NCBI GenBank assembly: GCA_018302225.1
Contig: JAGVZY010000012.1
Location: 11,191 to 75,190, forward strand
Direction of reading: 5' to 3'
DNA: 64,000 nt
Source: Candidatus Woesearchaeota archaeon
GTDB taxonomy: Archaea; Nanobdellota; Nanobdellia; SCGC-AAA011-G17; JAGVZY01
Under the pieces are notes generated by a model. That model ran no database searches. It was not told the DNA's origin and saw nothing but the letters and a program-made list of their open reading frames with translations. Positions 1 through 64,000 of this stretch are shown piece by piece. Position 1 is the stretch's first letter. The number at the start of each line of letters is the position of its first letter. The translations under genes and the position numbers were made by a program.

Positions 1-463
1 TCAAGTAATTTATCAAATTTTGTTAAGTTTATATTCTTTTCTTTTGTTCCTATTATTGCAATATCTATATCTGAATGGTATTCTTCTGTTTTATTAGAAT
101 TTATATCTTCTCCTTTAGAATAACTTCCAAAGAGGATTATTGTGCTCCCTGGAAAATTGTCTCTTAAGGTTTTTATTATTTGAGATTCATAAATTATCTT
201 TAAGTTTTCGACTCTTTTTAATTCTATGGCTGTTGAATTGTCTCTATTTAATTCAATTGAGAGTAGGTTTAAATTTTCTATTTTTTTAACATTTATTAGT
301 TCTTCTTTTTTTAATCCTTTTAAGGCATTTGAAACTGCAGTGGGAGATTTTTTTAAGTGTCTGGCTATACTTCTTAAATTTAAGCTAGTTCCTGCTTTTA
401 TACATAATAATCTAAATATTTCAGATTGCAGGTTTGTCCATTTTATATGGTATGTGTCCATTA
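1..463 (-). CDS. wHTH-nucleotidyltransferase fusion (minimal NTase / MNT-like), 154 aa; not in the supplied ORF track
   Basis: Own translation of the minus strand gives MDTYHIKW...ILFGSYSKGEDINSNKTEEYHSDIDIAII...KLL*. It has the GS-x(n)-DxD minimal nucleotidyltransferase motif. The N-terminal half looks like a winged helix. It is a clear paralog of ORF 3403..3984 (ILFGSFRKGEDISTSDIDIAIE). The stop codon is at positions 1-3. Confidence 0.55.
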
Positions 464-499
464 ATAATTACACGTGTCTATATTAGTTTATAAACCTTT

Positions 500-1543
500 C
501 TATTTCTCAAAAACATAAATAAAGCTTTTTAAGTCACCAATTTGATAGTTTAATTTCTTAACTTGCTTAAAATCAGGTATTTTCAAATCTGGATTAGGAG
601 TATTAATAACTAATTTTCCTTTGTTTTTTAAGGTATTTCTTAGAGCTTCTGAAAGTTGGTTGTAGAAGTTTAAAACTTCTGGTTTTTTATTCCTTTTACA
701 AATATAAGGTGGGAATGAAACTACTGCTTCTAATTCATTATCTTTAAACATTGTTTCTATCCATTCTACTTCTCTTTTTGCTAATTCGACTTTTGCATCT
801 GCCATTGAAATGTTTATTTTTGAATTTTTTAAAGAGCCAATGTTTTCTGCAAAGCCTATAATTCTTGAGTTTGCTTTTGGTGGATTTTCTATTTTTAATT
901 TTAAGAAATTTTCATAAGCTAATTTTTTTTGATGTATAAATAATTTAGAGTTAAAATAATCTGCTTCTATTAAGATTATTCCATCTCTACAATAAGGGTC
1001 TAAGAGTATATTCTTATAATCACTTAATCTTATCATTGCATAGGCAACTATTGAGTTTAATGCACTGAAACTCATTTTTACTCTATAAAATCTTTTGTCT
1101 AGGGGAAATCCTGCAAAGTCTATTCCAAATAAATAATTATTATCTTGTATTTCAATTGCAAAAAGAGTGTGTGGATTTTCTAAGTTTACTTTTCCTTTTA
1201 TAATTGAACCAATTTCATGTTCTATTTCTTTTGAACTAAAATTATGTTTTCCTTGTCTTGTAGATTTTATTGCAAATGTTTCATATTTCCAATCTAATTT
1301 TGTTGATTTTATTTCTTTTACAATATCTTTTAATTCTTTGAATTTTCCTGTTTGTAGTAATACTCCTGTTTTTAGAAGACTTTGAGAATGATAGGTTAAT
1401 TTAGCAATATCTTCTAAAGTTTTAGTTTCAAAAGTAAGCATACCTGGATAAAGAATTTTTGATGAGATATTTAATAGTTCTTTAATCTCTTTTATACTTA
1501 TTTCTTCTAATCCTTGGATTGTTTTAGCATACGCTTTAATCAT
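500..1543 (-). CDS. THUMP-domain RNA (guanine-N2) methyltransferase-like protein (COG0116/Trm14-like) with degenerate catalytic motifs
   Basis: 347 aa. The central THUMP-like region is followed by LLDPYCRDGIILIEA (expected DPxCGSGT motif I) and VVSFPPY (expected N/DPPY motif IV). Confidence 0.5.
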   Translation of the reverse strand: MIKAYAKTIQGLEEISIKEIKELLNISSKILYPGMLTFETKTLEDIAKLTYHSQSLLKTGVLLQTGKFKELKDIVKEIKSTKLDWKYETFAIKSTRQGKHNFSSKEIEHEIGSIIKGKVNLENPHTLFAIEIQDNNYLFGIDFAGFPLDKRFYRVKMSFSALNSIVAYAMIRLSDYKNILLDPYCRDGIILIEADYFNSKLFIHQKKLAYENFLKLKIENPPKANSRIIGFAENIGSLKNSKINISMADAKVELAKREVEWIETMFKDNELEAVVSFPPYICKRNKKPEVLNFYNQLSEALRNTLKNKGKLVINTPNPDLKIPDFKQVKKLNYQIGDLKSFIYVFEK

Positions 1544-1580
1544 TTTGAGATTATTAGTTAAAAGGCTTATAAAGGTTTTC

Positions 1581-2702
1581 TTAGATTAAACTAATTACTT
1601 GATAAACAATTACTAATAAGAATACAATTAAAAGAACATAACTTAATAGGTTATAATGCTTAATTTCATATTCAGGTTTTCTTTCTGAGTGTTTTTTAGC
1701 ACTGTTATACATTAAGATAATAAGAATGCCTTCTAAACCCATTGCAAAGCTTCCCGCGATTGAAATAGTTTCTATAAAACTATTAAATCCAAGTATAAAT
1801 AGAATAAAGGGAGGTATGATTACTAATAACCAAGCTAGTTTTTTTCTGATGTTTAGATCATAATGAAATAAATCTTTCATTCCAATTGTAACTACAATAA
1901 AACTAGAGCTTAGTGCAAAGAAAATAAACAAATTTCCTAATAAAGATAAAAGTTCAGAATCTAGATTTAAAACTGCAATTTCTTTTATATTTGAACCAAA
2001 TGCGCCTATAAATGAAACTGAGAATATAATATAAATAATCATAGTTATTAACATTCCTAAAATTATAGAATTTTTAAGTTGTTTTTTATCTTTTAATTCA
2101 TTTATCATTTCTGGGACTGCTAAAGTTCCGCCATAAGAGAAAAAAGCAATACCAAAAGGAATTAAAATTTTATAAAAATTAAAATCTTTTAAATTTAAAA
2201 CATTCATTTTTGGAATTAGAATAATTGCTAGAGCTAAAATCAAACTTATCTTTAAGAATACGAATAAACTTTCATAACCTTCTGCTTTTTTAATATTGGG
2301 ATAAGTAAATATTAACATTAAAGCAAAATAAGCTGAAGCTGTAATTATTATTGGTAAGTTTAAGAGAGTTGCTAATACTTCACCCACACCAATAATATAG
2401 GCTAATAAAGCACCATAAGTTAAAATGATTAAAGAAAAAGTTAGTAAATTTTTTCCTTTGTTTCCAAGATACTTGTAAGCATAACCACTTAGTTGATGTT
2501 TGTGATAGGTTCTTAAGACAATTTCTCCCATAAAGAGATTTACTATTAAGAAAATTAAACCTGCAAGTATAATTGCTAAAAGGCCAGTTGATAAGCCAAC
2601 CTTGTTAATAATATAAGGTAATCCAAGAACACCAGCACCAATAGTCATACCTATAAGTGTTGAAGAAGCAAATAAGGTTCTTTTAAGGCTGTCTGTAAAC
2701 AT
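1581..2702 (-). CDS. amino acid/polyamine transporter-family polytopic membrane protein
   Basis: 373 aa with about 11 hydrophobic helices. The N-terminal region is typical of amino acid permeases (GAGVLGLPY). Confidence 0.5.
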   Translation of the reverse strand: MFTDSLKRTLFASSTLIGMTIGAGVLGLPYIINKVGLSTGLLAIILAGLIFLIVNLFMGEIVLRTYHKHQLSGYAYKYLGNKGKNLLTFSLIILTYGALLAYIIGVGEVLATLLNLPIIITASAYFALMLIFTYPNIKKAEGYESLFVFLKISLILALAIILIPKMNVLNLKDFNFYKILIPFGIAFFSYGGTLAVPEMINELKDKKQLKNSIILGMLITMIIYIIFSVSFIGAFGSNIKEIAVLNLDSELLSLLGNLFIFFALSSSFIVVTIGMKDLFHYDLNIRKKLAWLLVIIPPFILFILGFNSFIETISIAGSFAMGLEGILIILMYNSAKKHSERKPEYEIKHYNLLSYVLLIVFLLVIVYQVISLI

Positions 2703-2753
2703 ATTTAGAGTTAATACGGCAGGTTTTATAAACTCTTTTTTATTTTTAATACT

Positions 2754-3355
2754 ATGACTCTTAATTTATTAATGGCAGATATAAAAAAGGTCGCAGATCC
2801 TAAGAAAGCAAAGATTTTAATGCGATTCTTTAAAACTGGAAAAGGTGAATATGGTGAAGGAGATGTTTTTTGGGGTATAGTTGTTCCAAAACAAAGGATA
2901 ATTGCTAAAAAACATAGAGCGATAAGTTTAGAAGAGTGTTTAAGTTTATTAAAATCTAGAATTCATGAGTGTAGATTAACTGCTTTGTTTATTTTAATTG
3001 ATAAGTATAAAAAAGGAAGTTTTGAAATTAAAGAAAGAATATTTCAAGAGTATCTAAAAAATACTGAATATATTAATAATTGGGATTTAGTTGATTTATC
3101 TGCTCCAAATATAATTGGAGACTATCTTTATGATAAAGATAAATCTATTTTATCTAAATTTGTTAAATCTAAAAGTTTGTGGGTTTAATACATAAAGCTG
3201 TTGGGTGGATGTTAAGAGAGATTGGAAAGAGAAATTTAAAAGTTGAAGAGGATTTCTTAAGGAGGTATTATAGAGTAATGCCAAGAACAATGTTAAGGTA
3301 TGCTATTGAAAAGTTTTCAGAAGAGAAAAGGAAGTTTTATTTGAAAAAATCGTAA
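2754..3355 (+). pseudogene. DNA alkylation repair enzyme (AlkD-like HEAT-repeat glycosylase family) pseudogene: N-terminal 144 aa in frame 0, C-terminal fragment in frame +2
   Basis: ORF 2754..3188 carries FFKTGKGEYGEGDVFWGIVVP, the family's N-terminal signature. Immediately after its stop, frame 2 (3191..3355) encodes [14 protein letters not shown]...[13 protein letters not shown]...YLKKS*, which is the family's C-terminal signature. About 40 aa between the two fragments are missing. Confidence 0.6.
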
Positions 3356-3402
3356 AAAAGCAAAAGATTTAAATAGTTCTATTATATAACATATGTTCTA
3401 TA

Positions 3403-3984
3403 ATGAAACCATTAATTCAAAAGAAGTACCTAAAGTTATATGAAGAAAATGCTATAACTAGGGTATATAACCTCTTATTTAAGTATCCTGAGAAAGAGTT
3501 TAGTCTTAGCGATATTGCTAGAGAAGCGGGTGTTGCAAAAGCTAATTTAGGCAAGATATTAGATGAATTATTTAAACTAGAAATTATTACTATTGAAAAA
3601 TTAAGTAAGATTTGGAGAGTAAAAGCAAATTTACAAAACTGGAATTATATTAAAAACAAAATTGTTTATAACTTAAATTTTATTTATAACAGTGGTTTAG
3701 TTGAGTTTCTTGGAGCCCATTTTAATAATCCCAAATCAATTATTTTATTTGGTAGTTTTAGAAAAGGAGAGGATATTTCTACTTCAGATATTGATATTGC
3801 TATAGAAACTGAAGATACAGAATATAATACTATAAATCTAAAAGAATTGTCTGTTTTTGAAGAATATATTCATAGAAATATACAAATTCATTTGTTTAAC
3901 AGAGAAAATATAAATTCTAACCTATTTAGCAATTTAGTTAATGGTATTATATTATATGGATTTTTAGAGGTGAATAATGAATAA
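3403..3984 (+). CDS. wHTH-nucleotidyltransferase fusion (MNT-like)
   Basis: 193 aa. The N-terminal part is helix-turn-helix-like. The C-terminal half has ILFGSFRKGEDISTSDIDIAIE (GS...DxD NTase motif). Confidence 0.6.
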   Translation: MKPLIQKKYLKLYEENAITRVYNLLFKYPEKEFSLSDIAREAGVAKANLGKILDELFKLEIITIEKLSKIWRVKANLQNWNYIKNKIVYNLNFIYNSGLVEFLGAHFNNPKSIILFGSFRKGEDISTSDIDIAIETEDTEYNTINLKELSVFEEYIHRNIQIHLFNRENINSNLFSNLVNGIILYGFLEVNNE

Positions 3985-4414
3985 AGAGTTTCTTTCTATT
4001 TGGTTGAAAGCAGGTATTTTAAGAAAGAAACAAAGTGATTTTGAAAAAATAAAATCTTTAATTAATTCTGCAGAAATGAATATGGCTGTTGTTAAATGTA
4101 TCTCAATTACTGATGAATCGGCTACTTTAATATTTAGGGAAACTTATGAGTCAATAAGACAACTTGGAGAAGTTAAATGGGGACTTTTAAATTATGAACC
4201 TTCAAATCATGAAATAAGTTTGGAGAGTCTAAAAGATTTAGATATCAAGGAAAAAATCAAATTAAATTCCCTTGATAGATTCAAGAGAATAAGGCATGAT
4301 ATTAATTATAGAGGATTTAGGGCTAGTTTGGGACAAGCAGAAGAAATATTAAACTTTTGGAATAATTGTGGAGAGGAGATTATTAAAAATTTAAAAAAGG
4401 AAATCGAAAAATAA
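3977..4414 (+). CDS. HEPN-domain protein, partner of the upstream nucleotidyltransferase
   Basis: 145 aa. It overlaps the upstream gene by 8 nt. It has an R-x5-H motif (RFKRIRHDINYRG) in the position expected for HEPN. Confidence 0.5.
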   Translation: MNKEFLSIWLKAGILRKKQSDFEKIKSLINSAEMNMAVVKCISITDESATLIFRETYESIRQLGEVKWGLLNYEPSNHEISLESLKDLDIKEKIKLNSLDRFKRIRHDINYRGFRASLGQAEEILNFWNNCGEEIIKNLKKEIEK

Positions 4415-4516
4415 TTAAATCTTATTTCTAGAACGTGTTGGTCCGCCGTGTTTGTAGAATTTAAATTTCTTTTTAAGACTCTTGCTTGATCTTTGAGTTG
4501 GAGTTGCGTATTCCAT
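4415..4516 (-). CDS. possible 33-aa basic micro-protein (MEYATPTQRSSKSLKKKFKFYKHGGPTRSRNKI)
   Basis: Own translation of the 155-nt gap between the HEPN gene and trxB. It is highly basic. No family was recognised. Confidence 0.15.
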   Translation of the reverse strand: MEYATPTQRSSKSLKKKFKFYKHGGPTRSRNKI

Positions 4517-4568
4517 ATTATTTAGAATATATGCAAATATTTAAAAGCTTTCATATTTTAATAGTAGT

Positions 4569-5462
4569 ATGACTTATGATATAATTGTTATTGGGGGAGG
4601 ACCTGCAGGTGTAAGTTGTAGTATTTATACTTCTAGATATAAATTAAAGACTTTAATGTTGTATGAACCTGGTGGTGGAACGTTAGTAACCGCACCATGG
4701 ATTCATAATTATGCGGGTGTTAAGGAAATTTCTGGGGTGGAGTTACAGCAAGATTTTCTTAAACAAGCTAAAAAATCTGGAGTTGAAATAAAAGAAGAAG
4801 TTGTAGAGAAAATTGAAAAAACTAAAATTGGTTTTAAAGTTTATTGTGCTGAGAAGTTTTATGAAAGTAAATCTTTAGTTATTGCTACAGGTGTAAGGCA
4901 TAAACAATTAGGATTAAAAGACGAAGAAAAGTTCTTAGGAAAAGGAGTAAGTTATTGTTTCTTGTGTGATGGTGCTATGTTCTCTAAAAAAGAAGTTGCT
5001 GTTGTTGGTGGAGCAAATTCTGCAGTTGCTGCAGCATTAAATCTATCTGAACTTACAAAAAAAGTTTATCTGATTTATAGAGGGGATAAATTAAAAGGAG
5101 AAGGTATAGAAGTTGATAAGTTGTTAAAAAGAAAGAAGGTTGAAATTATTTATAATTCTAATATTCAAAAGTTAAAAGGAAATAACTTTTTGGAATCTGT
5201 TGTTTTAGATAGTGGAAAAGAAATTAAAGTTAAGGGTTTGTTTATAGAAGTTGGTTTTGTTCCTGTCAGTTCATTATTAAATAATTTAAAAGTTAAAACT
5301 GAAAAAGGTTTTATTAAAGTTGATGATGAACAAAAAACAAATATTAAAGGAATATTTGCTGCAGGCGATATAACTAGTAAATCTAAAGTTAAACAAGTTT
5401 CTGTTGCAGTTGGTGAAGGTGCTGTTGCAGGTGTTTCTGCATATAATTATTTAAAAAAGTAG
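4569..5462 (+). CDS. trxB: thioredoxin reductase-like FAD/NAD(P) oxidoreductase
   Basis: It has an FAD-binding N-terminus (IIVIGGGPAG), a redox CxxC (CFLCDG), and a second Rossmann motif (VAVVGGANSA). Confidence 0.8.
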   Translation: MTYDIIVIGGGPAGVSCSIYTSRYKLKTLMLYEPGGGTLVTAPWIHNYAGVKEISGVELQQDFLKQAKKSGVEIKEEVVEKIEKTKIGFKVYCAEKFYESKSLVIATGVRHKQLGLKDEEKFLGKGVSYCFLCDGAMFSKKEVAVVGGANSAVAAALNLSELTKKVYLIYRGDKLKGEGIEVDKLLKRKKVEIIYNSNIQKLKGNNFLESVVLDSGKEIKVKGLFIEVGFVPVSSLLNNLKVKTEKGFIKVDDEQKTNIKGIFAAGDITSKSKVKQVSVAVGEGAVAGVSAYNYLKK

Positions 5463-5497
5463 TAAATGTTATAAATGTAAGATATTTAGATAATAAT

Positions 5498-6433
5498 ATG
5501 AGAAGGGGGTCGTATAAAGATATGGAAAGAGAGCATATAAATGCTATTAAATCTCATCTTAAAAATAGATTTAAAGTTGAGCAATCTAAGCATGTTGAAG
5601 ATGTTCATGTTCATCTTGGAAAAAAGATTTCTGTTCATAGGCCCGAAGGAAGTTTACAATTATTAACTAAAAAAGAAGCTGGTGAAGATATTTCTATAAA
5701 ACATAAATTAAGAAAAGGTTTGGGAGATTTAAGTGCAAATTTTAGTGTTAGATTAGCTACAGGAATAATGGGTTTAGATCCAATAATCTCTGGTGGTTTT
5801 AGAAAAGATTCTATGAATTTGGTTATAGGTGGTCCCGGTTCTGGAAAAAGTATATTTGCTATGCAATTTTTAGTTACAGGGATTGAAGAGTATGATGAAG
5901 CGGGAGTTTATATTTCATTTGAAGAAACTGGAGAAGAGATTTTACAAAATATGGATTGTTTTGGTTGGAAGTTAAAAGAAAAAATAGAAAGTAATAAATT
6001 AGCAATCTTAGCTTATACACCTGCTCAAATTGAAAAGATTTTATTAGAAGGGGGAGGTATTTTAGAATCTGTAATTAAAGAGATTAATCCTAAGAGAATC
6101 GTGTTCGATTCTTTGAGTGCATTTAGTATGTTACATAGGGAAGGATTAGCACAAAGAGCGGCTTGTATGTCTTTGTTTCAAAATATAAAAAGATGGGATT
6201 GTACAGCTTTGTTTGTTGCTGAGCATGAAACTGATCCTGATGAGCATGATCCTTTAACTGAAGAATTTGAAGTTGATAGTGTGATTTTATTGTATAGTAT
6301 TAGAAAGGGAAATATAAGAACAAGAGCATTAGAAGTTTTAAAAATGAGATCTACTAATTATCCTTTACAAATATTTCCAATGACAATTGATAATGAAGGT
6401 CTAAGTGTGCATAGAGATAAGTTAGTGTTTTAA
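5498..6433 (+). CDS. KaiC/RadA-like RecA-superfamily ATPase (single KaiC domain)
   Basis: It has TGIMGLDPIISGG followed by Walker A GGPGSGKS and a KaiC-like core. About 90 aa N-terminal extension may reflect an over-called start. Confidence 0.7.
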   Translation: MRRGSYKDMEREHINAIKSHLKNRFKVEQSKHVEDVHVHLGKKISVHRPEGSLQLLTKKEAGEDISIKHKLRKGLGDLSANFSVRLATGIMGLDPIISGGFRKDSMNLVIGGPGSGKSIFAMQFLVTGIEEYDEAGVYISFEETGEEILQNMDCFGWKLKEKIESNKLAILAYTPAQIEKILLEGGGILESVIKEINPKRIVFDSLSAFSMLHREGLAQRAACMSLFQNIKRWDCTALFVAEHETDPDEHDPLTEEFEVDSVILLYSIRKGNIRTRALEVLKMRSTNYPLQIFPMTIDNEGLSVHRDKLVF

Positions 6434-6792
6434 ATTTCATTATATTTTTTGTTTGAACCTTTGAATTTTTCTATAGGATATTTTTTCTTAGATATTTCTA
6501 TTTTTTTATTAAATTCGTCAGATAAGTCAATATTATATTTTTGTGCAAGTCTTACTAAGTAAGTTAGTATATCTGCTATTTCGTTGCAAATATCTTCTTT
6601 CTTTTTTGAATTATTAAACATTAATTCTATTTCTTTTTCTGATTTAAATCTAAAATGTTCTAAAAGTTCTCCTGCCTCTATACTTATTGCAATAGCTAGA
6701 TCTTTTGCACCATGAAATTGAGTCCAGTCGCGTTCTTCAGAGAAAACTTTCATTTTCTCTTTTAATTCTTTAATTGTGGTTTTTGAGTCCAT
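6430..6792 (-). CDS. MazG-like nucleotide pyrophosphohydrolase
   Basis: 120 aa with the EAGELLE core helix typical of the MazG/NTP-PPase all-alpha family. Confidence 0.55.
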   Translation of the reverse strand: MDSKTTIKELKEKMKVFSEERDWTQFHGAKDLAIAISIEAGELLEHFRFKSEKEIELMFNNSKKKEDICNEIADILTYLVRLAQKYNIDLSDEFNKKIEISKKKYPIEKFKGSNKKYNEI

Positions 6793-6793
6793 A

Positions 6794-6867
6794 TGGGCCT
6801 AAGAGGATTTGAACCCCTATATCTTGGTCCGAAGCCAAGTATGCTATCCAGGTTACATCATAGGCCC
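6794..6867 (-). tRNA. tRNA-Arg (anticodon UCG)
   Basis: Hand-folded cloverleaf: acceptor stem GGGCCUA/UAGGCCC; D stem AUGU/GCAU with a GG loop; anticodon stem CUUGG/CCAAG with loop CUUCGGA; T stem AGGGG/CCUCU with loop UUCAAAU; discriminator A. No encoded CCA. Confidence 0.8.
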
Positions 6868-6941
6868 AAATTGTTTTAAAATGCTGAGATTTCTTAAATC
6901 TTACCATAATCTTTATAAAAAAGCGATATTTTGAGAATGAT

Positions 6942-8399
6942 ATGCAAAAAGAGCAAGGCCAAAAGAATAAAAAAGAAGATAATTTGGGGATTACAGTAAA
7001 AAAATCTGAAGATTTTTCTGAGTGGTTTACACAGGTTGTTGTTAAATCAGAGTTAGCAGATTATAGTGCTGTTTCTGGATGTATGGTTTTGAGACCATTA
7101 GGTTATGAGTTATGGGAAAAAATTGTAAAATTAACTGATGAAAGAATAAAAAAATTAGGTGTAAAAAATTGTTATTTTCCTTTGTTTATTCCTGAAAGTT
7201 TATTACAAAAAGAAAAAGAACATGTTGAAGGATTTTCACCTGAAGTTGCATGGGTAACTCACGCAGGAGATACTAAATTAAATGAAAGATTAGCAATAAG
7301 ACCAACTTCAGAAGTTATAATGTATGATTCATATTCAAAATGGATAAGATCTTGGAGAGATTTACCTTTAAAATTAAATCAGTGGAATAATGTTGTAAGG
7401 TGGGAATTTAAACATCCTACTTTACTTTTGAGAACAAGAGAATTTTGGTGGAATGAAGGACATACTGCATTTGCTACTTTAGAAGAAGCAGATGAAGAAA
7501 TAAAACAAATAATGGAAATTTGGAGAGAGATTCTTAATGATTATTTAGCTTTATTTAGTGTTGCTGGAAAAAAATCTGAAAAAGAAAAGTTTGCTGGAGC
7601 ATTAGCAACTTATGCACATGAATGTTTTTTAAATGGAAGATTTGCACAAGGTCCAGATGCACATTCCGATGGGCAGAATTTTGCAAAAGCTTATAATATT
7701 AAATTTTTAGACAAAGAAGGTGCTGAGGAATATGTTTATCAAAATACTTGGGCAATTACAACAAGAATGTTAGGAGTTTTAGTTGGTGTCCATGGTGATG
7801 ATAAAGGTTTAGTTTTACCTCCAAAGATGGCTACAAATAAAGTTGTTATAGTTCCCATATTATTTAAAGATACCAAAGATAAGGTTTTGAGAAAAGCAAA
7901 AGAATTAGTTCATGAATTAAGTGCTTTTGATGCTTTATTAGATAAAAGAGAAGAGTATAGTACGGGATATAAGTTTAATTATTGGGAATTAAAAGGAATT
8001 CCATTAAGAATTGAGATAGGTCCAAAAGATATAGAAAATTCACAAGTTGTTGTTGTAAGAAGAGATAATTTTCATAAAGAAGTTGTTAAATTTATAGATT
8101 TGAAAAGAAGAATTAATATTATTTTAGATGAGATGCAGAAAGAGATGCATCATAAGTCTAAGAAATTGTTTGAAGATGGAGTTGTTAAAGTTAAAACCTT
8201 TAAAGATTTTAAAGATGCAATTAAAAATAAAAAAGGTGTAATTGCTCCATTCTGTAATGAACCTAAATGTGAAGATTTTATTAAAGATGAATCTGGTGGA
8301 GCAAGTTCAAGAGTAATGATTTCTGAGCATTCTTCTGAGAAGTGTATTAAGTGTGGGAAATCTGCTAAGTGTATAATGTATTTTGGAAAAAGTTATTAA
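6942..8399 (+). CDS. proS: prolyl-tRNA synthetase, archaeal/eukaryal type
   Basis: 485 aa class II synthetase with a C-terminal zinc-binding tail ending ...CIKCGKSAKCIMYFGKSY. Confidence 0.9.
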   Translation: MQKEQGQKNKKEDNLGITVKKSEDFSEWFTQVVVKSELADYSAVSGCMVLRPLGYELWEKIVKLTDERIKKLGVKNCYFPLFIPESLLQKEKEHVEGFSPEVAWVTHAGDTKLNERLAIRPTSEVIMYDSYSKWIRSWRDLPLKLNQWNNVVRWEFKHPTLLLRTREFWWNEGHTAFATLEEADEEIKQIMEIWREILNDYLALFSVAGKKSEKEKFAGALATYAHECFLNGRFAQGPDAHSDGQNFAKAYNIKFLDKEGAEEYVYQNTWAITTRMLGVLVGVHGDDKGLVLPPKMATNKVVIVPILFKDTKDKVLRKAKELVHELSAFDALLDKREEYSTGYKFNYWELKGIPLRIEIGPKDIENSQVVVVRRDNFHKEVVKFIDLKRRINIILDEMQKEMHHKSKKLFEDGVVKVKTFKDFKDAIKNKKGVIAPFCNEPKCEDFIKDESGGASSRVMISEHSSEKCIKCGKSAKCIMYFGKSY

Positions 8400-8622
8400 A
8401 ATTCTCGGCTAGTTTACCTACACTTTTTGTGTGTGGTGATTTTAGAATGGTTTCAATAGTCTCCCAGGCAATTGGTTTGTCGGTAGTTAATATAACTGAA
8501 AGTTGATCTTGGCTTATTTCTGTTTTAAGTGGGTTATATCCTTGTTTTTCTATGTAATTTAACATAGGCTTAATCTTAGTATGACTTTGAGATATTGAAA
8601 AACATAGTTTATAGTTAGTCAT
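8365..8622 (-). CDS. hypothetical protein (85 aa)
   Basis: ORF only. It is convergent with proS and overlaps it by 35 nt. Confidence 0.3.
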   Translation of the reverse strand: MTNYKLCFSISQSHTKIKPMLNYIEKQGYNPLKTEISQDQLSVILTTDKPIAWETIETILKSPHTKSVGKLAENFNNFFQNTLYT

Positions 8623-8661
8623 AAGTATATGTTAACCCTTAACTTTTTAAATATAATCTTT

Positions 8662-10647
8662 TTAGAAACTGGTTACTTCAGGTTTTGAAAGTGAAAAGAA
8701 TAATCTTTGGAAGAAAGCACTTGTTTTTCTTAAGAAACTTACATCGTTTACTTTAACTTCAAACTCACTTAAACCTGTGTAGTTAATTCCATTTTGATCT
8801 TGATAAGAAATATCAAATCTTAATTTATTGTCTTTTATTTCCCAACCATGAATTGGAACTTTGAATATTTTAGTTTCATTTAAGTTTTGTATTTTTAAAA
8901 TATCTCTGTCATTCATACTTATTTTAATATTTTTTGAGTCTAAAATTGGTTTGACTTCAAAATAAATATATCCTTTCTTATCATAATCTACTTCAGAAGC
9001 TTTGAAATTTGAAATTAAGATTTCAGGTCTACCATTAACTATTAAGTCTAAAGTATAATATTTTAAAATTTCTTTATTGTCTATTTTGCCTTTAAAAGAA
9101 ATAACAATTTCTCTGCTTTTGTCTAATTCAAATTGATAATCTAAATTTTGAGAGGATTTAGAAGGTATATTTAAGGTTTTACATTCTTTTTCTGCACAGG
9201 CTTCTATTGTTAGTGATTTTGAATAACTGTTTGAAATTGTACATTTAATATTTGCTTTTTCATAATCATAATATTCTGATTTATCTAAGGAGCAAATTGT
9301 GTTGAGATATTCAAATGAATTCGTTAACTCTTTTGGAATTAATTCTTTTGCTTGTTCTAGTGTGAATAATTTTCCTTTTAATGAATATTCTATTTCAATT
9401 TCTTTTGTTTCTCCAAATAAAGTTTTTACTTCTGCTTTTGTTTTATAAATATAATTTTTTTCCGCATCTTCGCTTAATTTTATAATCCAATAAATTTTCT
9501 TTTTTTCATAAGGTTCAAGAAGTATAGTTTTTGTATTATCTCCTTCTATTCCTGGAGCCTTTGTTAAGTATAATGAAGTTGAAACATAATAAGGTTTTGA
9601 ATTTTGAAGAGTTACTTCAAGAGGAAGGTAACTTCCTGCCTTATAATCTTCAAAAGGAATATTTAAGCTTGTTGAAACTAATTTTTCAAGACCTTTATTT
9701 TCTGAAACTAAATTAATTTTGTTTGAGATTTCTCCAATTTTTTCTAATTGCGCATTATTAGTGCTTAACCAAGAATATTCAATTACTCCTTCTGAGCCAT
9801 CTAAAGATCTTTTTAAAGCAATATGTGAAGAATCTATCCATCCAAATTGTTTGTAAGTTGGATCAAATGGAACCCATCCTTGATTAGGGAAATAAACTTC
9901 TACCCATGCGTGAGGACCCCAGTCTCCTACTAAATTTGAATAAACCATTCCTGAAACAAATCTTACTGGAATATTCATACTTCTTAAGAATGCTGCAAGT
10001 AATGAAGCAAATTCATCACAAACACCAACTTTATTTTCTAAGACCCAAGACGCTTTTAGAACTCCTTGTGAAGTTGAATAGGTTGTTTTTCCAGAGGTTT
10101 GAACATAATCTAAATCATATTTAATATTAGTTGATACCCAATTAGCATATTTATAAACTAATTTATAATAATCATCTTCATTTTCTGCAATTTCTAGAGC
10201 TTTTTGTTTTATTATCGGAGCATTATAATCTATATTTTCAGATTCTTTTACATATTCTAAATTTAGTTTATTTGAATTCGGAAATTCAATCTTTTTTGTT
10301 ATTATTACGGGTGTGTTAAATGTACTTATTTTGGAATCATAGCCAAATAAATATTCTCCTGACGGTTTTTTCCATGAGTAAACCATTGAATCGTTCTTAT
10401 TTGAAAGTTCTGCTTGTGGATTTGAATAGAAATTAATATTATTTACATTTTGTAGTTCTGTGTTTATTGGATAGAATTGCAAATCTGCTGAGACAGAATC
10501 TGCATTATTAATTTTAAATTTTGCTTCTGTTTTTAAGTTTAAGTTTAAAGATGAAGAATCTGAATAGTCTGCGTCTGTAGCTAATAAACTTGTAGATAGA
10601 GTTAAAACTATTAAAATAAGTATAAAATTTAGGAAATATTTATTCAT
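8662..10647 (-). CDS. secreted transglutaminase-like (Cys-His-Asp) domain protein
   Basis: It has an N-terminal signal-like segment. The core reads VCDEFASLLAAFLRSMNIPVRFVSG...GPHAWVEVYFPNQGWVPFDPT, matching the transglutaminase-like cysteine protease fold. Confidence 0.7.
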   Translation of the reverse strand: MNKYFLNFILILIVLTLSTSLLATDADYSDSSSLNLNLKTEAKFKINNADSVSADLQFYPINTELQNVNNINFYSNPQAELSNKNDSMVYSWKKPSGEYLFGYDSKISTFNTPVIITKKIEFPNSNKLNLEYVKESENIDYNAPIIKQKALEIAENEDDYYKLVYKYANWVSTNIKYDLDYVQTSGKTTYSTSQGVLKASWVLENKVGVCDEFASLLAAFLRSMNIPVRFVSGMVYSNLVGDWGPHAWVEVYFPNQGWVPFDPTYKQFGWIDSSHIALKRSLDGSEGVIEYSWLSTNNAQLEKIGEISNKINLVSENKGLEKLVSTSLNIPFEDYKAGSYLPLEVTLQNSKPYYVSTSLYLTKAPGIEGDNTKTILLEPYEKKKIYWIIKLSEDAEKNYIYKTKAEVKTLFGETKEIEIEYSLKGKLFTLEQAKELIPKELTNSFEYLNTICSLDKSEYYDYEKANIKCTISNSYSKSLTIEACAEKECKTLNIPSKSSQNLDYQFELDKSREIVISFKGKIDNKEILKYYTLDLIVNGRPEILISNFKASEVDYDKKGYIYFEVKPILDSKNIKISMNDRDILKIQNLNETKIFKVPIHGWEIKDNKLRFDISYQDQNGINYTGLSEFEVKVNDVSFLRKTSAFFQRLFFSLSKPEVTSF

Positions 10648-10761
10648 AAAATAAGAATAATTTAAGAGTTTTTAAAGGTTTAGGGTTTGTTTAGAAAGAA
10701 TATCTTCTATATATAGGAGTATATATTAATTCGGTTCTTCGCCTTATTTTATTAAGCTCGT

Positions 10762-11100
10762 TTATTCCATTCTTTTTATAACATCTTGATAAGCTTTGAT
10801 TAATATAGGTTCAATTATTTGATATACTCTAGGAGGTAGTTCCCATCTTATTGCTATAAGAAAGTCTTTTTTGAATTTGTCAGTTATGTCCTTATTAATT
10901 TGATTATTTTTAATAACCCTGCCCCCTTCAACAACAGATTTTATTTCTAATACCTCTTCTTTTATGAATAAGTCAGGTAGTTTAGAATAAAGAATTTCAA
11001 TTTGCTCTTTAGTTGTTGCATCTTTATTCATTCCTTTTTCTAATCCAATAATTTCTTCAAAAATAGGAGTTAAATAACTTGGTTTAAAATTTTCATTCAT
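10762..11100 (-). CDS. hypothetical protein (112 aa)
   Basis: ORF only. Confidence 0.3.
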   Translation of the reverse strand: MNENFKPSYLTPIFEEIIGLEKGMNKDATTKEQIEILYSKLPDLFIKEEVLEIKSVVEGGRVIKNNQINKDITDKFKKDFLIAIRWELPPRVYQIIEPILIKAYQDVIKRME

Positions 11101-11167
11101 ACTTTATTTTACCTTGTTAAGTTTATAAAACTAATCTTTGCTTTAAAAAGGAGATTTATAAATAGAA

Positions 11168-11932
11168 TTAAACCTTTTCTTGTTCTTGCACTTTAGAAAT
11201 TGTGTTTATAATCAAATCTTTTACTTTTTCTACGTTTTCTTTAAAAACTGTTAAGATTGTGTCCCAAGAAACAGGTTCTACATCATCTCTAAAGCTATCA
11301 TAATCTGTTGAGATTGCAATTGCTGCATAAGGTATTTTAATTTCATTTGCAAGAATACATTCTGGCGCAATTGACATATTTACTACATCTGCTCCAAGAA
11401 TTCTATACATTTTTGATTCTGCTTTTGTTGAGAATCTTGGGCCTTCAATTGTAATTACAGTTCCTTTTTCATGAAATTTTAAGTTCATTTCTTGTGCTGT
11501 TGTGCAAAGAACACTTCTTAAGTTTTCATCAAAAGGTGCGGGCATTGCACAGTGTTTTATTCCATCTGTGAAATTAACATTAAATGAAGAATGTTCTCTA
11601 AATCTTGTAAATTCAATAAACTGATCAAGTATAATCAAATCTCCTCTTTCTATTTCTTCTCTTAGAGAACCACAAGCAGTTGTTGCAATTATATGAGTTA
11701 CACCTAATTCTTTTAGAGCATAAATATTTGCTTTGTTATTAACTAAGGTTGGAGAAATTTCATGCTGTTTTCCATGTCTTGAAAGAATAACAACTTCAAT
11801 ATTATTTATTTTTCCTAAAATTAAATTTGAAGAAGGTGCACCATAAGGTGTTGAAATTTCAATTTCACTTTGTTCTTTTAGAATCGCAGGATCTTCTAGG
11901 CCTGTTCCACCAATTATACCTACTTTTATCAT
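11168..11932 (-). CDS. mtaP: 5'-methylthioadenosine/purine nucleoside phosphorylase
   Basis: Has MIKVGIIGGTGLEDP and a PNP/MTAP family core. Confidence 0.85.
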   Translation of the reverse strand: MIKVGIIGGTGLEDPAILKEQSEIEISTPYGAPSSNLILGKINNIEVVILSRHGKQHEISPTLVNNKANIYALKELGVTHIIATTACGSLREEIERGDLIILDQFIEFTRFREHSSFNVNFTDGIKHCAMPAPFDENLRSVLCTTAQEMNLKFHEKGTVITIEGPRFSTKAESKMYRILGADVVNMSIAPECILANEIKIPYAAIAISTDYDSFRDDVEPVSWDTILTVFKENVEKVKDLIINTISKVQEQEKV

Positions 11933-11972
11933 TATCTTATTTAGAATAATTTAAATTATTTAAAGCTAATGT

Positions 11973-13040
11973 TTAGTATTTAAAGGAAATCTCTTTCTTA
12001 TTTATTATTTTTTTAAATCTATCTATAAAAATCCAGAAGTCTTGTTTTGAAATATTTCCGCCACATGATTTTGAATGTCCTCCAAAACGTCCAATGAGAC
12101 CTTCCAAGGCTTCTCCAATTATATCGGGCAGGTTTAACTTTGATGATGCTGGAGCTCTAAAACTACATATCATTTCTTCTCCTGTATCTCTTGCAATTAT
12201 AACATATTTGTCGGGAAATTTGTAAAGCATGTAATTACTTGTAAATCCGCTTAGACTTACTTTTGTGGTTTTGTATGGAAAGACAATTAAATTTCCATCT
12301 GGTTTTGTTTCTAGGGCTTGTTCTATTATTTTTTCAGCGTATTTTCCTGCATATTTTGATTCACGTACAATCAATTTTCCTCTTGAAGTTGTTTCATTCG
12401 TTATTTCATAAGGAGATTCTATTTTGTCTAGTGTATTGAATATTTTTTTCAATTCTGAAGATTTATTTTTTATGCAGAAAAATAAAGTTATTCCTAATTT
12501 CCCTATGAGGGTTTCAAATAAAGCCTTACTGGGTTCTTTTATTTTGTTTGAAAATAAATCTGGATATTGTTTTATAAATTCTTCACTAAAATCAGGAATT
12601 GTCCAGTCATTAATACAACCAGTCATAGCTATCCATAAGTCTTGTTGGGCGATTTTATAACACCAATAGCTTGTTGGAAAACTATCTTTTCCACCATTAT
12701 GTAGATGGGGGTTGAATATTTTTAGATCTTTATAATTTAATTCTTTATTTAGGGGATGATGATCTATCCATACAACTGGAACAGATAATCCGTCAAGAAA
12801 ACTTTGATGTATTGGAGATTTGTCTAAAACAAATATTATATCAGGTTTTAAATAATCTACTCTGCTTAAATAATTAGAATCTAGATTTCCAGTAATCATA
12901 GTATACTTTCCACGTTTTATTAATCTTTTTAAGAGTAAGTAAGAACATAAACCATCTGGATCATTGTCAAATAAGAATAAAGGATTTTTACTAGATTCTA
13001 GAATTTTTCTTATTTCTTTAATTTCTGTATCTGTAATCAT
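11973..13040 (-). CDS. DHH/DHHA1 phosphoesterase (RecJ/nanoRNase-like)
   Basis: Motif I is FDNDPDG, motif III is IDHHP, and the DHHA1 motif is GGHSKSCGG. Confidence 0.7.
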   Translation of the reverse strand: MITDTEIKEIRKILESSKNPLFLFDNDPDGLCSYLLLKRLIKRGKYTMITGNLDSNYLSRVDYLKPDIIFVLDKSPIHQSFLDGLSVPVVWIDHHPLNKELNYKDLKIFNPHLHNGGKDSFPTSYWCYKIAQQDLWIAMTGCINDWTIPDFSEEFIKQYPDLFSNKIKEPSKALFETLIGKLGITLFFCIKNKSSELKKIFNTLDKIESPYEITNETTSRGKLIVRESKYAGKYAEKIIEQALETKPDGNLIVFPYKTTKVSLSGFTSNYMLYKFPDKYVIIARDTGEEMICSFRAPASSKLNLPDIIGEALEGLIGRFGGHSKSCGGNISKQDFWIFIDRFKKIINKKEISFKY

Positions 13041-13041
13041 T

Positions 13042-14013
13042 TTAATTCTTTAGAAACTTATTAACTTCTTCTTTTATTATCAAAGCTTCATCTGTTTTTA
13101 TAATTGCAAAGCTTTTTATTCTTAACCTTTTCTGGAGGGAAGCCATTATAGAATTCATTATTTCTGGATTGTTTATAGCAATTTCACCAGTAAATACTAT
13201 TTTGTCTATTTTTTCAAGTGTTGCTTGATAAGCACAAATCTGCTTTATTAGACTGTACTTAAAATATTCTATTGCAAAGTCTCCTTTTTTTGATTTTTTT
13301 AAGTCTCTGAAATCATTACTAAATCCTGAAATTGCTAAGAGCCCTGATTTATTATAAAGAATATCTTCAACTTTTTTATAATTCTTAAATTGTTTAAATA
13401 AACTTAAGATGATTCCTGGATCTATTGAACCTGGACGAGTACCCATAACTATGCCTTCTAAAGGAGTAAATCCCATTGAAGTATCTAGAGGTTTCCTGTC
13501 TTTAATTGCAGTTATTGAAGAACCATTTCCTAAATGGCAACTTATTATATTTCCTGGAAACATTTTTGCTATATAGGTATGAGATAATCCATGAAACCCA
13601 TAACGTCTTATTTTGAATTGTTTGGGTATAGGGTAGATTTTTGCAAGTTCTGGTAAATCTTTGTAAAATAAAGTGTCGAACACAGCAATTTGTTTTATTT
13701 TATGTTTATTACAATAAGGTTTGCAAAGTTCTATAATCTTTATTTCATGGGGCTGATGTAATGGTGTAAATTCTGAGTATTTTTTTAATTCTTTTATTGT
13801 TGTAGAATTAATAATTAGGGGTTTTTTATTATCTTTTCCATGAACAACTCTATGGGCGATTATATCTATTTTTTCTTTAATATTTTTTAGTATAAAATTA
13901 ACATCTTTTTTTAGATTTTTAGATTCTATCCTCTTTTCATGAACTTTTTTATCATCTTGAAAGAAGGCATATCTTAATGAAGAGCTGCCTACATTAAAAA
14001 TGAGAATATTCAC
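13042..14013 (-). CDS. acetate/propionate kinase-family protein (short form, 323 aa)
   Basis: Has FNVGSSSLRY and HLGNGSSITA, which are acetokinase signatures 1 and 2. Confidence 0.65.
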   Translation of the reverse strand: MNILIFNVGSSSLRYAFFQDDKKVHEKRIESKNLKKDVNFILKNIKEKIDIIAHRVVHGKDNKKPLIINSTTIKELKKYSEFTPLHQPHEIKIIELCKPYCNKHKIKQIAVFDTLFYKDLPELAKIYPIPKQFKIRRYGFHGLSHTYIAKMFPGNIISCHLGNGSSITAIKDRKPLDTSMGFTPLEGIVMGTRPGSIDPGIILSLFKQFKNYKKVEDILYNKSGLLAISGFSNDFRDLKKSKKGDFAIEYFKYSLIKQICAYQATLEKIDKIVFTGEIAINNPEIMNSIMASLQKRLRIKSFAIIKTDEALIIKEEVNKFLKN

Positions 14014-14558
14014 AATTTCATCTCCCCAAATAAATTATTTATTGAAGATTCTGGCCAACCCGAATTTTTCAAGATGTAAGCTATTTGGAATTTTGAAAAT
14101 CCTTTTGCAAGATTTTGTTTAACATATTGTTTTGCTTTTTCTAGGGCATCTTCTTTTTTTGCTTCTTCAAATGCTCTTTCAATATCTATAGCCTTCCAAC
14201 CTTGAGCAGTAATTACGCTTCTAATTTCGTTTTCGCTATATCTTAGGTCTAATACTGTTTTAATGTATTCTTTCAGTTTTTTAAATTCATCCTCTTGTTT
14301 GATAGGAGACTCAACTTTAAAATCTTGTTTATTAAGTATCTTTTCAGTTACTATTTCTTTTTTAGGAGAATTTTTTGAAATTAGTATTGGATTCATTGAA
14401 GGTAATTTTATTTTTCCTATTTTAGTGGGTTTTGACGGTCTTAAAAATTTAATTAAAGCAATAATAATTATTATAAGTATAATTATACCTAAAACTAGAA
14501 GTATTAATTTGTAATCAATGCCTACATTTTCTAATCCAGTTATTGTTAAATATATCAT
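14010..14558 (-). CDS. N-terminally membrane-anchored protein with two copies of a ~25-aa helical motif
   Basis: Has a TM helix (LILLVLGIIILIIIIIALI). The repeats are ENEIRSVITAQGWKAIDIERAF and FQIAYILKNSGWPESSINNLF. Confidence 0.4.
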   Translation of the reverse strand: MIYLTITGLENVGIDYKLILLVLGIIILIIIIIALIKFLRPSKPTKIGKIKLPSMNPILISKNSPKKEIVTEKILNKQDFKVESPIKQEDEFKKLKEYIKTVLDLRYSENEIRSVITAQGWKAIDIERAFEEAKKEDALEKAKQYVKQNLAKGFSKFQIAYILKNSGWPESSINNLFGEMKL

Positions 14559-14830
14559 TTCTCTTTTTTGCTTATAAATTTGAAATTTTGATTTAGTTCA
14601 GGAAGGTTGTATCCTGAAATAATTAGGGTGTGCATAATCTCTTCTTTATTAAATCCCTTTTCAAAGTTATCCTTCATATAATTTATTATTTGGATATTTC
14701 TATCAGGTAATAATTCATTTATTAATTCAAGAGAATATCCATTATTTATAAGATTCTTCTTAATTTGATCAATTTCATAACCTTCAAAAATCATTTCATC
14801 TATGTAAATCTTAAGTACCTCTTTGTTCAT
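14555..14830 (-). CDS. small soluble protein with two copies of the same ~25-aa motif
   Basis: Has EGYEIDQIKKNLINNGYSLELINELL and KGFNKEEIMHTLIISGYNLPELNQNF. It overlaps the previous gene by 4 nt. Confidence 0.4.
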   Translation of the reverse strand: MNKEVLKIYIDEMIFEGYEIDQIKKNLINNGYSLELINELLPDRNIQIINYMKDNFEKGFNKEEIMHTLIISGYNLPELNQNFKFISKKEK

Positions 14831-15821
14831 ATTTAAAGGATTGCAATTGGGATTTAAAAAGTTTATCTTGTTTCCTTGGTTTGAGATTAGAAAATTTTAT
14901 AATTGCGGGGTTTATTGGGCATATATGTCAAATTTTATAGTTAAGAATTTTTGGTTAACTTTCTTAATTGGCATGTTTTTTGGGGTGTTTTCTGGGTTTT
15001 CAAAAAAGTTATCTCCTTATATTTTATATATGCTCATCTTTATATTATTTTTAAGTTGTTTGCAAATTGATTTAAGAAACCTTTTTGTAAGAATAAAAAA
15101 TTATAAATTAATATTTTGGTTAGTTTTATGGATTTTAATATTATTACCTCTTTTATACATTCTTCTTAGAGTATTTTTAGATTTAGATGTAAGCCTTGCA
15201 ATTTTAATTTTATTAGTAATGCCTGCAGGTATGACTATTCCTTTTTATAGCAGTTTATTTAAGGGAGATATGGAGTTGGCTTTAGTTTTAACAGTAATTA
15301 CCTCTTTGCTTTGTCCATTTACTATACCTTTATTAATTAAATTCTTTTTAGGTACTGGCTTTTCAATAAATTTTCTAGATATGTTGACTATGTTAAGTTT
15401 GGTTATTTTTATCCCGTTTTTAGTTTCAATTTTAATTAGAAAGTTTGCTTTGGTTTTTATTGAAAAAACTAAAAAATATTATTCTTTTCTATCTTTATTT
15501 GTTTCAATGTTTTTAATGGCTGGAGCAATAGCTAAAATAGATTTTTTAGAAGTTTTAAAAGGTAGTGAGTTAGTTTATCCTTTTATTTTGTTATTTGTCT
15601 TAGCTTTTGTTTTGCATATAATTGGTTTCTTTATTGTTAGGGGAGATATTAAGACAAGAATAACTTCTTCTTTAGCTATAGCTTATATGAATTCTACTCT
15701 TGCAATTGTATTTGCAGCAAGTTTTTTTAGTCCAAAAGTTTTAGTAATAGTTACTTTATATCAAATTCCAGTAAATATTGCTTTAATGTTTTCAGGAATA
15801 ATATTTAGAAAAATAAATTAA
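14823..15821 (+). CDS. polytopic membrane transporter (BASS/AEC-like fold suspected)
   Basis: About 9-10 TM helices. No diagnostic motif was recognised. The true start may be an internal Met. Confidence 0.35.
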   Translation: MFIFKGLQLGFKKFILFPWFEIRKFYNCGVYWAYMSNFIVKNFWLTFLIGMFFGVFSGFSKKLSPYILYMLIFILFLSCLQIDLRNLFVRIKNYKLIFWLVLWILILLPLLYILLRVFLDLDVSLAILILLVMPAGMTIPFYSSLFKGDMELALVLTVITSLLCPFTIPLLIKFFLGTGFSINFLDMLTMLSLVIFIPFLVSILIRKFALVFIEKTKKYYSFLSLFVSMFLMAGAIAKIDFLEVLKGSELVYPFILLFVLAFVLHIIGFFIVRGDIKTRITSSLAIAYMNSTLAIVFAASFFSPKVLVIVTLYQIPVNIALMFSGIIFRKIN

Positions 15822-15823
15822 AA

Positions 15824-16420
15824 CTAAATTTTCATTGAATATTTGAATTTTTTGTTATGTTTTCTCTTTAATTGTGCTTTGTATCCTGGTCGAGTTTTTT
15901 CAGAACCTTTACCTTTATATCTTAATCCTCTTGAAGTTCTTGCAGATGAAGTTTTTCCTCTGAATACTCTTCCTCTACCTTTTGCAACCCATTTTGTTTT
16001 AATATCCGAAAGTATAACTGGATGCGCTCTATCTAATAATATAATTTCATACCAATAATATTTACCATTTTTTCCAAGATAATAACTGTTTAGAACTTCG
16101 CAATTATTAAATTTTTCAGCAGCTCTTCTTTCACAAATATTTTGATAATTTAATTGTAAAACTTTTTTTGGTGTGTTTTTACCAGATTTTCTTCCTTTTT
16201 TGTTTGGTCTAGGCCTTTCATGACCGCCCCTAATAACTCTGACTCTTGCTAATATATAGCCTTGTTTTGCTTTATAGCCTAAAGTTCTTGCTTTATCAAG
16301 TCTTGTAGGTTTTTCAACCCTTATTACTGCCGGCTCTAGAGACCATTCTGTGAATCTTTTTCTTTCTAGATCCTTGCTAAGATTGCTCCAAGTTTGATTT
16401 AAACGTGTATAAAGGCCCAT
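15824..16420 (-). CDS. rpl15e: 50S ribosomal protein L15e
   Basis: 198 aa, very basic, with strong similarity to L15e throughout (GYKAKQGYILARVRVIRGG...). Confidence 0.9.
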   Translation of the reverse strand: MGLYTRLNQTWSNLSKDLERKRFTEWSLEPAVIRVEKPTRLDKARTLGYKAKQGYILARVRVIRGGHERPRPNKKGRKSGKNTPKKVLQLNYQNICERRAAEKFNNCEVLNSYYLGKNGKYYWYEIILLDRAHPVILSDIKTKWVAKGRGRVFRGKTSSARTSRGLRYKGKGSEKTRPGYKAQLKRKHNKKFKYSMKI

Positions 16421-16450
16421 TTTTAAGTCTATTTTGTTTTAAAAACGCGG

Positions 16451-16461
16451 TTTTTATAAAA
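16451..16461. promoter_or_regulatory. shared TATA-like element (TTTTTATAAAA) between divergent rpl15e and a small membrane ORF
   Basis: It lies about 30 nt from each start codon, which fits archaeal BRE/TATA spacing. Confidence 0.3.
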
Positions 16462-16483
16462 CTTTCCCTCTTAATCTGTATTT

Positions 16484-16657
16484 ATGGAAAATTATATCAA
16501 ATATGCGTTAGGTGTTTTGTTGATTGGAATGGGTATATATAGTTATGTACAATGGCCTGTTCTTTTAAGTAATTTACTTAATGTTCTTGGTGGTTTTATA
16601 GGTTTGATTGTAATTGGGTTAGGCATTTATTTTATTAGAATTGCAAATAAAGACTAA
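16484..16657 (+). CDS. 57-aa two-TM micro-protein (not in ORF track)
   Basis: Own translation: MENYIKYALGVLLIGMGIYSYVQWPVLLSNLLNVLGGFIGLIVIGLGIYFIRIANKD*. Confidence 0.3.
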   Translation: MENYIKYALGVLLIGMGIYSYVQWPVLLSNLLNVLGGFIGLIVIGLGIYFIRIANKD

Positions 16658-16688
16658 ATTTATATAATCTTGATAGAATTCTTTTTTT

Positions 16689-17165
16689 ATGGATGTATTA
16701 GCACATTTTTTATGGATAAATGCTCTTTTTTATAAAAGAAAAAAAGCTTGGTTAGCTGGATTGTTTGGAATATTACCTGATGTTGTAGCTTTTGGGCCTA
16801 TGCTTATTTTATATTTTTTTATTGATGGAGTAAAATTTGGAAAGCCAGATTATATTCCGGGTTTTGTCCAAGCACTTTATAATTTAAGCCATAGTTTAGT
16901 TATCTTTTTAGGAGTTATATTTGGAATTTATTTTTTAACTAAAAAATTTTATTGGTATTTAACTGGTTGGGGTCTGCATATTTTGATGGATATCCCAACA
17001 CATGCAAGAGATTTTTTTCCAACACACTTTTTGTATCCTTTATCTGATGTAACTTTTAATGGTTATAGTTGGGGGCAGAAAGATTTTATGGTTGTTAATT
17101 GGTTGTTGTTAGCCGTTGTTTATCTAATGTTGTTAATACGTGTGCGAAGGAAGAAGATCAAATAG
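16689..17165 (+). CDS. membrane-bound metal-dependent hydrolase-like (YdjM/DUF457-like)
   Basis: Multi-TM protein with HILMDIPTH. Confidence 0.4.
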   Translation: MDVLAHFLWINALFYKRKKAWLAGLFGILPDVVAFGPMLILYFFIDGVKFGKPDYIPGFVQALYNLSHSLVIFLGVIFGIYFLTKKFYWYLTGWGLHILMDIPTHARDFFPTHFLYPLSDVTFNGYSWGQKDFMVVNWLLLAVVYLMLLIRVRRKKIK

Positions 17166-17200
17166 ATTTAAGAAACTTTTATATATTTTAGATTCTTTTT

Positions 17201-17617
17201 TTGTTTATGGATATTAAATCTTTGTTAAGATGGATTAAAATACTTGGTGTGATTTCTTTAGTAGTTATTTTTGTGTTATTTATTTTTTCTATTTATTTAT
17301 TAAGTTTGCCTTTTGAGTCACACGATGGTTATATTTTTTTAATAGTCTGGCCTATTTGGATTATAATTGTAGGCATAATTGCTTTGTGGGGATTAAGCTT
17401 TTTTATTAATCACTTGGTTAAGATAAATAAGAAAAGCATAGCTAATCTTATTTTAATTTTAGGTCTTTTTGGAAGTTTAACTCTTATGATTGTTTTAGTT
17501 TTGAATTTTGCTAATTTTTTATCTCCTGTTTTTGGTTTAGTCAGTATAATAATTCATTCTTTAATCTTCTTATTAATCCTTTATTTTGCAATTGCTTTAA
17601 AAATAATTAATAATTAG
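17201..17617 (+). CDS. hypothetical 4-TM membrane protein
   Basis: Hydrophobicity only. Confidence 0.35.
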   Translation: MFMDIKSLLRWIKILGVISLVVIFVLFIFSIYLLSLPFESHDGYIFLIVWPIWIIIVGIIALWGLSFFINHLVKINKKSIANLILILGLFGSLTLMIVLVLNFANFLSPVFGLVSIIIHSLIFLLILYFAIALKIINN

Positions 17618-18959
17618 AAGTTAACAAATTCTCATTAAAATGATCTGCTGTAAGTAGAATTCCTGATGGAAGTTTTGTTTTTAGTGGAATGTTTAAATGT
17701 GGTAAACCTGCAAGATTAGGACCTGCAGTTAAAATGTCCATTAAGTAGTTTTGTAGTGGAGTTAGTTTTTCTATTTCTTTGAATTTTGGTGGGAAAATAG
17801 GCATAGTTGGCGTTGCGATAATTTCATATTTTTTTAGAGTTTCTTTGTATTCATTTATTATTAAGGTTCTAACTTTTGCAGCTTTCATATAATAAGCATC
17901 TCTGAAACCAGCCATTCTTGCAAATGTTCCTATTATAATTCTTCTTTTTGCTTCTTTTCCAAAATGTTTTGAACGTGTTTTTGAGAAATATTCTGTAAAG
18001 TTTCCTTCTAATTTTTCATGCTGTCCATATCTTAGACCGCAATATTTTGCTAAATTAGTTGATGCTTCTGAAAGTGCAAGGATATAATAAACTGCAAGAG
18101 AATATTTCTTTGTTATTGGCAATTTTATTTCTTCATAATCATAATCTTTTAGGTAATTTAGAGTTGATTCTTCTATTTCAGGTTCTACTCCGTCCATTAA
18201 ATCTGAGACTAAAGCAACTTTTTTTATTTTTGTTTTAGTTGGTTGTGAATGTAGTGAAGTAGAATCTTTTAAATCTTTTCCAGACATAATATCTAAGAAT
18301 TCTTGCATTAATTCTGGAGTTTTAGACATTAAACCAATTTTATCTAATGAATTTCCATAATCAATTAAACCATATCTTGAGATTAAACCATAACTTGGTG
18401 TTAAACCATAAACTCCACAGAATGAAGCAGGGTTAGCAATCGAACCGCCTGTTGATTCTGCAACTGAAATATGTGGGAAATCTGCTAATTGAGTAATACA
18501 AGCTGAACCACCTGAAGAACCACCACAAGAATGTTCTTTATCTATTGGATTTTTAGGAATTTGATAACCTAAACCAACATTAGTTGAGAAACCACCAAAA
18601 CCAAATTCATCTTGTGCAGTTTTTCCTATGATAATTGCACCTTCATCTATTAATTTTTGAATTGCAGTTGCGTTGAATAATGGTTTATATCCTTTTAAAA
18701 TTCTAGAACCTGCTGTGCTTTCTACATTTTTAACACATAGACAATCTTTAACTGAAACAAATAAACCCGGAATTTTTTTCTTTTTTATTCCTTTATCTTT
18801 TCGTAAATTTTTAGCTTGTTGTATTGCTAGGTCTTCTGAAATTGTATTAAAACAATTATATTCTGAATTTAATTTTTTTATTTTTTCTAGAACTTTGTAG
18901 GTAGATTCAAGAATATTAACTTCATCATTTTTAACTGAATTAATATGTTGTTTTAACAA
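17607..18959 (-). CDS. gatA: Asp/Glu-tRNA amidotransferase subunit A (amidase)
   Basis: Amidase signature region GGSSGGSA, 450 aa. Confidence 0.9.
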   Translation of the reverse strand: MLKQHINSVKNDEVNILESTYKVLEKIKKLNSEYNCFNTISEDLAIQQAKNLRKDKGIKKKKIPGLFVSVKDCLCVKNVESTAGSRILKGYKPLFNATAIQKLIDEGAIIIGKTAQDEFGFGGFSTNVGLGYQIPKNPIDKEHSCGGSSGGSACITQLADFPHISVAESTGGSIANPASFCGVYGLTPSYGLISRYGLIDYGNSLDKIGLMSKTPELMQEFLDIMSGKDLKDSTSLHSQPTKTKIKKVALVSDLMDGVEPEIEESTLNYLKDYDYEEIKLPITKKYSLAVYYILALSEASTNLAKYCGLRYGQHEKLEGNFTEYFSKTRSKHFGKEAKRRIIIGTFARMAGFRDAYYMKAAKVRTLIINEYKETLKKYEIIATPTMPIFPPKFKEIEKLTPLQNYLMDILTAGPNLAGLPHLNIPLKTKLPSGILLTADHFNENLLTSNY

Positions 18960-19247
18960 TTAAATCACCTTAGGACCCTTGAAATGAGAGTCTTTTTTGT
19001 GTTCTGTTAATGAGAATATTTCTTCTTTTGTTAATGAAGACTCTGGAATGTCTTCTCTTAGAGCATTTTTAATTTTAATTGGATGAAAAGAAGGCTCAAC
19101 ATTTTTAGTGCTGACAGAATCTAATTCTTTAAAATAAGATAATATTTCTTCCAATTGAGGAAGAAATTCTTTTATTTCTGCGTCAGATAAATCTAACATA
19201 GCATTCTTTGCTATTTTTTTCATCAACTCTTTATTTATCTGAGACAT
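18960..19247 (-). CDS. gatC: Asp/Glu-tRNA amidotransferase subunit C
   Basis: 95 aa. It sits between aspS and gatA with contiguous or overlapping boundaries. Confidence 0.75.
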   Translation of the reverse strand: MSQINKELMKKIAKNAMLDLSDAEIKEFLPQLEEILSYFKELDSVSTKNVEPSFHPIKIKNALREDIPESSLTKEEIFSLTEHKKDSHFKGPKVI

Positions 19248-21051
19248 CTTTTTTAAGATCTATCTTTTTAGATAAATCTAGTTTTAAATGAAGTTCTTTC
19301 AATTGTTTTTCAGTAACTTCTGAAGGTGAGCCCACCATTAATTCTTGAGCTTTTTTGTTCATAGGGAACATAATAACTTCTCTAATGTTGGGTTCTTCTG
19401 CAAATATCATTACTAATCTATCTACACCTGGAGCTATACCGCCATGTGGGGGTGCTCCGAATGAGAATGCGTTAAGCATATGTCCAAATTTGTCTTCTAG
19501 ACTTTTTTTGCTATATCCTGCAATCTCAAATGCTTTGTACATAATATCTGGACGATGATTTCTAATTGCACCACTAGATAATTCTATACCATTGCATACA
19601 ATATCATATTGATATGCTAAAATTCCTAAAGGATCTTTGTTGTTTAAAGAGTCTAATCCACCTTGTGGCATTGAGAATGGATTGTGTGAAAAGTCTATTT
19701 TTTGTTCTTCTTCATTAAATTCAAACATAGGGAAATCAACAACCCAACAATAAGCTAAAATATCTTTTGGAATAATATTTTTTTCATTAGCTAGGAAAGT
19801 TCTTACTTGTCCAATTATTTTACAAGTTTCAAGCCATTTTCCTGCAGAGATAAATACTGCATCCCCATTTTTAAGTTTTGAAGCTAATTTTTTATTTTCA
19901 TCTTCAGATAAGAATTTTGAAATTGGACTTTTTAGTATATTATCTTTATAAGTTGCATAGATTATTCCTTTTGCACCTAATTCTTTAACGAAATTTTCAA
20001 CTTTTTCAAAGAATGATCTTGGTTCATCTGCAGAGTTTTCTAAAACAACTGCTTTTATACAATGTCCTTTTTTTGTATTTTCTGCAAGAACTTTAAAATT
20101 AGACTTTGGGAAGATATCCGTTATATCCTGAATTTTCATATCATATCTAATATCTGGTTTATCTGTTCCATAATTATTCATGGCATCTGTGAATGTAATT
20201 CTTGGGAAGGGGAATTTTAATATTTTTCTTTTTGAGAATATTCTTGTTAAGTGTTCTAACAAACCTTCAATTATTTTAAACAAATCATTTTGTTCTATAA
20301 ATGACATCTCTATATCTAATTGATAAAACTCTCCAGGGCTTCTATCTGCACGAGCATCTTCATCTCTAAAGCAAGGTGCAATCTGGAAGTATTTATCAAA
20401 TCCTGAGCACATAATTAATTGTTTATATTGTTGGGGTGCTTGAGGTAGAGCATAGAATTTTCCAGGGTGAATTCTGCTTGGAACTAAGTAGTCTCTTGCT
20501 CCTTCTGGTGAGCTTACTGTTAGAATAGGAGTTTGGAATTCTGTAAAACCTGCATTAATCATGTATTTTCTCATCTCTGCAATAACTTTAGATCTTAAAA
20601 TAATATTTTTGTGTAATCTATCATTTCTTAAATCGATAAATCTATATTTTAAACGGAGCTCTTCAGCAATTTCAGTTTTTCCTGTTAATGAATATGGTAA
20701 TTCAGGAACAATAGAATCAATAGTTAAATGAGTACATTTAATTTCTATTTCTCCTGTAGGAATGTCTTTGTTTTCTGTTCCTTTGGGTCTGGCAGTTACT
20801 GTGCCTTCTATAAATACTATTGATTCAGGTTTGAGTTTAGAAGCACTTTCAAATATTCTTTTATCTTTTTTAGGATCAAAGACTATCTGAGTTATACCGT
20901 AATTATCCCATAAATCTATAAATATTAAGCCACCATGATCACGAATCCTTCTTACCCAACCCGATAATTTAACTTTTTGGTCAATATCTGATTTTTTTAA
21001 ATCATTGCAAGTATGTGTTCTGTAATGCGTTTCAAACGCCATTTTTCTCAC
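19231..21051 (-). CDS. aspS: aspartyl-tRNA synthetase, bacterial-length type with insertion domain (likely non-discriminating)
   Basis: 606 aa. It has FRDEDARADRSPGEFYQLDIEMSF and GGIAPGVDRLVM class II motifs. The length is consistent with a GAD insertion. Confidence 0.9.
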   Translation of the reverse strand: MRKMAFETHYRTHTCNDLKKSDIDQKVKLSGWVRRIRDHGGLIFIDLWDNYGITQIVFDPKKDKRIFESASKLKPESIVFIEGTVTARPKGTENKDIPTGEIEIKCTHLTIDSIVPELPYSLTGKTEIAEELRLKYRFIDLRNDRLHKNIILRSKVIAEMRKYMINAGFTEFQTPILTVSSPEGARDYLVPSRIHPGKFYALPQAPQQYKQLIMCSGFDKYFQIAPCFRDEDARADRSPGEFYQLDIEMSFIEQNDLFKIIEGLLEHLTRIFSKRKILKFPFPRITFTDAMNNYGTDKPDIRYDMKIQDITDIFPKSNFKVLAENTKKGHCIKAVVLENSADEPRSFFEKVENFVKELGAKGIIYATYKDNILKSPISKFLSEDENKKLASKLKNGDAVFISAGKWLETCKIIGQVRTFLANEKNIIPKDILAYCWVVDFPMFEFNEEEQKIDFSHNPFSMPQGGLDSLNNKDPLGILAYQYDIVCNGIELSSGAIRNHRPDIMYKAFEIAGYSKKSLEDKFGHMLNAFSFGAPPHGGIAPGVDRLVMIFAEEPNIREVIMFPMNKKAQELMVGSPSEVTEKQLKELHLKLDLSKKIDLKKDVSDK

Positions 21052-21613
21052 CTAATTTTCTTAATTTTAATTCATAGATAATATTTTCAATTTTATTTAA
21101 ATTCCATTTTATTGAATCTGATTTTTTTCTTAATTCTCCATTTGCAAAATTAAAATTTAAGAATTGTCTATAAATTAAATCTATAAATTCTTGTATTAAA
21201 TAAACTTCTTTATAATTTTCATCAATTACAGATTTTACTGCTTTTCTTATTAATTCTCCTGTTAGATCACAAATTCCGAGTAAATATTCTTCAATACCAA
21301 CTTCTGTTTCTTTTAGTGTAATTAATCTTTTTTCTTTTATAAAAATATAAAATGCAATTGCTTCTACATATTCTTGTAATGCCACTTTATAGATAGATGA
21401 GAATTCTAAGGCACCTTTTGTTTTTTTTAGATCTTTTACTTGTGCTTTAATTTCTTTTATTTGAGATTCTTGAGTATCTCCTTTAATTAAAGAATATATT
21501 ATTTTTTTTGAAGTTTGTATTATTTTATGGGCCTTTTGAATAATCTTCTCACGTTCTTCGTTGTAAGAATCAATCTCTTTCTTTATAGACTCAAATTCCT
21601 TTTGTTTAAGCAT
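21032..21613 (-). CDS. translin-family protein
   Basis: 193 aa all-helical protein with similarity to archaeal translin (LITLKETEVGIEEYLLGICDLTGEL). Confidence 0.45.
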   Translation of the reverse strand: MLKQKEFESIKKEIDSYNEEREKIIQKAHKIIQTSKKIIYSLIKGDTQESQIKEIKAQVKDLKKTKGALEFSSIYKVALQEYVEAIAFYIFIKEKRLITLKETEVGIEEYLLGICDLTGELIRKAVKSVIDENYKEVYLIQEFIDLIYRQFLNFNFANGELRKKSDSIKWNLNKIENIIYELKLRKLGEKNGV

Positions 21614-21708
21614 TTTTAATCTTATCTTCTTTTATAACTTACTTTTAAATACTTTTCGTAATAAACTAGTCAAAAACTATTTAAATGAGGTATTGTTTTT
21701 AAAACCTA

Positions 21709-23340
21709 ATGTTTACTAATATAAGAACTGCATATAGAGATTTAAGGCGTTTAAGACAAATTGTAGGTGTACTTCTAAAGAATGAGTTAGGTTATTATGT
21801 GGAAAAGATGCAGTTAAAGCATCATGTTCCTGGGAGGATGAGGACTTATAAGACCGATAAACCTAATTCAATGCCTTATAGATTAAGAAATGCTTTTGAG
21901 GAGTTAGGCCCAGTATTTATTAAATTAGGACAATTTTTGAGTTTAAGACCTGATTTAATTCCTAAGGAATATTGTGATGAGTTTGCAAAATTGCAGGATT
22001 CTATTGAATCTTTTAGTTATGAAACTGCTTTGGAATTAATAGAAAAAGAATTAAAAAGGCCTTGGAATGAAGTTTTTTTACAAATTTCTAAACAACCAAT
22101 AGCTTCTGCTTCAATCGGGCAAGTTCATAAAGCAAGATTATTGAATGGAGAAATTGTTGTTATAAAAATTCAAAGGCCAGATATAAAAGAAGTAATTGAA
22201 ACTGATATAAATTTGATATATCATTTGGCTGAATTAGCAAAAAAACATATTTCTAATTTAAATGATTATGATTTAAATGCGATTGTTCAAGAGTTTGAAA
22301 GATATACAAATGATGAAATGAATTATTATATTGAAGCAAAAAATATTGAGAAGTTTTATCATAATTTTACAGGGAGTAAAACCATTAAGATTCCTAAATT
22401 ATATAATGATTATACTACCAAGAAAATTCTGGTGATGGAGTTTATAGACGGAATTAAAATTGATAATCTAGAACAATTTGATAAATTTGGTTATGATCGG
22501 CATGCTGTGTCTCATAATGTTGCACAAGCAATGCTTAAGCAAGTTTTTGAATATGGTTTGTTTCATGCAGATCCACATCCAGCAAATATTTTTGTATTGA
22601 ATGGAAATAAAATTGCATTTTTAGATTATGGTATTGTTGGAAGGATTTCTGAAGAAACCAAAGAAAAATTAGCACGGTTATTTTTGGCATTAGTTCATAA
22701 AAATATGGATAGAGTTGCAGATTCATTCTTACAATTAGGGATAATGGAACAGGAAAATCCTAGGATAAAAGAGGCGTTACTATTGGTTTTAGAGGATTAT
22801 GGGAGTTTAGCTATAAAAGAGGTTAAGATTGGAAATCTCTTTAATGAACTAGTAAATATGTCTTGGAAATATAAACTTAAATTACCTGTTGATTTTGTTT
22901 TGTTAGCAAAAGCAATTGCAACCAGTGAAGGATTTGGCCAGAAATTAGATCCTGATTTTAAATTAGGCGCTGAAATGTCAGAATATGCGAGAGAATATAT
23001 AGACAGAAATGGTATGACTTATAGATTCAAGAAATTAAAGGATACACTTAACAAACTTGGAGATAATATAATTATATTGCCTGATAGAATTGATAAATTA
23101 TTATCTAAAGCTGAAAAAGGAGAAATTAAAATTGACGTTAATGATAGAGATGTTAAAAAACTTGGAACCGACATTAATACCAGTAGCAATAGATTGACTA
23201 TGGGTTTAATAATTGCCGCCTTGATTATTGGTGGGGCCTTGGTTTTAAGAATGGGTGATTATGATATATTTGCATATTTTGCATTTTTAATGGCCGGAGT
23301 TTTAGGGTTACTATTAATTATATCTGTAATAAGAGAATAA
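21709..23340 (+). CDS. ABC1/UbiB-family atypical kinase with a C-terminal TM anchor
   Basis: Has IASASIGQVHKA, HADPHPANI and FLDYG motifs, plus C-terminal hydrophobic helices. Confidence 0.85.
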   Translation: MFTNIRTAYRDLRRLRQIVGVLLKNELGYYVEKMQLKHHVPGRMRTYKTDKPNSMPYRLRNAFEELGPVFIKLGQFLSLRPDLIPKEYCDEFAKLQDSIESFSYETALELIEKELKRPWNEVFLQISKQPIASASIGQVHKARLLNGEIVVIKIQRPDIKEVIETDINLIYHLAELAKKHISNLNDYDLNAIVQEFERYTNDEMNYYIEAKNIEKFYHNFTGSKTIKIPKLYNDYTTKKILVMEFIDGIKIDNLEQFDKFGYDRHAVSHNVAQAMLKQVFEYGLFHADPHPANIFVLNGNKIAFLDYGIVGRISEETKEKLARLFLALVHKNMDRVADSFLQLGIMEQENPRIKEALLLVLEDYGSLAIKEVKIGNLFNELVNMSWKYKLKLPVDFVLLAKAIATSEGFGQKLDPDFKLGAEMSEYAREYIDRNGMTYRFKKLKDTLNKLGDNIIILPDRIDKLLSKAEKGEIKIDVNDRDVKKLGTDINTSSNRLTMGLIIAALIIGGALVLRMGDYDIFAYFAFLMAGVLGLLLIISVIRE

Positions 23341-23353
23341 GAGGTGAGCTATA

Positions 23354-23713
23354 ATGAGTGTTGAAACAAAAGTTAAGAAAGGAGTTTTACTCGGTTTAGG
23401 TATATTAGATTTAACCAAAGAAAAAACCGAGAAGTTGATTAAAGAGACTGCAAAGCAACAAGGTTTAAGTGTTAAAGAAGGAAGAAAATTAGTTGAATCA
23501 GTTTTAAGAAAAAATAAAAAACAAGGAAAAATAATTGCAGATGAGATTGAATCTAAGTTAAGTGTTATAGTAAGTAAGGCTTTAAGTTTAAGTAGACAAG
23601 AAATTGAGAAGATGGAAAGAAAATTAAATGAAAAAAGAGGTGTTAAAATGGGCTCTTGCAGTTGTTGTAAACCAAAATCAAAAAAGAAAGCTAAATCTAA
23701 AAAGAAGAAATAA
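23354..23713 (+). CDS. hypothetical coiled-coil protein with C-terminal CSCCKPKSKKKAKSKKKK tail
   Basis: ORF only. It is 14 nt downstream of the ABC1 kinase. Confidence 0.35.
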   Translation: MSVETKVKKGVLLGLGILDLTKEKTEKLIKETAKQQGLSVKEGRKLVESVLRKNKKQGKIIADEIESKLSVIVSKALSLSRQEIEKMERKLNEKRGVKMGSCSCCKPKSKKKAKSKKKK

Positions 23714-23715
23714 TT

Positions 23716-23934
23716 TTATTTTCTATGTCTTCTTATTTTTATTTTTTTAACTTTATCTGTTCCAATATTTTCTAGAATATAATTTTTAAGTTTTAGTTTT
23801 TTAGCCCAGGTATGTGCTTGTTCTTCTGTTCTAAATGCCTTTGGTTGGGTAAAGGGTTTTCTTTTTAAAAACCTTCTTGGTCTAAGTTTGTTTGTTTTAT
23901 ATTTTCTTTTTTCTCTCGTATGTATTTTAGGCAT
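23716..23934 (-). CDS. 72-aa highly basic protein (possible nucleic-acid binding)
   Basis: Rich in K and R. No family was recognised. Confidence 0.35.
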   Translation of the reverse strand: MPKIHTREKRKYKTNKLRPRRFLKRKPFTQPKAFRTEEQAHTWAKKLKLKNYILENIGTDKVKKIKIRRHRK

Positions 23935-23982
23935 ATAACTTAGGATTAAGAAGACTTTTATAAAGCTTTCTCTTTTTGGTTA

Positions 23983-24079
23983 AGTCAACTAAAGGGCGTT
24001 AGAAATATCAGGTTTCTGATTTCAGCAATTGCAGGGCTATAAACAAATGGGAGATACAAATTGCGCCATTAAGTTGACT
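23983..24079. ncRNA. candidate structured RNA element (unclassified)
   Basis: GC content is locally elevated. A perfect 8-bp long-range stem (AGUCAACU at 23983-23990 with AGUUGACU at 24072-24079) is stacked on GGCG/CGCC. There is an internal AUCAG-GUUU-CUGAU hairpin. Confidence 0.2.
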
Positions 24080-24159
24080 GTGCCTTCTTTTTAAAGCACA
24101 TTAAACCCTTAAATAACCTTTGAGTTAAGTTTTTAAAGTAGGATGTCTTTGTTTGTTAA

Positions 24160-24741
24160 ATGGAATATATCCCTTTTAAAAGGCAAATTACTCTAAATAG
24201 AGAGTTAAACAAACTTGATGAATTAACCTTAATTTTTACTCAGATTCTTAAAAAATATACGGGTTATGTTATTATTTCGGGTTATGTTTCTATTCTTCTT
24301 GGAAGAGCAAGAGCAACAGAGGATATAGATGTTTTTATCAAAAAATTAGATAAAAAAAAGTTTTTTGAATTGTGGGCAGAATTAGAAAATAAGAATTTTT
24401 GGTGTTTGAATACAGATGACGTTGATGAAGCATATGCTTATTTGATTGAGGGTTTAGGCATAAGATTTGCAGAGAAAAAAAATTCAATACCTAATTTTGA
24501 AGTTAAATTTTCTAAGAATCTATTAGAACAAAAAAATTTTGAAGATTTTATAAAAGTTAAACTTAAACAAGGTGAAGTAAATATTTCTTCTTTAGAAAGG
24601 CAGATTGCAATTAAAAAATATTATCTTAAGTCTGAAAAAGATATAGAAGATGCTTTACATATAGAAGAACTTTTTAAAGATAAGCTAGATTATAGTAAAA
24701 TTAATAAAATCAAGAGTGAAATAAGTATTATATTAAAATGA
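24160..24741 (+). CDS. hypothetical protein with possible nucleotidyltransferase-fold motif
   Basis: ISGYVSILLGRARATEDIDVFI resembles the hG[GS]-x(n)-DhD motif. Weak. Confidence 0.3.
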   Translation: MEYIPFKRQITLNRELNKLDELTLIFTQILKKYTGYVIISGYVSILLGRARATEDIDVFIKKLDKKKFFELWAELENKNFWCLNTDDVDEAYAYLIEGLGIRFAEKKNSIPNFEVKFSKNLLEQKNFEDFIKVKLKQGEVNISSLERQIAIKKYYLKSEKDIEDALHIEELFKDKLDYSKINKIKSEISIILK

Positions 24742-24895
24742 ATAAAACTAAATTTATGAAACCGGGAAAGAACAATTTTGAAGATAGGCTTAATTTTATT
24801 AAATTCTGGGTTCAACAAATAAAGGATAGTAAAGATGAGGAATGGAGTAAACAGCAAAATATTTTGATTAATTCTCAGTTTCCAAAGAATAAAAA

Positions 24896-25825
24896 TTAAT
24901 TCTGGTTTAATTTTTCTTTAACACTTCCGAGTATAATTGGAAGAGCTATAGTTGCATCACAAATAACATCTACAAATTTGCCTTGAGAATTCATTTTACC
25001 CCAACTTATGCCTTCTCTTAGTTCTGCACCTGAGCTTCCACCTGGTTCAGGATGGTCTGTTGTAATTTGAATACCATAGTCTGCACCTTTTCCAGAGAAT
25101 TGTAATGACTGTTGAATATAATTTTTAGGAACTCCACCACCTACATAGATAATTCCTTTCTTTTTTGCAGTCCAAGAAATATCAATTATTTCTTTTAAAT
25201 CGTCAAAAGTATCAACTTTGAGTTTCATTCCTGCACATAGTCTTCCCCAAATCATTAAACCAATTCCAGAGTCTGAGATTGCAGGGCAAAAAATAGGAAT
25301 TTTATTTTTATAACAAGTGTATAAAATTGAATTTTCATCTTTTATCTCACTTCCAACTAACCATAAAAATTCTTTTATGTTTAATTCTTTATTGTTGTAT
25401 TTCTTTGAGAATTTAATAAAAAAATCTTCTAATTTTTCATAAGCCGCATTGGGCATAAAACTTTCGTAAATTCTATCAATCCCTTTTTTTAATAATTTAG
25501 AGTCATCAACATCTTTTGATCCTTGAAAATGTGAATAGCCTAATGCTTCAATTAAATCATGAGTTAAAGTTGCACCCGTAGTTACAAAAACTGAGACTTT
25601 TAAAGTTTTTAGGGTATCTATAATAATATTTTTCATTCCACCTGGAACCATAGGGCCGGCAATACCTAAGAATATTTTACACTCTTTGTCTTTAGCCATT
25701 TGATACATAATATCAGAGGCTTTTCCAATTCTTCCTGCACCAAAAACACCTAGTTCTGAGAATTCTTTTGTAAGTTCTCTTAGAGAGGTTTTGTTTTTTA
25801 GTGAAATTTGTTTTACCTTTTGCAT
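24896..25825 (-). CDS. dys: deoxyhypusine synthase
   Basis: Has GIAGPMVPGGMKNIIIDTLK and the DHS fold throughout. The start was moved to Met25 of the track ORF to remove the overlap with pdaD. Confidence 0.8.
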   Translation of the reverse strand: MQKVKQISLKNKTSLRELTKEFSELGVFGAGRIGKASDIMYQMAKDKECKIFLGIAGPMVPGGMKNIIIDTLKTLKVSVFVTTGATLTHDLIEALGYSHFQGSKDVDDSKLLKKGIDRIYESFMPNAAYEKLEDFFIKFSKKYNNKELNIKEFLWLVGSEIKDENSILYTCYKNKIPIFCPAISDSGIGLMIWGRLCAGMKLKVDTFDDLKEIIDISWTAKKKGIIYVGGGVPKNYIQQSLQFSGKGADYGIQITTDHPEPGGSSGAELREGISWGKMNSQGKFVDVICDATIALPIILGSVKEKLNQN

Positions 25826-25857
25826 TTTTTGTAAGAAATATAGATTAATATAAAAAA

Positions 25858-26403
25858 CTATGGTACAAAGACTGCTACTGCTATTACAGTTGTCCAAAGA
25901 CCATTTTTGTCTCCTATTGCAGTTTGAGTAACATTTCTGGATCTAACTATTTTTCCACTCATTTTATATAATTGTTCACGTTCATCCCAAGTTGCATTTG
26001 CATCAAATTCTACACCTAAGGTTGAAGCTAACATAGATGCAGCTAAATCCTCAGAATAATCACTTACTTTGTTTTCAGTTTCTCCAAATGAATGATGCTC
26101 GCTTAGATAACCGTAATTATTTTCAGAATCTGCAGGAACTGCACATCCAATAGATGATGTAATAAGTCTGTTTGGCTCATTATCGGCATTTCTTGCCATA
26201 ACACAAAATACAATTTCTCCAGCTTTTAATTGTTTTAAACCTTCTTCTTTACTTATTATTTTACATCCTGGAGGCAATATACTAGAAACAGTAACTAGAT
26301 TAAATTTTTCTATGCCTGCATCTCTAAGTGCTTGTTCAAAAGAATGTAATCTTTCTTTGTGTTTTCCTACGCCTTTAGTAAAAAATACTTTTGTTGGAAT
26401 CAT
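25858..26403 (-). CDS. pdaD: pyruvoyl-dependent arginine decarboxylase (PdaD)
   Basis: Has TKGVGKH...[12 protein letters not shown] with the Ser-Ser self-cleavage site. The start was moved to the internal Met (MIPTKVFF). Confidence 0.85.
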
Positions 26404-26468
26404 TTCAGTGCAAGCTTTTAGAAATAACAAACTATTTATAAATATTTTCATTTAGTCTTTAAATTAAG

Positions 26469-27290
26469 ATGAAAAAAGAAGTTGAAGTTATGGATATTTT
26501 AGTAAGATATTCTGAGATAGGTTTGAAAGGTAAAAATAGAGGTAATTTTGAGAATCGGTTGGTGGATAATTTAAGAAGTTGTTTAAGAGATATCAAGGCT
26601 GATTTTAAGATTATTTTAAGACCAAGAGGAAGAATAATAATAAGGGGGGTTTTAGAAGCTGAAGTTGTTGTAAGAAAATTAACAAGAATTTTTGGTATTA
26701 TTTCTTTAAGTCCTGCGTTTAGGATTGAGACAAATTTTAATAAAATTAGTCAGAAGGCTTTAGAAATTTATGGGTCTAAGATTCCGAAAACATTTAGAAT
26801 AACTACTCAAAGACTGAATAAAGAATTTGAATATAATTCTCATGAGTTAAACTGTGAAGTTGGTGGAGTTATTTTCGATAAGTACAAAAATGCTAAAGTT
26901 TCTTTAGAAAAACCTGATTTAGATATTGGCATTGAAATAATAAGTGATGAAGCTTATTTATTTACTGAAAGGATTGAAGGATTGGGTGGATTGCCTGTTG
27001 CAACGCAAGGAGTTGTTAGATTGGATTTTAAAACCAAGGAAGATTTAGTTGCAGGATTTTTGATGTTCAAGCGCGGATGCAGTATTTATAGTGTTGGAAA
27101 AATTCCTTCTTTAATAAAAAATTTTTCTTATGGAAATACTTTTAGTTCAAATACTTTAAAATCTAAAGTAGTTGCAAATATTAATTCTGGAGATATTGAA
27201 AAATTGTGTAAATGTGATACTCTGTTTCCTTTAATAGGTTATACTAAAAAAGAGATTAATAAAATTTATAAATTGATGGAGAAAATATGA
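26469..27290 (+). CDS. ThiI-like THUMP-domain protein lacking a canonical PP-loop (truncated, probably non-adenylating)
   Basis: The N-terminus has the ThiI-like YSEIGLKGKNRGNFE. Where SGGxDS is expected, the sequence is RLDFKTKED. At 273 aa it is shorter than ThiI. Confidence 0.55.
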   Translation: MKKEVEVMDILVRYSEIGLKGKNRGNFENRLVDNLRSCLRDIKADFKIILRPRGRIIIRGVLEAEVVVRKLTRIFGIISLSPAFRIETNFNKISQKALEIYGSKIPKTFRITTQRLNKEFEYNSHELNCEVGGVIFDKYKNAKVSLEKPDLDIGIEIISDEAYLFTERIEGLGGLPVATQGVVRLDFKTKEDLVAGFLMFKRGCSIYSVGKIPSLIKNFSYGNTFSSNTLKSKVVANINSGDIEKLCKCDTLFPLIGYTKKEINKIYKLMEKI

Positions 27291-28303
27291 AAGTGTGTGT
27301 AATTACTTTTGGCTGTGCATTTAATAAAGCTGATTCTAAAAAAATTGAAGAGATATTATTTAAGAAGAATATAGAATTGGTTGATGAGAATAAAGCTGAA
27401 TTATTAATAATTAATACTTGTGGGGTTAAAAGAGCCACACATAATAGAATAATAAATTACCTCAAAGGATTAAAGAAAAAGGCTATTATAACTGGCTGTT
27501 TGGTTAAAATACTTAGGCTCCAAGGTTTGAATAAAAATTTAGTTATTGCTAAAGAAATCTCAGAGATTGATAAGCTCTTGAAAAAGGAAAAGTCTAAGAA
27601 AATCAAAAAATTAAAAGAAGATATAGGAATAATTCAAATTTCTCAAGGTTGTTTAAATAATTGTAATTATTGCGCAACAAAAATTGCGCGTGGAAATTTA
27701 AAATCTAAAACTATTTCAGAGATTTTAGGTGAAATTGATAGTAAAATAAAAAATGGTTGTCAAGAGATTTATTTAACTGCCCAGGATACAGGTTGTTATG
27801 GTTTTGATATTAAAACAAGTTTATCTGAATTATTAGAACAAATTTTAAAAGAATTTAATAGCCTAAATGTTAAGTTTAGATTAGGAATGGCTAATCCTAC
27901 TTATCTAAAAAAGAATTTAGGAGTTATAATTAAAGCTTTGAATTCTAGTTTATTTATGAAATTCTTACATATTCCAGTTCAGACTGGGTCTAATAAGGTT
28001 TTGAAAGAAATGGGTAGAGATTATAAAGTAAAAGATTTTGTTGAAATTGTTTCTCAAGTTAGAAATAAAGTTAAAGATGTAAGTGTTGCGACTGATATTA
28101 TTGTTGGATATCCTACTGAAACTGAAAAAGATTTTTTAGAAACTGTTAATTTATTAAAGAAATTAAAAATTGAAGTTGTTAACGTTTCTAAATATTCTAA
28201 AATGCCTGGAACTGTTGCGGGTGCGATGAAGCAATTATCTAGTCAAGATATTAAGAGAAGAAGTGTTGTGCTGCATAAATTAATTAAAGAATATAAAAAA
28301 TAA
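27287..28303 (+). CDS. radical-SAM methylthiotransferase (MiaB/MtaB-like, archaeal e-MtaB type)
   Basis: Has an MTTase N-terminal domain (VITFGCAFNKADS), a radical SAM CLNNCNYC motif, and a TRAM-like C-terminus. It overlaps the upstream gene by 4 nt. Confidence 0.85.
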   Translation: MKVCVITFGCAFNKADSKKIEEILFKKNIELVDENKAELLIINTCGVKRATHNRIINYLKGLKKKAIITGCLVKILRLQGLNKNLVIAKEISEIDKLLKKEKSKKIKKLKEDIGIIQISQGCLNNCNYCATKIARGNLKSKTISEILGEIDSKIKNGCQEIYLTAQDTGCYGFDIKTSLSELLEQILKEFNSLNVKFRLGMANPTYLKKNLGVIIKALNSSLFMKFLHIPVQTGSNKVLKEMGRDYKVKDFVEIVSQVRNKVKDVSVATDIIVGYPTETEKDFLETVNLLKKLKIEVVNVSKYSKMPGTVAGAMKQLSSQDIKRRSVVLHKLIKEYKK

Positions 28304-28318
28304 AGAAAATGTTAAGGC

Positions 28319-29137
28319 TTATACCTTAACTTTATTATATGGCTGTAAATCAGTCCAAGCAATTTCAAATAGACTTTCTAAAGCATTTGCAAAATAAGGT
28401 GTATTAACCCAAACACCTATATCGTAGCTTGGATGTACATCTGCATCATCCATAACCATGAACATTATTTCTTGTCCGTCGATTATAGCTAATCTTGCAT
28501 TTATTTTTGAAATATGTCTGACTTCAGCAACACTTGAAATATCTTCTGCTGCTGCTAAGGATTCTTTTGTTATTGGTGCAGCAACTCTTATTTTAATTCC
28601 TTTTTTCTTAAGTTTTTCAAGTTCAGGTTTTAGAGCTTCTACTTTTCTCATAAGACCTTTTGCAGTTGTTATTATTGTTACTGATTTTTCAGCATCTTTA
28701 ATCATGGTTTCAAGATGTGTGTATAAGTTTCTTCTTCCTCTTAATGAACCACTTAAGTCTGAAGGTTCAACAAATTGAACACCTTGTTTATGTAAAGAAT
28801 CAAGTTCTGTAATAATATCAGTTCCATGAAGCTCTTCTAACCTTTTTACTTTATCTTTAGCATCATCCAACATATACTTCTTTGATCTTTCTACAACTTC
28901 TGATGGATCAACAGCAATGTACTGTATTGGTTTTCCTAGTTTCATTACTACGAAACCTTTTTTTTCTAAACTCTCGAGAACATCATAAGCTCTTGAACGT
29001 GGAACATTTCCAATATCACTAAGTTCACCAGCAGTTGAAACACCCCTAGAAAGTAAAGCTGTCCAAATTCTAACTTCATACAAATTTAGACCAAATAATT
29101 GACGCAGTTTATTTAAAAATTCTTCCTTAACTATCAT
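28319..29137 (-). CDS. TrmB-family transcriptional regulator
   Basis: N-terminal wHTH with LYEVRIWTALLSRGVSTAGELSDIGNVPRSRAYDVLESLEKKGFV, followed by a TrmB C-terminal domain. Confidence 0.8.
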   Translation of the reverse strand: MIVKEEFLNKLRQLFGLNLYEVRIWTALLSRGVSTAGELSDIGNVPRSRAYDVLESLEKKGFVVMKLGKPIQYIAVDPSEVVERSKKYMLDDAKDKVKRLEELHGTDIITELDSLHKQGVQFVEPSDLSGSLRGRRNLYTHLETMIKDAEKSVTIITTAKGLMRKVEALKPELEKLKKKGIKIRVAAPITKESLAAAEDISSVAEVRHISKINARLAIIDGQEIMFMVMDDADVHPSYDIGVWVNTPYFANALESLFEIAWTDLQPYNKVKV

Positions 29138-29365
29138 TTAAAACCCTCCTGCAATGTTTTTAATTTTTTTTATTGTGTTTTTGTGAATCTTGAATTAAGA
29201 TATGATGGTGTTACTAAACATAACAACATCAATTCACCTTAAACACAAGTTAAAGTATATTACTATTTAAAGTTTGCTGTTGGTTTTGTATCTTTATAAT
29301 GGCACTATTTGTGTTTAAAAAGTTAAAATGGTTGGTGAATTTATAAATAGAACCAAAGTTTGATT

Positions 29366-31027
29366 TTATTTTTGAGATTTGAATAATTTTTTTATATATT
29401 CAATGTCTGAAACCCCATTTAAACCTTTATCATTTCTTAATCTTAGGAATCTTGGAAATCTTAATGCAAATCCTGATGAATATGTTGATGAAGTTTGTAT
29501 TTCTTCATACATTACTTCAACAATTATTTTTGGTTTTACTGAAATAATTTTTCCAGTTTCTTTAATTATTAAGGGTTTTAGTAATTTTGTTAATTTTTCA
29601 AAAGTTAACCCTTCTTTTTCTTTAAAACCTGTTCCAACTTTTCCAATTAGTGCAAATTCATTTTTGTTTTTACATGCTAATTCAAAACTACTCAACCAAT
29701 CTGAACGTTTTCCTTCTCCCCATGCTGCACCAACAATAACTAAATCTAAAGTTTCCATAATTGGTTTTAATTTTAACCAACCATTTACATATCTTCCTGG
29801 CGTGTATTGAGAATTAATATTTTTTGCCATTACTCCTTCTAAACCTTCTTTTAGGGCTTTTTTATAAAATGCTTCTGCTTCAGAAATTTTATTTGTAATT
29901 ATACAATTAGTAAGAATAACTTTTGTTTTTTCTTGTTTAATAATTTTCTCTAAGATTTTTCTACGCTCTTTTAGTGGTTTCTGAATTAAATCTTCTCCTT
30001 CATAATTTAATATATCAAAAACACTAACTTCAACTGGAAATTTTTTTGCTGTTTCTTGTAAATCGTATTTTCTTCTTATTCTTTGAGAAATATTTTGAAA
30101 TGGTAAATATAATTTTGTTTTTGGATTATACCCAACAAATTCTGAATCTAAAATGTAAGATTTTCCTTTTATATATTTGTCTAAGTAGAGAATAATTTCT
30201 TGAAATTGTGTTGTTACATCTTCAAATCTTCTTGTAAAAAACTTATAAGTATTATTTATTTTGTGGATTGTGACTCTGAAACCATCTAGTTTGTATTCTA
30301 ATTGTATTTCTTCTCCTAAAGCTTCGAATGCTTCTTTAAAATCCTTGACCTTAATAGCAAGCATTACCTTGTTTGGACGTCCGACAATTAGGCCAGAAGA
30401 CTTTAGTTTTCCTTGTTTGGCAAGTTCTGCAACTTCACCATAATCTGCTAATGAGTTTGATAGGTTTTCAATATCTTTAATTTCAAAATTGAATGCTTTT
30501 GCAATACTATCTCTTAAAATTCCTTCAGCAATACCTACTCTTAGTTCTTCAAGTACAGTTCTTGTAATATATTTTGCTTCTAAGGGTGATGAGTTAGATA
30601 ATAATTCTGAAACCAAAGCAATTTTTCTTGATACTGTTCCTTCGCCTTCAAGTTCTGCAAGTTTTTGTATATTAGAGTATACTTTTTTTATTGTTAGCTT
30701 TTGTGCGAATAAAGTTTTTTGTTTTTTCTTTTGTGAGAGTATTTCTGAAACTTTTCCTAGGTCTCCTTCTTTTTTCCAAATTTTTTCCACTTCTTCTTGA
30801 GAGATTCCAATTGCAGATGAAATTCCTTTTAACATTAATCTTGAGCTAAAACCGATTTTTCTTTCATCATAATTTGGAAAAACCTTTCCTTGAAGTAGGT
30901 GTATTAGAATTGAGATTTCTTCTTTACTTGAATTTTTTAATAGTTCAGAAATTATCTCTGTTTTTTCAAGTCTTTTAGAAGTCTTTCCTATCTTTTCATA
31001 ATAATTTACTAGGTCTGAATAATCCAT
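29366..31027 (-). CDS. lig: ATP-dependent DNA ligase
   Basis: Has the KxDG adenylation motif (EYKLDGFRV) and OB-fold motifs, 553 aa. Confidence 0.9.
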   Translation of the reverse strand: MDYSDLVNYYEKIGKTSKRLEKTEIISELLKNSSKEEISILIHLLQGKVFPNYDERKIGFSSRLMLKGISSAIGISQEEVEKIWKKEGDLGKVSEILSQKKKQKTLFAQKLTIKKVYSNIQKLAELEGEGTVSRKIALVSELLSNSSPLEAKYITRTVLEELRVGIAEGILRDSIAKAFNFEIKDIENLSNSLADYGEVAELAKQGKLKSSGLIVGRPNKVMLAIKVKDFKEAFEALGEEIQLEYKLDGFRVTIHKINNTYKFFTRRFEDVTTQFQEIILYLDKYIKGKSYILDSEFVGYNPKTKLYLPFQNISQRIRRKYDLQETAKKFPVEVSVFDILNYEGEDLIQKPLKERRKILEKIIKQEKTKVILTNCIITNKISEAEAFYKKALKEGLEGVMAKNINSQYTPGRYVNGWLKLKPIMETLDLVIVGAAWGEGKRSDWLSSFELACKNKNEFALIGKVGTGFKEKEGLTFEKLTKLLKPLIIKETGKIISVKPKIIVEVMYEEIQTSSTYSSGFALRFPRFLRLRNDKGLNGVSDIEYIKKLFKSQK

Positions 31028-31073
31028 AGAAAAATATATAAATTTGACAATATAAAAAGGTTTTGATACAAAT

Positions 31074-31709
31074 ATGGTTAAAAGCTTATCTGATTTGATT
31101 CTTGAGAGAAAATCTGTAAAATCCTATTATAAAAAGAGTGTTTCTGATGAATTTATCGGTGAGTTAATTGATGCTGCAAGATGGGCTCCTTCTGCAGGCA
31201 ATATGCAAGATTGGAGATTTATAATAGTACGATCTGAAAAGGTAAAAGAAAAAATTGCTGAAGCATGTTTAAATCAGGATTGGATGAGAGAAGCACCAGT
31301 GTTTATAGCAATATGCTCGGATTTTCAATTTTTAGAAACAATGTATCCTAAGTTGTATTCTTTGTTCAGTGTTCAAGATTGTGCTTTGGCTACAGCCAAT
31401 ATTTTATTGAAAGCAACTGAATTAGGTTTAGGAAGCTGTGTAGTTGCACCTTTTAATAGAGAAAAAGTAAGAGAAGTTTTAGGTGTGCCTGATAATGCAG
31501 ATGTTTATTCTATAGTTATCTTAGGTTATGCAAGAGAAATTGAACCTTCACATAGACATAATATTCAAGATTTAGTTTTCTTTGAAAAGTGGGGACAAAT
31601 GGATAATCAAAGTGTGAAAAGATTAAAAGACGTTGAAGTTGAGATTGAAAAGAAGATTAAAAATATAAAAGAGAAAATGCTGTCCAAGTTACCTTTGAAG
31701 AAGAAATAG
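31074..31709 (+). CDS. nitroreductase-family protein
   Basis: Has RWAPSAGNMQDWRF, 211 aa. Confidence 0.8.
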   Translation: MVKSLSDLILERKSVKSYYKKSVSDEFIGELIDAARWAPSAGNMQDWRFIIVRSEKVKEKIAEACLNQDWMREAPVFIAICSDFQFLETMYPKLYSLFSVQDCALATANILLKATELGLGSCVVAPFNREKVREVLGVPDNADVYSIVILGYAREIEPSHRHNIQDLVFFEKWGQMDNQSVKRLKDVEVEIEKKIKNIKEKMLSKLPLKKK

Positions 31710-31777
31710 ATACTTTGTTCTTATATATAAACCTGTTACGAAATCTTTATTAAACTCAGAATCAATGTAAGAATGCG

Positions 31778-34024
31778 ATGGAGGGAATAAACAGAAGTCT
31801 CTTAGGTGGAATAGGTAGATTTGTGAGGGGGCTTAATAGACCTCAGAAGTTAAATTCTCAGAGTGTAACTTTAGAAGATATTCTTTATGGTAGTCCTTAT
31901 TTAACAAAAGAACAAATTTTAAGAAAAGGTGTTGTTAAGAAGTTTAATAAGGCTTGTTTTAATCTTTATGTTCATGGAATTGAGGATCCTATAGTTCATA
32001 ATTATTCTGATAAAAAAGATCCAGCTATAAAGAAACTTCCACAGTCTGCAATATATGATATTCAGAATGGTTTTTATATAGATATTAATACTTGGCAAGT
32101 TTATTATGATTTAGAAAGCGTTCCCAAACATCTTTATTCCTTTAAAGATCAATTAGATTTTGCAGAAGGAATATTTGATCATGAGATTATGCATTATATT
32201 GTTTATCCTAGATCAAGGGCTGATGAAATTATTTATTTAGCAACTATAAGTGAAGAATTAAGTAAGGTTAAACAAATTGAAAATAATTTTGAATTAATTA
32301 AAGGTTATACTCATTTTGTAAGTAATATTTTTGGTGATTTTTTGGGTGATAGTTATTTATTTTCCGGAAAATATGGTGCTATTAATACAAGACCTTTGGC
32401 ATCTATGAGGTATAGGAGTACTGTTAGAGAAATTTTAACTGGAACTAAAGAGATTAGTCCTTTTTTAAAAGTTATATTAAATTCTTATGAACAAATTTGG
32501 AATACTAATTTTGGGTTGGAAGAGGTTAAATTAAGAATAAAAGAAAAAGAAACTATAGCAAAAATTACAAACCTTTTAGATGAGAACACTTGGATGAATA
32601 AATCTTCTTGGGAAGAAAAACTTAAAGATTTTACAAACATAATTAAAGATTATATCTTTCAAGTTATACCTCTGCAACAAGCAATGCAAATTATTAATTC
32701 TATGACTGATCAATCTGATGAGGGTTCTGAAGATAATGAAAATCTTTCTGGAAGTGGTAGTTCTAAACCAGGTAAAGGTAAATCTAAGAGGGAAAGGAAT
32801 AGTATAGAAAATTTGCTTAGAAGTTTGAGTGATAATTCTGATAAAGATTCAAGTTCTAGTCAAAGTTCTAAGAGTTCTAATGGAAAGAATTCGGGTGGTC
32901 AAAAAGAGAATTCAAATGGCGGGGCTGAAAAGGGTAGTGGTTCTGAAAGTGATCAAGGAGAAGGACAGAATTCAGGCGAAGGAGACTATTCAGGAAGAGA
33001 TTATGATAGTAGAACAGAATTATCTAAAGAAGTAACTAAGTTATGGGGAAATCCTTTTCAGAGTAAATTGGATTTTGGAAAAAAGAGAAAAAACCAAGGT
33101 TTAGAAAAAGCGTTAGGTTCAGCTTATGAAAGGTTCAAAAATAATCCAAAAAAATTTGCAGGTGCAATGAGTTCTTTGACTTCATTGGATTTAGATGATT
33201 GTTTAAGATATCTGTATAGAGCAAGAGCACAAGAATATCTTATAGAATTTAAATCTGAAGTTAAAAGAAAATCAAACAAAAAAACTATTCTTACAAGAAC
33301 AAACTGGAATCCTTCTGATACTATAGGTGGAAAAAGGGGATTAAAAATAATTGATTCTTTAATTGCGCATGGACAAATAATTCCTTATATAAATACTAAG
33401 AAAAATAAGCTGCGTAATTTACCTGGTCCAAAAAAGAATAATTCTATTGCAGATTTGTTATTGGTTATTGATAGTTCGGGAAGTATGGGATTTGATCCAT
33501 ATAATGAAGAGCCAGATAATAGGGGGGATTATGACTCTGCTGTTTTGGCTGGTGAAGCTCAAGCTTTATATGCTTTAGATTGTGGCGCAATGGTTTCTGT
33601 TATAAACTTTTCAGGTGGAGACGATTTGGCTTTCTGTAGTTATACTTATAAACTTGATAATATTGAAAGAGTATTACTAAATAAGCAAGATGGGGGTACT
33701 ATGTTCCCCTGTAAAGAAATTGCTAAGATGATGACACTCACAAAAAATAAACTTTTTGTGTCAATATTAAGTGATTGCGAATTATACAATACTGCTGAAG
33801 CCATCGAGAGTATGATGGATGAATTAACTGAATTTGATAAATTTTCAGTGTTTCAAACTTCAAGATGGGGAGGGTTAACTTCTTTTGCTAGAGAATTAAA
33901 ATCTCATGGCGCCAATTTATTTGTGGTGCGTACGCATAAAGATCTGAAAAATATTGTTGTTGGTGAAACAATGAGAGAATATGATTTAGAATTTGATGGA
34001 GAGGAAGATGAGCAAATTATCTAA
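31778..34024 (+). CDS. zincin-like (HExxH) domain - disordered S/G/D/K-rich linker - C-terminal VWA (MIDAS) protein
   Basis: FDHEIMHY (HExxH) sits in the N-terminal 300 aa. A low-complexity linker of about 120 aa follows. Near residue 550 there is LLVIDSSGSMG (DxSxS MIDAS), followed by a VWA fold. Confidence 0.7.
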   Translation: MEGINRSLLGGIGRFVRGLNRPQKLNSQSVTLEDILYGSPYLTKEQILRKGVVKKFNKACFNLYVHGIEDPIVHNYSDKKDPAIKKLPQSAIYDIQNGFYIDINTWQVYYDLESVPKHLYSFKDQLDFAEGIFDHEIMHYIVYPRSRADEIIYLATISEELSKVKQIENNFELIKGYTHFVSNIFGDFLGDSYLFSGKYGAINTRPLASMRYRSTVREILTGTKEISPFLKVILNSYEQIWNTNFGLEEVKLRIKEKETIAKITNLLDENTWMNKSSWEEKLKDFTNIIKDYIFQVIPLQQAMQIINSMTDQSDEGSEDNENLSGSGSSKPGKGKSKRERNSIENLLRSLSDNSDKDSSSSQSSKSSNGKNSGGQKENSNGGAEKGSGSESDQGEGQNSGEGDYSGRDYDSRTELSKEVTKLWGNPFQSKLDFGKKRKNQGLEKALGSAYERFKNNPKKFAGAMSSLTSLDLDDCLRYLYRARAQEYLIEFKSEVKRKSNKKTILTRTNWNPSDTIGGKRGLKIIDSLIAHGQIIPYINTKKNKLRNLPGPKKNNSIADLLLVIDSSGSMGFDPYNEEPDNRGDYDSAVLAGEAQALYALDCGAMVSVINFSGGDDLAFCSYTYKLDNIERVLLNKQDGGTMFPCKEIAKMMTLTKNKLFVSILSDCELYNTAEAIESMMDELTEFDKFSVFQTSRWGGLTSFARELKSHGANLFVVRTHKDLKNIVVGETMREYDLEFDGEEDEQII

Positions 34025-35513
34025 GGCAGATGTTGAAGAAAATAAAAATGCGCGGGAAAAGGTGAGAGGGGTATATAAAGAAGTAATTACGAGTGGAATT
34101 TATGTAAACACAAGATATTCTATTCCTCTTGAGTACAGAGATGTTTTTGGTGAAGAAAAAAAGGAGTTTCTAGATCCAATGGTTTCTTCTGCAATTATTA
34201 ATTGTTTAGTTCCGAAAAGTGGTTTGCTTTTTAGGGGTGGACATGGTGGTGGTAAAACGAGTTTAATAATGAAAGTTTCTTCTGCTATGACTGGAATTTC
34301 TGAAGCAGAGCTTAGAAAAAGTATGATTCGGGGAAATGATGATGAAACATATAATACTTTAGTTGCATCTTTGAATCTTGGAAGGTTACTGGGTCCAGAA
34401 CATGCAGAAGAAGTAAGATGGAGACCTTTTATAACTTCAAAAGTAAAGATTATTGATGAAGTTAATAGATTTTTGCCAGCTACATTAAACGGGCTTTTTG
34501 AGCCTTTAAATGAGGGTAGTGCTGGTTTTGCAGTTACAGGTGAAACTATGGCTTTAGATGATTATGTTTTTTATGCTACTGAGAATCCAAATGATGAAGG
34601 AACGTATAAACTTCCAAAACCTTTTTTAGATAGATTTAGTATGCGCGTAAACGCACCACAAGTTCCAGGTGTTAATGATTTGTTTGTTCTTTCACAGAGA
34701 AAAGATGATAAATTAAATAAGTTAGCTCTTAAAAGTATTTTTAAATTTGATGAATTAGTAAATTTAAGAAGAAAAATAATTGAAGATATTTCTTTCACAA
34801 CTGATTCTTTATTATATACTATTTATGCAACTGAAGGTATGTCTTTGTGTGTGAGGGCTGATCAGCTTGATAAAAATCAAAGCACAATTGATGTTGGCCC
34901 CAGATGTAAAGGTTGCGAATATTCAGGACAGTATTGTGAAATGACTCAACAAGGAATTTCAGGAAGAGCATTTTTAGATGTTTTAAGATGGAGTAAAGCA
35001 TACTCTTGGTTCTTAAATTCTTTTGAGAGATCTGAAAAACCAGAAGTTCAATTAAGTATAATTCAATCAATTTTACCTTACTTAATTGCGCATAGAATTA
35101 CACCCAACGATCATCAACTTAAAAAAGATCCTTATTGGGGAATGGAAGGTAAATTTACTCAAACTTTAATTGAAAAATTAAATGAAGGTTATAACACTAC
35201 TAAAAGTTTATTAGTTGATATGAATGAAGTTTTATCTGGAGCATTGCCTTTTAATAAATCTAAGATTAATACACCTACTAAAGATTTAGTTATTGAGTAT
35301 GGTTATAAACCTTTACTTAAGGAAGCAAGTGAATCTGATAGTTTTAAAACTTTTTACAAAAGGTTGATTGGAGCAAAATTGGATTTAAATGATTTGAGTA
35401 TAATGGAGAAAAATATTTTTGAAAGTTTAGATATTAAACCCCAAGCAAGAATGTATTTAGTGCAACTTATGAATATACACAAATTAAATTACGGTGGAAA
35501 AAATGGCTCTTAA
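33993..35513 (+). CDS. MoxR-type AAA+ ATPase with ~250-aa C-terminal extension containing a Cys cluster
   Basis: Walker A is GGHGGGKTS, Walker B is KIIDEVNR, and ATENPNDEGTYKLPKPFLDRF is the MoxR sensor/arginine finger region. CKGCEYSGQYCE lies in the extension. It overlaps the VWA gene by 32 nt. Confidence 0.75.
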   Translation: MMERKMSKLSKADVEENKNAREKVRGVYKEVITSGIYVNTRYSIPLEYRDVFGEEKKEFLDPMVSSAIINCLVPKSGLLFRGGHGGGKTSLIMKVSSAMTGISEAELRKSMIRGNDDETYNTLVASLNLGRLLGPEHAEEVRWRPFITSKVKIIDEVNRFLPATLNGLFEPLNEGSAGFAVTGETMALDDYVFYATENPNDEGTYKLPKPFLDRFSMRVNAPQVPGVNDLFVLSQRKDDKLNKLALKSIFKFDELVNLRRKIIEDISFTTDSLLYTIYATEGMSLCVRADQLDKNQSTIDVGPRCKGCEYSGQYCEMTQQGISGRAFLDVLRWSKAYSWFLNSFERSEKPEVQLSIIQSILPYLIAHRITPNDHQLKKDPYWGMEGKFTQTLIEKLNEGYNTTKSLLVDMNEVLSGALPFNKSKINTPTKDLVIEYGYKPLLKEASESDSFKTFYKRLIGAKLDLNDLSIMEKNIFESLDIKPQARMYLVQLMNIHKLNYGGKNGS

Positions 35514-36675
35514 TATAGATTTAGATAATTTTGTTCCGGGTTCTGGAAAATATGGTGATATATTAAGCCAATCTATGGGTGGAATGTTTAGAGAATTTGG
35601 AAAATCTGAAAAACCTAAATCTAAAATTAGTAAAAAACAAAAAGATGAAGCGACAAAAACAGTTATACCTAAAGTTGTTGGTTCTGTTTTTGAAGAAGGT
35701 GCTTCTTCAGATAATAAACCTGAAAAAGTTATAATTGAAATTCCTAAAGGAGAAGTTTCTGAGCAAATATTAAACTCTATGGATTTTAATGAGAAAATGG
35801 AGGGTATTATACAATCAGCTTATTCTAATTATTTAAAACATGAAAATTCTGATCAAGAAAAAAGAGATTATCTTTGGGATAAAGAGTATGATAAAGTTAT
35901 AAATACTATTTATACACAAAAAGAAATTTTAGTTAAGCCCGTTGTATTGTATAGAGGATTACATTATGAACCTGAGTTTATACAAGAAATTTGGGGTTGG
36001 CCTGTTAGAAAAGAAGCAGTTGCAGAATTTATAAAACAAAAAACTGGAGATGATACTATTTTAAAAACTAGTTTTTATAACAATCTGCCTGATGAGATGA
36101 ATTTTAAGGAGTTGGTAGATAAATTGGGACAAATGGGAGAGGTTGTAGAGGATTTTGTTAATACGGTTTTTATGAATCCTTCTCAAGGCAGATATTCTTT
36201 ATCTCCCCATTTTTTAGCTATGTCTTTAAGTCCTGAAGAAAGGAATAATTTTGCTGCAATGGTAGAATGGGATTATAATAATGGAAGATTTGGAAAAAAA
36301 TCTTTAAAAGAATATTTTAATTTTGAAAAATATAGAAGATTATCAAATAGATTCGAAGTTTTTAAGCAAAGTTTGTTAAATTCTTTACCTTCTGTAAATG
36401 CGATTAATCAAGTTATCAAAGAACGCAATTTACATAATGGTGGTTATGAAAAAATTATAAAACTATTTAATGATTTAGCAAATGATTATGTTAATCCTTG
36501 GAGAGCTGTAATTGAAAGGAAAAATGAAGATTTTTTTAAGCAGGTTGAGTTAGAAGATGAAATTGAAAGAAGAAAAGATTGGAGTCTCAGAAAAGTAATA
36601 AAGGCTGAAGAAATTGGAGATTATTTAGATAGTTTGAAAAAATCAGGAAAATATTTTGTAATTGGAAATTCTTAG
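35494..36675 (+). CDS. 393-aa ORFan, candidate partner/effector of the MoxR-VWA pair
   Basis: It overlaps the ATPase gene by 20 nt. No recognisable motifs. Confidence 0.4.
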   Translation: MEKMALNIDLDNFVPGSGKYGDILSQSMGGMFREFGKSEKPKSKISKKQKDEATKTVIPKVVGSVFEEGASSDNKPEKVIIEIPKGEVSEQILNSMDFNEKMEGIIQSAYSNYLKHENSDQEKRDYLWDKEYDKVINTIYTQKEILVKPVVLYRGLHYEPEFIQEIWGWPVRKEAVAEFIKQKTGDDTILKTSFYNNLPDEMNFKELVDKLGQMGEVVEDFVNTVFMNPSQGRYSLSPHFLAMSLSPEERNNFAAMVEWDYNNGRFGKKSLKEYFNFEKYRRLSNRFEVFKQSLLNSLPSVNAINQVIKERNLHNGGYEKIIKLFNDLANDYVNPWRAVIERKNEDFFKQVELEDEIERRKDWSLRKVIKAEEIGDYLDSLKKSGKYFVIGNS

Positions 36676-36704
36676 TGAAATTAAATATGAAAAAGAAAAA
36701 AGCA

Positions 36705-36731
36705 GCTAATGTGCCAAAAAAGCACATTAGC
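36705..36731. terminator. perfect 10-bp hairpin (GCUAAUGUGC-CAAAAAA-GCACAUUAGC) between convergent genes
   Basis: Read directly from the sequence. It lies 30 nt after the stop of 35494..36675 and 65 nt after the ftsZ stop. It is followed by an A-rich run on the + strand and a T-rich run on the - strand. Confidence 0.4.
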
Positions 36732-36796
36732 AAGGCCAAAAATTGTCCAAAATTCTATAGGGGGATTTTGGAGTATGTTCGGACTTTAATAGACAC

Positions 36797-37870
36797 TTAA
36801 ACCATGTCTATGCCTAACTCATGACTCATTCTGTTTCTTTGTCCAGCTGATTTTTTGTAGTCAGACTTTCCAAGGATATATGGTGAGTTAACACCTGCTA
36901 TAATAGTCATAATCCTTAGTCTTCCTTTCATATCGTCGCTGATTCTTGCTCCCCAGATAACATTTGCATCTTGGTCAAGAGCTTCAGTAACAATTTGTCC
37001 AACCCTATTTACTTCATCAAGAGTTAAGTCTGGTCCACCTGCAACATGGATTAATGCTCCAGTTGCTCCTTTGTAACTGACATCAAGTAGAGGATTGCTT
37101 AATGCTCTTCTTGTTGCTTCTTCTACCCTATGTTCTGATCCTGATTCTCCGATACCTATTGCGCAAACACCGGAATCTGTCATGATAGCTTTAACATCTG
37201 CGTAGTCTAAGTTAACAAGACTTGGAATAGCAATTGTCTCTACAATTCCTTTAATCATTGTTGAAAGTAATTCATTTGCAACAGCAAAAGCTTGTTGAAC
37301 TGGAAGATTTCCAGCGATTGAAGCTAATCTGTTGTTATCAATTACTATAACAGAATCACTGACTTCTCTAAGTTCTTGAAGACCGTATTCAGCTTTGTCT
37401 ATTCTGGCTCTTTCAATATCAAAAGGCATAGTTACTGTACCTATAACAATAGCACCCATGTCTTTAGCTATTTTTGCTACAACAGGTGCTGAACCAGTTC
37501 CAGTTCCTCCACCCATACCAGCACAAACAAAAACCATATCTGAATCTTTAAGAGACTCTTTAAGTTCTTGAAGGCTTTCTTTAGCAGCTTCTTGTCCTCT
37601 TTGTGGGAAACCTCCACATCCAAGACCTCTAGTCAAATCCTTTCCTATAAGGATTTTTTTGTCTGCTTCATGTATATCTAAGTGTTGTCTATCAGTATTT
37701 ACAGCTATGATTTCTGCACCTCTGATACCTTTCTGATATAGCCAGGTTACTATATTACCGCCGGCACCACCAGTACCAATTACTTTTATATTTGCTTGTC
37801 CTATTAGTGCATCATCTGCACCATTGTGCTTTTCAGCTTGCTTTATTGCATCTTGTACAAGGAACTCCAT
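36797..37870 (-). CDS. ftsZ: cell division GTPase FtsZ
   Basis: Has the tubulin signature GGGTGTG ([16 protein letters not shown]), 357 aa. Confidence 0.95.
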
Positions 37871-38214
37871 TTTGGTTGACCCCCTTTTATTATTATTTTA
37901 TCCACAAAAACACAAAGTTTATATTGTGGTGAGTATTACCCCTACTTAGAATTAGTTAAGCCGTCAAGTTTGGTTTTGCCCAAAACTAAATTTACAAATC
38001 TAACTACCAATGCCCGATTACAATGTTAGAGTTTGATGGTGTTCAACTTTCCTAATTGCCCAAAAAAAGGAATTTTGAACTTTAATTCTTATTTTTTGTT
38101 TAAACTTACTTTTAAATATTCTTAGGCTTTAAAATATAGTTTCAAGTATATATAAATTTCTTTCTTCTGATTTAATAAAAAGATATTTAAAGAGCTTTTA
38201 CAATATGGCTTATT

Positions 38215-39510
38215 ATGGACTTTAAAGGGCTTAAACAAGGTTATAAAATAAATGTTAAAACTAGCATAGAAGTTGTAGAAGGAATTTTGATAAATGACAA
38301 AAAAGATATTCTTGTTTTAAAATTAAATAATGGTTATAATATTGGAATTGAAAAATCAAATATAAGAGATATAAGGGTTGTTGAAAAATCTGAAATGGTT
38401 TCTAATCCTAATGGAAAAAAAATTGAATTAAATAAAAATCTTCCAAAGATTTTAATTTTACATACCGGTGGAACAATTGCATCAAGAGTAGATTATAAAA
38501 CTGGTGCAGTTCATGCTTCATTTGAACCTGAACAATTAATTGAAATGTTTCCAGAGTTACACGAAATTGCAAATATCGATTCTGTTTTTATTGGAAATAT
38601 TTGGTCTGATGATTTAAGATTTAAACACATAACTTTAATTGCAAAAGAAATTGAAAAAAATATTTCTAAAGGATATAAAGGAATAATAATAAGTATGGGA
38701 ACAGATAATTTAGCAGTTGGTGCTGCGGCATTATCCTTTGCCATTGAAAATTCAAATATTCCAATTATTTTTGTTGGTGCACAAAGATCATCAGATAGGG
38801 GAAGCAGTGATGCTGGAGTGAATTTAGTTTGTGCAGCAAGTTTTGTTTGTAATTCTAATTATAGAGGTGTTGCAATTTGTATGCATTCAAAATCTTCTGA
38901 TATAACTTGCGATATTTTTTCTGCTACTAAAACAAAAAAATTGCATACTTCAAGAAGAGATGCTTTCCAAAATATTAATACTGAATCAATTGCAATGGTA
39001 GATTATAAAACTGGAAAAGTGAGTATGAAGCAAGAAAACTATTCAAGTGGAGAAATGAAAATACTCCCAGAATTTGAGGACAAAGTTGCAATCTTAAAAA
39101 TTCATATAAATATGAACCTTGAACAATTTAAATTTTATAAAGGATACAAAGGATTGATAATTGAGGGGACAGGTTTAGGACAAATTCCATTTACTAAAAA
39201 TGATGGGGTTACTGAAGAACATGAAAAAATAAGACAGGCTTTAAAAGAAGTTATAGAGTCTGGAACTGTGGTTGTAATGACTTCTAATTGTATATTTGGA
39301 AGAGTTAATATGGATGTTTACAAACCTGCGAGAGAGTTACAAGAGCTAGGTGTAATTCCGGGTGAAGATATGTTAACTGAAACCGCCTTTGTTAAATTGG
39401 CTTGGTTATTGAAAAATCATCCTAATCAAGTTAAAGAATTAATAGGCAAAAATATTTGTGGTGAAATAAGTTCAAGAACAATGTATCAGAATATTTCTCA
39501 ATTTAATTAA
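38215..39510 (+). CDS. gatD: Glu-tRNA(Gln) amidotransferase subunit D (asparaginase-domain)
   Basis: Has LHTGGTIAS asparaginase motif 1, 431 aa. Confidence 0.9.
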   Translation: MDFKGLKQGYKINVKTSIEVVEGILINDKKDILVLKLNNGYNIGIEKSNIRDIRVVEKSEMVSNPNGKKIELNKNLPKILILHTGGTIASRVDYKTGAVHASFEPEQLIEMFPELHEIANIDSVFIGNIWSDDLRFKHITLIAKEIEKNISKGYKGIIISMGTDNLAVGAAALSFAIENSNIPIIFVGAQRSSDRGSSDAGVNLVCAASFVCNSNYRGVAICMHSKSSDITCDIFSATKTKKLHTSRRDAFQNINTESIAMVDYKTGKVSMKQENYSSGEMKILPEFEDKVAILKIHINMNLEQFKFYKGYKGLIIEGTGLGQIPFTKNDGVTEEHEKIRQALKEVIESGTVVVMTSNCIFGRVNMDVYKPARELQELGVIPGEDMLTETAFVKLAWLLKNHPNQVKELIGKNICGEISSRTMYQNISQFN

Positions 39511-39511
39511 A

Positions 39512-40978
39512 ATGACTGAAAAAAATTTGGAAGAGGATTTAAAGTATTATAATGAACTCGGATTTAAAGCTGGATTAGAAATACATCAACAGTTAGAAAC
39601 ACATAAATTATTTTGTAAATGTCCTTCTTTAGTTAATGATCCTAACAAAGCAGATATCAAATTTGAAAGAAGGTTTAGATCTGTATTGAGTGAGAAAGGT
39701 GAGAAAGATATAGTTGCAGAGTTTGAGATGCAAAAAAATAAGGTAATTAGATATGAAGCTTGTTCAAGTTCTTCTTGTTTGGTAGAATATGATGAAGAGC
39801 CGCCACACTCTATTAATAAATATGCTTTAAATATTGCACTTGAAATTGCAACATTATTCAATGCAGAAATAGTTGATGAAATACAAATAATGAGAAAAGC
39901 AGTTGTTGATGGTTCAGTAACTTCTGGTTTTCAGAGAACAATGTTAATTGCAAAAAGAGGATATATAAAAACTTCTTTAGGAAATGTTCATATAGATACA
40001 GTTTGTTTAGAAGAAGAAGCAGCAAAAAAGCTTTCTGAAGATTCTAATTATATTACTTATAGATTAGATAGATTAGGTGTTCCATTAGTTGAGATTGCAA
40101 CTGCTCCAGAAATAAAAACTCCTGAGCATGCAAAAGAATGTGCTTCGATAATCGGAATGATTCTAAGATCTACAAATAAAGTAAAAAGAGGAATTGGAAC
40201 AATAAGACAAGATGTTAATCTTTCTATTAGGGGGCATCCAAGAATTGAAATTAAAGGTTTTCAAGAACTAAAAAGTATGCCTAAAGTTATTGAAAATGAG
40301 GTTAAAAGGCAGATTGAAGATATAAAGAATAAAACTTTAAAAGCCGAGGTTAGAAAAGCTAATGTCGATTTTACAACTACTTTTCAAAGACCTATGCCTG
40401 GTGCTGCAAGAATGTATCCCGAGACAGATCATGTACCTATTAAAATAAGTGAAGAGATGTTAGAAAATATAAGTAGACCTGAATTGATAACTGAGAAAAC
40501 AATAAGTTTAGAAAAGAAATATAAAATTTCATCTGTGTTGGCTGAAGAGATAATAAAAAATAAAATTAATTTTGAAGATTATGTTTCTAAATTAGAGAAT
40601 ATAGAACCCGAATTTATTGCAAGAGTATTAGTTGAATATCCTAAACAAATTAAAACCAAATATAATTTAGAAATAAAATATGATATTTATTCAATATTAG
40701 ATTTATATAATAATAGAAAGATTTCTAAAGAAGCGGTTTTGGAGATTATGGTTGAGTTAAACGCTACTGGAAGAAGATTAGATGAAATCTCTAAAAAATA
40801 TCTTAGTGTGGATGAAGAAGAAGTCAAAAAAGAAATTAAAAAAATTATTTTAGATTTAGAAAGTGAAGATAAAGAACCAAAAATGAATGAGGTTATGGGA
40901 AGATTGATGGAAAAGTATAGAGGAAAAATTGATGGAAAGAGAGCAGTAGAATTAATAAAAATAATTCTAAAATCTTAG
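39512..40978 (+). CDS. gatE: Glu-tRNA(Gln) amidotransferase subunit E
   Basis: GatB/E-family core with an archaeal insertion, 488 aa. It starts 1 nt after gatD. Confidence 0.85.
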   Translation: MTEKNLEEDLKYYNELGFKAGLEIHQQLETHKLFCKCPSLVNDPNKADIKFERRFRSVLSEKGEKDIVAEFEMQKNKVIRYEACSSSSCLVEYDEEPPHSINKYALNIALEIATLFNAEIVDEIQIMRKAVVDGSVTSGFQRTMLIAKRGYIKTSLGNVHIDTVCLEEEAAKKLSEDSNYITYRLDRLGVPLVEIATAPEIKTPEHAKECASIIGMILRSTNKVKRGIGTIRQDVNLSIRGHPRIEIKGFQELKSMPKVIENEVKRQIEDIKNKTLKAEVRKANVDFTTTFQRPMPGAARMYPETDHVPIKISEEMLENISRPELITEKTISLEKKYKISSVLAEEIIKNKINFEDYVSKLENIEPEFIARVLVEYPKQIKTKYNLEIKYDIYSILDLYNNRKISKEAVLEIMVELNATGRRLDEISKKYLSVDEEEVKKEIKKIILDLESEDKEPKMNEVMGRLMEKYRGKIDGKRAVELIKIILKS

Positions 40979-40992
40979 TTTTAGAGGTAAAT

Positions 40993-41838
40993 TTGAAAAA
41001 AAAATTTAAAAGAATATTATATCTTATTACTTTTTTTGCGGTTTTAATAATTATAAGTAGAGCTGTAAATATTTATAGTATTAAATCTTGGGAAAAGCAA
41101 CAAAAATATGGCAAAGATGGGATTTTAGTTGGTGCAGAAAGTTATCATTTTGATAGAGGTGGTGATAATATAGTTATGTTACATTCTTTGGGTGGTTCTC
41201 CTGCAGAATTTAAAGATATAGTGATTTATTTGGCTGGAAAAAATTATAATGTTGATGCTTTACTTCTTCCAGGGCATGGAACTACACCTGAAGATTTGGC
41301 AAAAGTAGGTTATGAAGAATGGATTAGTGAAGTAGATCATCTTCTTAGTATGCTGGATAAAGATAAAACAATAATTTCTGGAACATCTACTGGAAGTATA
41401 TTAGCTTTATATTTTGCACAGAAGTATAATCTTAAAGGTGTGATTTTGTTAAATAGTCCATTAGAATTGCAGTCAGCCTATATTAAATTTATTTCTTTAA
41501 TTAAATTATTTACACCCTATAATGTTATTAATTCTGATGAATATTTAGAAATTAAAAAGGAAAGGGTAAGTTATAATGCTTTGCCTTATTCTAGTGTTGA
41601 GGAGTTGTTGGAATTAACAAGTGAGATTAAACTTCAAGAAATAGATGAGCCAATACTCATTTTGCAATCTCAGAAAGATGAACTTGTTAAAGTTGAGAGC
41701 GCAGAAGTTATATTTAATAATGTAAATTCTCAAAGAAAGTATGTTGTATATTTAAGTAATTCAACTCATGGAGTTTTGACAAGTGATGATAAAAAGCTTG
41801 CTGTTAAAGTTATGGAAGGTTTTCTTCAAGAGTTGTAA
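40993..41838 (+). CDS. membrane-anchored alpha/beta-hydrolase (esterase/lipase-like)
   Basis: Has an N-terminal TM helix, a GTSTG nucleophile elbow, and HG/His motifs. Confidence 0.7.
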   Translation: MKKKFKRILYLITFFAVLIIISRAVNIYSIKSWEKQQKYGKDGILVGAESYHFDRGGDNIVMLHSLGGSPAEFKDIVIYLAGKNYNVDALLLPGHGTTPEDLAKVGYEEWISEVDHLLSMLDKDKTIISGTSTGSILALYFAQKYNLKGVILLNSPLELQSAYIKFISLIKLFTPYNVINSDEYLEIKKERVSYNALPYSSVEELLELTSEIKLQEIDEPILILQSQKDELVKVESAEVIFNNVNSQRKYVVYLSNSTHGVLTSDDKKLAVKVMEGFLQEL

Positions 41839-41912
41839 ACTTTAGATTTACAAGAATTGCAAATTTTGGATAAGTTATAAAGTTTTATAAATTAGGGATT
41901 AATTCTTTTTTT

Positions 41913-42494
41913 ATGTTAATATTTCCAGGAATTAAAGAAGTATATTGGTTGGAAGAGGATTCTAGTAGGTTTATGAAATGGGAAGAAATTAATTCTTCTT
42001 TATTAGGAGCAAATATTAAAGATGCTCTTAATTTTTCAAAAGTTTCTATTGTCATACAGGACAAAGATAGAATTATAAGAAATGAAGATTATTTTGAAGA
42101 AAATCTTATTTTTGAAAAGGGTAGAGTTGTTAAAAAAAATAATGTTGATGAAAGAAAAATCATTGAAAAATTTTATAGTATAATCGGTTATTTTTCTAAA
42201 AATTCAGGAATTAAATTTATAACTAAAGGAAATAAATTAGAAGAAGAATTAATTAAATCTATGTTAAATTCTAAAAATTCTCATTTTAGGTTTGAAAAAA
42301 TGAATCTTAATGAAAATCTTAATATTCTTTTAGAAATACCTGAAATAGTGGGAGTTGGAAAAAATTATTATTTTTATAGAATGGATATACCCATTGAGAC
42401 TTACTTATTTAGAAATGGTAAAATCTTTAATGATTTAGTAAAAAGTTATGAAAACTATAGCAAAATTAGTTTAGATAGGGCTAAATTTATATAA
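41913..42494 (+). CDS. hypothetical protein (193 aa)
   Basis: ORF only. Confidence 0.3.
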   Translation: MLIFPGIKEVYWLEEDSSRFMKWEEINSSLLGANIKDALNFSKVSIVIQDKDRIIRNEDYFEENLIFEKGRVVKKNNVDERKIIEKFYSIIGYFSKNSGIKFITKGNKLEEELIKSMLNSKNSHFRFEKMNLNENLNILLEIPEIVGVGKNYYFYRMDIPIETYLFRNGKIFNDLVKSYENYSKISLDRAKFI

Positions 42495-42515
42495 GAGTTA
42501 TTCTTTTTTATAAAT

Positions 42516-42932
42516 ATGAATTATAAATCTATTAAACATCCCTTCAAGCATAAACTCTCTTTTGGGCAGAGAGCAGCAGATAGATTGACTGGTTTTGCAG
42601 GTAGTTGGTTTTTCATTTCTAGTTTATTAATTTTTATTGGTTTATGGATTTTAACAAATGTTCTTCTTTTGCGAATAAATTCTTCTTGGGATTCATATCC
42701 TTTTATTTTATTAAACCTTGGTTTATCTTGTTTAGCAGCATTACAGGCCCCAATAATTTTGATGAGTCAAAATAGGGGAGCACAAAGAGATAGATTAAGG
42801 GCTGAATATGATTATAAAGTGAATGTTAAGGCTGAGAAAGAAATCGAAGATATGCAAAAGGACTTAGAAGAAATTAAAATCTTAATAAGAACTAATAAAA
42901 AATTAATTAAAAAAAGAGGTGTTAAAAAATGA
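42516..42932 (+). CDS. DUF1003-like two-TM membrane protein
   Basis: SFGQRAADRLTGFAGSWFFIS precedes two TM helices, and the C-terminus is a coiled coil. This fits my recollection of DUF1003. Confidence 0.4.
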   Translation: MNYKSIKHPFKHKLSFGQRAADRLTGFAGSWFFISSLLIFIGLWILTNVLLLRINSSWDSYPFILLNLGLSCLAALQAPIILMSQNRGAQRDRLRAEYDYKVNVKAEKEIEDMQKDLEEIKILIRTNKKLIKKRGVKK

Positions 42933-43120
42933 GTTTTAAATGGATTGCAAAAAGAGTTAGAAAATTGAAATGGTATGATATATCGTTAATAAAAATTGCA
43001 TCTGCTGCATTTATATTAATGGTTGCAAAATTATGGGCACCAATTTTAAGTTTAAATTGGTATTTGTATTTAATTATTGCAGTGATTGTAGCTATACCTG
43101 TTTGGATAGATATGTCTTAA
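42929..43120 (+). CDS. 63-aa two-TM micro-protein
   Basis: Overlaps the previous gene by 4 nt. Hydrophobic. Confidence 0.3.
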   Translation: MSFKWIAKRVRKLKWYDISLIKIASAAFILMVAKLWAPILSLNWYLYLIIAVIVAIPVWIDMS

Positions 43121-43392
43121 TTAAAGAATGAAGTAGATTATTATTCTTAATTGGTTATAATCTATAAACTAGATAGGTTTTGCTTTTTTCTTATGCTTAT
43201 AAGATAAAGGCTATTTATTATATTCTTATTTTCTTTCAGATTCAAGAGCATTTTTATAATGCCCCTTTACATTTTGTATTAAGATTTCTTTGAGTTCTAT
43301 TATGGAATATAACAAAGGGGCAGTATTTGAGCTTTTTTGTCATATTTTATAATTAATATCTTTTATTCTTGTTTATTGGTTATATTATGTAA

Positions 43393-44112
43393 CTAATTTA
43401 AATAAATTGTTTTATCTTTAATATTTGCCCAGTAGAAGGCTTTTTTTCTTAGTATGCAGGCTTCACATTTCCCGCAGTGGCCATTTTTATTACTAATATA
43501 ACAACTAAATGTCTTTTCAAGGGGAACCTTTAGTTTTGTTCCAATTTCTACAATTTTATCTTTGTCATAATTTATTAAGGGGGCAATTATTTTATAATTT
43601 TCTTTTAAAGTTGCGTGTTTAACCATTTTGTTCATTAAGCTTAAAAATTCTGGAGTTGCGTCTTTCATTGGAATTTGTCCTTCTGATTTAAAACCTGTGT
43701 AAATATTATAATGAATATTCTTTTTTATTTGTTCAGATTCTGCAAGCGCAAGTGCTGAACTTATGAATATTAAATTTCTTGCAGGGACCCACCAATTTTC
43801 TAATTCTTGTTTTGTCTTTTTTATATTTCCTAGGTCTTTTTCTGTGTAGTTTGAGGTTTTTTTAATATCTTTGTTTATTATAGAAGTATTAAACTCTTTT
43901 AACCAGGAAATATTTATTTTTTTAAAAGTTCCATTGATTAGCTTGCAGATTATTCTTGATGAGGACTCTTCTTGTTTTAAAGTTCTTTGTCCATAATCAA
44001 AGAAAAGGCAGATTATATTTTTTGGTTTAAATTTGTCTTTTACATAAAAAGCAGTTACAGAACTATCTAAACCTCCTGAAAGCAAAATGATTGCATTTGG
44101 TATATTTGACAT
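43393..44112 (-). CDS. queC: 7-cyano-7-deazaguanine synthase QueC
   Basis: Has the PP-loop LLSGGLDSS and a C-terminal Zn site CYISNKNGHCGKCEAC. Confidence 0.85.
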   Translation of the reverse strand: MSNIPNAIILLSGGLDSSVTAFYVKDKFKPKNIICLFFDYGQRTLKQEESSSRIICKLINGTFKKINISWLKEFNTSIINKDIKKTSNYTEKDLGNIKKTKQELENWWVPARNLIFISSALALAESEQIKKNIHYNIYTGFKSEGQIPMKDATPEFLSLMNKMVKHATLKENYKIIAPLINYDKDKIVEIGTKLKVPLEKTFSCYISNKNGHCGKCEACILRKKAFYWANIKDKTIYLN

Positions 44113-44164
44113 ATTTAAAAGATATTGAGAAATATTTATAAAGTTATATCTAAGATTTAGGCTA

Positions 44165-44362
44165 ATGGTTAGGAAAGAGGCTGGAAAGCTTAAAGTTGGT
44201 GAAAAGATAAAAATGCCTGAAGGGGTTTTAGTCGTTAGTAAGATTGAACTATCTAGTATAGGTAAACATGGCGTAGTTAAGTGCAGAATAGAAGCTTTGT
44301 CTGAAAGTAAAGAATTGAAAGTTTTGATAAGACCTTCAAATTATCCTGTTGAGGTTTTGTAG
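44165..44362 (+). CDS. translation factor aIF5A-like, N-terminal (hypusine-loop) domain only, 65 aa
   Basis: KLKVGEKI...SSIGKHGVVKCRIEAL...PVEV aligns with the aIF5A SH3-like domain, including the G-K-H-G hypusination loop. It stops where the C-terminal OB domain should begin. Confidence 0.6.
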   Translation: MVRKEAGKLKVGEKIKMPEGVLVVSKIELSSIGKHGVVKCRIEALSESKELKVLIRPSNYPVEVL

Positions 44363-44375
44363 TTAAAGGTGAAGT

Positions 44376-45308
44376 ATGCATACAATAATTATTGTTTCTT
44401 ATAAAGAGCCAAAGTCTATGGTTAAATCAGTTGAATTTGTATTAAAACAAGTTGATTTGAAAAATTTTAAAGTTATTGTTTCTGATCCAGATTTTAAAAT
44501 TGAAGAGTTATTAAAGAAAAAGTTTAAAGGTAAAGTTGAATTTTTTTTAGATCCTGGTGAAGGTAAATCTTATGCTTTGAATTTATTAATTGAGCAATAT
44601 TATTCTAAAGATAAAAATGATATAATAATAACTACAGATGGTGACGTGTTTTTGAATAATGGTTCTGTCGATGCTATTGTTAGTATGTTTAAAGATGAGA
44701 AAATTGGAATTGCTTGTGGACATCCAGTTCCTTTGAATGATAAAAAAAGTTGTTTTGGATTTTTAGCACATTATTTGTTTACAGAAATGAATTATAATAG
44801 AAAGAAATTATTTAAATCTGGAAAATTCTTTGAAACTTCAGGATATTTACTTGCATTTAGAAATGGAGTTATTTCTGATTTTCCTTTAGAAGCATGTGAA
44901 GATGCTATTCTACCTATGATTTTTTGGAAAAAAGGATATAAAATCGGTTATTCTGAAAAGGCCAATGTAAATGTTCTTTGTCCTCAAAATTTAAAAGATT
45001 ATTTAATTCAAAGGAAGAGAAATATTAAAGGTCACATGAATATTCATTGTTTAGAGATTTCTAAGGATTTTAAAAAAGGAACTACATTTGTTTCTGAGGT
45101 TTTTAGGGGGGTGAGATGGTTTTTTGTTTATTTGTTTAAGTATGCAAATAGTTTTAGAACTATAATCTTAATTCCTTTTCCATATATATTAAGATTGTAT
45201 GTTTGGTTCTTGGCTGTTTATGAGTCTAAATTCAAAAAACAGAAATATAAAGATGGTTGGAGAGAGGAAGAAACTCCTAGTACAAGTCTGTTAGATGGTA
45301 AAAACTAA
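44376..45308 (+). CDS. family-2 glycosyltransferase
   Basis: Has ITTDGDVFL (DxD) and a C-terminal TM region. Confidence 0.6.
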   Translation: MHTIIIVSYKEPKSMVKSVEFVLKQVDLKNFKVIVSDPDFKIEELLKKKFKGKVEFFLDPGEGKSYALNLLIEQYYSKDKNDIIITTDGDVFLNNGSVDAIVSMFKDEKIGIACGHPVPLNDKKSCFGFLAHYLFTEMNYNRKKLFKSGKFFETSGYLLAFRNGVISDFPLEACEDAILPMIFWKKGYKIGYSEKANVNVLCPQNLKDYLIQRKRNIKGHMNIHCLEISKDFKKGTTFVSEVFRGVRWFFVYLFKYANSFRTIILIPFPYILRLYVWFLAVYESKFKKQKYKDGWREEETPSTSLLDGKN

Positions 45309-45383
45309 CAAAAAGTATATATATGTAGTATTATTCTCTTATCATTAATTAATATTTATATTAAAAATGAAGGGGTGTTTTAA

Positions 45384-47891
45384 GTGAATAATAATAAAAA
45401 TGTGAAGATTTTCTTGAGTTTAGTTTGTGTTTTTGTGTTAACAATTATGTTTAGTGTTAGTGTTAGGGGTGTAACTTATAAAACAGGCGAGGCTTATATT
45501 GGGGAAGATGCAAATAATCCTAATTGGGTTTGGGATATTAAATCTTCTTCTTCTAAAAATAGTGATACTTCTATAAGTATTAAAAATGATTTTGTTTGGG
45601 ATGATAGTGAAGACAATCCTCTTGGTGTGGGCGAATGTTTAAATCTTCCAAATAATTACCTTTCTATTTGTTTTGAAAGTTTAGAGCCTAAAAGTGATGA
45701 TTATAATACTTATACTTTCGAATACACAAATTCCGCAGACTTAGATAATGCAATTGGAGTTACTTCTGCAGAAGCTATAGAAATTTCTACTACAGATTCA
45801 ACAGGTTTAACCATATTGGGAAAGAATATTATAAAAAATGGAGAACAGCCAGATTATATTACTACAAATAAAATTTGGTTATCCACGTACAATAAAATTG
45901 GAAAGGTTGATATTGCAGAATTATATATTTATTATAAAGATATTGATGATGAAAAAGTATATCTTGCTGGAGCTGTTAAAGGGGATCGGGATCAATACCC
46001 TATATTAATTAATTCTTCGATTATTTTAGCTGTAGAAAATTATAATAATATTATTTACTTAAAAATAATTATGCTGGCTTCTCAAGATTATAGTGATGAA
46101 TTTTATAATAGTATAAATCTTTATCCAACTTATAACTTAACTATGAACTGGGTAACAGTAAATAATGTGATATCTCGTTTAGGTAACTATGTTGATTTAG
46201 CTGAAGCAGACGAATTAACCTATACTGGTGGACAAAATGGTTTAGTAAATTTAGGTACAAAAGATGAAGACCATAGAGAGGAATATGGTATTATTATTAA
46301 AAATCCAAAAGCATATGGGGATTCTGATAAGGTTGTGTTAAGTATACCTTCTTACAGAGTTAGGGGTACCTTAGTAGTTAAAAAAGACTCTCAAATTATT
46401 AAAGGGCTTCCTAAAAGAATAGGTCAAAATTTCTTGTCGTATGAACTGCCCGAATATAAAATTTTTGTAAACGAATTAGAGAATTTGCACTTTGATACAA
46501 TGTTTACGTCAAAATATTTAAAATTAGCAACTTCTTTAACTAGCGCAGATGACGATTATGGTTCAGATGTATTTTTAGAAGTAAGTAAATCCGTAATTTA
46601 TTATACTAAAAATATTACTTTTGATGAAACTGATTCTATAAATTCAGGGAAACCCTTGACAATTAGTTTCTTAGGAAAAGATTTAACAATTACTCAAATA
46701 ACTGAAGATTCTATAAATGTGGGTAGATTAGCTATTTGTGGAAACGGAATTGTTGAATCTAGTGAACAATGCGAAAATATTTCAACAAATTATTTTTATA
46801 GTAAAGAGATAATAAGCTCAACTAAAAATAAATGTGCTTATTGGTTTACAGAACCTTGGAATAAAGGTTTTACAGGATGCACCTCTGAATGCAAATTAGA
46901 TTTGACAGTTTGTGATAAGCCAGTTTACGGAGATGGTTTGATAAATAGAAATGAACAATGTGATAAATCTTTTGATGGGAAAGTGATTTATTCAGATGAA
47001 ATAATACGGACTACAAAAAATAAATGTGCTTATTGGTTTACAGAACCTTGGAATAAGGGGTTGGTTGCGTGTGCAAATGGAAAAATAGATTTGACAGTTT
47101 GTGATAAGCCAGTTTACGGAGATGGTTTGATAAATAGAAATGAACAATGTGATTATTTAAATAATAGTATAATTTATGCAGATAGTTTAAAGATAAGGAA
47201 CTGCGCAGATGTAGGATATACTTTTGATAGGGCTATGGAATTAAAACTTCCCTGTATTATTCCTGGAAAAATAAATACTACTCTATGTGAAGGAGAACAT
47301 AGGCAAGCTTGGTTAATTCAATTACCTCAGTTGAGTATTATGCAAAAATTTGCAATGGCAGTTACTAATGTAGTTACCTCTGTTGTAGGTGGTGTACAAG
47401 GGGTATTTACAGATGATGAATCAAAAGATCTAATAAATTCAGAAGTTGGAACTGATGCAGGTACAGGAACTTCAATATCTGGAACTCAAACATCAACAAC
47501 TAGTCAAGTTTCAACAACTTTAAGAGAAGGTGCTCAGAGACTTACAGTTGGGAAAGAGATTTTATTGTATGATAATAAACATAAAGTTAAATTAGCTGGG
47601 ATGAGTAATGATACTGCAGATTTAGAAGTTATTAGAATAATAGATAATTCAATAAGGAATAATCTTCCAACTGTAAAAAAGGCAGGAGATAAAGCAACTG
47701 CACAAGATGTTGTTGATGGAAAGATTATTAATTTAGCCTGTGTTGAGATAACGGGTATTAGTACAAGTGCTCAAACTGTAGATGTAATTGCAACATCTGG
47801 AGCTTGTGCAAGTAATCTCGCAACTGGTGCAGTAACTTCTGATTTTAAAGTAACTAAGAAGATTGTTGATAAAGTGGGCTTAAAGTTTTAA
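45384..47891 (+). CDS. secreted/surface protein with Myxococcus-type Cys-rich repeats (CGNG/YGDG...EQCD) and a Thr/Ser-rich segment
   Basis: Has a signal/anchor (IFLSLVCVFVLTIMFSVSV). The repeats are CGNGIVESSEQCEN and two copies of NKCAYWFTEPWNKG...DLTVCDKPVYGDGLINRNEQCD. GTGTSISGTQTSTTSQVSTT looks like an O-glycan-type stretch. Confidence 0.7.
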   Translation: MNNNKNVKIFLSLVCVFVLTIMFSVSVRGVTYKTGEAYIGEDANNPNWVWDIKSSSSKNSDTSISIKNDFVWDDSEDNPLGVGECLNLPNNYLSICFESLEPKSDDYNTYTFEYTNSADLDNAIGVTSAEAIEISTTDSTGLTILGKNIIKNGEQPDYITTNKIWLSTYNKIGKVDIAELYIYYKDIDDEKVYLAGAVKGDRDQYPILINSSIILAVENYNNIIYLKIIMLASQDYSDEFYNSINLYPTYNLTMNWVTVNNVISRLGNYVDLAEADELTYTGGQNGLVNLGTKDEDHREEYGIIIKNPKAYGDSDKVVLSIPSYRVRGTLVVKKDSQIIKGLPKRIGQNFLSYELPEYKIFVNELENLHFDTMFTSKYLKLATSLTSADDDYGSDVFLEVSKSVIYYTKNITFDETDSINSGKPLTISFLGKDLTITQITEDSINVGRLAICGNGIVESSEQCENISTNYFYSKEIISSTKNKCAYWFTEPWNKGFTGCTSECKLDLTVCDKPVYGDGLINRNEQCDKSFDGKVIYSDEIIRTTKNKCAYWFTEPWNKGLVACANGKIDLTVCDKPVYGDGLINRNEQCDYLNNSIIYADSLKIRNCADVGYTFDRAMELKLPCIIPGKINTTLCEGEHRQAWLIQLPQLSIMQKFAMAVTNVVTSVVGGVQGVFTDDESKDLINSEVGTDAGTGTSISGTQTSTTSQVSTTLREGAQRLTVGKEILLYDNKHKVKLAGMSNDTADLEVIRIIDNSIRNNLPTVKKAGDKATAQDVVDGKIINLACVEITGISTSAQTVDVIATSGACASNLATGAVTSDFKVTKKIVDKVGLKF
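46824..47153 (+). repeat. ~190-nt tandem duplication (2 copies) inside the surface-protein gene
   Basis: Copy 2 (from 47016) repeats copy 1 (from 46824). It includes a 66-nt identical run (gatttgacagtttgtgataagccagtttacggagatggtttgataaatagaaatgaacaatgtgat). Confidence 0.85.
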
Positions 47892-48293
47892 GCCTTTTTT
47901 TCTTTTTATTATTTCTTTTTGTAATTTTTCTAAAGAATCAAACATAATTACAGAATTAAAAACCATTGTGCACATTCTATCATAGGTATTTATACTTTTT
48001 AAATCTTCAACTAATGCAATTACGGGAATGTTTTTTGCATAAGCATACCCTATTTCCCACGCTGTTCCAGAACCAACACTTTTCCAATCTAAAACTGCAA
48101 TTATTAAATTGCAATTATCTATTTCTTTACTATCTTTTTCAAAGAATTTTTTCGAACTACCTTTTTCATAAATTCCAACATCTCTGTGAGGTAAGAAAGT
48201 TTTGATATTCTTTTCTTTACAAAAAAAGGCTATTTTTTCAAGTATAATTCTATCTTCAGGTTTCCACAATGGACCGGCAATATAAACTTTCAT
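47880..48293 (-). CDS. nucleoside 2-deoxyribosyltransferase-like protein
   Basis: Has the N-terminal VYIAGPL motif, 137 aa. Confidence 0.55.
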   Translation of the reverse strand: MKVYIAGPLWKPEDRIILEKIAFFCKEKNIKTFLPHRDVGIYEKGSSKKFFEKDSKEIDNCNLIIAVLDWKSVGSGTAWEIGYAYAKNIPVIALVEDLKSINTYDRMCTMVFNSVIMFDSLEKLQKEIIKRKKGLKL

Positions 48294-48324
48294 AGGCTTA
48301 AAATAGAGGTTAAATTTAAATACC

Positions 48325-49428
48325 TTGCTTTATAAATTAGACCTTATGAACTGGAACAGAAATTGTAGGAGTTTTAAGGGAATTCAGGCTTGTGAAATAT
48401 CTAAGACTGAGGGTTATTATAGTTGTGAAAAGTGTGAGTTTTATGAACCTATAAAGACTAAAATCTTGATCATTAAATTAGGTGCAATTGGTGATGTTTT
48501 AAGAACTACTCCTCTGTTAGAAGCAATAAAAGAAAAATATGGTTATGAATCCTCAATAACTTGGTTAGTTAAAGAAGAGAGTAAAACTTTATTATATAAT
48601 AATCCAAATATTGATAGAATTTTAGTTTATAATCCAGAAAATATTTTAAGATTGCAAATTGAAAAGTTTGATGTTGTTTTAAGTTTAGAAATAGATCTTC
48701 CTGGAAGTGCAATTGCAACTTTAGTAAAGGCAAAACCTAAATATGGATTTTTCTTAAATGAAGATGGATATCCAACTTGTTATAATAAGAAGGCTGAATA
48801 TTATTTAACAAGAGCATTTTCAGATAAAATAAATAAAGAGAATAAAAAAACTTATCAAGAAATGATGTTTGATGTTGCAGAATTAAAATATAATAAACAG
48901 GACTATTCTTTTAATTTAACTGAGAAAGATTTGAAATATGCTGAGGATTTTAAAAAGAAAAATGAAATAACTAAACCTTTAATTGGGATTAATGTTGGTG
49001 CTGGTGGAAGATGGCAAAATAAAGAATGGGGACAAGAAAATATAATCAATTTAATTGAAAAGATTCCAAGTAAATATCAAGTAATTTTATTGGGCGGAGA
49101 AAGAGAAGAAGTCCTAAAAAATAAGATATTACAAAAAGTTAAAGCAATTCAAAACGAAAGTAATAATTCAATAAGAGAATTTGCAAGTGTAATTAATTTA
49201 TGTGATAAGGTTATAACTGGAGATACTTTAGCATTACATTTAGCTTTAGCATTAAAGAAGAAGGTTATTGGTTTGTTTTTATGCACCCCTGCAAATGAAG
49301 TTGAAGGTTATGAAAGATTAGAAAAAATTGAAAGTAAATTGATACAAGATAATTATTATTCTGATATTTATAATCCTGAATTATGTAAAAGTATAAGTGT
49401 CGAGCAAGTTTTAAAAGAGTTAAAATGA
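48325..49428 (+). CDS. GT9 glycosyltransferase (heptosyltransferase-like) with N-terminal Cys4 segment
   Basis: Has ILIIKLGAIGDVLRTTPLL, which is the GT9 signature. The N-terminal 40 aa contain C-x8-C-x10-C-x2-C. Confidence 0.7.
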   Translation: MLYKLDLMNWNRNCRSFKGIQACEISKTEGYYSCEKCEFYEPIKTKILIIKLGAIGDVLRTTPLLEAIKEKYGYESSITWLVKEESKTLLYNNPNIDRILVYNPENILRLQIEKFDVVLSLEIDLPGSAIATLVKAKPKYGFFLNEDGYPTCYNKKAEYYLTRAFSDKINKENKKTYQEMMFDVAELKYNKQDYSFNLTEKDLKYAEDFKKKNEITKPLIGINVGAGGRWQNKEWGQENIINLIEKIPSKYQVILLGGEREEVLKNKILQKVKAIQNESNNSIREFASVINLCDKVITGDTLALHLALALKKKVIGLFLCTPANEVEGYERLEKIESKLIQDNYYSDIYNPELCKSISVEQVLKELK

Positions 49429-49826
49429 ATCTAGTTGTTAATGCAATTGTTAAAAGAGGAAATCATTTTCTTATAATTAAAAGAAGCTCTAAAGATGAGA
49501 TTCATCCTGAAAAATGGAGTTTTCCGGGTGGCAAGTTAGAAGAAGGAGAAACTATTTTAGAAGCTTTAAAAAGAGAATTGAAGGAAGAAGTTTGTTTAGA
49601 TATAGGTGATGATTTAATTTATATTGCAGATTATAGTTATATTAGAAAAGATAAAAGTAATATTTTAGGTATTTCTTTTTTAGTTAAGAGTTTTAATTCT
49701 AATGTAAAAAAAGGTAAAGAAATCCAAGATTTTAAATGGGTAACTGTTGAAGAACTTAGTAAATACAAAGTTACAGGTAGTTTAGAAGAAGAAATGTTAA
49801 AAGCTTTGTCTAAAGATTTAACTTAA
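49425..49826 (+). CDS. NUDIX hydrolase
   Basis: Nudix box GGKLEEGETILEALKRELKEEV. It overlaps the previous gene by 4 nt. Confidence 0.8.
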   Translation: MNLVVNAIVKRGNHFLIIKRSSKDEIHPEKWSFPGGKLEEGETILEALKRELKEEVCLDIGDDLIYIADYSYIRKDKSNILGISFLVKSFNSNVKKGKEIQDFKWVTVEELSKYKVTGSLEEEMLKALSKDLT

Positions 49827-49870
49827 TTTTAACAATAAATTTATATAATTTAAAGTAATTCTGTTTAATA

Positions 49871-50437
49871 ATGAATAAAGAAGCGAGAGGGGATATTCTT
49901 GAAGTTCTTACAGAAGCAATATTGGCTTTAGAAAATGATGATGTTAAAAAGTTGAAAGAATTAAGTGATAAAACTATTCATGCTATGACTATATATCAAT
50001 CTGAAGAGCCAATTTTAGTTGCAATTGTTCTTTATACAGCATCTAAAGTCTATGAAAGAAGTAAATATCACACTTATCAAGATTGGGATTATGTGGATGC
50101 AATAGTTAGAAATAATCTTATTGAAGCTAAAAAGAAATTAGAGAAAAATGATAATGAAGGCTATTTAAATTCTTTAAAAAATATTCTTAAAAAATTAGGA
50201 AGGGTAGAATCTAAGCTTGGAAAATATATTTCTGAGATTGTTGAAAGAACAAAAATAAATAAAGCTTCAAGATTATATGAACATGGTTTAAGTTCCGGTG
50301 TTGTAAAAGAGCTATTGGGTGTAACTGGTTGGGAATTAGCAGAATATACAGGGACAACAGGAATAGCAGATCGACAAGAAGGAATAACTGAGTCAATTTC
50401 TAGAAGATTAAAGGTTGCAAGGGGGATATTTAGTTAA
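49871..50437 (+). CDS. hypothetical helical protein (188 aa)
   Basis: ORF only. Confidence 0.3.
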   Translation: MNKEARGDILEVLTEAILALENDDVKKLKELSDKTIHAMTIYQSEEPILVAIVLYTASKVYERSKYHTYQDWDYVDAIVRNNLIEAKKKLEKNDNEGYLNSLKNILKKLGRVESKLGKYISEIVERTKINKASRLYEHGLSSGVVKELLGVTGWELAEYTGTTGIADRQEGITESISRRLKVARGIFS

Positions 50438-50438
50438 G

Positions 50439-51122
50439 ATGAATATAGTTTTTGATTCTAGTAGTATAATAAGTATAGTTTTAAATAATTTAATTCCTGT
50501 TTTAGAAGATATGAAAAGAAATCATAATGTTAATTTTTATTTACCTTTGGCTGTTCAAAGAGAATTAGTAACGGTTCCAATTCAAGGTAGGAGATTTAAA
50601 TTAGAAGCTATGGAATTACAGAAAAAAATTGATGAGGGTTTGTTTATAATTTATTCTAAAAAAGATTATTTAGGAAGGTCTATGAAATTGTATAGAATTT
50701 CAAATCAAATATTTAATACAGAAGGAAAATATATGAGAATAATTCAAGAAGGCGAAATACAAAGTTTAGTTTTAGCAGATGAATTAGATGGGATTTGTGT
50801 TGTTGATGAAAGAACTTTAAGGATGTTGGTTGAAGATCCACAGAAACTAAAAGAACTGCTTAGTAGCAAGCTTCATACTACTATTAAAATAAATACGCAG
50901 AATCTTAAGATTTTTAGAAATGATTTGGATGTAGATATTATAAGGAGCTCTGAATTAATGACTGTGGCTTTTGAAAAAGGTTTAGTTCAAAAATATGCTA
51001 CAGGTAAGGGATTAAATTTATTAGATGCCCTTTTGTGGGGTTTAAGACTAAGAGGTTGTGCCATTTCTACTGAGGAAATTGAAGAAATAAAGAGTTTAGA
51101 AAATAAACAAGGCAAGGTTTAA
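50439..51122 (+). CDS. PIN-like domain protein (start moved to MNIVFDSS)
   Basis: The N-terminal VFDSSSII is typical of the first acidic strand of PIN domains. Further acidic positions (D at ~115, ~122). Weak. Confidence 0.35.
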   Translation: MNIVFDSSSIISIVLNNLIPVLEDMKRNHNVNFYLPLAVQRELVTVPIQGRRFKLEAMELQKKIDEGLFIIYSKKDYLGRSMKLYRISNQIFNTEGKYMRIIQEGEIQSLVLADELDGICVVDERTLRMLVEDPQKLKELLSSKLHTTIKINTQNLKIFRNDLDVDIIRSSELMTVAFEKGLVQKYATGKGLNLLDALLWGLRLRGCAISTEEIEEIKSLENKQGKV

Positions 51123-51907
51123 TTTGGTATATATATTTTATTAGCAACTTCATAATTTCCTGCTAATTTAAGATTTTTTATGTGTTGATTAATAATCTTT
51201 GAAATATTTTTACATGTTTCTCTTAGATATATAATTTTATTAATCATTTCTTCTTTAGTATAACTCTTTTTATCTTTAAAATGCATTAAATTAAGATTTT
51301 CAGAAGGTTGAGTTATTTGATCTTTTAATTTAATAATCTTGTTTTGATTAATTAGATTGAGTCTCAATTCTAAATCTCTATTTTGATAACAATTTGTTTT
51401 TGCATATAATTCTAATATTTGGATTGGGCAAGATTTATTAAGGCTAGCAAGCATACCAAAATCATCTTGTGTAAAATATCTTCTAAAAATAGAATAAATA
51501 CTGCTTTTATCAATTGATCTTTTAAATTCCTCTTTTAAATCCATATTTAATTTTAATGAATGATTGGATTTATTATTCAATTCTTTGGTTGAATATATAA
51601 TTTTTCTTTCTAATATTGAGTTTTTAGAAAATATAATTAAATCTCTAAAATTCACAAAAGGCATAAAATATTCTAAAGATGGATAATCCTTCAAACTTTG
51701 GTATAATGAATTAATCCATACAGTATCTTTTCCAAGAATACAGCCTATAAGTTCGGGAGATAATTCTGGCCAGAGTACTCCCTTATATTGAGGTACTGTT
51801 TTTAAATTTCCATTTTTGTCTTTTTTTTGAGTTATGGGATATTCACTTAGGTCAAATAAGCCGGGTTGTTTAGAAATACCATTTATTTTTTCAGTTTCTA
51901 TGGACAT
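51119..51907 (-). CDS. hypothetical protein (262 aa)
   Basis: ORF only. Confidence 0.3.
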   Translation of the reverse strand: MSIETEKINGISKQPGLFDLSEYPITQKKDKNGNLKTVPQYKGVLWPELSPELIGCILGKDTVWINSLYQSLKDYPSLEYFMPFVNFRDLIIFSKNSILERKIIYSTKELNNKSNHSLKLNMDLKEEFKRSIDKSSIYSIFRRYFTQDDFGMLASLNKSCPIQILELYAKTNCYQNRDLELRLNLINQNKIIKLKDQITQPSENLNLMHFKDKKSYTKEEMINKIIYLRETCKNISKIINQHIKNLKLAGNYEVANKIYIPN

Positions 51908-51952
51908 CTTTTTTGTAGGTAACTATAAATCAGTTCAAGTTTAAAAAACTTT

Positions 51953-52702
51953 TTATTCTAAAGTATCTGTTTTTATTATAATCTCTGAGTAAGCTTTTTT
52001 TAAGTAATCTACTAAAATTTCTGAGCTTTTTTTTGCAAAGTGCTTTCCTTTTTTTATATCCTTTTCGTATTGTGTTCCTTTAAATGCAGGAATTAAAGGC
52101 CTTATTTCAATATGATAAGGAAGTTTAGAATTATCATATTTGTTTCTATAAAATATATAGTCTTTTTCTTTACAGTAAATTACTGCGGGTGCATTTAATT
52201 TGTCTTTTAGGCGTTGAATTAAATGAGGGTGTTTTTTTTCTATTTGGTTTACACCTTTTTTTACATTATCTCTTTCAAGCCCATATTTAACTATTGCTTC
52301 AGCAGCAATTAATTCGCCTTCAATTTGGTTATTTCCTTTTTTTGTTAATGGATTTTTTAAACTTTTGAGGGTTTTGTGATATTCTACATAACTGGATTTG
52401 TCTCTAAGTTTTCTAAAAAGGGAGTATAAATCTAAGCTTTGCATTTCAGTAGAAAATTCATCAAGTTTATTTCCAAGAGTTGCTTCTAAGTGTCGAATTC
52501 TTGCATTTTTTGCAAATATCATAGAATCAAATATATTAATGAATTCTGAGAAATCTTTTAAGCTAACATATTCGTTAAGACCGATAAATAAATTTTCTTG
52601 ATCATTTTTATAAATAGTATATATTAAATTACATACATCTTGTCTTCTCAGTGCTATTGGCGGTTTTTGTTCTTTTGTTTCAAATAAGTTTAATTGTTTC
52701 AT
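51953..52702 (-). CDS. hypothetical protein (249 aa)
   Basis: ORF only. It is basic. Confidence 0.3.
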   Translation of the reverse strand: MKQLNLFETKEQKPPIALRRQDVCNLIYTIYKNDQENLFIGLNEYVSLKDFSEFINIFDSMIFAKNARIRHLEATLGNKLDEFSTEMQSLDLYSLFRKLRDKSSYVEYHKTLKSLKNPLTKKGNNQIEGELIAAEAIVKYGLERDNVKKGVNQIEKKHPHLIQRLKDKLNAPAVIYCKEKDYIFYRNKYDNSKLPYHIEIRPLIPAFKGTQYEKDIKKGKHFAKKSSEILVDYLKKAYSEIIIKTDTLE

Positions 52703-52822
52703 TTAAACCTCTAGTTAGGTGTTATAATGGGTTTAAAACAAAGTCATTTATAAATCTTTCTCTTTTTGTCACTCTTTAGTGATATATAACATTAAAATAG
52801 AGAAAGGCTTATTGTTTGACTT

Positions 52823-53647
52823 ATGGATAGGTTTGATAAGGTTTTGAAGGATATAAAAAACATAAAAATTCAAGGTGCTGAGAATGTGGCTAAAGAAGGC
52901 ATAAAATTACTTCTTTTAAAAAACGATTCTACATCAGTTAAACAAATTATTAATGTAAGACCTACTGAGCCTGCGTTGAAAAATGCAATTAGATTTGTGC
53001 TTGGTTTTAAAGATAAAAAAGCAGGTGTTAAATTAGCATTAAAACATTTTGAAAGTACAAATTCTGAAATTGTTAAACAAGGCTCAAAATTAATAAAAAA
53101 TAATTCTGTGGTTTTTACACATTGTCATAGTTCTACAGTTATTAAAATTTTAAAGCAAGCCAAAAAGCAAGGCAAAAAGTTTGAAGTTTATAGTTCTGAA
53201 ACAAGACCTTTATTTCAGGGAAGAAAAACGGTTTTAGAATTGATGAAAGCCGAGATTAAAGTTACTTCTTTTGTGGATTCTGCGTTTTTGTCAGTTGTAA
53301 AATCAGTTAAAAATAAAAATATTATTATGCTTGTGGGAACTGATGCTGTTTTGAAAAATGGGGCTATAATAAATAAAATTGGAACTGGAATGTTTGCTGA
53401 AATTTGTTATGATAATAAAATTCCTGTCTATGCGGCTTTAGATTCTTGGAAATATGCAGGACATATAAAAATTGAAGAAAGAAACTATAAGGAAATTTGG
53501 AGAAAAGCTCCTAAACGAATAAAAATAAGAGATCCTGCATTTGAAAAAGTAGATGTTAAATTTGTTAAAGGTATAATTTCTGAGTTTGGAATATTAAAAC
53601 CAAAACAATTTGTTAAAAAAGCAAAAAAAGAATTGAAGGGATTTTAA
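52823..53647 (+). CDS. e2b2: ribose-1,5-bisphosphate isomerase (eIF-2B alpha/beta/delta-like, e2b2)
   Basis: Has an eIF-2B-like fold (GAENVAKEGIKLL...GTDAVLKNGAIINKIGT). Its position next to RuBisCO also supports the call. Confidence 0.7.
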   Translation: MDRFDKVLKDIKNIKIQGAENVAKEGIKLLLLKNDSTSVKQIINVRPTEPALKNAIRFVLGFKDKKAGVKLALKHFESTNSEIVKQGSKLIKNNSVVFTHCHSSTVIKILKQAKKQGKKFEVYSSETRPLFQGRKTVLELMKAEIKVTSFVDSAFLSVVKSVKNKNIIMLVGTDAVLKNGAIINKIGTGMFAEICYDNKIPVYAALDSWKYAGHIKIEERNYKEIWRKAPKRIKIRDPAFEKVDVKFVKGIISEFGILKPKQFVKKAKKELKGF

Positions 53648-54297
53648 TGAAAATAAATGGTTTGATTTGTTTTGATATGGATGAAACTCTTATTTGGAGT
53701 GATAAAGCACATATACTTGCATTTAATCAAGCTTTTGTTGCACACGGTTTAAAAGCAATTCCTTATAAAAGATTTGAAAAAGAATTAAATGGTGATGAAA
53801 CTATTTTAATTTTAAAAAGATTATATCCTCAATTAAGTCCTAAAGAAATAAAAAAAATAAGAGAAGAAAAAAAAGAAAATATAATTCATGACACTGTAAA
53901 ATATGTTAAGGTTATACCTGGGGTAATAAAAACCTTGAAAATTTTAAAAAAAAGAGGATATGAATTGGCTATTATTTCTAATTGCAGACACGCTGAAATA
54001 ATTACTATATTAAAATATGCTAAATTATCAATTAAACTTTTTGATAAAATAATAGGTAAGGATGAGGTTAGACATCCAAAACCTTATCCCGATGAAATAT
54101 TTAAAGCCGAAAGATTATTGCATCACAAGGTGGATTTTATGGTTGGAGATAGTTTAAATGATATTAAAGCTGCAAAAAGGGCTAAAGTGGAAGTTATTTC
54201 TGTTGCATCCGGAAATGTTTCTAAAGCTAAACTGAGAAAGGCTAAACCTAACCACTTAATACTTCATTTAAGTGAGATGTTAAAAATAGTAAAATAA
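53647..54297 (+). CDS. HAD-IA family phosphatase
   Basis: Motif I is FDMDETL. It also has K-P-x-P and GDSLNDI motifs. Its start overlaps the e2b2 stop (TAATG). Confidence 0.75.
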   Translation: MKINGLICFDMDETLIWSDKAHILAFNQAFVAHGLKAIPYKRFEKELNGDETILILKRLYPQLSPKEIKKIREEKKENIIHDTVKYVKVIPGVIKTLKILKKRGYELAIISNCRHAEIITILKYAKLSIKLFDKIIGKDEVRHPKPYPDEIFKAERLLHHKVDFMVGDSLNDIKAAKRAKVEVISVASGNVSKAKLRKAKPNHLILHLSEMLKIVK

Positions 54298-54348
54298 GAT
54301 AAAATATATAAATAGGCTAACTGACCATTAATAAAAGAGGTCTACAAT

Positions 54349-55848
54349 TTGAAAAGTAAAGTAAAATCAAAAAAAAATAAAACGGGTAATTCTGTAAAAA
54401 TTAAGAAGTTAGTTACAAGTTTAAATGATAAACAAAAAAATTATGTTAATCTTAAATTAAAAAATCCGACTAATGGAACATATCTACTAACTGTTTCTCA
54501 TTTAATTCCGGGAAAGGGATTAAATATTCTGCAGGCTGCAGCTGAAGTTGCTGCAGAATCTTCAACTGGAACCAATTTTAGAGTAAAAACTGAAACTGCT
54601 TTTTCAAGAGAGTTAAATGCTTTAGTTTATAAAATTGATTTAAGTAAAAATTTGGTATGGATTGCATATCCTTGGAGAATTTTTGATAGGGGGGGAAATG
54701 TTCAAAATATTTTAACTTTTATTGTTGGTAATGTTTTGGGTATGAAAGAAATTTCTGCATTAAAAATGTTAGATATTTGGTTTCCTGCAGCGATGTTAGA
54801 ACAATACGCTGGCCCTTCTTATACTTTAGATGATATGAGAAAATATTTACAAGTTTATGATAGGCCCATTTTAGGAACTATAATCAAACCTAAGATTGGA
54901 TTAACTGCTTCTGAGTATGCTGAGGTGTGTTATGATTTTTGGTCGGGTGGTGGAGATTTTGTAAAGAATGATGAACCTCAAGCAAATCAAGATTTTTGTG
55001 AGTATCGACTTATGGTCAAGTTTGTAAAAAAAGCTATGAATAAGGCGGTTAAAGAAACAGGGCATAAAAAAATTCATTCATTTAATGTTTCTTCTCCTGA
55101 TTTTGATGAAATGATAAGAAGATGTGAATTAATCAGAAAAGTAGGTTTTGAAAAAGGGAGTTATGCATTTTTAATTGATGGTATCACTGCTGGATGGATG
55201 GCTGTTCAGACTTTAAGAAGAAGATATCCTGATGTTTTTATACATTTTCATAGGGCAAGTCATGGAGCGTATACAAGACCAGAAAATCCCATTGGCTATT
55301 CTGTCTTAGTTTTATCTAAATTTGCACGATTAGCCGGTGCATCTGGAATACATACTGGAACAGCAGGTATTGGAAAAATGGAAGGTTCAGTAGAAGAAGA
55401 CGTTACTGCTGCAAAAGAAATATTGCATTTAGTTGCACAAGGACATTTCTTTAAACAGAGTTGGGCAGAAATTCCTGACAATGATAAACAAGCCATTGAG
55501 CTGGCTAAACAAGATAATATGCATCACGTGATTTTAGAAGAGGATTCTTGGAGAGGTATGAAAAAATGTTGTCCTATAATTTCTGGAGGATTAAATCCGG
55601 TGAAATTAAAACCTTTTATTGAGGTTATGGGCGAAGTTAATTTCATTACAACTATGGGTGCAGGATGCCATGCACATCCAAAAGGAACAACTGCAGGTGC
55701 TAAAGCTTTAGTTCAATCTTGTGAAGCTTATTTAAAAGGAATAGATATTTATGAATATGCGAAAACCCATAAAGAATTGAAAGAAGCAATAGATTTTTTT
55801 ACTAATAAAAGCAAGCATATTAAGAAAATAGATACTGCAAAGGCTTAG
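54349..55848 (+). CDS. rbcL: ribulose-1,5-bisphosphate carboxylase large subunit, form III-like
   Basis: Has GTIIKPKIGLTASEYAEVCYDFWSGGGDFVKNDEPQ and the rest of the active-site framework, 499 aa. Confidence 0.9.
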   Translation: MKSKVKSKKNKTGNSVKIKKLVTSLNDKQKNYVNLKLKNPTNGTYLLTVSHLIPGKGLNILQAAAEVAAESSTGTNFRVKTETAFSRELNALVYKIDLSKNLVWIAYPWRIFDRGGNVQNILTFIVGNVLGMKEISALKMLDIWFPAAMLEQYAGPSYTLDDMRKYLQVYDRPILGTIIKPKIGLTASEYAEVCYDFWSGGGDFVKNDEPQANQDFCEYRLMVKFVKKAMNKAVKETGHKKIHSFNVSSPDFDEMIRRCELIRKVGFEKGSYAFLIDGITAGWMAVQTLRRRYPDVFIHFHRASHGAYTRPENPIGYSVLVLSKFARLAGASGIHTGTAGIGKMEGSVEEDVTAAKEILHLVAQGHFFKQSWAEIPDNDKQAIELAKQDNMHHVILEEDSWRGMKKCCPIISGGLNPVKLKPFIEVMGEVNFITTMGAGCHAHPKGTTAGAKALVQSCEAYLKGIDIYEYAKTHKELKEAIDFFTNKSKHIKKIDTAKA

Positions 55849-56535
55849 CTATTTATCTCTTAATTCTACTTTTGTAATTTCAAGAGCGCCCGTGCAAGAA
55901 TTTTCCATATTTGTTTTTGAACTTTTAATTATAATTTGTTTTTTGAACATTGGTGCATCTAAGACTAGAGATTCATATTCTCCCCCTTCTCCAGCAAGGT
56001 GCATTTTTGTCCCTAAATTTAAATTTCTTAGTTCTGTAAGAGTATTTCTATTGATTTCTTTCCCTAACCAAGACTCATTTAATCCGTCTGCAGCAATTCC
56101 AACAATTATTGCCTTAAATTTTCTTAGAATTAACTCTTGCATATAGTCTTCATGATTGATGTTCCATAAGGGGGCAATACTTTTCAAATCTAATTTTCTA
56201 CAAACATCATCAACTCTATTTTTCTGATAGGTTGATTGAATTGCACCTGAAACTATACCTTCAACTTTGTATTTATTTTTAACTATGCTTAGAATGTTAT
56301 ACAACTCATTTAATTCTTCTTCTTTTTTTCCTGGGGAAATCATACTTACATAAATAAAACCCATTGCTTTTGCTTGTAATTCTGTTAGTTTGATATTTGG
56401 ATAATGAAACATATAACTTTCCTTATTTTCTGGAAGAATGCTAACTAGACAAGCTATTTCATGTTCTTGCTTTTGTGCTTGATATATGCTAAAGCAAGAG
56501 TCTTTCCCACCTGAAAATAAAACTGCTACTTTCAT
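55849..56535 (-). CDS. PP-loop ATPase of the MJ0570/Dph6 (diphthine-ammonia ligase) family
   Basis: MKVAVLFSGGKDSCFS with the SGGKDS PP-loop, 228 aa. Confidence 0.65.
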   Translation of the reverse strand: MKVAVLFSGGKDSCFSIYQAQKQEHEIACLVSILPENKESYMFHYPNIKLTELQAKAMGFIYVSMISPGKKEEELNELYNILSIVKNKYKVEGIVSGAIQSTYQKNRVDDVCRKLDLKSIAPLWNINHEDYMQELILRKFKAIIVGIAADGLNESWLGKEINRNTLTELRNLNLGTKMHLAGEGGEYESLVLDAPMFKKQIIIKSSKTNMENSCTGALEITKVELRDK

Positions 56536-56597
56536 AGGGGGTTAGAGAACAGAGAGGTATAAAAACCTTTATATATTTAATAAATGTTTTATAAAGA

Positions 56598-57560
56598 ATG
56601 CAGGAAAAAAAAGGGTGGATATCTATTTTAGCTTATTTAGCTATACTTATTATATCTTTTTTTGTAATTAGGCCATATATTACAGCTTTACTAACTGCTT
56701 TTGTATTTTCTTATTTAACTTTGCCCTTACATAATTTTTTAAAGAAGAAAATAAAATCTAATTCAATAAGTGCTTTTATTGTTACTTGTTTAGCTGTTGT
56801 AGTTTTAATAGTCCCCACTTATTTTATTGCAAGAGAGTTAGTAAACCAATCTCTTAGGATATATAATATCATTATGGGCAATGATGCCCTCCAATTATTT
56901 ATGGGACAATTTGGAATAAATCTTGAGACAATAACTGGTGCTTTAACGCAGAAAGTTTATGATTCAGCTATTTTAATTGCAAAATCTTTGCCTCAACAGA
57001 TTTTGGGTTTTGTAATTGCAATCTTGTTTATGTATTACTTTTTAAGAGACCACGATAAACTTTTAGAAGGATTGAAATCTATTATACCTTTACATAAAGA
57101 GCATAAAGAATCTTTGTTCTTAAGTTTTAAGAATGTAACCAATTCAGTAATTTATGGTCTAGTTTTTACAGGTATTTTAGAAGCAGTTTTACTAACTATA
57201 GTGTTTTATATTTTTAAAGTTGAAGCACCTTTATTTTGGGGTTTGATAGTTTTTGTTTTAGCTTTGCTGCCTTTATTGGGACCGACTTTAGTTTGGATTC
57301 CAATTGTGATTGTTAAGTATATTTCTGGAGATATTGTTGGGGCAGTAGCAATAGGCTTGTTTGGTATATTTATTATGTCTACTATTGAAAATATAATAAG
57401 GCCAAAAATAATTGGAGATAGAGCAGGAATACATCCCGGATTAATATTGTTGGGAGTTATGGGAGGAATATCTTTGTTTGGATTTATAGGCATAATTATA
57501 GGCCCTTTAATGTTGAGCTTTGGTTTAGAAATTTTAAAATTTTATGGTAAGTGGAGATAA
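56598..57560 (+). CDS. AI-2E/PerM-family (UPF0118) transporter-like membrane protein
   Basis: About 7-8 TM helices with the family's topology. Weak at motif level. Confidence 0.45.
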   Translation: MQEKKGWISILAYLAILIISFFVIRPYITALLTAFVFSYLTLPLHNFLKKKIKSNSISAFIVTCLAVVVLIVPTYFIARELVNQSLRIYNIIMGNDALQLFMGQFGINLETITGALTQKVYDSAILIAKSLPQQILGFVIAILFMYYFLRDHDKLLEGLKSIIPLHKEHKESLFLSFKNVTNSVIYGLVFTGILEAVLLTIVFYIFKVEAPLFWGLIVFVLALLPLLGPTLVWIPIVIVKYISGDIVGAVAIGLFGIFIMSTIENIIRPKIIGDRAGIHPGLILLGVMGGISLFGFIGIIIGPLMLSFGLEILKFYGKWR

Positions 57561-59053
57561 TTCAAGGGCAATCTAACATGAAACTAAAAGTAAATGTTTT
57601 AGATGTTAAAACTGGGGGACCCCTGATAGTTGTTATTCCTAAGAAAGAAGCAATTAAACAAGACTTACATCCATTAAATAGGGTTAAATTAAAATATAAA
57701 AATAAAGAAGTAATTGTAGTTGTAGATATAATTGAAAATTCTGTTAAGCCAAATCATATGATTATATATAAAGAAGTTGCAGATTTGTTAGGTGTTAAAA
57801 AAAATAATTTAGTGGAATTAATTTATGAACCTGCTCCAAGTTCTGTTGAATATATTCTTGAAAAATTAAAAGGAGAAAAATTAAATTGTGAAAAAATAAA
57901 TACTATAATCAAAGATTTATTGTCAAATAGATTAAGTGAAGTTGAATTAACTTATTTTATTGCTGCTTGTTACCCTGATAAATTAAGCAATGACGAGATT
58001 TATTGTTTGACTAAAGCAATAGTTGAAAATGGTAAAAAATTAAATCTTGGAAAGAAAATGGTTTTAGACAAACATTGTATTGGAGGTATTCCAGGAAATA
58101 GAACTACAATGGTTGTTGTTCCTATCATTGCGTCATTAGGTTATACTATTCCTAAGACTTCTTCAAGAGCAATAAGTTCACCAAGTGGAACTGCAGATAC
58201 AATGGAGGCTTTAGCTAAAGTTGAATTTACTGCAGATGAAATTACTAAAATAATTAAAAAAACTAATTCGTGTATTGCTTGGGGTGGTGCAATGAATTTA
58301 GCTGCTGCAGATGATAAATTAATAAGATTAAGACATCCATTAAGTTTAGATCCTGAAGGGATGTTAGTTGCTTCTATTATGGCCAAGAAATTGGCTGTTG
58401 GATCTACACATGTTCTAATTGATGTTCCTATCGGGTTAAAAGCAAAAATACAAAACTTAAAACAAGGAAAATCTTTGAAAAAGAAATTTTTAATGATTGC
58501 AAAAAAGTTTAATATTAAAATGAGGGTGGTTTTTACAAATGGTATTAATCCTATTGGTTACGGTGTGGGTCCTGTATTGGAAGCCAAAGATGTTTTAGAA
58601 ACTTTAAGAGGAGAGGGGCCTAAAGATTTAAGAGAGAAATCTATAGAATTAGCAACTAAATTGTTAGAATTAGTCGGACATAGAAATCCCAAAGAATCAG
58701 TTGAATATGTTTTGAATAGTGGTTTGGCTTATAAAAAGATGTGTGAAATAATAAACGCCCAGGATGGAAAGATTACAGATCCTAACAAATTAAAAGTTGG
58801 GGAATATAAAAAAGAATTTTATGCTGAAAGAACAGGAAAAATAAATTCATTTAATATGAAAACCATAAAAACTATTGCGAGAATTGCAGGTGCTCCAGTT
58901 GATAAAGGTGCAGGTATTTTGTTAAATGTTATAATAAATCAAGAAGTAGTTAGGGGAGATAAAATATTCACTATTTATTCTGAAAGTCAAGATAAATTAA
59001 AACAAGCAATTTGGACTTTAAAATATATGAAAAAATTAGTTGAAGTTAAATAG
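57551..59053 (+). CDS. deoA: AMP phosphorylase / thymidine phosphorylase-family protein (DeoA)
   Basis: About 500 aa with the AMPpase N-terminal extension (MKLKVNVLDVKTGG), a glycosyl-transferase family 3 core, and a C-terminal PYNP domain. The real start is probably Met10. Confidence 0.8.
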   Translation: MEIIQGQSNMKLKVNVLDVKTGGPLIVVIPKKEAIKQDLHPLNRVKLKYKNKEVIVVVDIIENSVKPNHMIIYKEVADLLGVKKNNLVELIYEPAPSSVEYILEKLKGEKLNCEKINTIIKDLLSNRLSEVELTYFIAACYPDKLSNDEIYCLTKAIVENGKKLNLGKKMVLDKHCIGGIPGNRTTMVVVPIIASLGYTIPKTSSRAISSPSGTADTMEALAKVEFTADEITKIIKKTNSCIAWGGAMNLAAADDKLIRLRHPLSLDPEGMLVASIMAKKLAVGSTHVLIDVPIGLKAKIQNLKQGKSLKKKFLMIAKKFNIKMRVVFTNGINPIGYGVGPVLEAKDVLETLRGEGPKDLREKSIELATKLLELVGHRNPKESVEYVLNSGLAYKKMCEIINAQDGKITDPNKLKVGEYKKEFYAERTGKINSFNMKTIKTIARIAGAPVDKGAGILLNVIINQEVVRGDKIFTIYSESQDKLKQAIWTLKYMKKLVEVK

Positions 59054-59085
59054 AATATTAAAATAAATTAAATAAAAAAGAAGTC

Positions 59086-59313
59086 TTACCTTCTTTTCTT
59101 CTTTTTTGGTTTTGATGATTTCTTTTTTGCTGCACGCATATCAAGTGCTAAATCCTTTTCAATTAACTTTTCTTGATGCATTAATACACGAACAATCTTC
59201 TCATCTATAACATCAATTTTTGTTTCAAGAACAAATATTCTTCTCAGGGCATAAATCATCCCAGCCACAGCTCCAAGTAGAACATAAAGTATGAGTGCTA
59301 TGTTAGTTTCCAT
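59086..59313 (-). CDS. 75-aa single-TM protein with polybasic tail (KKKSSKPKKKKRR)
   Basis: ORF only. It is divergent from the P-type ATPase. Confidence 0.3.
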   Translation of the reverse strand: METNIALILYVLLGAVAGMIYALRRIFVLETKIDVIDEKIVRVLMHQEKLIEKDLALDMRAAKKKSSKPKKKKRR

Positions 59314-59430
59314 TAAATCACCTCTAATTGTGTTATATTTAGATTATATGCTTTAAATAATTTGTTCACTATTTTAAAAGAGTATCATTTTAGATTTTAA
59401 TTTAGTTATATAAAAAAGGTTTTTATAGTA

Positions 59431-62091
59431 GTGATTATTTTAAAGAATATGTTGAAATATAGGGGGCTAACTAATAAACAAGCTGAAAATAATTTAAAAC
59501 AGTATGGCTTTAATGAACTAAAAGAAATTTCTAAAAAAACTCCATTAAATATTTTATTTAAACAAGTTAGAAACAATTTTGTTATTTATTTAATTTTGTT
59601 TGCAACTATTATCTCTTTTTTTGTTGGTAAATATGTTACTGCTTATACTTTAATTTTTGTAATTTTAATGGTTGTAGCAGTAGGATTTGTACAAGAGTAT
59701 AGATCTGAAAAAGCTATAGCTGCTTTAAAAGGTATGTTGGTTCCAGTTTCTTTAGTAATAAGAAAGGGTAAGGAGCAAGAAATATTTTCTAAACATATTG
59801 TTCCAGGAGATATTTTAATTTTAAGGAATGGTGAAAAAATTCCGGCAGATTGTTTGGTTTTAGAAGAAATGGAACTCAGAGTTAATGAATCTATTTTAAC
59901 TGGTGAATCTAAGGATGTAACTAAAAAAGTTAGTAGTAAAAAAGAGTATACTGATGAGAATTTAGTATTTATGGGTACTTATATTGTTAATGGTAGATGT
60001 ATAGTAAAAGTTATTCATACTGGAATGAATACTAAATTTGGAAATATTGCAGAATTGATTTCTACTACAGAAAAGGAACTTCCTTTACAAAATAAAATAA
60101 ACAAAGTTGCAAAATATATGGCTATCATGGCAATTTTAGTTTCTGTTTTAACTGGTTTAATTATGTTTTTAAGAGCTACGAGTATTACTGAAGAAATTGT
60201 AATAAATATTCTTATTATGGTTATTGCTTTATCTGTTTCTGCATTTCCAGAAGGATTCCCGGTTGTTTTGATAACTACCTTGGCATTTGGAGCATATAAG
60301 ATGGCTAAGCAGAATGCTATTGTAAATAGAATGTCTATTATTGAGACACTTGGTGAAACAACAGTTATTTGTGCTGATAAAACCGGAACTTTAACAAAAG
60401 GAGAAATGACTGTTAGAACTATTTTTGCAGATAATAATCTTTTTAAAATTACTGGAGTAGGTTATGAAGGTAAAGGAGATTTCCTTTTGGATAAACAGAA
60501 AATAGATCCTGTTAATGATGCTGTTCTGAAAAATCTTTTGTATGGGGCTGTACTGTGTAATGATGCTATAATTGAAAGAACGGGAAATGATATGGAATTT
60601 AAAACAATTGGTTCTCCTACTGAATCTGCTTTATTAGTTTTAGGTGCTAAGGCTAATTTATTTAAAGAGGATTTTAAATTTGAAAGGGTGCAAGAGTTAC
60701 CTTTTAATTCTGATAGAAAAATGATGTCTGTTTTATGTCAGAAAGGTAAAGAGAAATTTGTTTATTCTAAGGGTGCACCTGAATTTTTATTAAAAAAATG
60801 TAAGTTTATTCAAACTAAAGATGGAGTTATTGAATTAGATAATAAACAGAAGAAAAAAATTAATTCTATTACTAAAAAAATGGCTAGAAATTCTTTGAGA
60901 ACTGTGGGATTGGCTTATAAAACTATGAAAACTTTTACAAAAGATCATTTTGAAGAAGATTTGATATTTGTAGGTTTAGTTGGAATGGAAGATCCTGCAC
61001 GTGAGGAAGTTAAAGAATCTATTGAAACTTGTAAAAATGCGGGAATTAAAGTAAAAATGATTACAGGAGATAATAAAGAAACTGCAAAATCTATTGCCAA
61101 AGAAATTGGTTTAGTTGGAGATTTAATCGAAGGTTATGACTTAGATAAATTAACTGATGATGAGCTTGCTAAATCTATCAATAAAATAGTTATTTTTGCA
61201 AGAGTTAAACCTGAACATAAACTGAGGATTGTTAGTGCTTTGAAAGCAAATGGGGAGATTGTAACTATGACCGGGGATGGAGTTAATGATGCCCCTGCAT
61301 TAAAAGATGCGCATATAGGGATTGCAATGGGTAAAAATGGAACTGATGTTTCTAGGTCTGTTGCAGACTTAACATTGAAAGATGATAATTTTCATACTAT
61401 TGTTGTTGCAATAAGAGAAGGTAGAACTATATTTAAAAATATAAGAAAGTTTGTGACTTATCAATTGTCTTGTAATTGTGCTGAATTATCTATTTTATTT
61501 TTTGGTGTATTATTATCTCCTTTGTTGGGTTGGGAAGCGCCGTTGTTATTATCTTTACAGATTTTATTTATGAACTTAGTAACAGATGATCTTCCTGCAA
61601 TTACTCTTGGTTTAAATCCCACATCAAGGGATATAATGAATGAATCTCCTAGAAGAAATTCAGAAATATTAAATAAGAAATTAATTGCCTTATTAGTCTT
61701 TAATGGAGCATTATTAGCTGGATTAACTTTAATTTCCTACTACTTATCGTTTAACTTATTTGGTGAGAATACAGAATACTCTAGAACTGTCGCTTTATTT
61801 TCTCTAATTGGTTTAGAAATTGTTTCAGCATTTAATTTTAGATCTTTAAGAAAAAAAGTATTAACTAGGAGTCCGTTAGTAAATCCTTATTTATTTTATG
61901 CTTCTTTGATATCTTTAGCTGCAACTTTTATTATAATTTATACTCCTGTAAATAAAATCTTTGGAACTATACCTTTGAGATTGGAAGGATTTATTATTAT
62001 GGTTGGATTATCTTTACTTTTAATTTTAATATTTGATTTACTTAAATATGCCAATTCTAAATTAAAATTCTTTGATGTAGAGCATATATAG
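59431..62091 (+). CDS. P-type cation-transporting ATPase (type II, Ca2+/cation)
   Basis: Has the phosphorylation site DKTGTLT, the TGES actuator motif, the TGDGVNDAPAL hinge, and 10 TM helices. Confidence 0.9.
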   Translation: MIILKNMLKYRGLTNKQAENNLKQYGFNELKEISKKTPLNILFKQVRNNFVIYLILFATIISFFVGKYVTAYTLIFVILMVVAVGFVQEYRSEKAIAALKGMLVPVSLVIRKGKEQEIFSKHIVPGDILILRNGEKIPADCLVLEEMELRVNESILTGESKDVTKKVSSKKEYTDENLVFMGTYIVNGRCIVKVIHTGMNTKFGNIAELISTTEKELPLQNKINKVAKYMAIMAILVSVLTGLIMFLRATSITEEIVINILIMVIALSVSAFPEGFPVVLITTLAFGAYKMAKQNAIVNRMSIIETLGETTVICADKTGTLTKGEMTVRTIFADNNLFKITGVGYEGKGDFLLDKQKIDPVNDAVLKNLLYGAVLCNDAIIERTGNDMEFKTIGSPTESALLVLGAKANLFKEDFKFERVQELPFNSDRKMMSVLCQKGKEKFVYSKGAPEFLLKKCKFIQTKDGVIELDNKQKKKINSITKKMARNSLRTVGLAYKTMKTFTKDHFEEDLIFVGLVGMEDPAREEVKESIETCKNAGIKVKMITGDNKETAKSIAKEIGLVGDLIEGYDLDKLTDDELAKSINKIVIFARVKPEHKLRIVSALKANGEIVTMTGDGVNDAPALKDAHIGIAMGKNGTDVSRSVADLTLKDDNFHTIVVAIREGRTIFKNIRKFVTYQLSCNCAELSILFFGVLLSPLLGWEAPLLLSLQILFMNLVTDDLPAITLGLNPTSRDIMNESPRRNSEILNKKLIALLVFNGALLAGLTLISYYLSFNLFGENTEYSRTVALFSLIGLEIVSAFNFRSLRKKVLTRSPLVNPYLFYASLISLAATFIIIYTPVNKIFGTIPLRLEGFIIMVGLSLLLILIFDLLKYANSKLKFFDVEHI

Positions 62092-62112
62092 ATTAAATTA
62101 TTAAAAGAAATT

Positions 62113-63840
62113 TTACTCTAAAATCTTTTCCATCATTGATGCAAATGCTGGTCTTGTAATAAGAACACCGATTGTGATTCCAACTATTGTTGTGAATGCA
62201 AATCCTCTTAATAATCCTGCTGCTGTGTTCCATAAAGGTATCATTGCAACAAAGGTTGTACAATAAGCAGTAAGTATAATTCCAAATGCTCTTTTTATTT
62301 TTTGTTTCCAACTTAATGTTTCTTTTTTATCTTTACCTGAAAGAAGTTCATCTGTAATAACTATTTGATCATCTATGCCTGTTCCAATAGAAGCAACAAA
62401 TCCCGCTATAGACGGTAAGTCTAAATTCCATTTAAATAATGCTGCAAATCCAAGTACGATTAATAATTCACTAAATAAGTTAATTGCAATTGGAATTAAT
62501 AATTTTAATTTTCTATATCTAATATATACAACTGCAAGAACACCTAAGAATGCGAGTACTCCAATTAATAAAGCATTTTTAGTAAATTGTTCCCCCATAA
62601 TAGGACTAACTTCTTCGAGACTTACAATTTCCATTTCAAAGGGTAAGCTTCCTGTAATCATTACTGTTTGAAGTCTATTCATTTCTGCAAGTGCATTTTG
62701 CATTGCTGTTTGACTTGTTTTTCCAACTCCTGGTCCAGAAATTGAAATGCTTTGGCTAGGGTTTCCTTTTAAGTCTTTTCCAATGTTTAAGCTGCTTACA
62801 AATCTTCCATCCAAATATAAATCTAAAGTTTCATTAACATAAGTTCCAGTTTCTTTTGTTACTAAATCTAAATCTTTAGTAATTGCTGCTTGTTTTTGTG
62901 CGGCTTCTTCACTTAACCGTATTGCAAATTCAAAGTTACAAATATACTCGTTTTGTGCAGTTTGACCACAACTTTGTATTCCTGCGCATGAACCATCTCC
63001 TCTACAAACATATCTTATATCTCTTTTTTCTCCTGTAAATACTAAATCATCTCCGATTCTTGCTTCGAATTTACCTTGTTTTGCAACAAATTCTTCAATC
63101 TCTTCTTTTGTTGCACCCGCTAGTTCTATTGAGATATAATGATTATTTAGGTTATCAGAAACAGATCTTATTTTCATTTCTCTTAAACCATAAATATTTA
63201 GTTTATTAGTAAGAATTTCAATCATAAGAGTAAGATTTTCTTCAGAAACTTCTTCAGTAGGTTTCAAAATAACTCTTGCACCGCCATCTAAATCAAGTCC
63301 TTTCTTAATATTTGATGAACTTACTTGTTTTACTTTTATTGAAGGCACCTTAGTTATTAAAAGAGAATAATCTTTTTTAGTTGTTGAGATTTCTAATTTT
63401 GAATAAGGTAAAATATCATAATAATGGTTTATAAAATCTTGTTCTAAATTGATTTCATAACTATCTATTTTTTTGATTATAGAATTGTTTTCAAGACCTT
63501 GGATTTTTGAATTTATAACTGTAAGATTTTTTAATTCAAATCCTAATTCTCCTTTAGAAGTATAAGTTACTGTAGACTTATCCGTAATAATTATTATTTC
63601 TTTTTCAGGTATTTTTATTGATTCTAAAGCAGATTCAAAGTCTTTAATATCTTTTATTTCTAGATTATTTACAGATCTTATTATATCTCCCGAAGTTATT
63701 CCTGCATCTTTAATAATTTCATCTGAATAAGTAACTTCAACTCCTAAGGTGTTTAATCTTGGGGAGATTGAAAGTATAGCTATGATTAAAAAAAATATCA
63801 AAATCCATACTCTTAATGTTAAATATTTTTTTAGTGACAT
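62113..63840 (-). CDS. secD: protein-export membrane protein SecD
   Basis: Has an N-terminal TM helix, a large periplasmic-type domain, and a C-terminal 5-TM bundle (GTGIDDQIVITD). Confidence 0.8.
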   Translation of the reverse strand: MSLKKYLTLRVWILIFFLIIAILSISPRLNTLGVEVTYSDEIIKDAGITSGDIIRSVNNLEIKDIKDFESALESIKIPEKEIIIITDKSTVTYTSKGELGFELKNLTVINSKIQGLENNSIIKKIDSYEINLEQDFINHYYDILPYSKLEISTTKKDYSLLITKVPSIKVKQVSSSNIKKGLDLDGGARVILKPTEEVSEENLTLMIEILTNKLNIYGLREMKIRSVSDNLNNHYISIELAGATKEEIEEFVAKQGKFEARIGDDLVFTGEKRDIRYVCRGDGSCAGIQSCGQTAQNEYICNFEFAIRLSEEAAQKQAAITKDLDLVTKETGTYVNETLDLYLDGRFVSSLNIGKDLKGNPSQSISISGPGVGKTSQTAMQNALAEMNRLQTVMITGSLPFEMEIVSLEEVSPIMGEQFTKNALLIGVLAFLGVLAVVYIRYRKLKLLIPIAINLFSELLIVLGFAALFKWNLDLPSIAGFVASIGTGIDDQIVITDELLSGKDKKETLSWKQKIKRAFGIILTAYCTTFVAMIPLWNTAAGLLRGFAFTTIVGITIGVLITRPAFASMMEKILE

Positions 63841-63841
63841 T

Positions 63842-64000
63842 TTATTCTATATGTTTTTTTTCAGCATACCATTTTAGTAATGATGCATTTTGTAAATATG
63901 TTATAAAAATATCTAGGGTTAGGCCTATAATCATAATTAAAAAGATTTGTTTGAAGATTTCAATGTTAGTAAATATATAACCAATTAAAACAGCAATGAT
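63842..64000 (-). CDS. secF: SecF, C-terminal fragment (gene continues beyond window)
   Basis: Own translation: ...IIAVLIGYIFTNIEIFKQIFLIMIIGLTLDIFITYLQNASLLKWYAEKKHIE*. Its stop is 1 nt before the secD start. Confidence 0.55.
   Translation of the reverse strand: MIAVLIGYIFTNIEIFKQIFLIMIIGLTLDIFITYLQNASLLKWYAEKKHIE

What the first reader, a model, noticed from the sequence alone, without database searches (positions are those of the whole stretch)
31778..36675. Translationally coupled triad: zincin-VWA protein, MoxR-type AAA+ ATPase with Cys-cluster extension, and an ORFan
Three same-strand genes overlap by 32 nt and 20 nt, which implies an operon with coupled translation. Gene 1 (748 aa) combines an HExxH zincin-like N-domain (FDHEIMHY), a disordered S/G/D/K-rich linker of about 120 aa, and a C-terminal VWA domain with an intact MIDAS (LLVIDSSGSMG). 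Gene 2 (506 aa) is a clear MoxR-family AAA+ (Walker A/B, ATENPNDEGTYKLPKPFLDRF) with an unusual extension of about 250 aa carrying CKGCEYSGQYCE. Gene 3 (393 aa) has no family I can recognise. MoxR-VWA pairs are established as chaperone-like or remodelling modules. In comparative-genomics work, ternary versions with a variable third partner have been proposed as NTP-dependent conflict or signalling systems. The metallopeptidase-plus-VWA fusion resembles the bacterial DUF2201_N/DUF2201 arrangement. Nothing equivalent is characterised in a small-genome archaeon. The locus sits among housekeeping genes (ligase, nitroreductase, ftsZ), which looks like an inserted module. Gene 3 could be the effector or substrate.
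Basis: partly seen in the sequence, partly recalled or inferred. Interest (0 to 1): 0.75.

Follow-up and report, generated by a model that had tools for sequence, protein, structure and literature searches.

The report
Archaeal MoxR ATPase, peptidase-VWA partner, client
A tiny-genome archaeon carries a conserved, uncharacterised three-gene machine: an ATP-driven remodelling enzyme, a partner protein that pairs a protease-like motif with a metal-dependent adhesion domain, and a fast-evolving protein of unknown fold that is probably its dedicated client.

Summary
Three co-directional, overlapping genes lie at 31778-36675. Gene 1 has HExxH, a ~100-aa disordered linker and a C-terminal VWA domain with a complete MIDAS. 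Gene 2 is a MoxR-class AAA+ ATPase. Gene 3 matches no library.

Genes 1 and 3 are not orphans; the word-indexed search missed their relatives. The ATPase lies within four genes of a gene-1 homolog in 62 of 65 assessable loci (DPANN and Asgard/sediment archaea). HExxH and DxSxS are present in 69/69 full-length homologs. Gene-3 relatives sit beside the ATPase in 13 of 16 DPANN-type loci.

Corrections:
- The cysteines form an invariant Cys4 insert in the AAA+ lid; the true C-terminal extension is ~135 aa.
- Gene 1 fails the Pfam DUF2201 models (hhalign E~0.01 only).
- The locus lacks the defining third components of the published ternary MoxR-vWA conflict systems.
- GC and codon usage match the flanks, so composition gives no sign of insertion.

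New finding: in DPANN relatives, 1 to 15 or more neighbouring genes from at least five unrelated families share an N-terminal leader (M-P-I-D-D-x-L-x-K-L-E), 45/76 in-operon versus 2/118 outside. The window's own leader is degenerate.

Best reading: a NorQD/CbbQO-like remodelling or processing machine acting on cluster-encoded clients. It is a new variant of a known kind, and its function is untested.

The parts
31722..31732 (+). TATA-box-like element (TTATATATAAA) about 50 nt upstream of gene 1; candidate archaeal promoter of the operon
   Evidence: Read directly from the sequence. Inference only; no archaeal promoter tool was available.
31778..34024 (+). Gene 1 (748 aa): zincin-like HExxH N-domain, disordered linker, helical pre-VWA region and C-terminal VWA/MIDAS domain. 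It is the partner or adaptor of the ATPase.
31898..32713 (+). Gene 1 N-domain (about residues 41-312): a small beta-sheet followed by a helical bundle. Invariant H135-E136-x-x-H139 (nt 32180-32194), P144, N183, D187 and D191.
   Evidence: pLDDT 80-95. Invariant columns. HExxH present in 69/69 homologs. No Pfam or PDB sequence match.
32714..33013 (+). Gene 1 disordered S/G/D/K/N-rich linker (residues 313-412). Its length varies between homologs.
   Evidence: pLDDT below 50. The region is gapped and variable in the alignment.
33284..33445 (+). Conserved but low-confidence pre-VWA segment (about residues 503-556; W510, L522, P536, T540, K542 at >=90%). Candidate ATPase-contacting 'finger'.
   Evidence: Conservation across 69 sequences. 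Low pLDDT at 499-555. Analogy to the NorD finger (PMC13036017). This assignment is an inference.
33446..33991 (+). Gene 1 VWA domain (about residues 557-738) with a complete MIDAS: D565-S-S567-G-S569 (nt 33470-33484), T641 and D666.
34008..35513 (+). Gene 2 (501 aa from ATG 34008; alternative TTG at 33993): MoxR-class AAA+ ATPase. Walker A is GGHGGGKT (residues 77-84), Walker B is IDEVNRF (149-155), followed by ATENPND and the sensor-2 GISGRA.
   Evidence: Pfam AAA_5 and AAA_3 above cutoff. 43 homologs. Alignment A1. The only PDB sequence hit is the MoxR structure 2R44, E 4e-16.
34848..34937 (+). Cys4 insert in the ATPase lid (C281, C300, C303, C310; C-x18-C-x2-C-x6-C), just before sensor 2. 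Putative zinc-binding knuckle.
   Evidence: Invariant in 18/18 aligned homologs. The pattern is present in 14/14 unique DPANN-type ATPases; an equivalent C-x17-C-x2-C-x8-C motif was seen in all five sediment/Asgard-type examples inspected. About 20 residues longer than the equivalent region of 2R44. Metal binding is inferred.
35100..35510 (+). Family-specific C-terminal extension of the ATPase (about residues 365-501).
   Evidence: Conserved along the full length of homologs. No Pfam match.
35503..36675 (+). Gene 3 (390 aa from ATG 35503; alternative GTG at 35494). Residues 1-90 form a disordered, charged N-terminal region that starts with a degenerate acidic leader (MALNIDLDNF). Residues 91-385 form a folded alpha/beta body of unknown fold. 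Proposed client or substrate.
36704..36730 (.). Perfect 10-bp inverted repeat (GCTAATGTGC-N7-GCACATTAGC) between the convergent gene 3 and ftsZ. Likely a shared terminator hairpin marking the 3' end of the operon.
   Evidence: Read directly from the sequence. The terminator role is an inference.

Best explanation
The three genes encode one ATP-driven protein-remodelling or processing machine of the MoxR-VWA type.

Gene 2 is the motor, presumably a hexameric ring.

Gene 1 is its dedicated partner, built like NorD, CbbO or CobT: an N-domain, a flexible linker and a C-terminal VWA. By analogy, the VWA docks on the ATPase, possibly through the conserved pre-VWA segment acting as a finger. Its MIDAS metal captures an acidic residue of a target. 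Unlike the known partners, its N-domain carries an invariant HExxH, so it probably also cuts the captured protein.

Gene 3 is the cluster-encoded client. In DPANN relatives the clients multiply into arrays of unrelated proteins that all start with the same short acidic leader (M-P-I-D-D-x-L-x-K-L-E). I read this leader as the recognition tag, either the MIDAS ligand or an ATPase-docking peptide, possibly removed by the zincin domain.

Shown: domain identities, motif invariance, gene linkage and operon-specific enrichment of the leader.

Inferred: physical complex formation, which component receives the leader, proteolysis, and the physiological role.
For: - Gene 2 is MoxR-class: Pfam AAA_5/AAA_3, invariant Walker A/B and sensor motifs, and 2R44 as the only PDB sequence relative.
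- The AF2 architecture of N-domain, 100-aa disordered linker and VWA matches the description of NorD (PMC13036017). The best viral structural matches are CobT-like and VWA phage proteins.
- Linkage: the ATPase lies within 4 genes of g1 in 62/65 loci. g3-family genes are adjacent to the ATPase in 13/16 loci. The triad recurs at 59%, 47% and 41% ATPase identity.
- Divergence gradient between the window and L001: ATPase 59%, g1 43%, g3 31%. The motor is the most constrained and the client the least.
- Leader: 45/76 in-operon genes against 2/118 outside, Fisher p 4e-21. There are 41 unique leader proteins in at least 5 body clusters that are unrelated by hhalign. An independent locus, L109, shows the same pattern.
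- DPANN-type g1 proteins also start with a leader-like motif, while Asgard-type g1 proteins (whose loci have no leader genes) do not.
Against: - No experiment or complex prediction links the parts physically.
- The N-domain fold is unplaced. HExxH alone does not prove a peptidase, and no third zinc ligand is identified.
- The window's own g3 leader (MALNIDLDNF) and those of its closest relatives are degenerate, so the leader argument rests mainly on other lineages.
- L003/L005 and L011 have the ATPase and leader genes but no g1 within 8 kb. g1 may therefore not be the leader receptor.
- The Asgard/sediment-type pairs have no adjacent client at all.
- g3 has no conserved metal- or cofactor-binding residues that would suggest what is being matured.
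Confidence: 0.5

Rival explanations
1. It is a conflict or host-interaction system. The leader-tagged, rapidly diversifying paralogs would be effectors or sensors used against viruses or on the host of these episymbiotic archaea. They would be held inactive until the MoxR-VWA-protease module releases or activates them, in the spirit of the NTP-dependent ternary systems.
For: - Partner genes diverge fast, and copy number ranges from 1 to 15 or more between relatives.
- Several unrelated body families share one leader.
- The g3 family is extremely sparse, with 4 hits among 1.84 billion representatives.
- A protease-like domain is fused to the VWA.
- Kaur et al. propose MoxR-vWA pairs as first-level regulators of such systems (PMC7159879).
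- The triad also occurs on a bacterial-looking, high-GC contig, which suggests mobility.
Against: - No PADLOC hit for any of the three proteins.
- No recognisable effector, toxin, nuclease or signalling domain in any partner.
- No VMAP, iSTAND, FtsH or beta-propeller component.
- Neighbours are housekeeping genes, not defence islands.
- Composition is native.
- No relatives on viral contigs.
- The ATPase-g1 core is conserved as a plain pair in Asgard-type sediment archaea.
Confidence: 0.2
2. It is an assembly chaperone for a cellular structure. The leader-bearing proteins would be subunits of a larger assembly (cytoskeletal, division-related, surface or attachment apparatus), and the MoxR-VWA pair would load or assemble them. 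This would parallel GvpN in gas-vesicle formation or Rea1/midasin in ribosome assembly.
For: - Many similar-sized paralogs (about 240-300 aa) lie in one operon with a single ATPase.
- A shared terminal peptide is typical of subunits that dock onto a common partner.
- FtsZ is the immediate convergent neighbour in both the window and a 42%-identical relative.
- The chromosomal context is native and stable.
Against: - FtsZ adjacency is absent from all other stored loci.
- The window and several relatives have only one partner gene.
- The invariant HExxH has no explanation in a pure assembly role.
Confidence: 0.15
3. It is a metal-cofactor insertion chaperone in the strict sense of NorQD, CobST or BchID. 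Gene 3 would be the metalloenzyme being matured.
For: - The partner architecture is the same as NorD and CobT.
- NCBIfam gives a weak BchD-ChlD hit for the ATPase (E 0.002).
- The ATPase carries a Cys4 site.
Against: - The g3 family has only one invariant residue (R247) and no conserved His, Cys, Asp or Glu cluster that could hold a metal.
- Partner bodies belong to several unrelated families, which does not fit a single enzyme target.
- DPANN genomes lack the respiratory and tetrapyrrole pathways served by the known systems (general knowledge, not tested here).
Confidence: 0.07

Closest known systems
NorQ-NorD (also CbbQ-CbbO): MoxR AAA+ ATPase with a VWA partner
   Different: - There is no sequence-level membership: no Pfam or PDB sequence hits to NorD, CbbO or CbbQ.
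- The partner's N-domain has an invariant HExxH.
- The ATPase is about 500 aa, with a Cys4 lid insert and a 135-aa C-terminal extension, against about 270 aa for NorQ/CbbQ.
- The targets are cluster-encoded proteins of unknown fold, not a respiratory enzyme or Rubisco.
- The hosts are DPANN and Asgard archaea.
DUF2201_N + DUF2201 proteins (PF13203/PF09967), for example gp25-like proteins of N4-like phages next to an AAA_5 ATPase
   Same: One polypeptide holds HExxH, then an N-x3-D-x3-[ND] helix motif, a low-complexity linker and a VWA-like domain with DxSxS...GGT...D, with an AAA_5 ATPase nearby. hhalign gives a collinear alignment of these motif blocks.
   Different: - No g1-family member reaches either Pfam model.
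- hhalign gives only E 0.009-0.014, with probability 3-5%.
- DUF2201_N has a near-invariant His five residues after HExxH, where g1 has an invariant Pro.
- g1 is almost twice as long, with an extra helical region before the VWA.
- The DUF2201 proteins sampled here are phage-borne and g1 is chromosomal; the ATPase-family scan found no relatives on viral contigs.
Ternary MoxR-vWA conflict systems of Kaur, Burroughs, Iyer and Aravind 2020 (VMAP, iSTAND, FtsH and beta-propeller types)
   Same: A MoxR-vWA core is combined with a variable, fast-evolving third component. The general logic is that the vWA captures a peptide and MoxR remodels the complex (PMC7159879).
   Different: - The third component is not VMAP, iSTAND, FtsH or a beta-propeller.
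- The vWA is C-terminal and carries no effector domains.
- There are no EADs, caspase, TIR or trypsin domains.
- Those systems are found in multicellular bacteria; this one is in DPANN and Asgard archaea, in housekeeping contexts.
- No PADLOC hits.
CobS-CobT and BchI-BchD chelatase motors, including phage CobT-like VWA proteins
   Different: - TM-scores of about 0.2 show that only the VWA superposes.
- There are no Pfam CobT or Mg-chelatase hits above threshold.
- There is no tetrapyrrole pathway context.
Rea1/midasin with Rsa4 and Ytm1
   Same: An AAA_5-type motor is joined through an acidic flexible linker to a MIDAS domain that recognises an acidic residue in a small N-terminal element shared by several different client proteins. 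This is a conceptual parallel to a shared leader on unrelated clients (background cited in PMC13036017).
   Different: Midasin is a single giant eukaryotic polypeptide with six fused AAA modules. Its clients use a UBL domain rather than a 10-residue leader, and it has no peptidase motif. The resemblance is functional analogy only.

Membership tests
MoxR-class AAA+ ATPase (gene 2) | Pfam AAA_5/AAA_3 match above the gathering threshold | tested here: met
   AAA_5 36.3 bits (cutoff 22) and AAA_3 33.5 bits (cutoff 27). Homologs carry the same precomputed Pfam hits.
MoxR-class AAA+ ATPase (gene 2) | Intact Walker A, Walker B and sensor-2 motifs | tested here: met
   GGHGGGKT, IDExNRF, ATENPxD and G(I)SGRA are invariant in 18 homologs. 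The lid and sensor-2 region aligns to the MoxR structure 2R44.
MoxR-class AAA+ ATPase (gene 2) | Genomic pairing with a VWA-domain protein | tested here: met
   The ATPase lies within 4 genes of g1 in 62/65 loci.
MoxR-class AAA+ ATPase (gene 2) | Hexameric ring with ATPase activity | not testable with these tools
   Requires biochemistry or a multimer prediction.
VWA/MIDAS partner of the NorD/CbbO/CobT kind (gene 1) | VWA fold | tested here: met
VWA/MIDAS partner of the NorD/CbbO/CobT kind (gene 1) | Complete MIDAS (DxSxS, T, D) | tested here: met
   D565, S567, S569, T641 and D666 are invariant. DxSxS is present in 69/69 homologs.
VWA/MIDAS partner of the NorD/CbbO/CobT kind (gene 1) | N-domain, flexible linker, C-terminal VWA architecture | tested here: met
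   AF2 gives confident domains at 41-310 and 410-738, with 313-412 disordered. NorD is described the same way.
VWA/MIDAS partner of the NorD/CbbO/CobT kind (gene 1) | Finger element inserted into the ATPase pore | tested here: inconclusive
   A conserved, low-confidence segment at 503-556 is a candidate. No complex model could be made.
VWA/MIDAS partner of the NorD/CbbO/CobT kind (gene 1) | Sequence membership in the NorD, CbbO or CobT families | tested here: not met
   No Pfam, NCBIfam or PDB sequence hits.
DUF2201_N + DUF2201 (PF13203 / PF09967) | Match to the Pfam models | tested here: not met
   None of the g1-family members scanned gives a hit at E <= 1. The positive control, phage RG-2014 gp36, scores 2e-38 and 3e-21.
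DUF2201_N + DUF2201 (PF13203 / PF09967) | Profile-profile homology to a genuine DUF2201 alignment | tested here: inconclusive
   hhalign gives E 0.009 for the VWA halves and E 0.014 for the N-domains, with probability 3-5%. The alignment is collinear across HExxH and the N..D...[ND] motif.
DUF2201_N + DUF2201 (PF13203 / PF09967) | HExxHxxxxH signature (near-invariant third His) | tested here: not met
   DUF2201 has H98 at >=90%. g1 has an invariant Pro (P144) at that position.
Zincin metallopeptidase (gene 1 N-domain) | HExxH on a helix, conserved across the family | tested here: met
   H135, E136 and H139 are invariant (69/69) and lie in helix 122-141, which follows a 3-strand sheet.
Zincin metallopeptidase (gene 1 N-domain) | Identifiable third zinc ligand and zincin fold | tested here: inconclusive
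Ternary MoxR-vWA conflict systems (Kaur et al. 2020) | Third component is VMAP, iSTAND, FtsH-type AAA+ or a vWA-fused beta-propeller | tested here: not met
   g3 has no Pfam or PADLOC hit and no structural neighbour. Its model is mostly helical with one beta-hairpin, whereas VMAP-C is described with 7 strands.
Ternary MoxR-vWA conflict systems (Kaur et al. 2020) | vWA protein carries variable C-terminal effector domains | tested here: not met
   In g1 the VWA is the C-terminal domain and nothing follows it.
Ternary MoxR-vWA conflict systems (Kaur et al. 2020) | Phyletic association with multicellular bacteria | tested here: not met
   The hosts are Woesearchaeota, Aenigmatarchaeota, Nanoarchaeia and Promethearchaeota.

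The most novel reading that the evidence does not exclude
DPANN archaea may have a previously unrecognised leader-peptide-directed protein handling pathway. In it, a 10-residue N-terminal acidic tag (M-P-I-D-D-x-L-x-K-L-E) marks a diversifying repertoire of otherwise unrelated proteins. The MIDAS of a zincin-VWA adaptor captures them, a Cys4-bearing MoxR motor remodels them, and proteolysis removes the tag. This would be a new kind of ATP-dependent maturation or delivery system, possibly feeding the symbiont-host interface. Its two-gene core would be ancestral and shared with Asgard archaea.
Probability: 0.2. Interest if true: 0.85.

Novelty: new variant of a known kind. Interest (0 to 1): 0.62.

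Why it matters
MoxR-VWA pairs are among the most widespread and least understood AAA+ systems. Only a handful have a known client (NorQD, CbbQO, RavA-ViaA, CoxDE), and in most the client has to be guessed.

In this family the presumed clients are encoded in the operon. In many relatives they are marked by a shared leader, so client recognition could be tested directly with peptides and point mutants.

The family also adds three features I did not find described for MoxR systems: a protease-like domain fused to the VWA partner, a Cys4 insert in the ATPase lid, and arrays of tagged proteins of unknown fold. It occurs in DPANN and Asgard archaea, where almost nothing about protein quality control or symbiont-specific machinery has been characterised. 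In such reduced genomes, keeping about 5 kb (and up to about 17 kb in relatives) for this module argues that it is important.

Tried and rejected
1. Word-indexed homolog searches for genes 1 and 3 returned only the proteins themselves. This would have wrongly confirmed 'ORFan'. Neighbourhood comparison and iterative HMMs recovered both families.
2. Profile searches of the g1 and g3 families against PDB sequences found nothing meaningful.
3. NCBIfam, PADLOC and PHROGs gave no informative hits for genes 1 and 3.
5. I tested whether gene 1 really starts at the leader-like VTLEDIL. V30 is GTA, not a start codon, so the idea was rejected.
6. I tested for a third component in the Asgard/sediment-type loci. 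Neighbours vary (HAD hydrolase upstream, assorted genes downstream) and none carries a leader, so this was rejected.
7. Recent horizontal insertion was rejected on GC, GC3 and codon usage.
8. Viral origin was rejected: the ATPase family has no relatives in IMG/VR contigs.
9. Conserved synteny with FtsZ, ligase, nitroreductase or GatDE was absent from the stored loci. FtsZ adjacency appears in only one other locus.
10. A second leader-like ORF in the window (52823-53647) is an IF-2B family protein, so it was a chance match.
I obtained ids for them through the listing of cluster members.

Full report
OBSERVATION. The window has 24-38% GC, and gene 1 is identical to NCBI 'hypothetical protein J4403_03220', Candidatus Woesearchaeota. 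It carries three + strand ORFs at 31778-34024 (748 aa), 33993-35513 (506 aa) and 35494-36675 (393 aa). The public gene calls start gene 2 at ATG 34008 (501 aa, P0003) and gene 3 at ATG 35503 (390 aa, P0001). Both starts follow Shine-Dalgarno-like tracts (GGAGAGG, GGTGGA), and the overlaps are then 17 and 11 nt. The genes are tightly packed either way. A TATA-like TTATATATAAA lies about 50 nt upstream of gene 1. A perfect 10-bp hairpin lies between gene 3 and the convergent ftsZ. The flanks are housekeeping genes: ThiI/THUMP, a MiaB-like radical SAM enzyme, TrmB, ATP-dependent DNA ligase, nitroreductase, FtsZ and GatD/GatE.

GENE 2. Pfam places gene 2 in AAA_5 and AAA_3, both above threshold. 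The indexed search returned 43 homologs, almost all full length (about 490-540 aa), from Woesearchaeota, Nanoarchaeia and Aenigmarchaeota. In an alignment of 18 of them, Walker A (GGHGGGKT), Walker B (IDExNRF), ATENPxD and the sensor-2 GISGRA are invariant. So are four cysteines: C281, C300, C303 and C310. A family profile hits only one solved structure, the MoxR/MRP-type ATPase 2R44 (E 4e-16). That alignment shows the cysteines lie in an insertion of about 20 residues in the lid, just before sensor 2, and that about 135 residues follow the lid as a family-specific extension. All 14 unique DPANN-type ATPases have the pattern, and an equivalent C-x17-C-x2-C-x8-C motif appears in every sediment/Asgard-type example I inspected.

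GENE 1. The window protein has no Pfam, NCBIfam or PADLOC assignment, and the indexed search found only itself. The neighbours of the ATPase homologs told a different story. Large unannotated proteins next to the ATPase in L001, L002 and L004 are clear homologs, at 26-48% identity in both halves. An alignment of 11-12 members, including two Promethearchaeota (Asgard) proteins, has invariant H135-E136-x-x-H139, P144, N183 and D187, and a complete MIDAS (D565, S567, S569, T641, D666). Five of the 11 members reach Pfam VWA_2.

A metagenome scan with the family found 165 relatives. Among full-length ones, HExxH and DxSxS are present in 69/69, and an ATPase of this family lies within four genes in 62 of 65 assessable loci. 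Most of these are a tight two-gene pair, ATPase (about 575 aa) then g1 (about 570 aa), from marine and subsurface sediments. They resemble the two Asgard genome loci and sit in ordinary metabolic contexts.

IS GENE 1 A DUF2201 PROTEIN? I built a positive control. Gene 36 of phage RG-2014 (PMC5735904) scores 2e-38 on DUF2201_N and 3e-21 on DUF2201, and it lies near an AAA_5 ATPase. Relatives occur in 528 phage records. I aligned eleven diverse ones. That family has HExxH, a WN.A.D..IN motif and a DxSxS...GGT...D MIDAS. These are the same kinds of motif in the same order as g1, whose N183, D187 and D191 have the same i, i+4, i+8 spacing.

The statistics are weak, however. hhalign gives E 0.009 for the VWA halves and E 0.014 for the N-domains, with probabilities of 3-5%. 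No g1 member reaches either Pfam model. DUF2201's near-invariant His five residues after HExxH is an invariant Pro in g1. I therefore treat DUF2201 as the nearest architectural analogue and a possible very distant relative, not as the family of g1.

THE LEADER. In the DPANN-type loci, essentially every gene packed around the ATPase other than g1 begins with the same short peptide, whether or not it belongs to the g3 family. The peptide is nearly identical within a genome: MPIDxxLxxLE in L003/L005, M[TS]IEDSLxK in L007, MPIDDALGNIE in L008, and MGT.D.ALE.LP in L009, L020 and L109. By a fixed pattern it occurs in 45 of 76 in-operon genes against 2 of 118 other genes in the same loci (Fisher p 4e-21). 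L003 and L005 are the same organism, so these counts are somewhat inflated.

The 41 unique leader proteins have the consensus M-P-I-D-D-x-L-x-[KN]-[LI]-E, followed by a K/E-rich stretch. With the leader removed they fall into at least five clusters, and hhalign does not connect these (best E 0.015). Copy number runs from one (window, L001, L004, L010, L012) through 3-6 (L008, L009, L109, L007) to 10 (the P0023 locus) and 15 or more (L005).

DPANN-type g1 proteins start with a similar M-[SGA]-[LF]-x-D-x-[LIF]. The sediment/Asgard-type g1 proteins, whose loci have no leader genes, start with basic tails instead.

There are caveats. The window's own gene 3 (MALNIDLDNF) and its closest relatives carry only a degenerate version. 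L003/L005 and L011 have leader genes and the ATPase but no g1 within 8 kb.

MECHANISM. The recent NorQD structures show the template. A VWA finger sits in the ATPase pore. The partner's N-domain touches the lid. An unresolved linker is stretched by ATP-driven rotation. The MIDAS is proposed to bind acidic residues of the target (PMC13036017). Gene 1 has the same layout. It also has a conserved but low-confidence segment just before the VWA core (503-556; W510, L522, P536, T540, K542) that could be the finger.

I propose that the ATPase and g1 form such a motor-adaptor complex, and that gene 3 (in relatives, the whole array) is the client, recognised through its acidic leader. The invariant HExxH suggests that the adaptor also cleaves the client, perhaps removing the leader.

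The domain identities, motif conservation, gene linkage and leader enrichment are shown. Complex formation, the identity of the leader receptor (MIDAS or ATPase), proteolysis and the biological purpose are inferred.

The main rival is a conflict or host-interaction system with diversifying effectors. Fast divergence, copy-number variation and occurrence on a bacterial-looking 55%-GC contig favour it. Several results argue against it. No partner carries a known effector or defence domain, and there are no PADLOC hits. The neighbours are housekeeping genes. Composition is native. No relatives occur on viral contigs. A structural-assembly role and a classical metal-insertion role are less likely, for the reasons given under the rivals.

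COMPARISON AND NOVELTY. The locus works like a NorQD/CbbQO/CobST-type MoxR-VWA pair, and its ATPase is a MoxR-class member. It is not a member of the NorD, CbbO, CobT or DUF2201 sequence families. It lacks every defining third component of the ternary systems of Kaur et al. (PMC7159879). Literature searches found no description of this system in DPANN archaea.

I classify it as a new variant of a known kind. The features I did not find described elsewhere are the HExxH-VWA adaptor family shared by DPANN and Asgard archaea, the Cys4 lid insert, and the DPANN-specific arrays of leader-tagged proteins of unknown fold.

I set the interest at 0.62. The finding is well supported as a conserved system and offers an unusually testable client-recognition hypothesis, but the function is unknown and the leader evidence is weakest in this particular window.

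Noticed in passing
L005:95-13136 (same organism as L003; Woesearchaeota RIFCSPLOWO2_02_FULL_30_14): An uninterrupted same-strand run of at least 15 genes of about 245-296 aa, all starting MPIDxxLxxLE, surrounds the ATPase. No g1 homolog lies within 8 kb on either side. The array may continue beyond the fetched DNA.
   Followed up: partly
P0023 locus (JGI 3300072015; no DNA available): A 741-aa gene, six genes of 230-274 aa, the ATPase and four genes of 243-280 aa are followed by FtsZ on the opposite strand. The window has the same downstream neighbour, although the ATPases are only about 42% identical. FtsZ adjacency was not seen in any other stored locus.
   Followed up: partly
L002 (ENA NODE_339, 140-kb contig): The full triad (679 aa, ATPase, 303 aa, and an extra 353-aa gene) sits on a 55%-GC contig. 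Its neighbours are Ser/Thr kinase-FGE-sulfatase fusions and a TamB-like protein, which looks bacterial. This may be inter-domain transfer or an unusual host. L014 is labelled Saccharibacteria (GC 49%).
   Followed up: partly
window 36704-36730: A perfect 10-bp inverted repeat (GCTAATGTGC-N7-GCACATTAGC) lies between the convergent gene 3 and ftsZ. It is probably a bidirectional terminator hairpin.
   Followed up: no
L109:2949-6886: Immediately upstream of the module, on the same strand, are an unannotated 527-aa protein, a Prok-JAB-like protein (weak hit) and a ThiF/E1-like protein. This looks like a ubiquitin-like modifier cassette next to the MoxR module.
   Followed up: no
Sediment/Asgard-type loci (e.g. 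L015, L049, L061, L066, L097): In 14 loci an HAD-family hydrolase gene (about 230 aa, FDLDGTLL motif) lies directly upstream of the ATPase-g1 pair on the same strand. The wider synteny is also conserved, so this may reflect close relatedness rather than functional linkage.
   Followed up: partly
L007:9993-12666: After the leader-gene array, three more same-strand genes follow without the leader. One (209 aa) has a weak transglutaminase-core hit. The other two (353 and 334 aa) are unannotated and begin with similar N-terminal sequences.
   Followed up: no
window 36797-37870 (- strand): ftsZ has a clearly higher GC (0.386) and a larger codon-usage distance than every other gene of 300 aa or more in the window (mean GC of the window's ORFs outside the block is 0.28). 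This is consistent with a highly expressed, conserved gene.
   Followed up: no
window 52823-53647 (+ strand): This ORF starts with a leader-like MDRFDKVL but is an IF-2B family protein (Pfam E 4e-46), so the match to the leader pattern is chance.
   Followed up: yes
window 6793-6868 (- strand): This tRNA-Arg(TCG) is the only tRNA gene detected in the 64-kb window.
   Followed up: no
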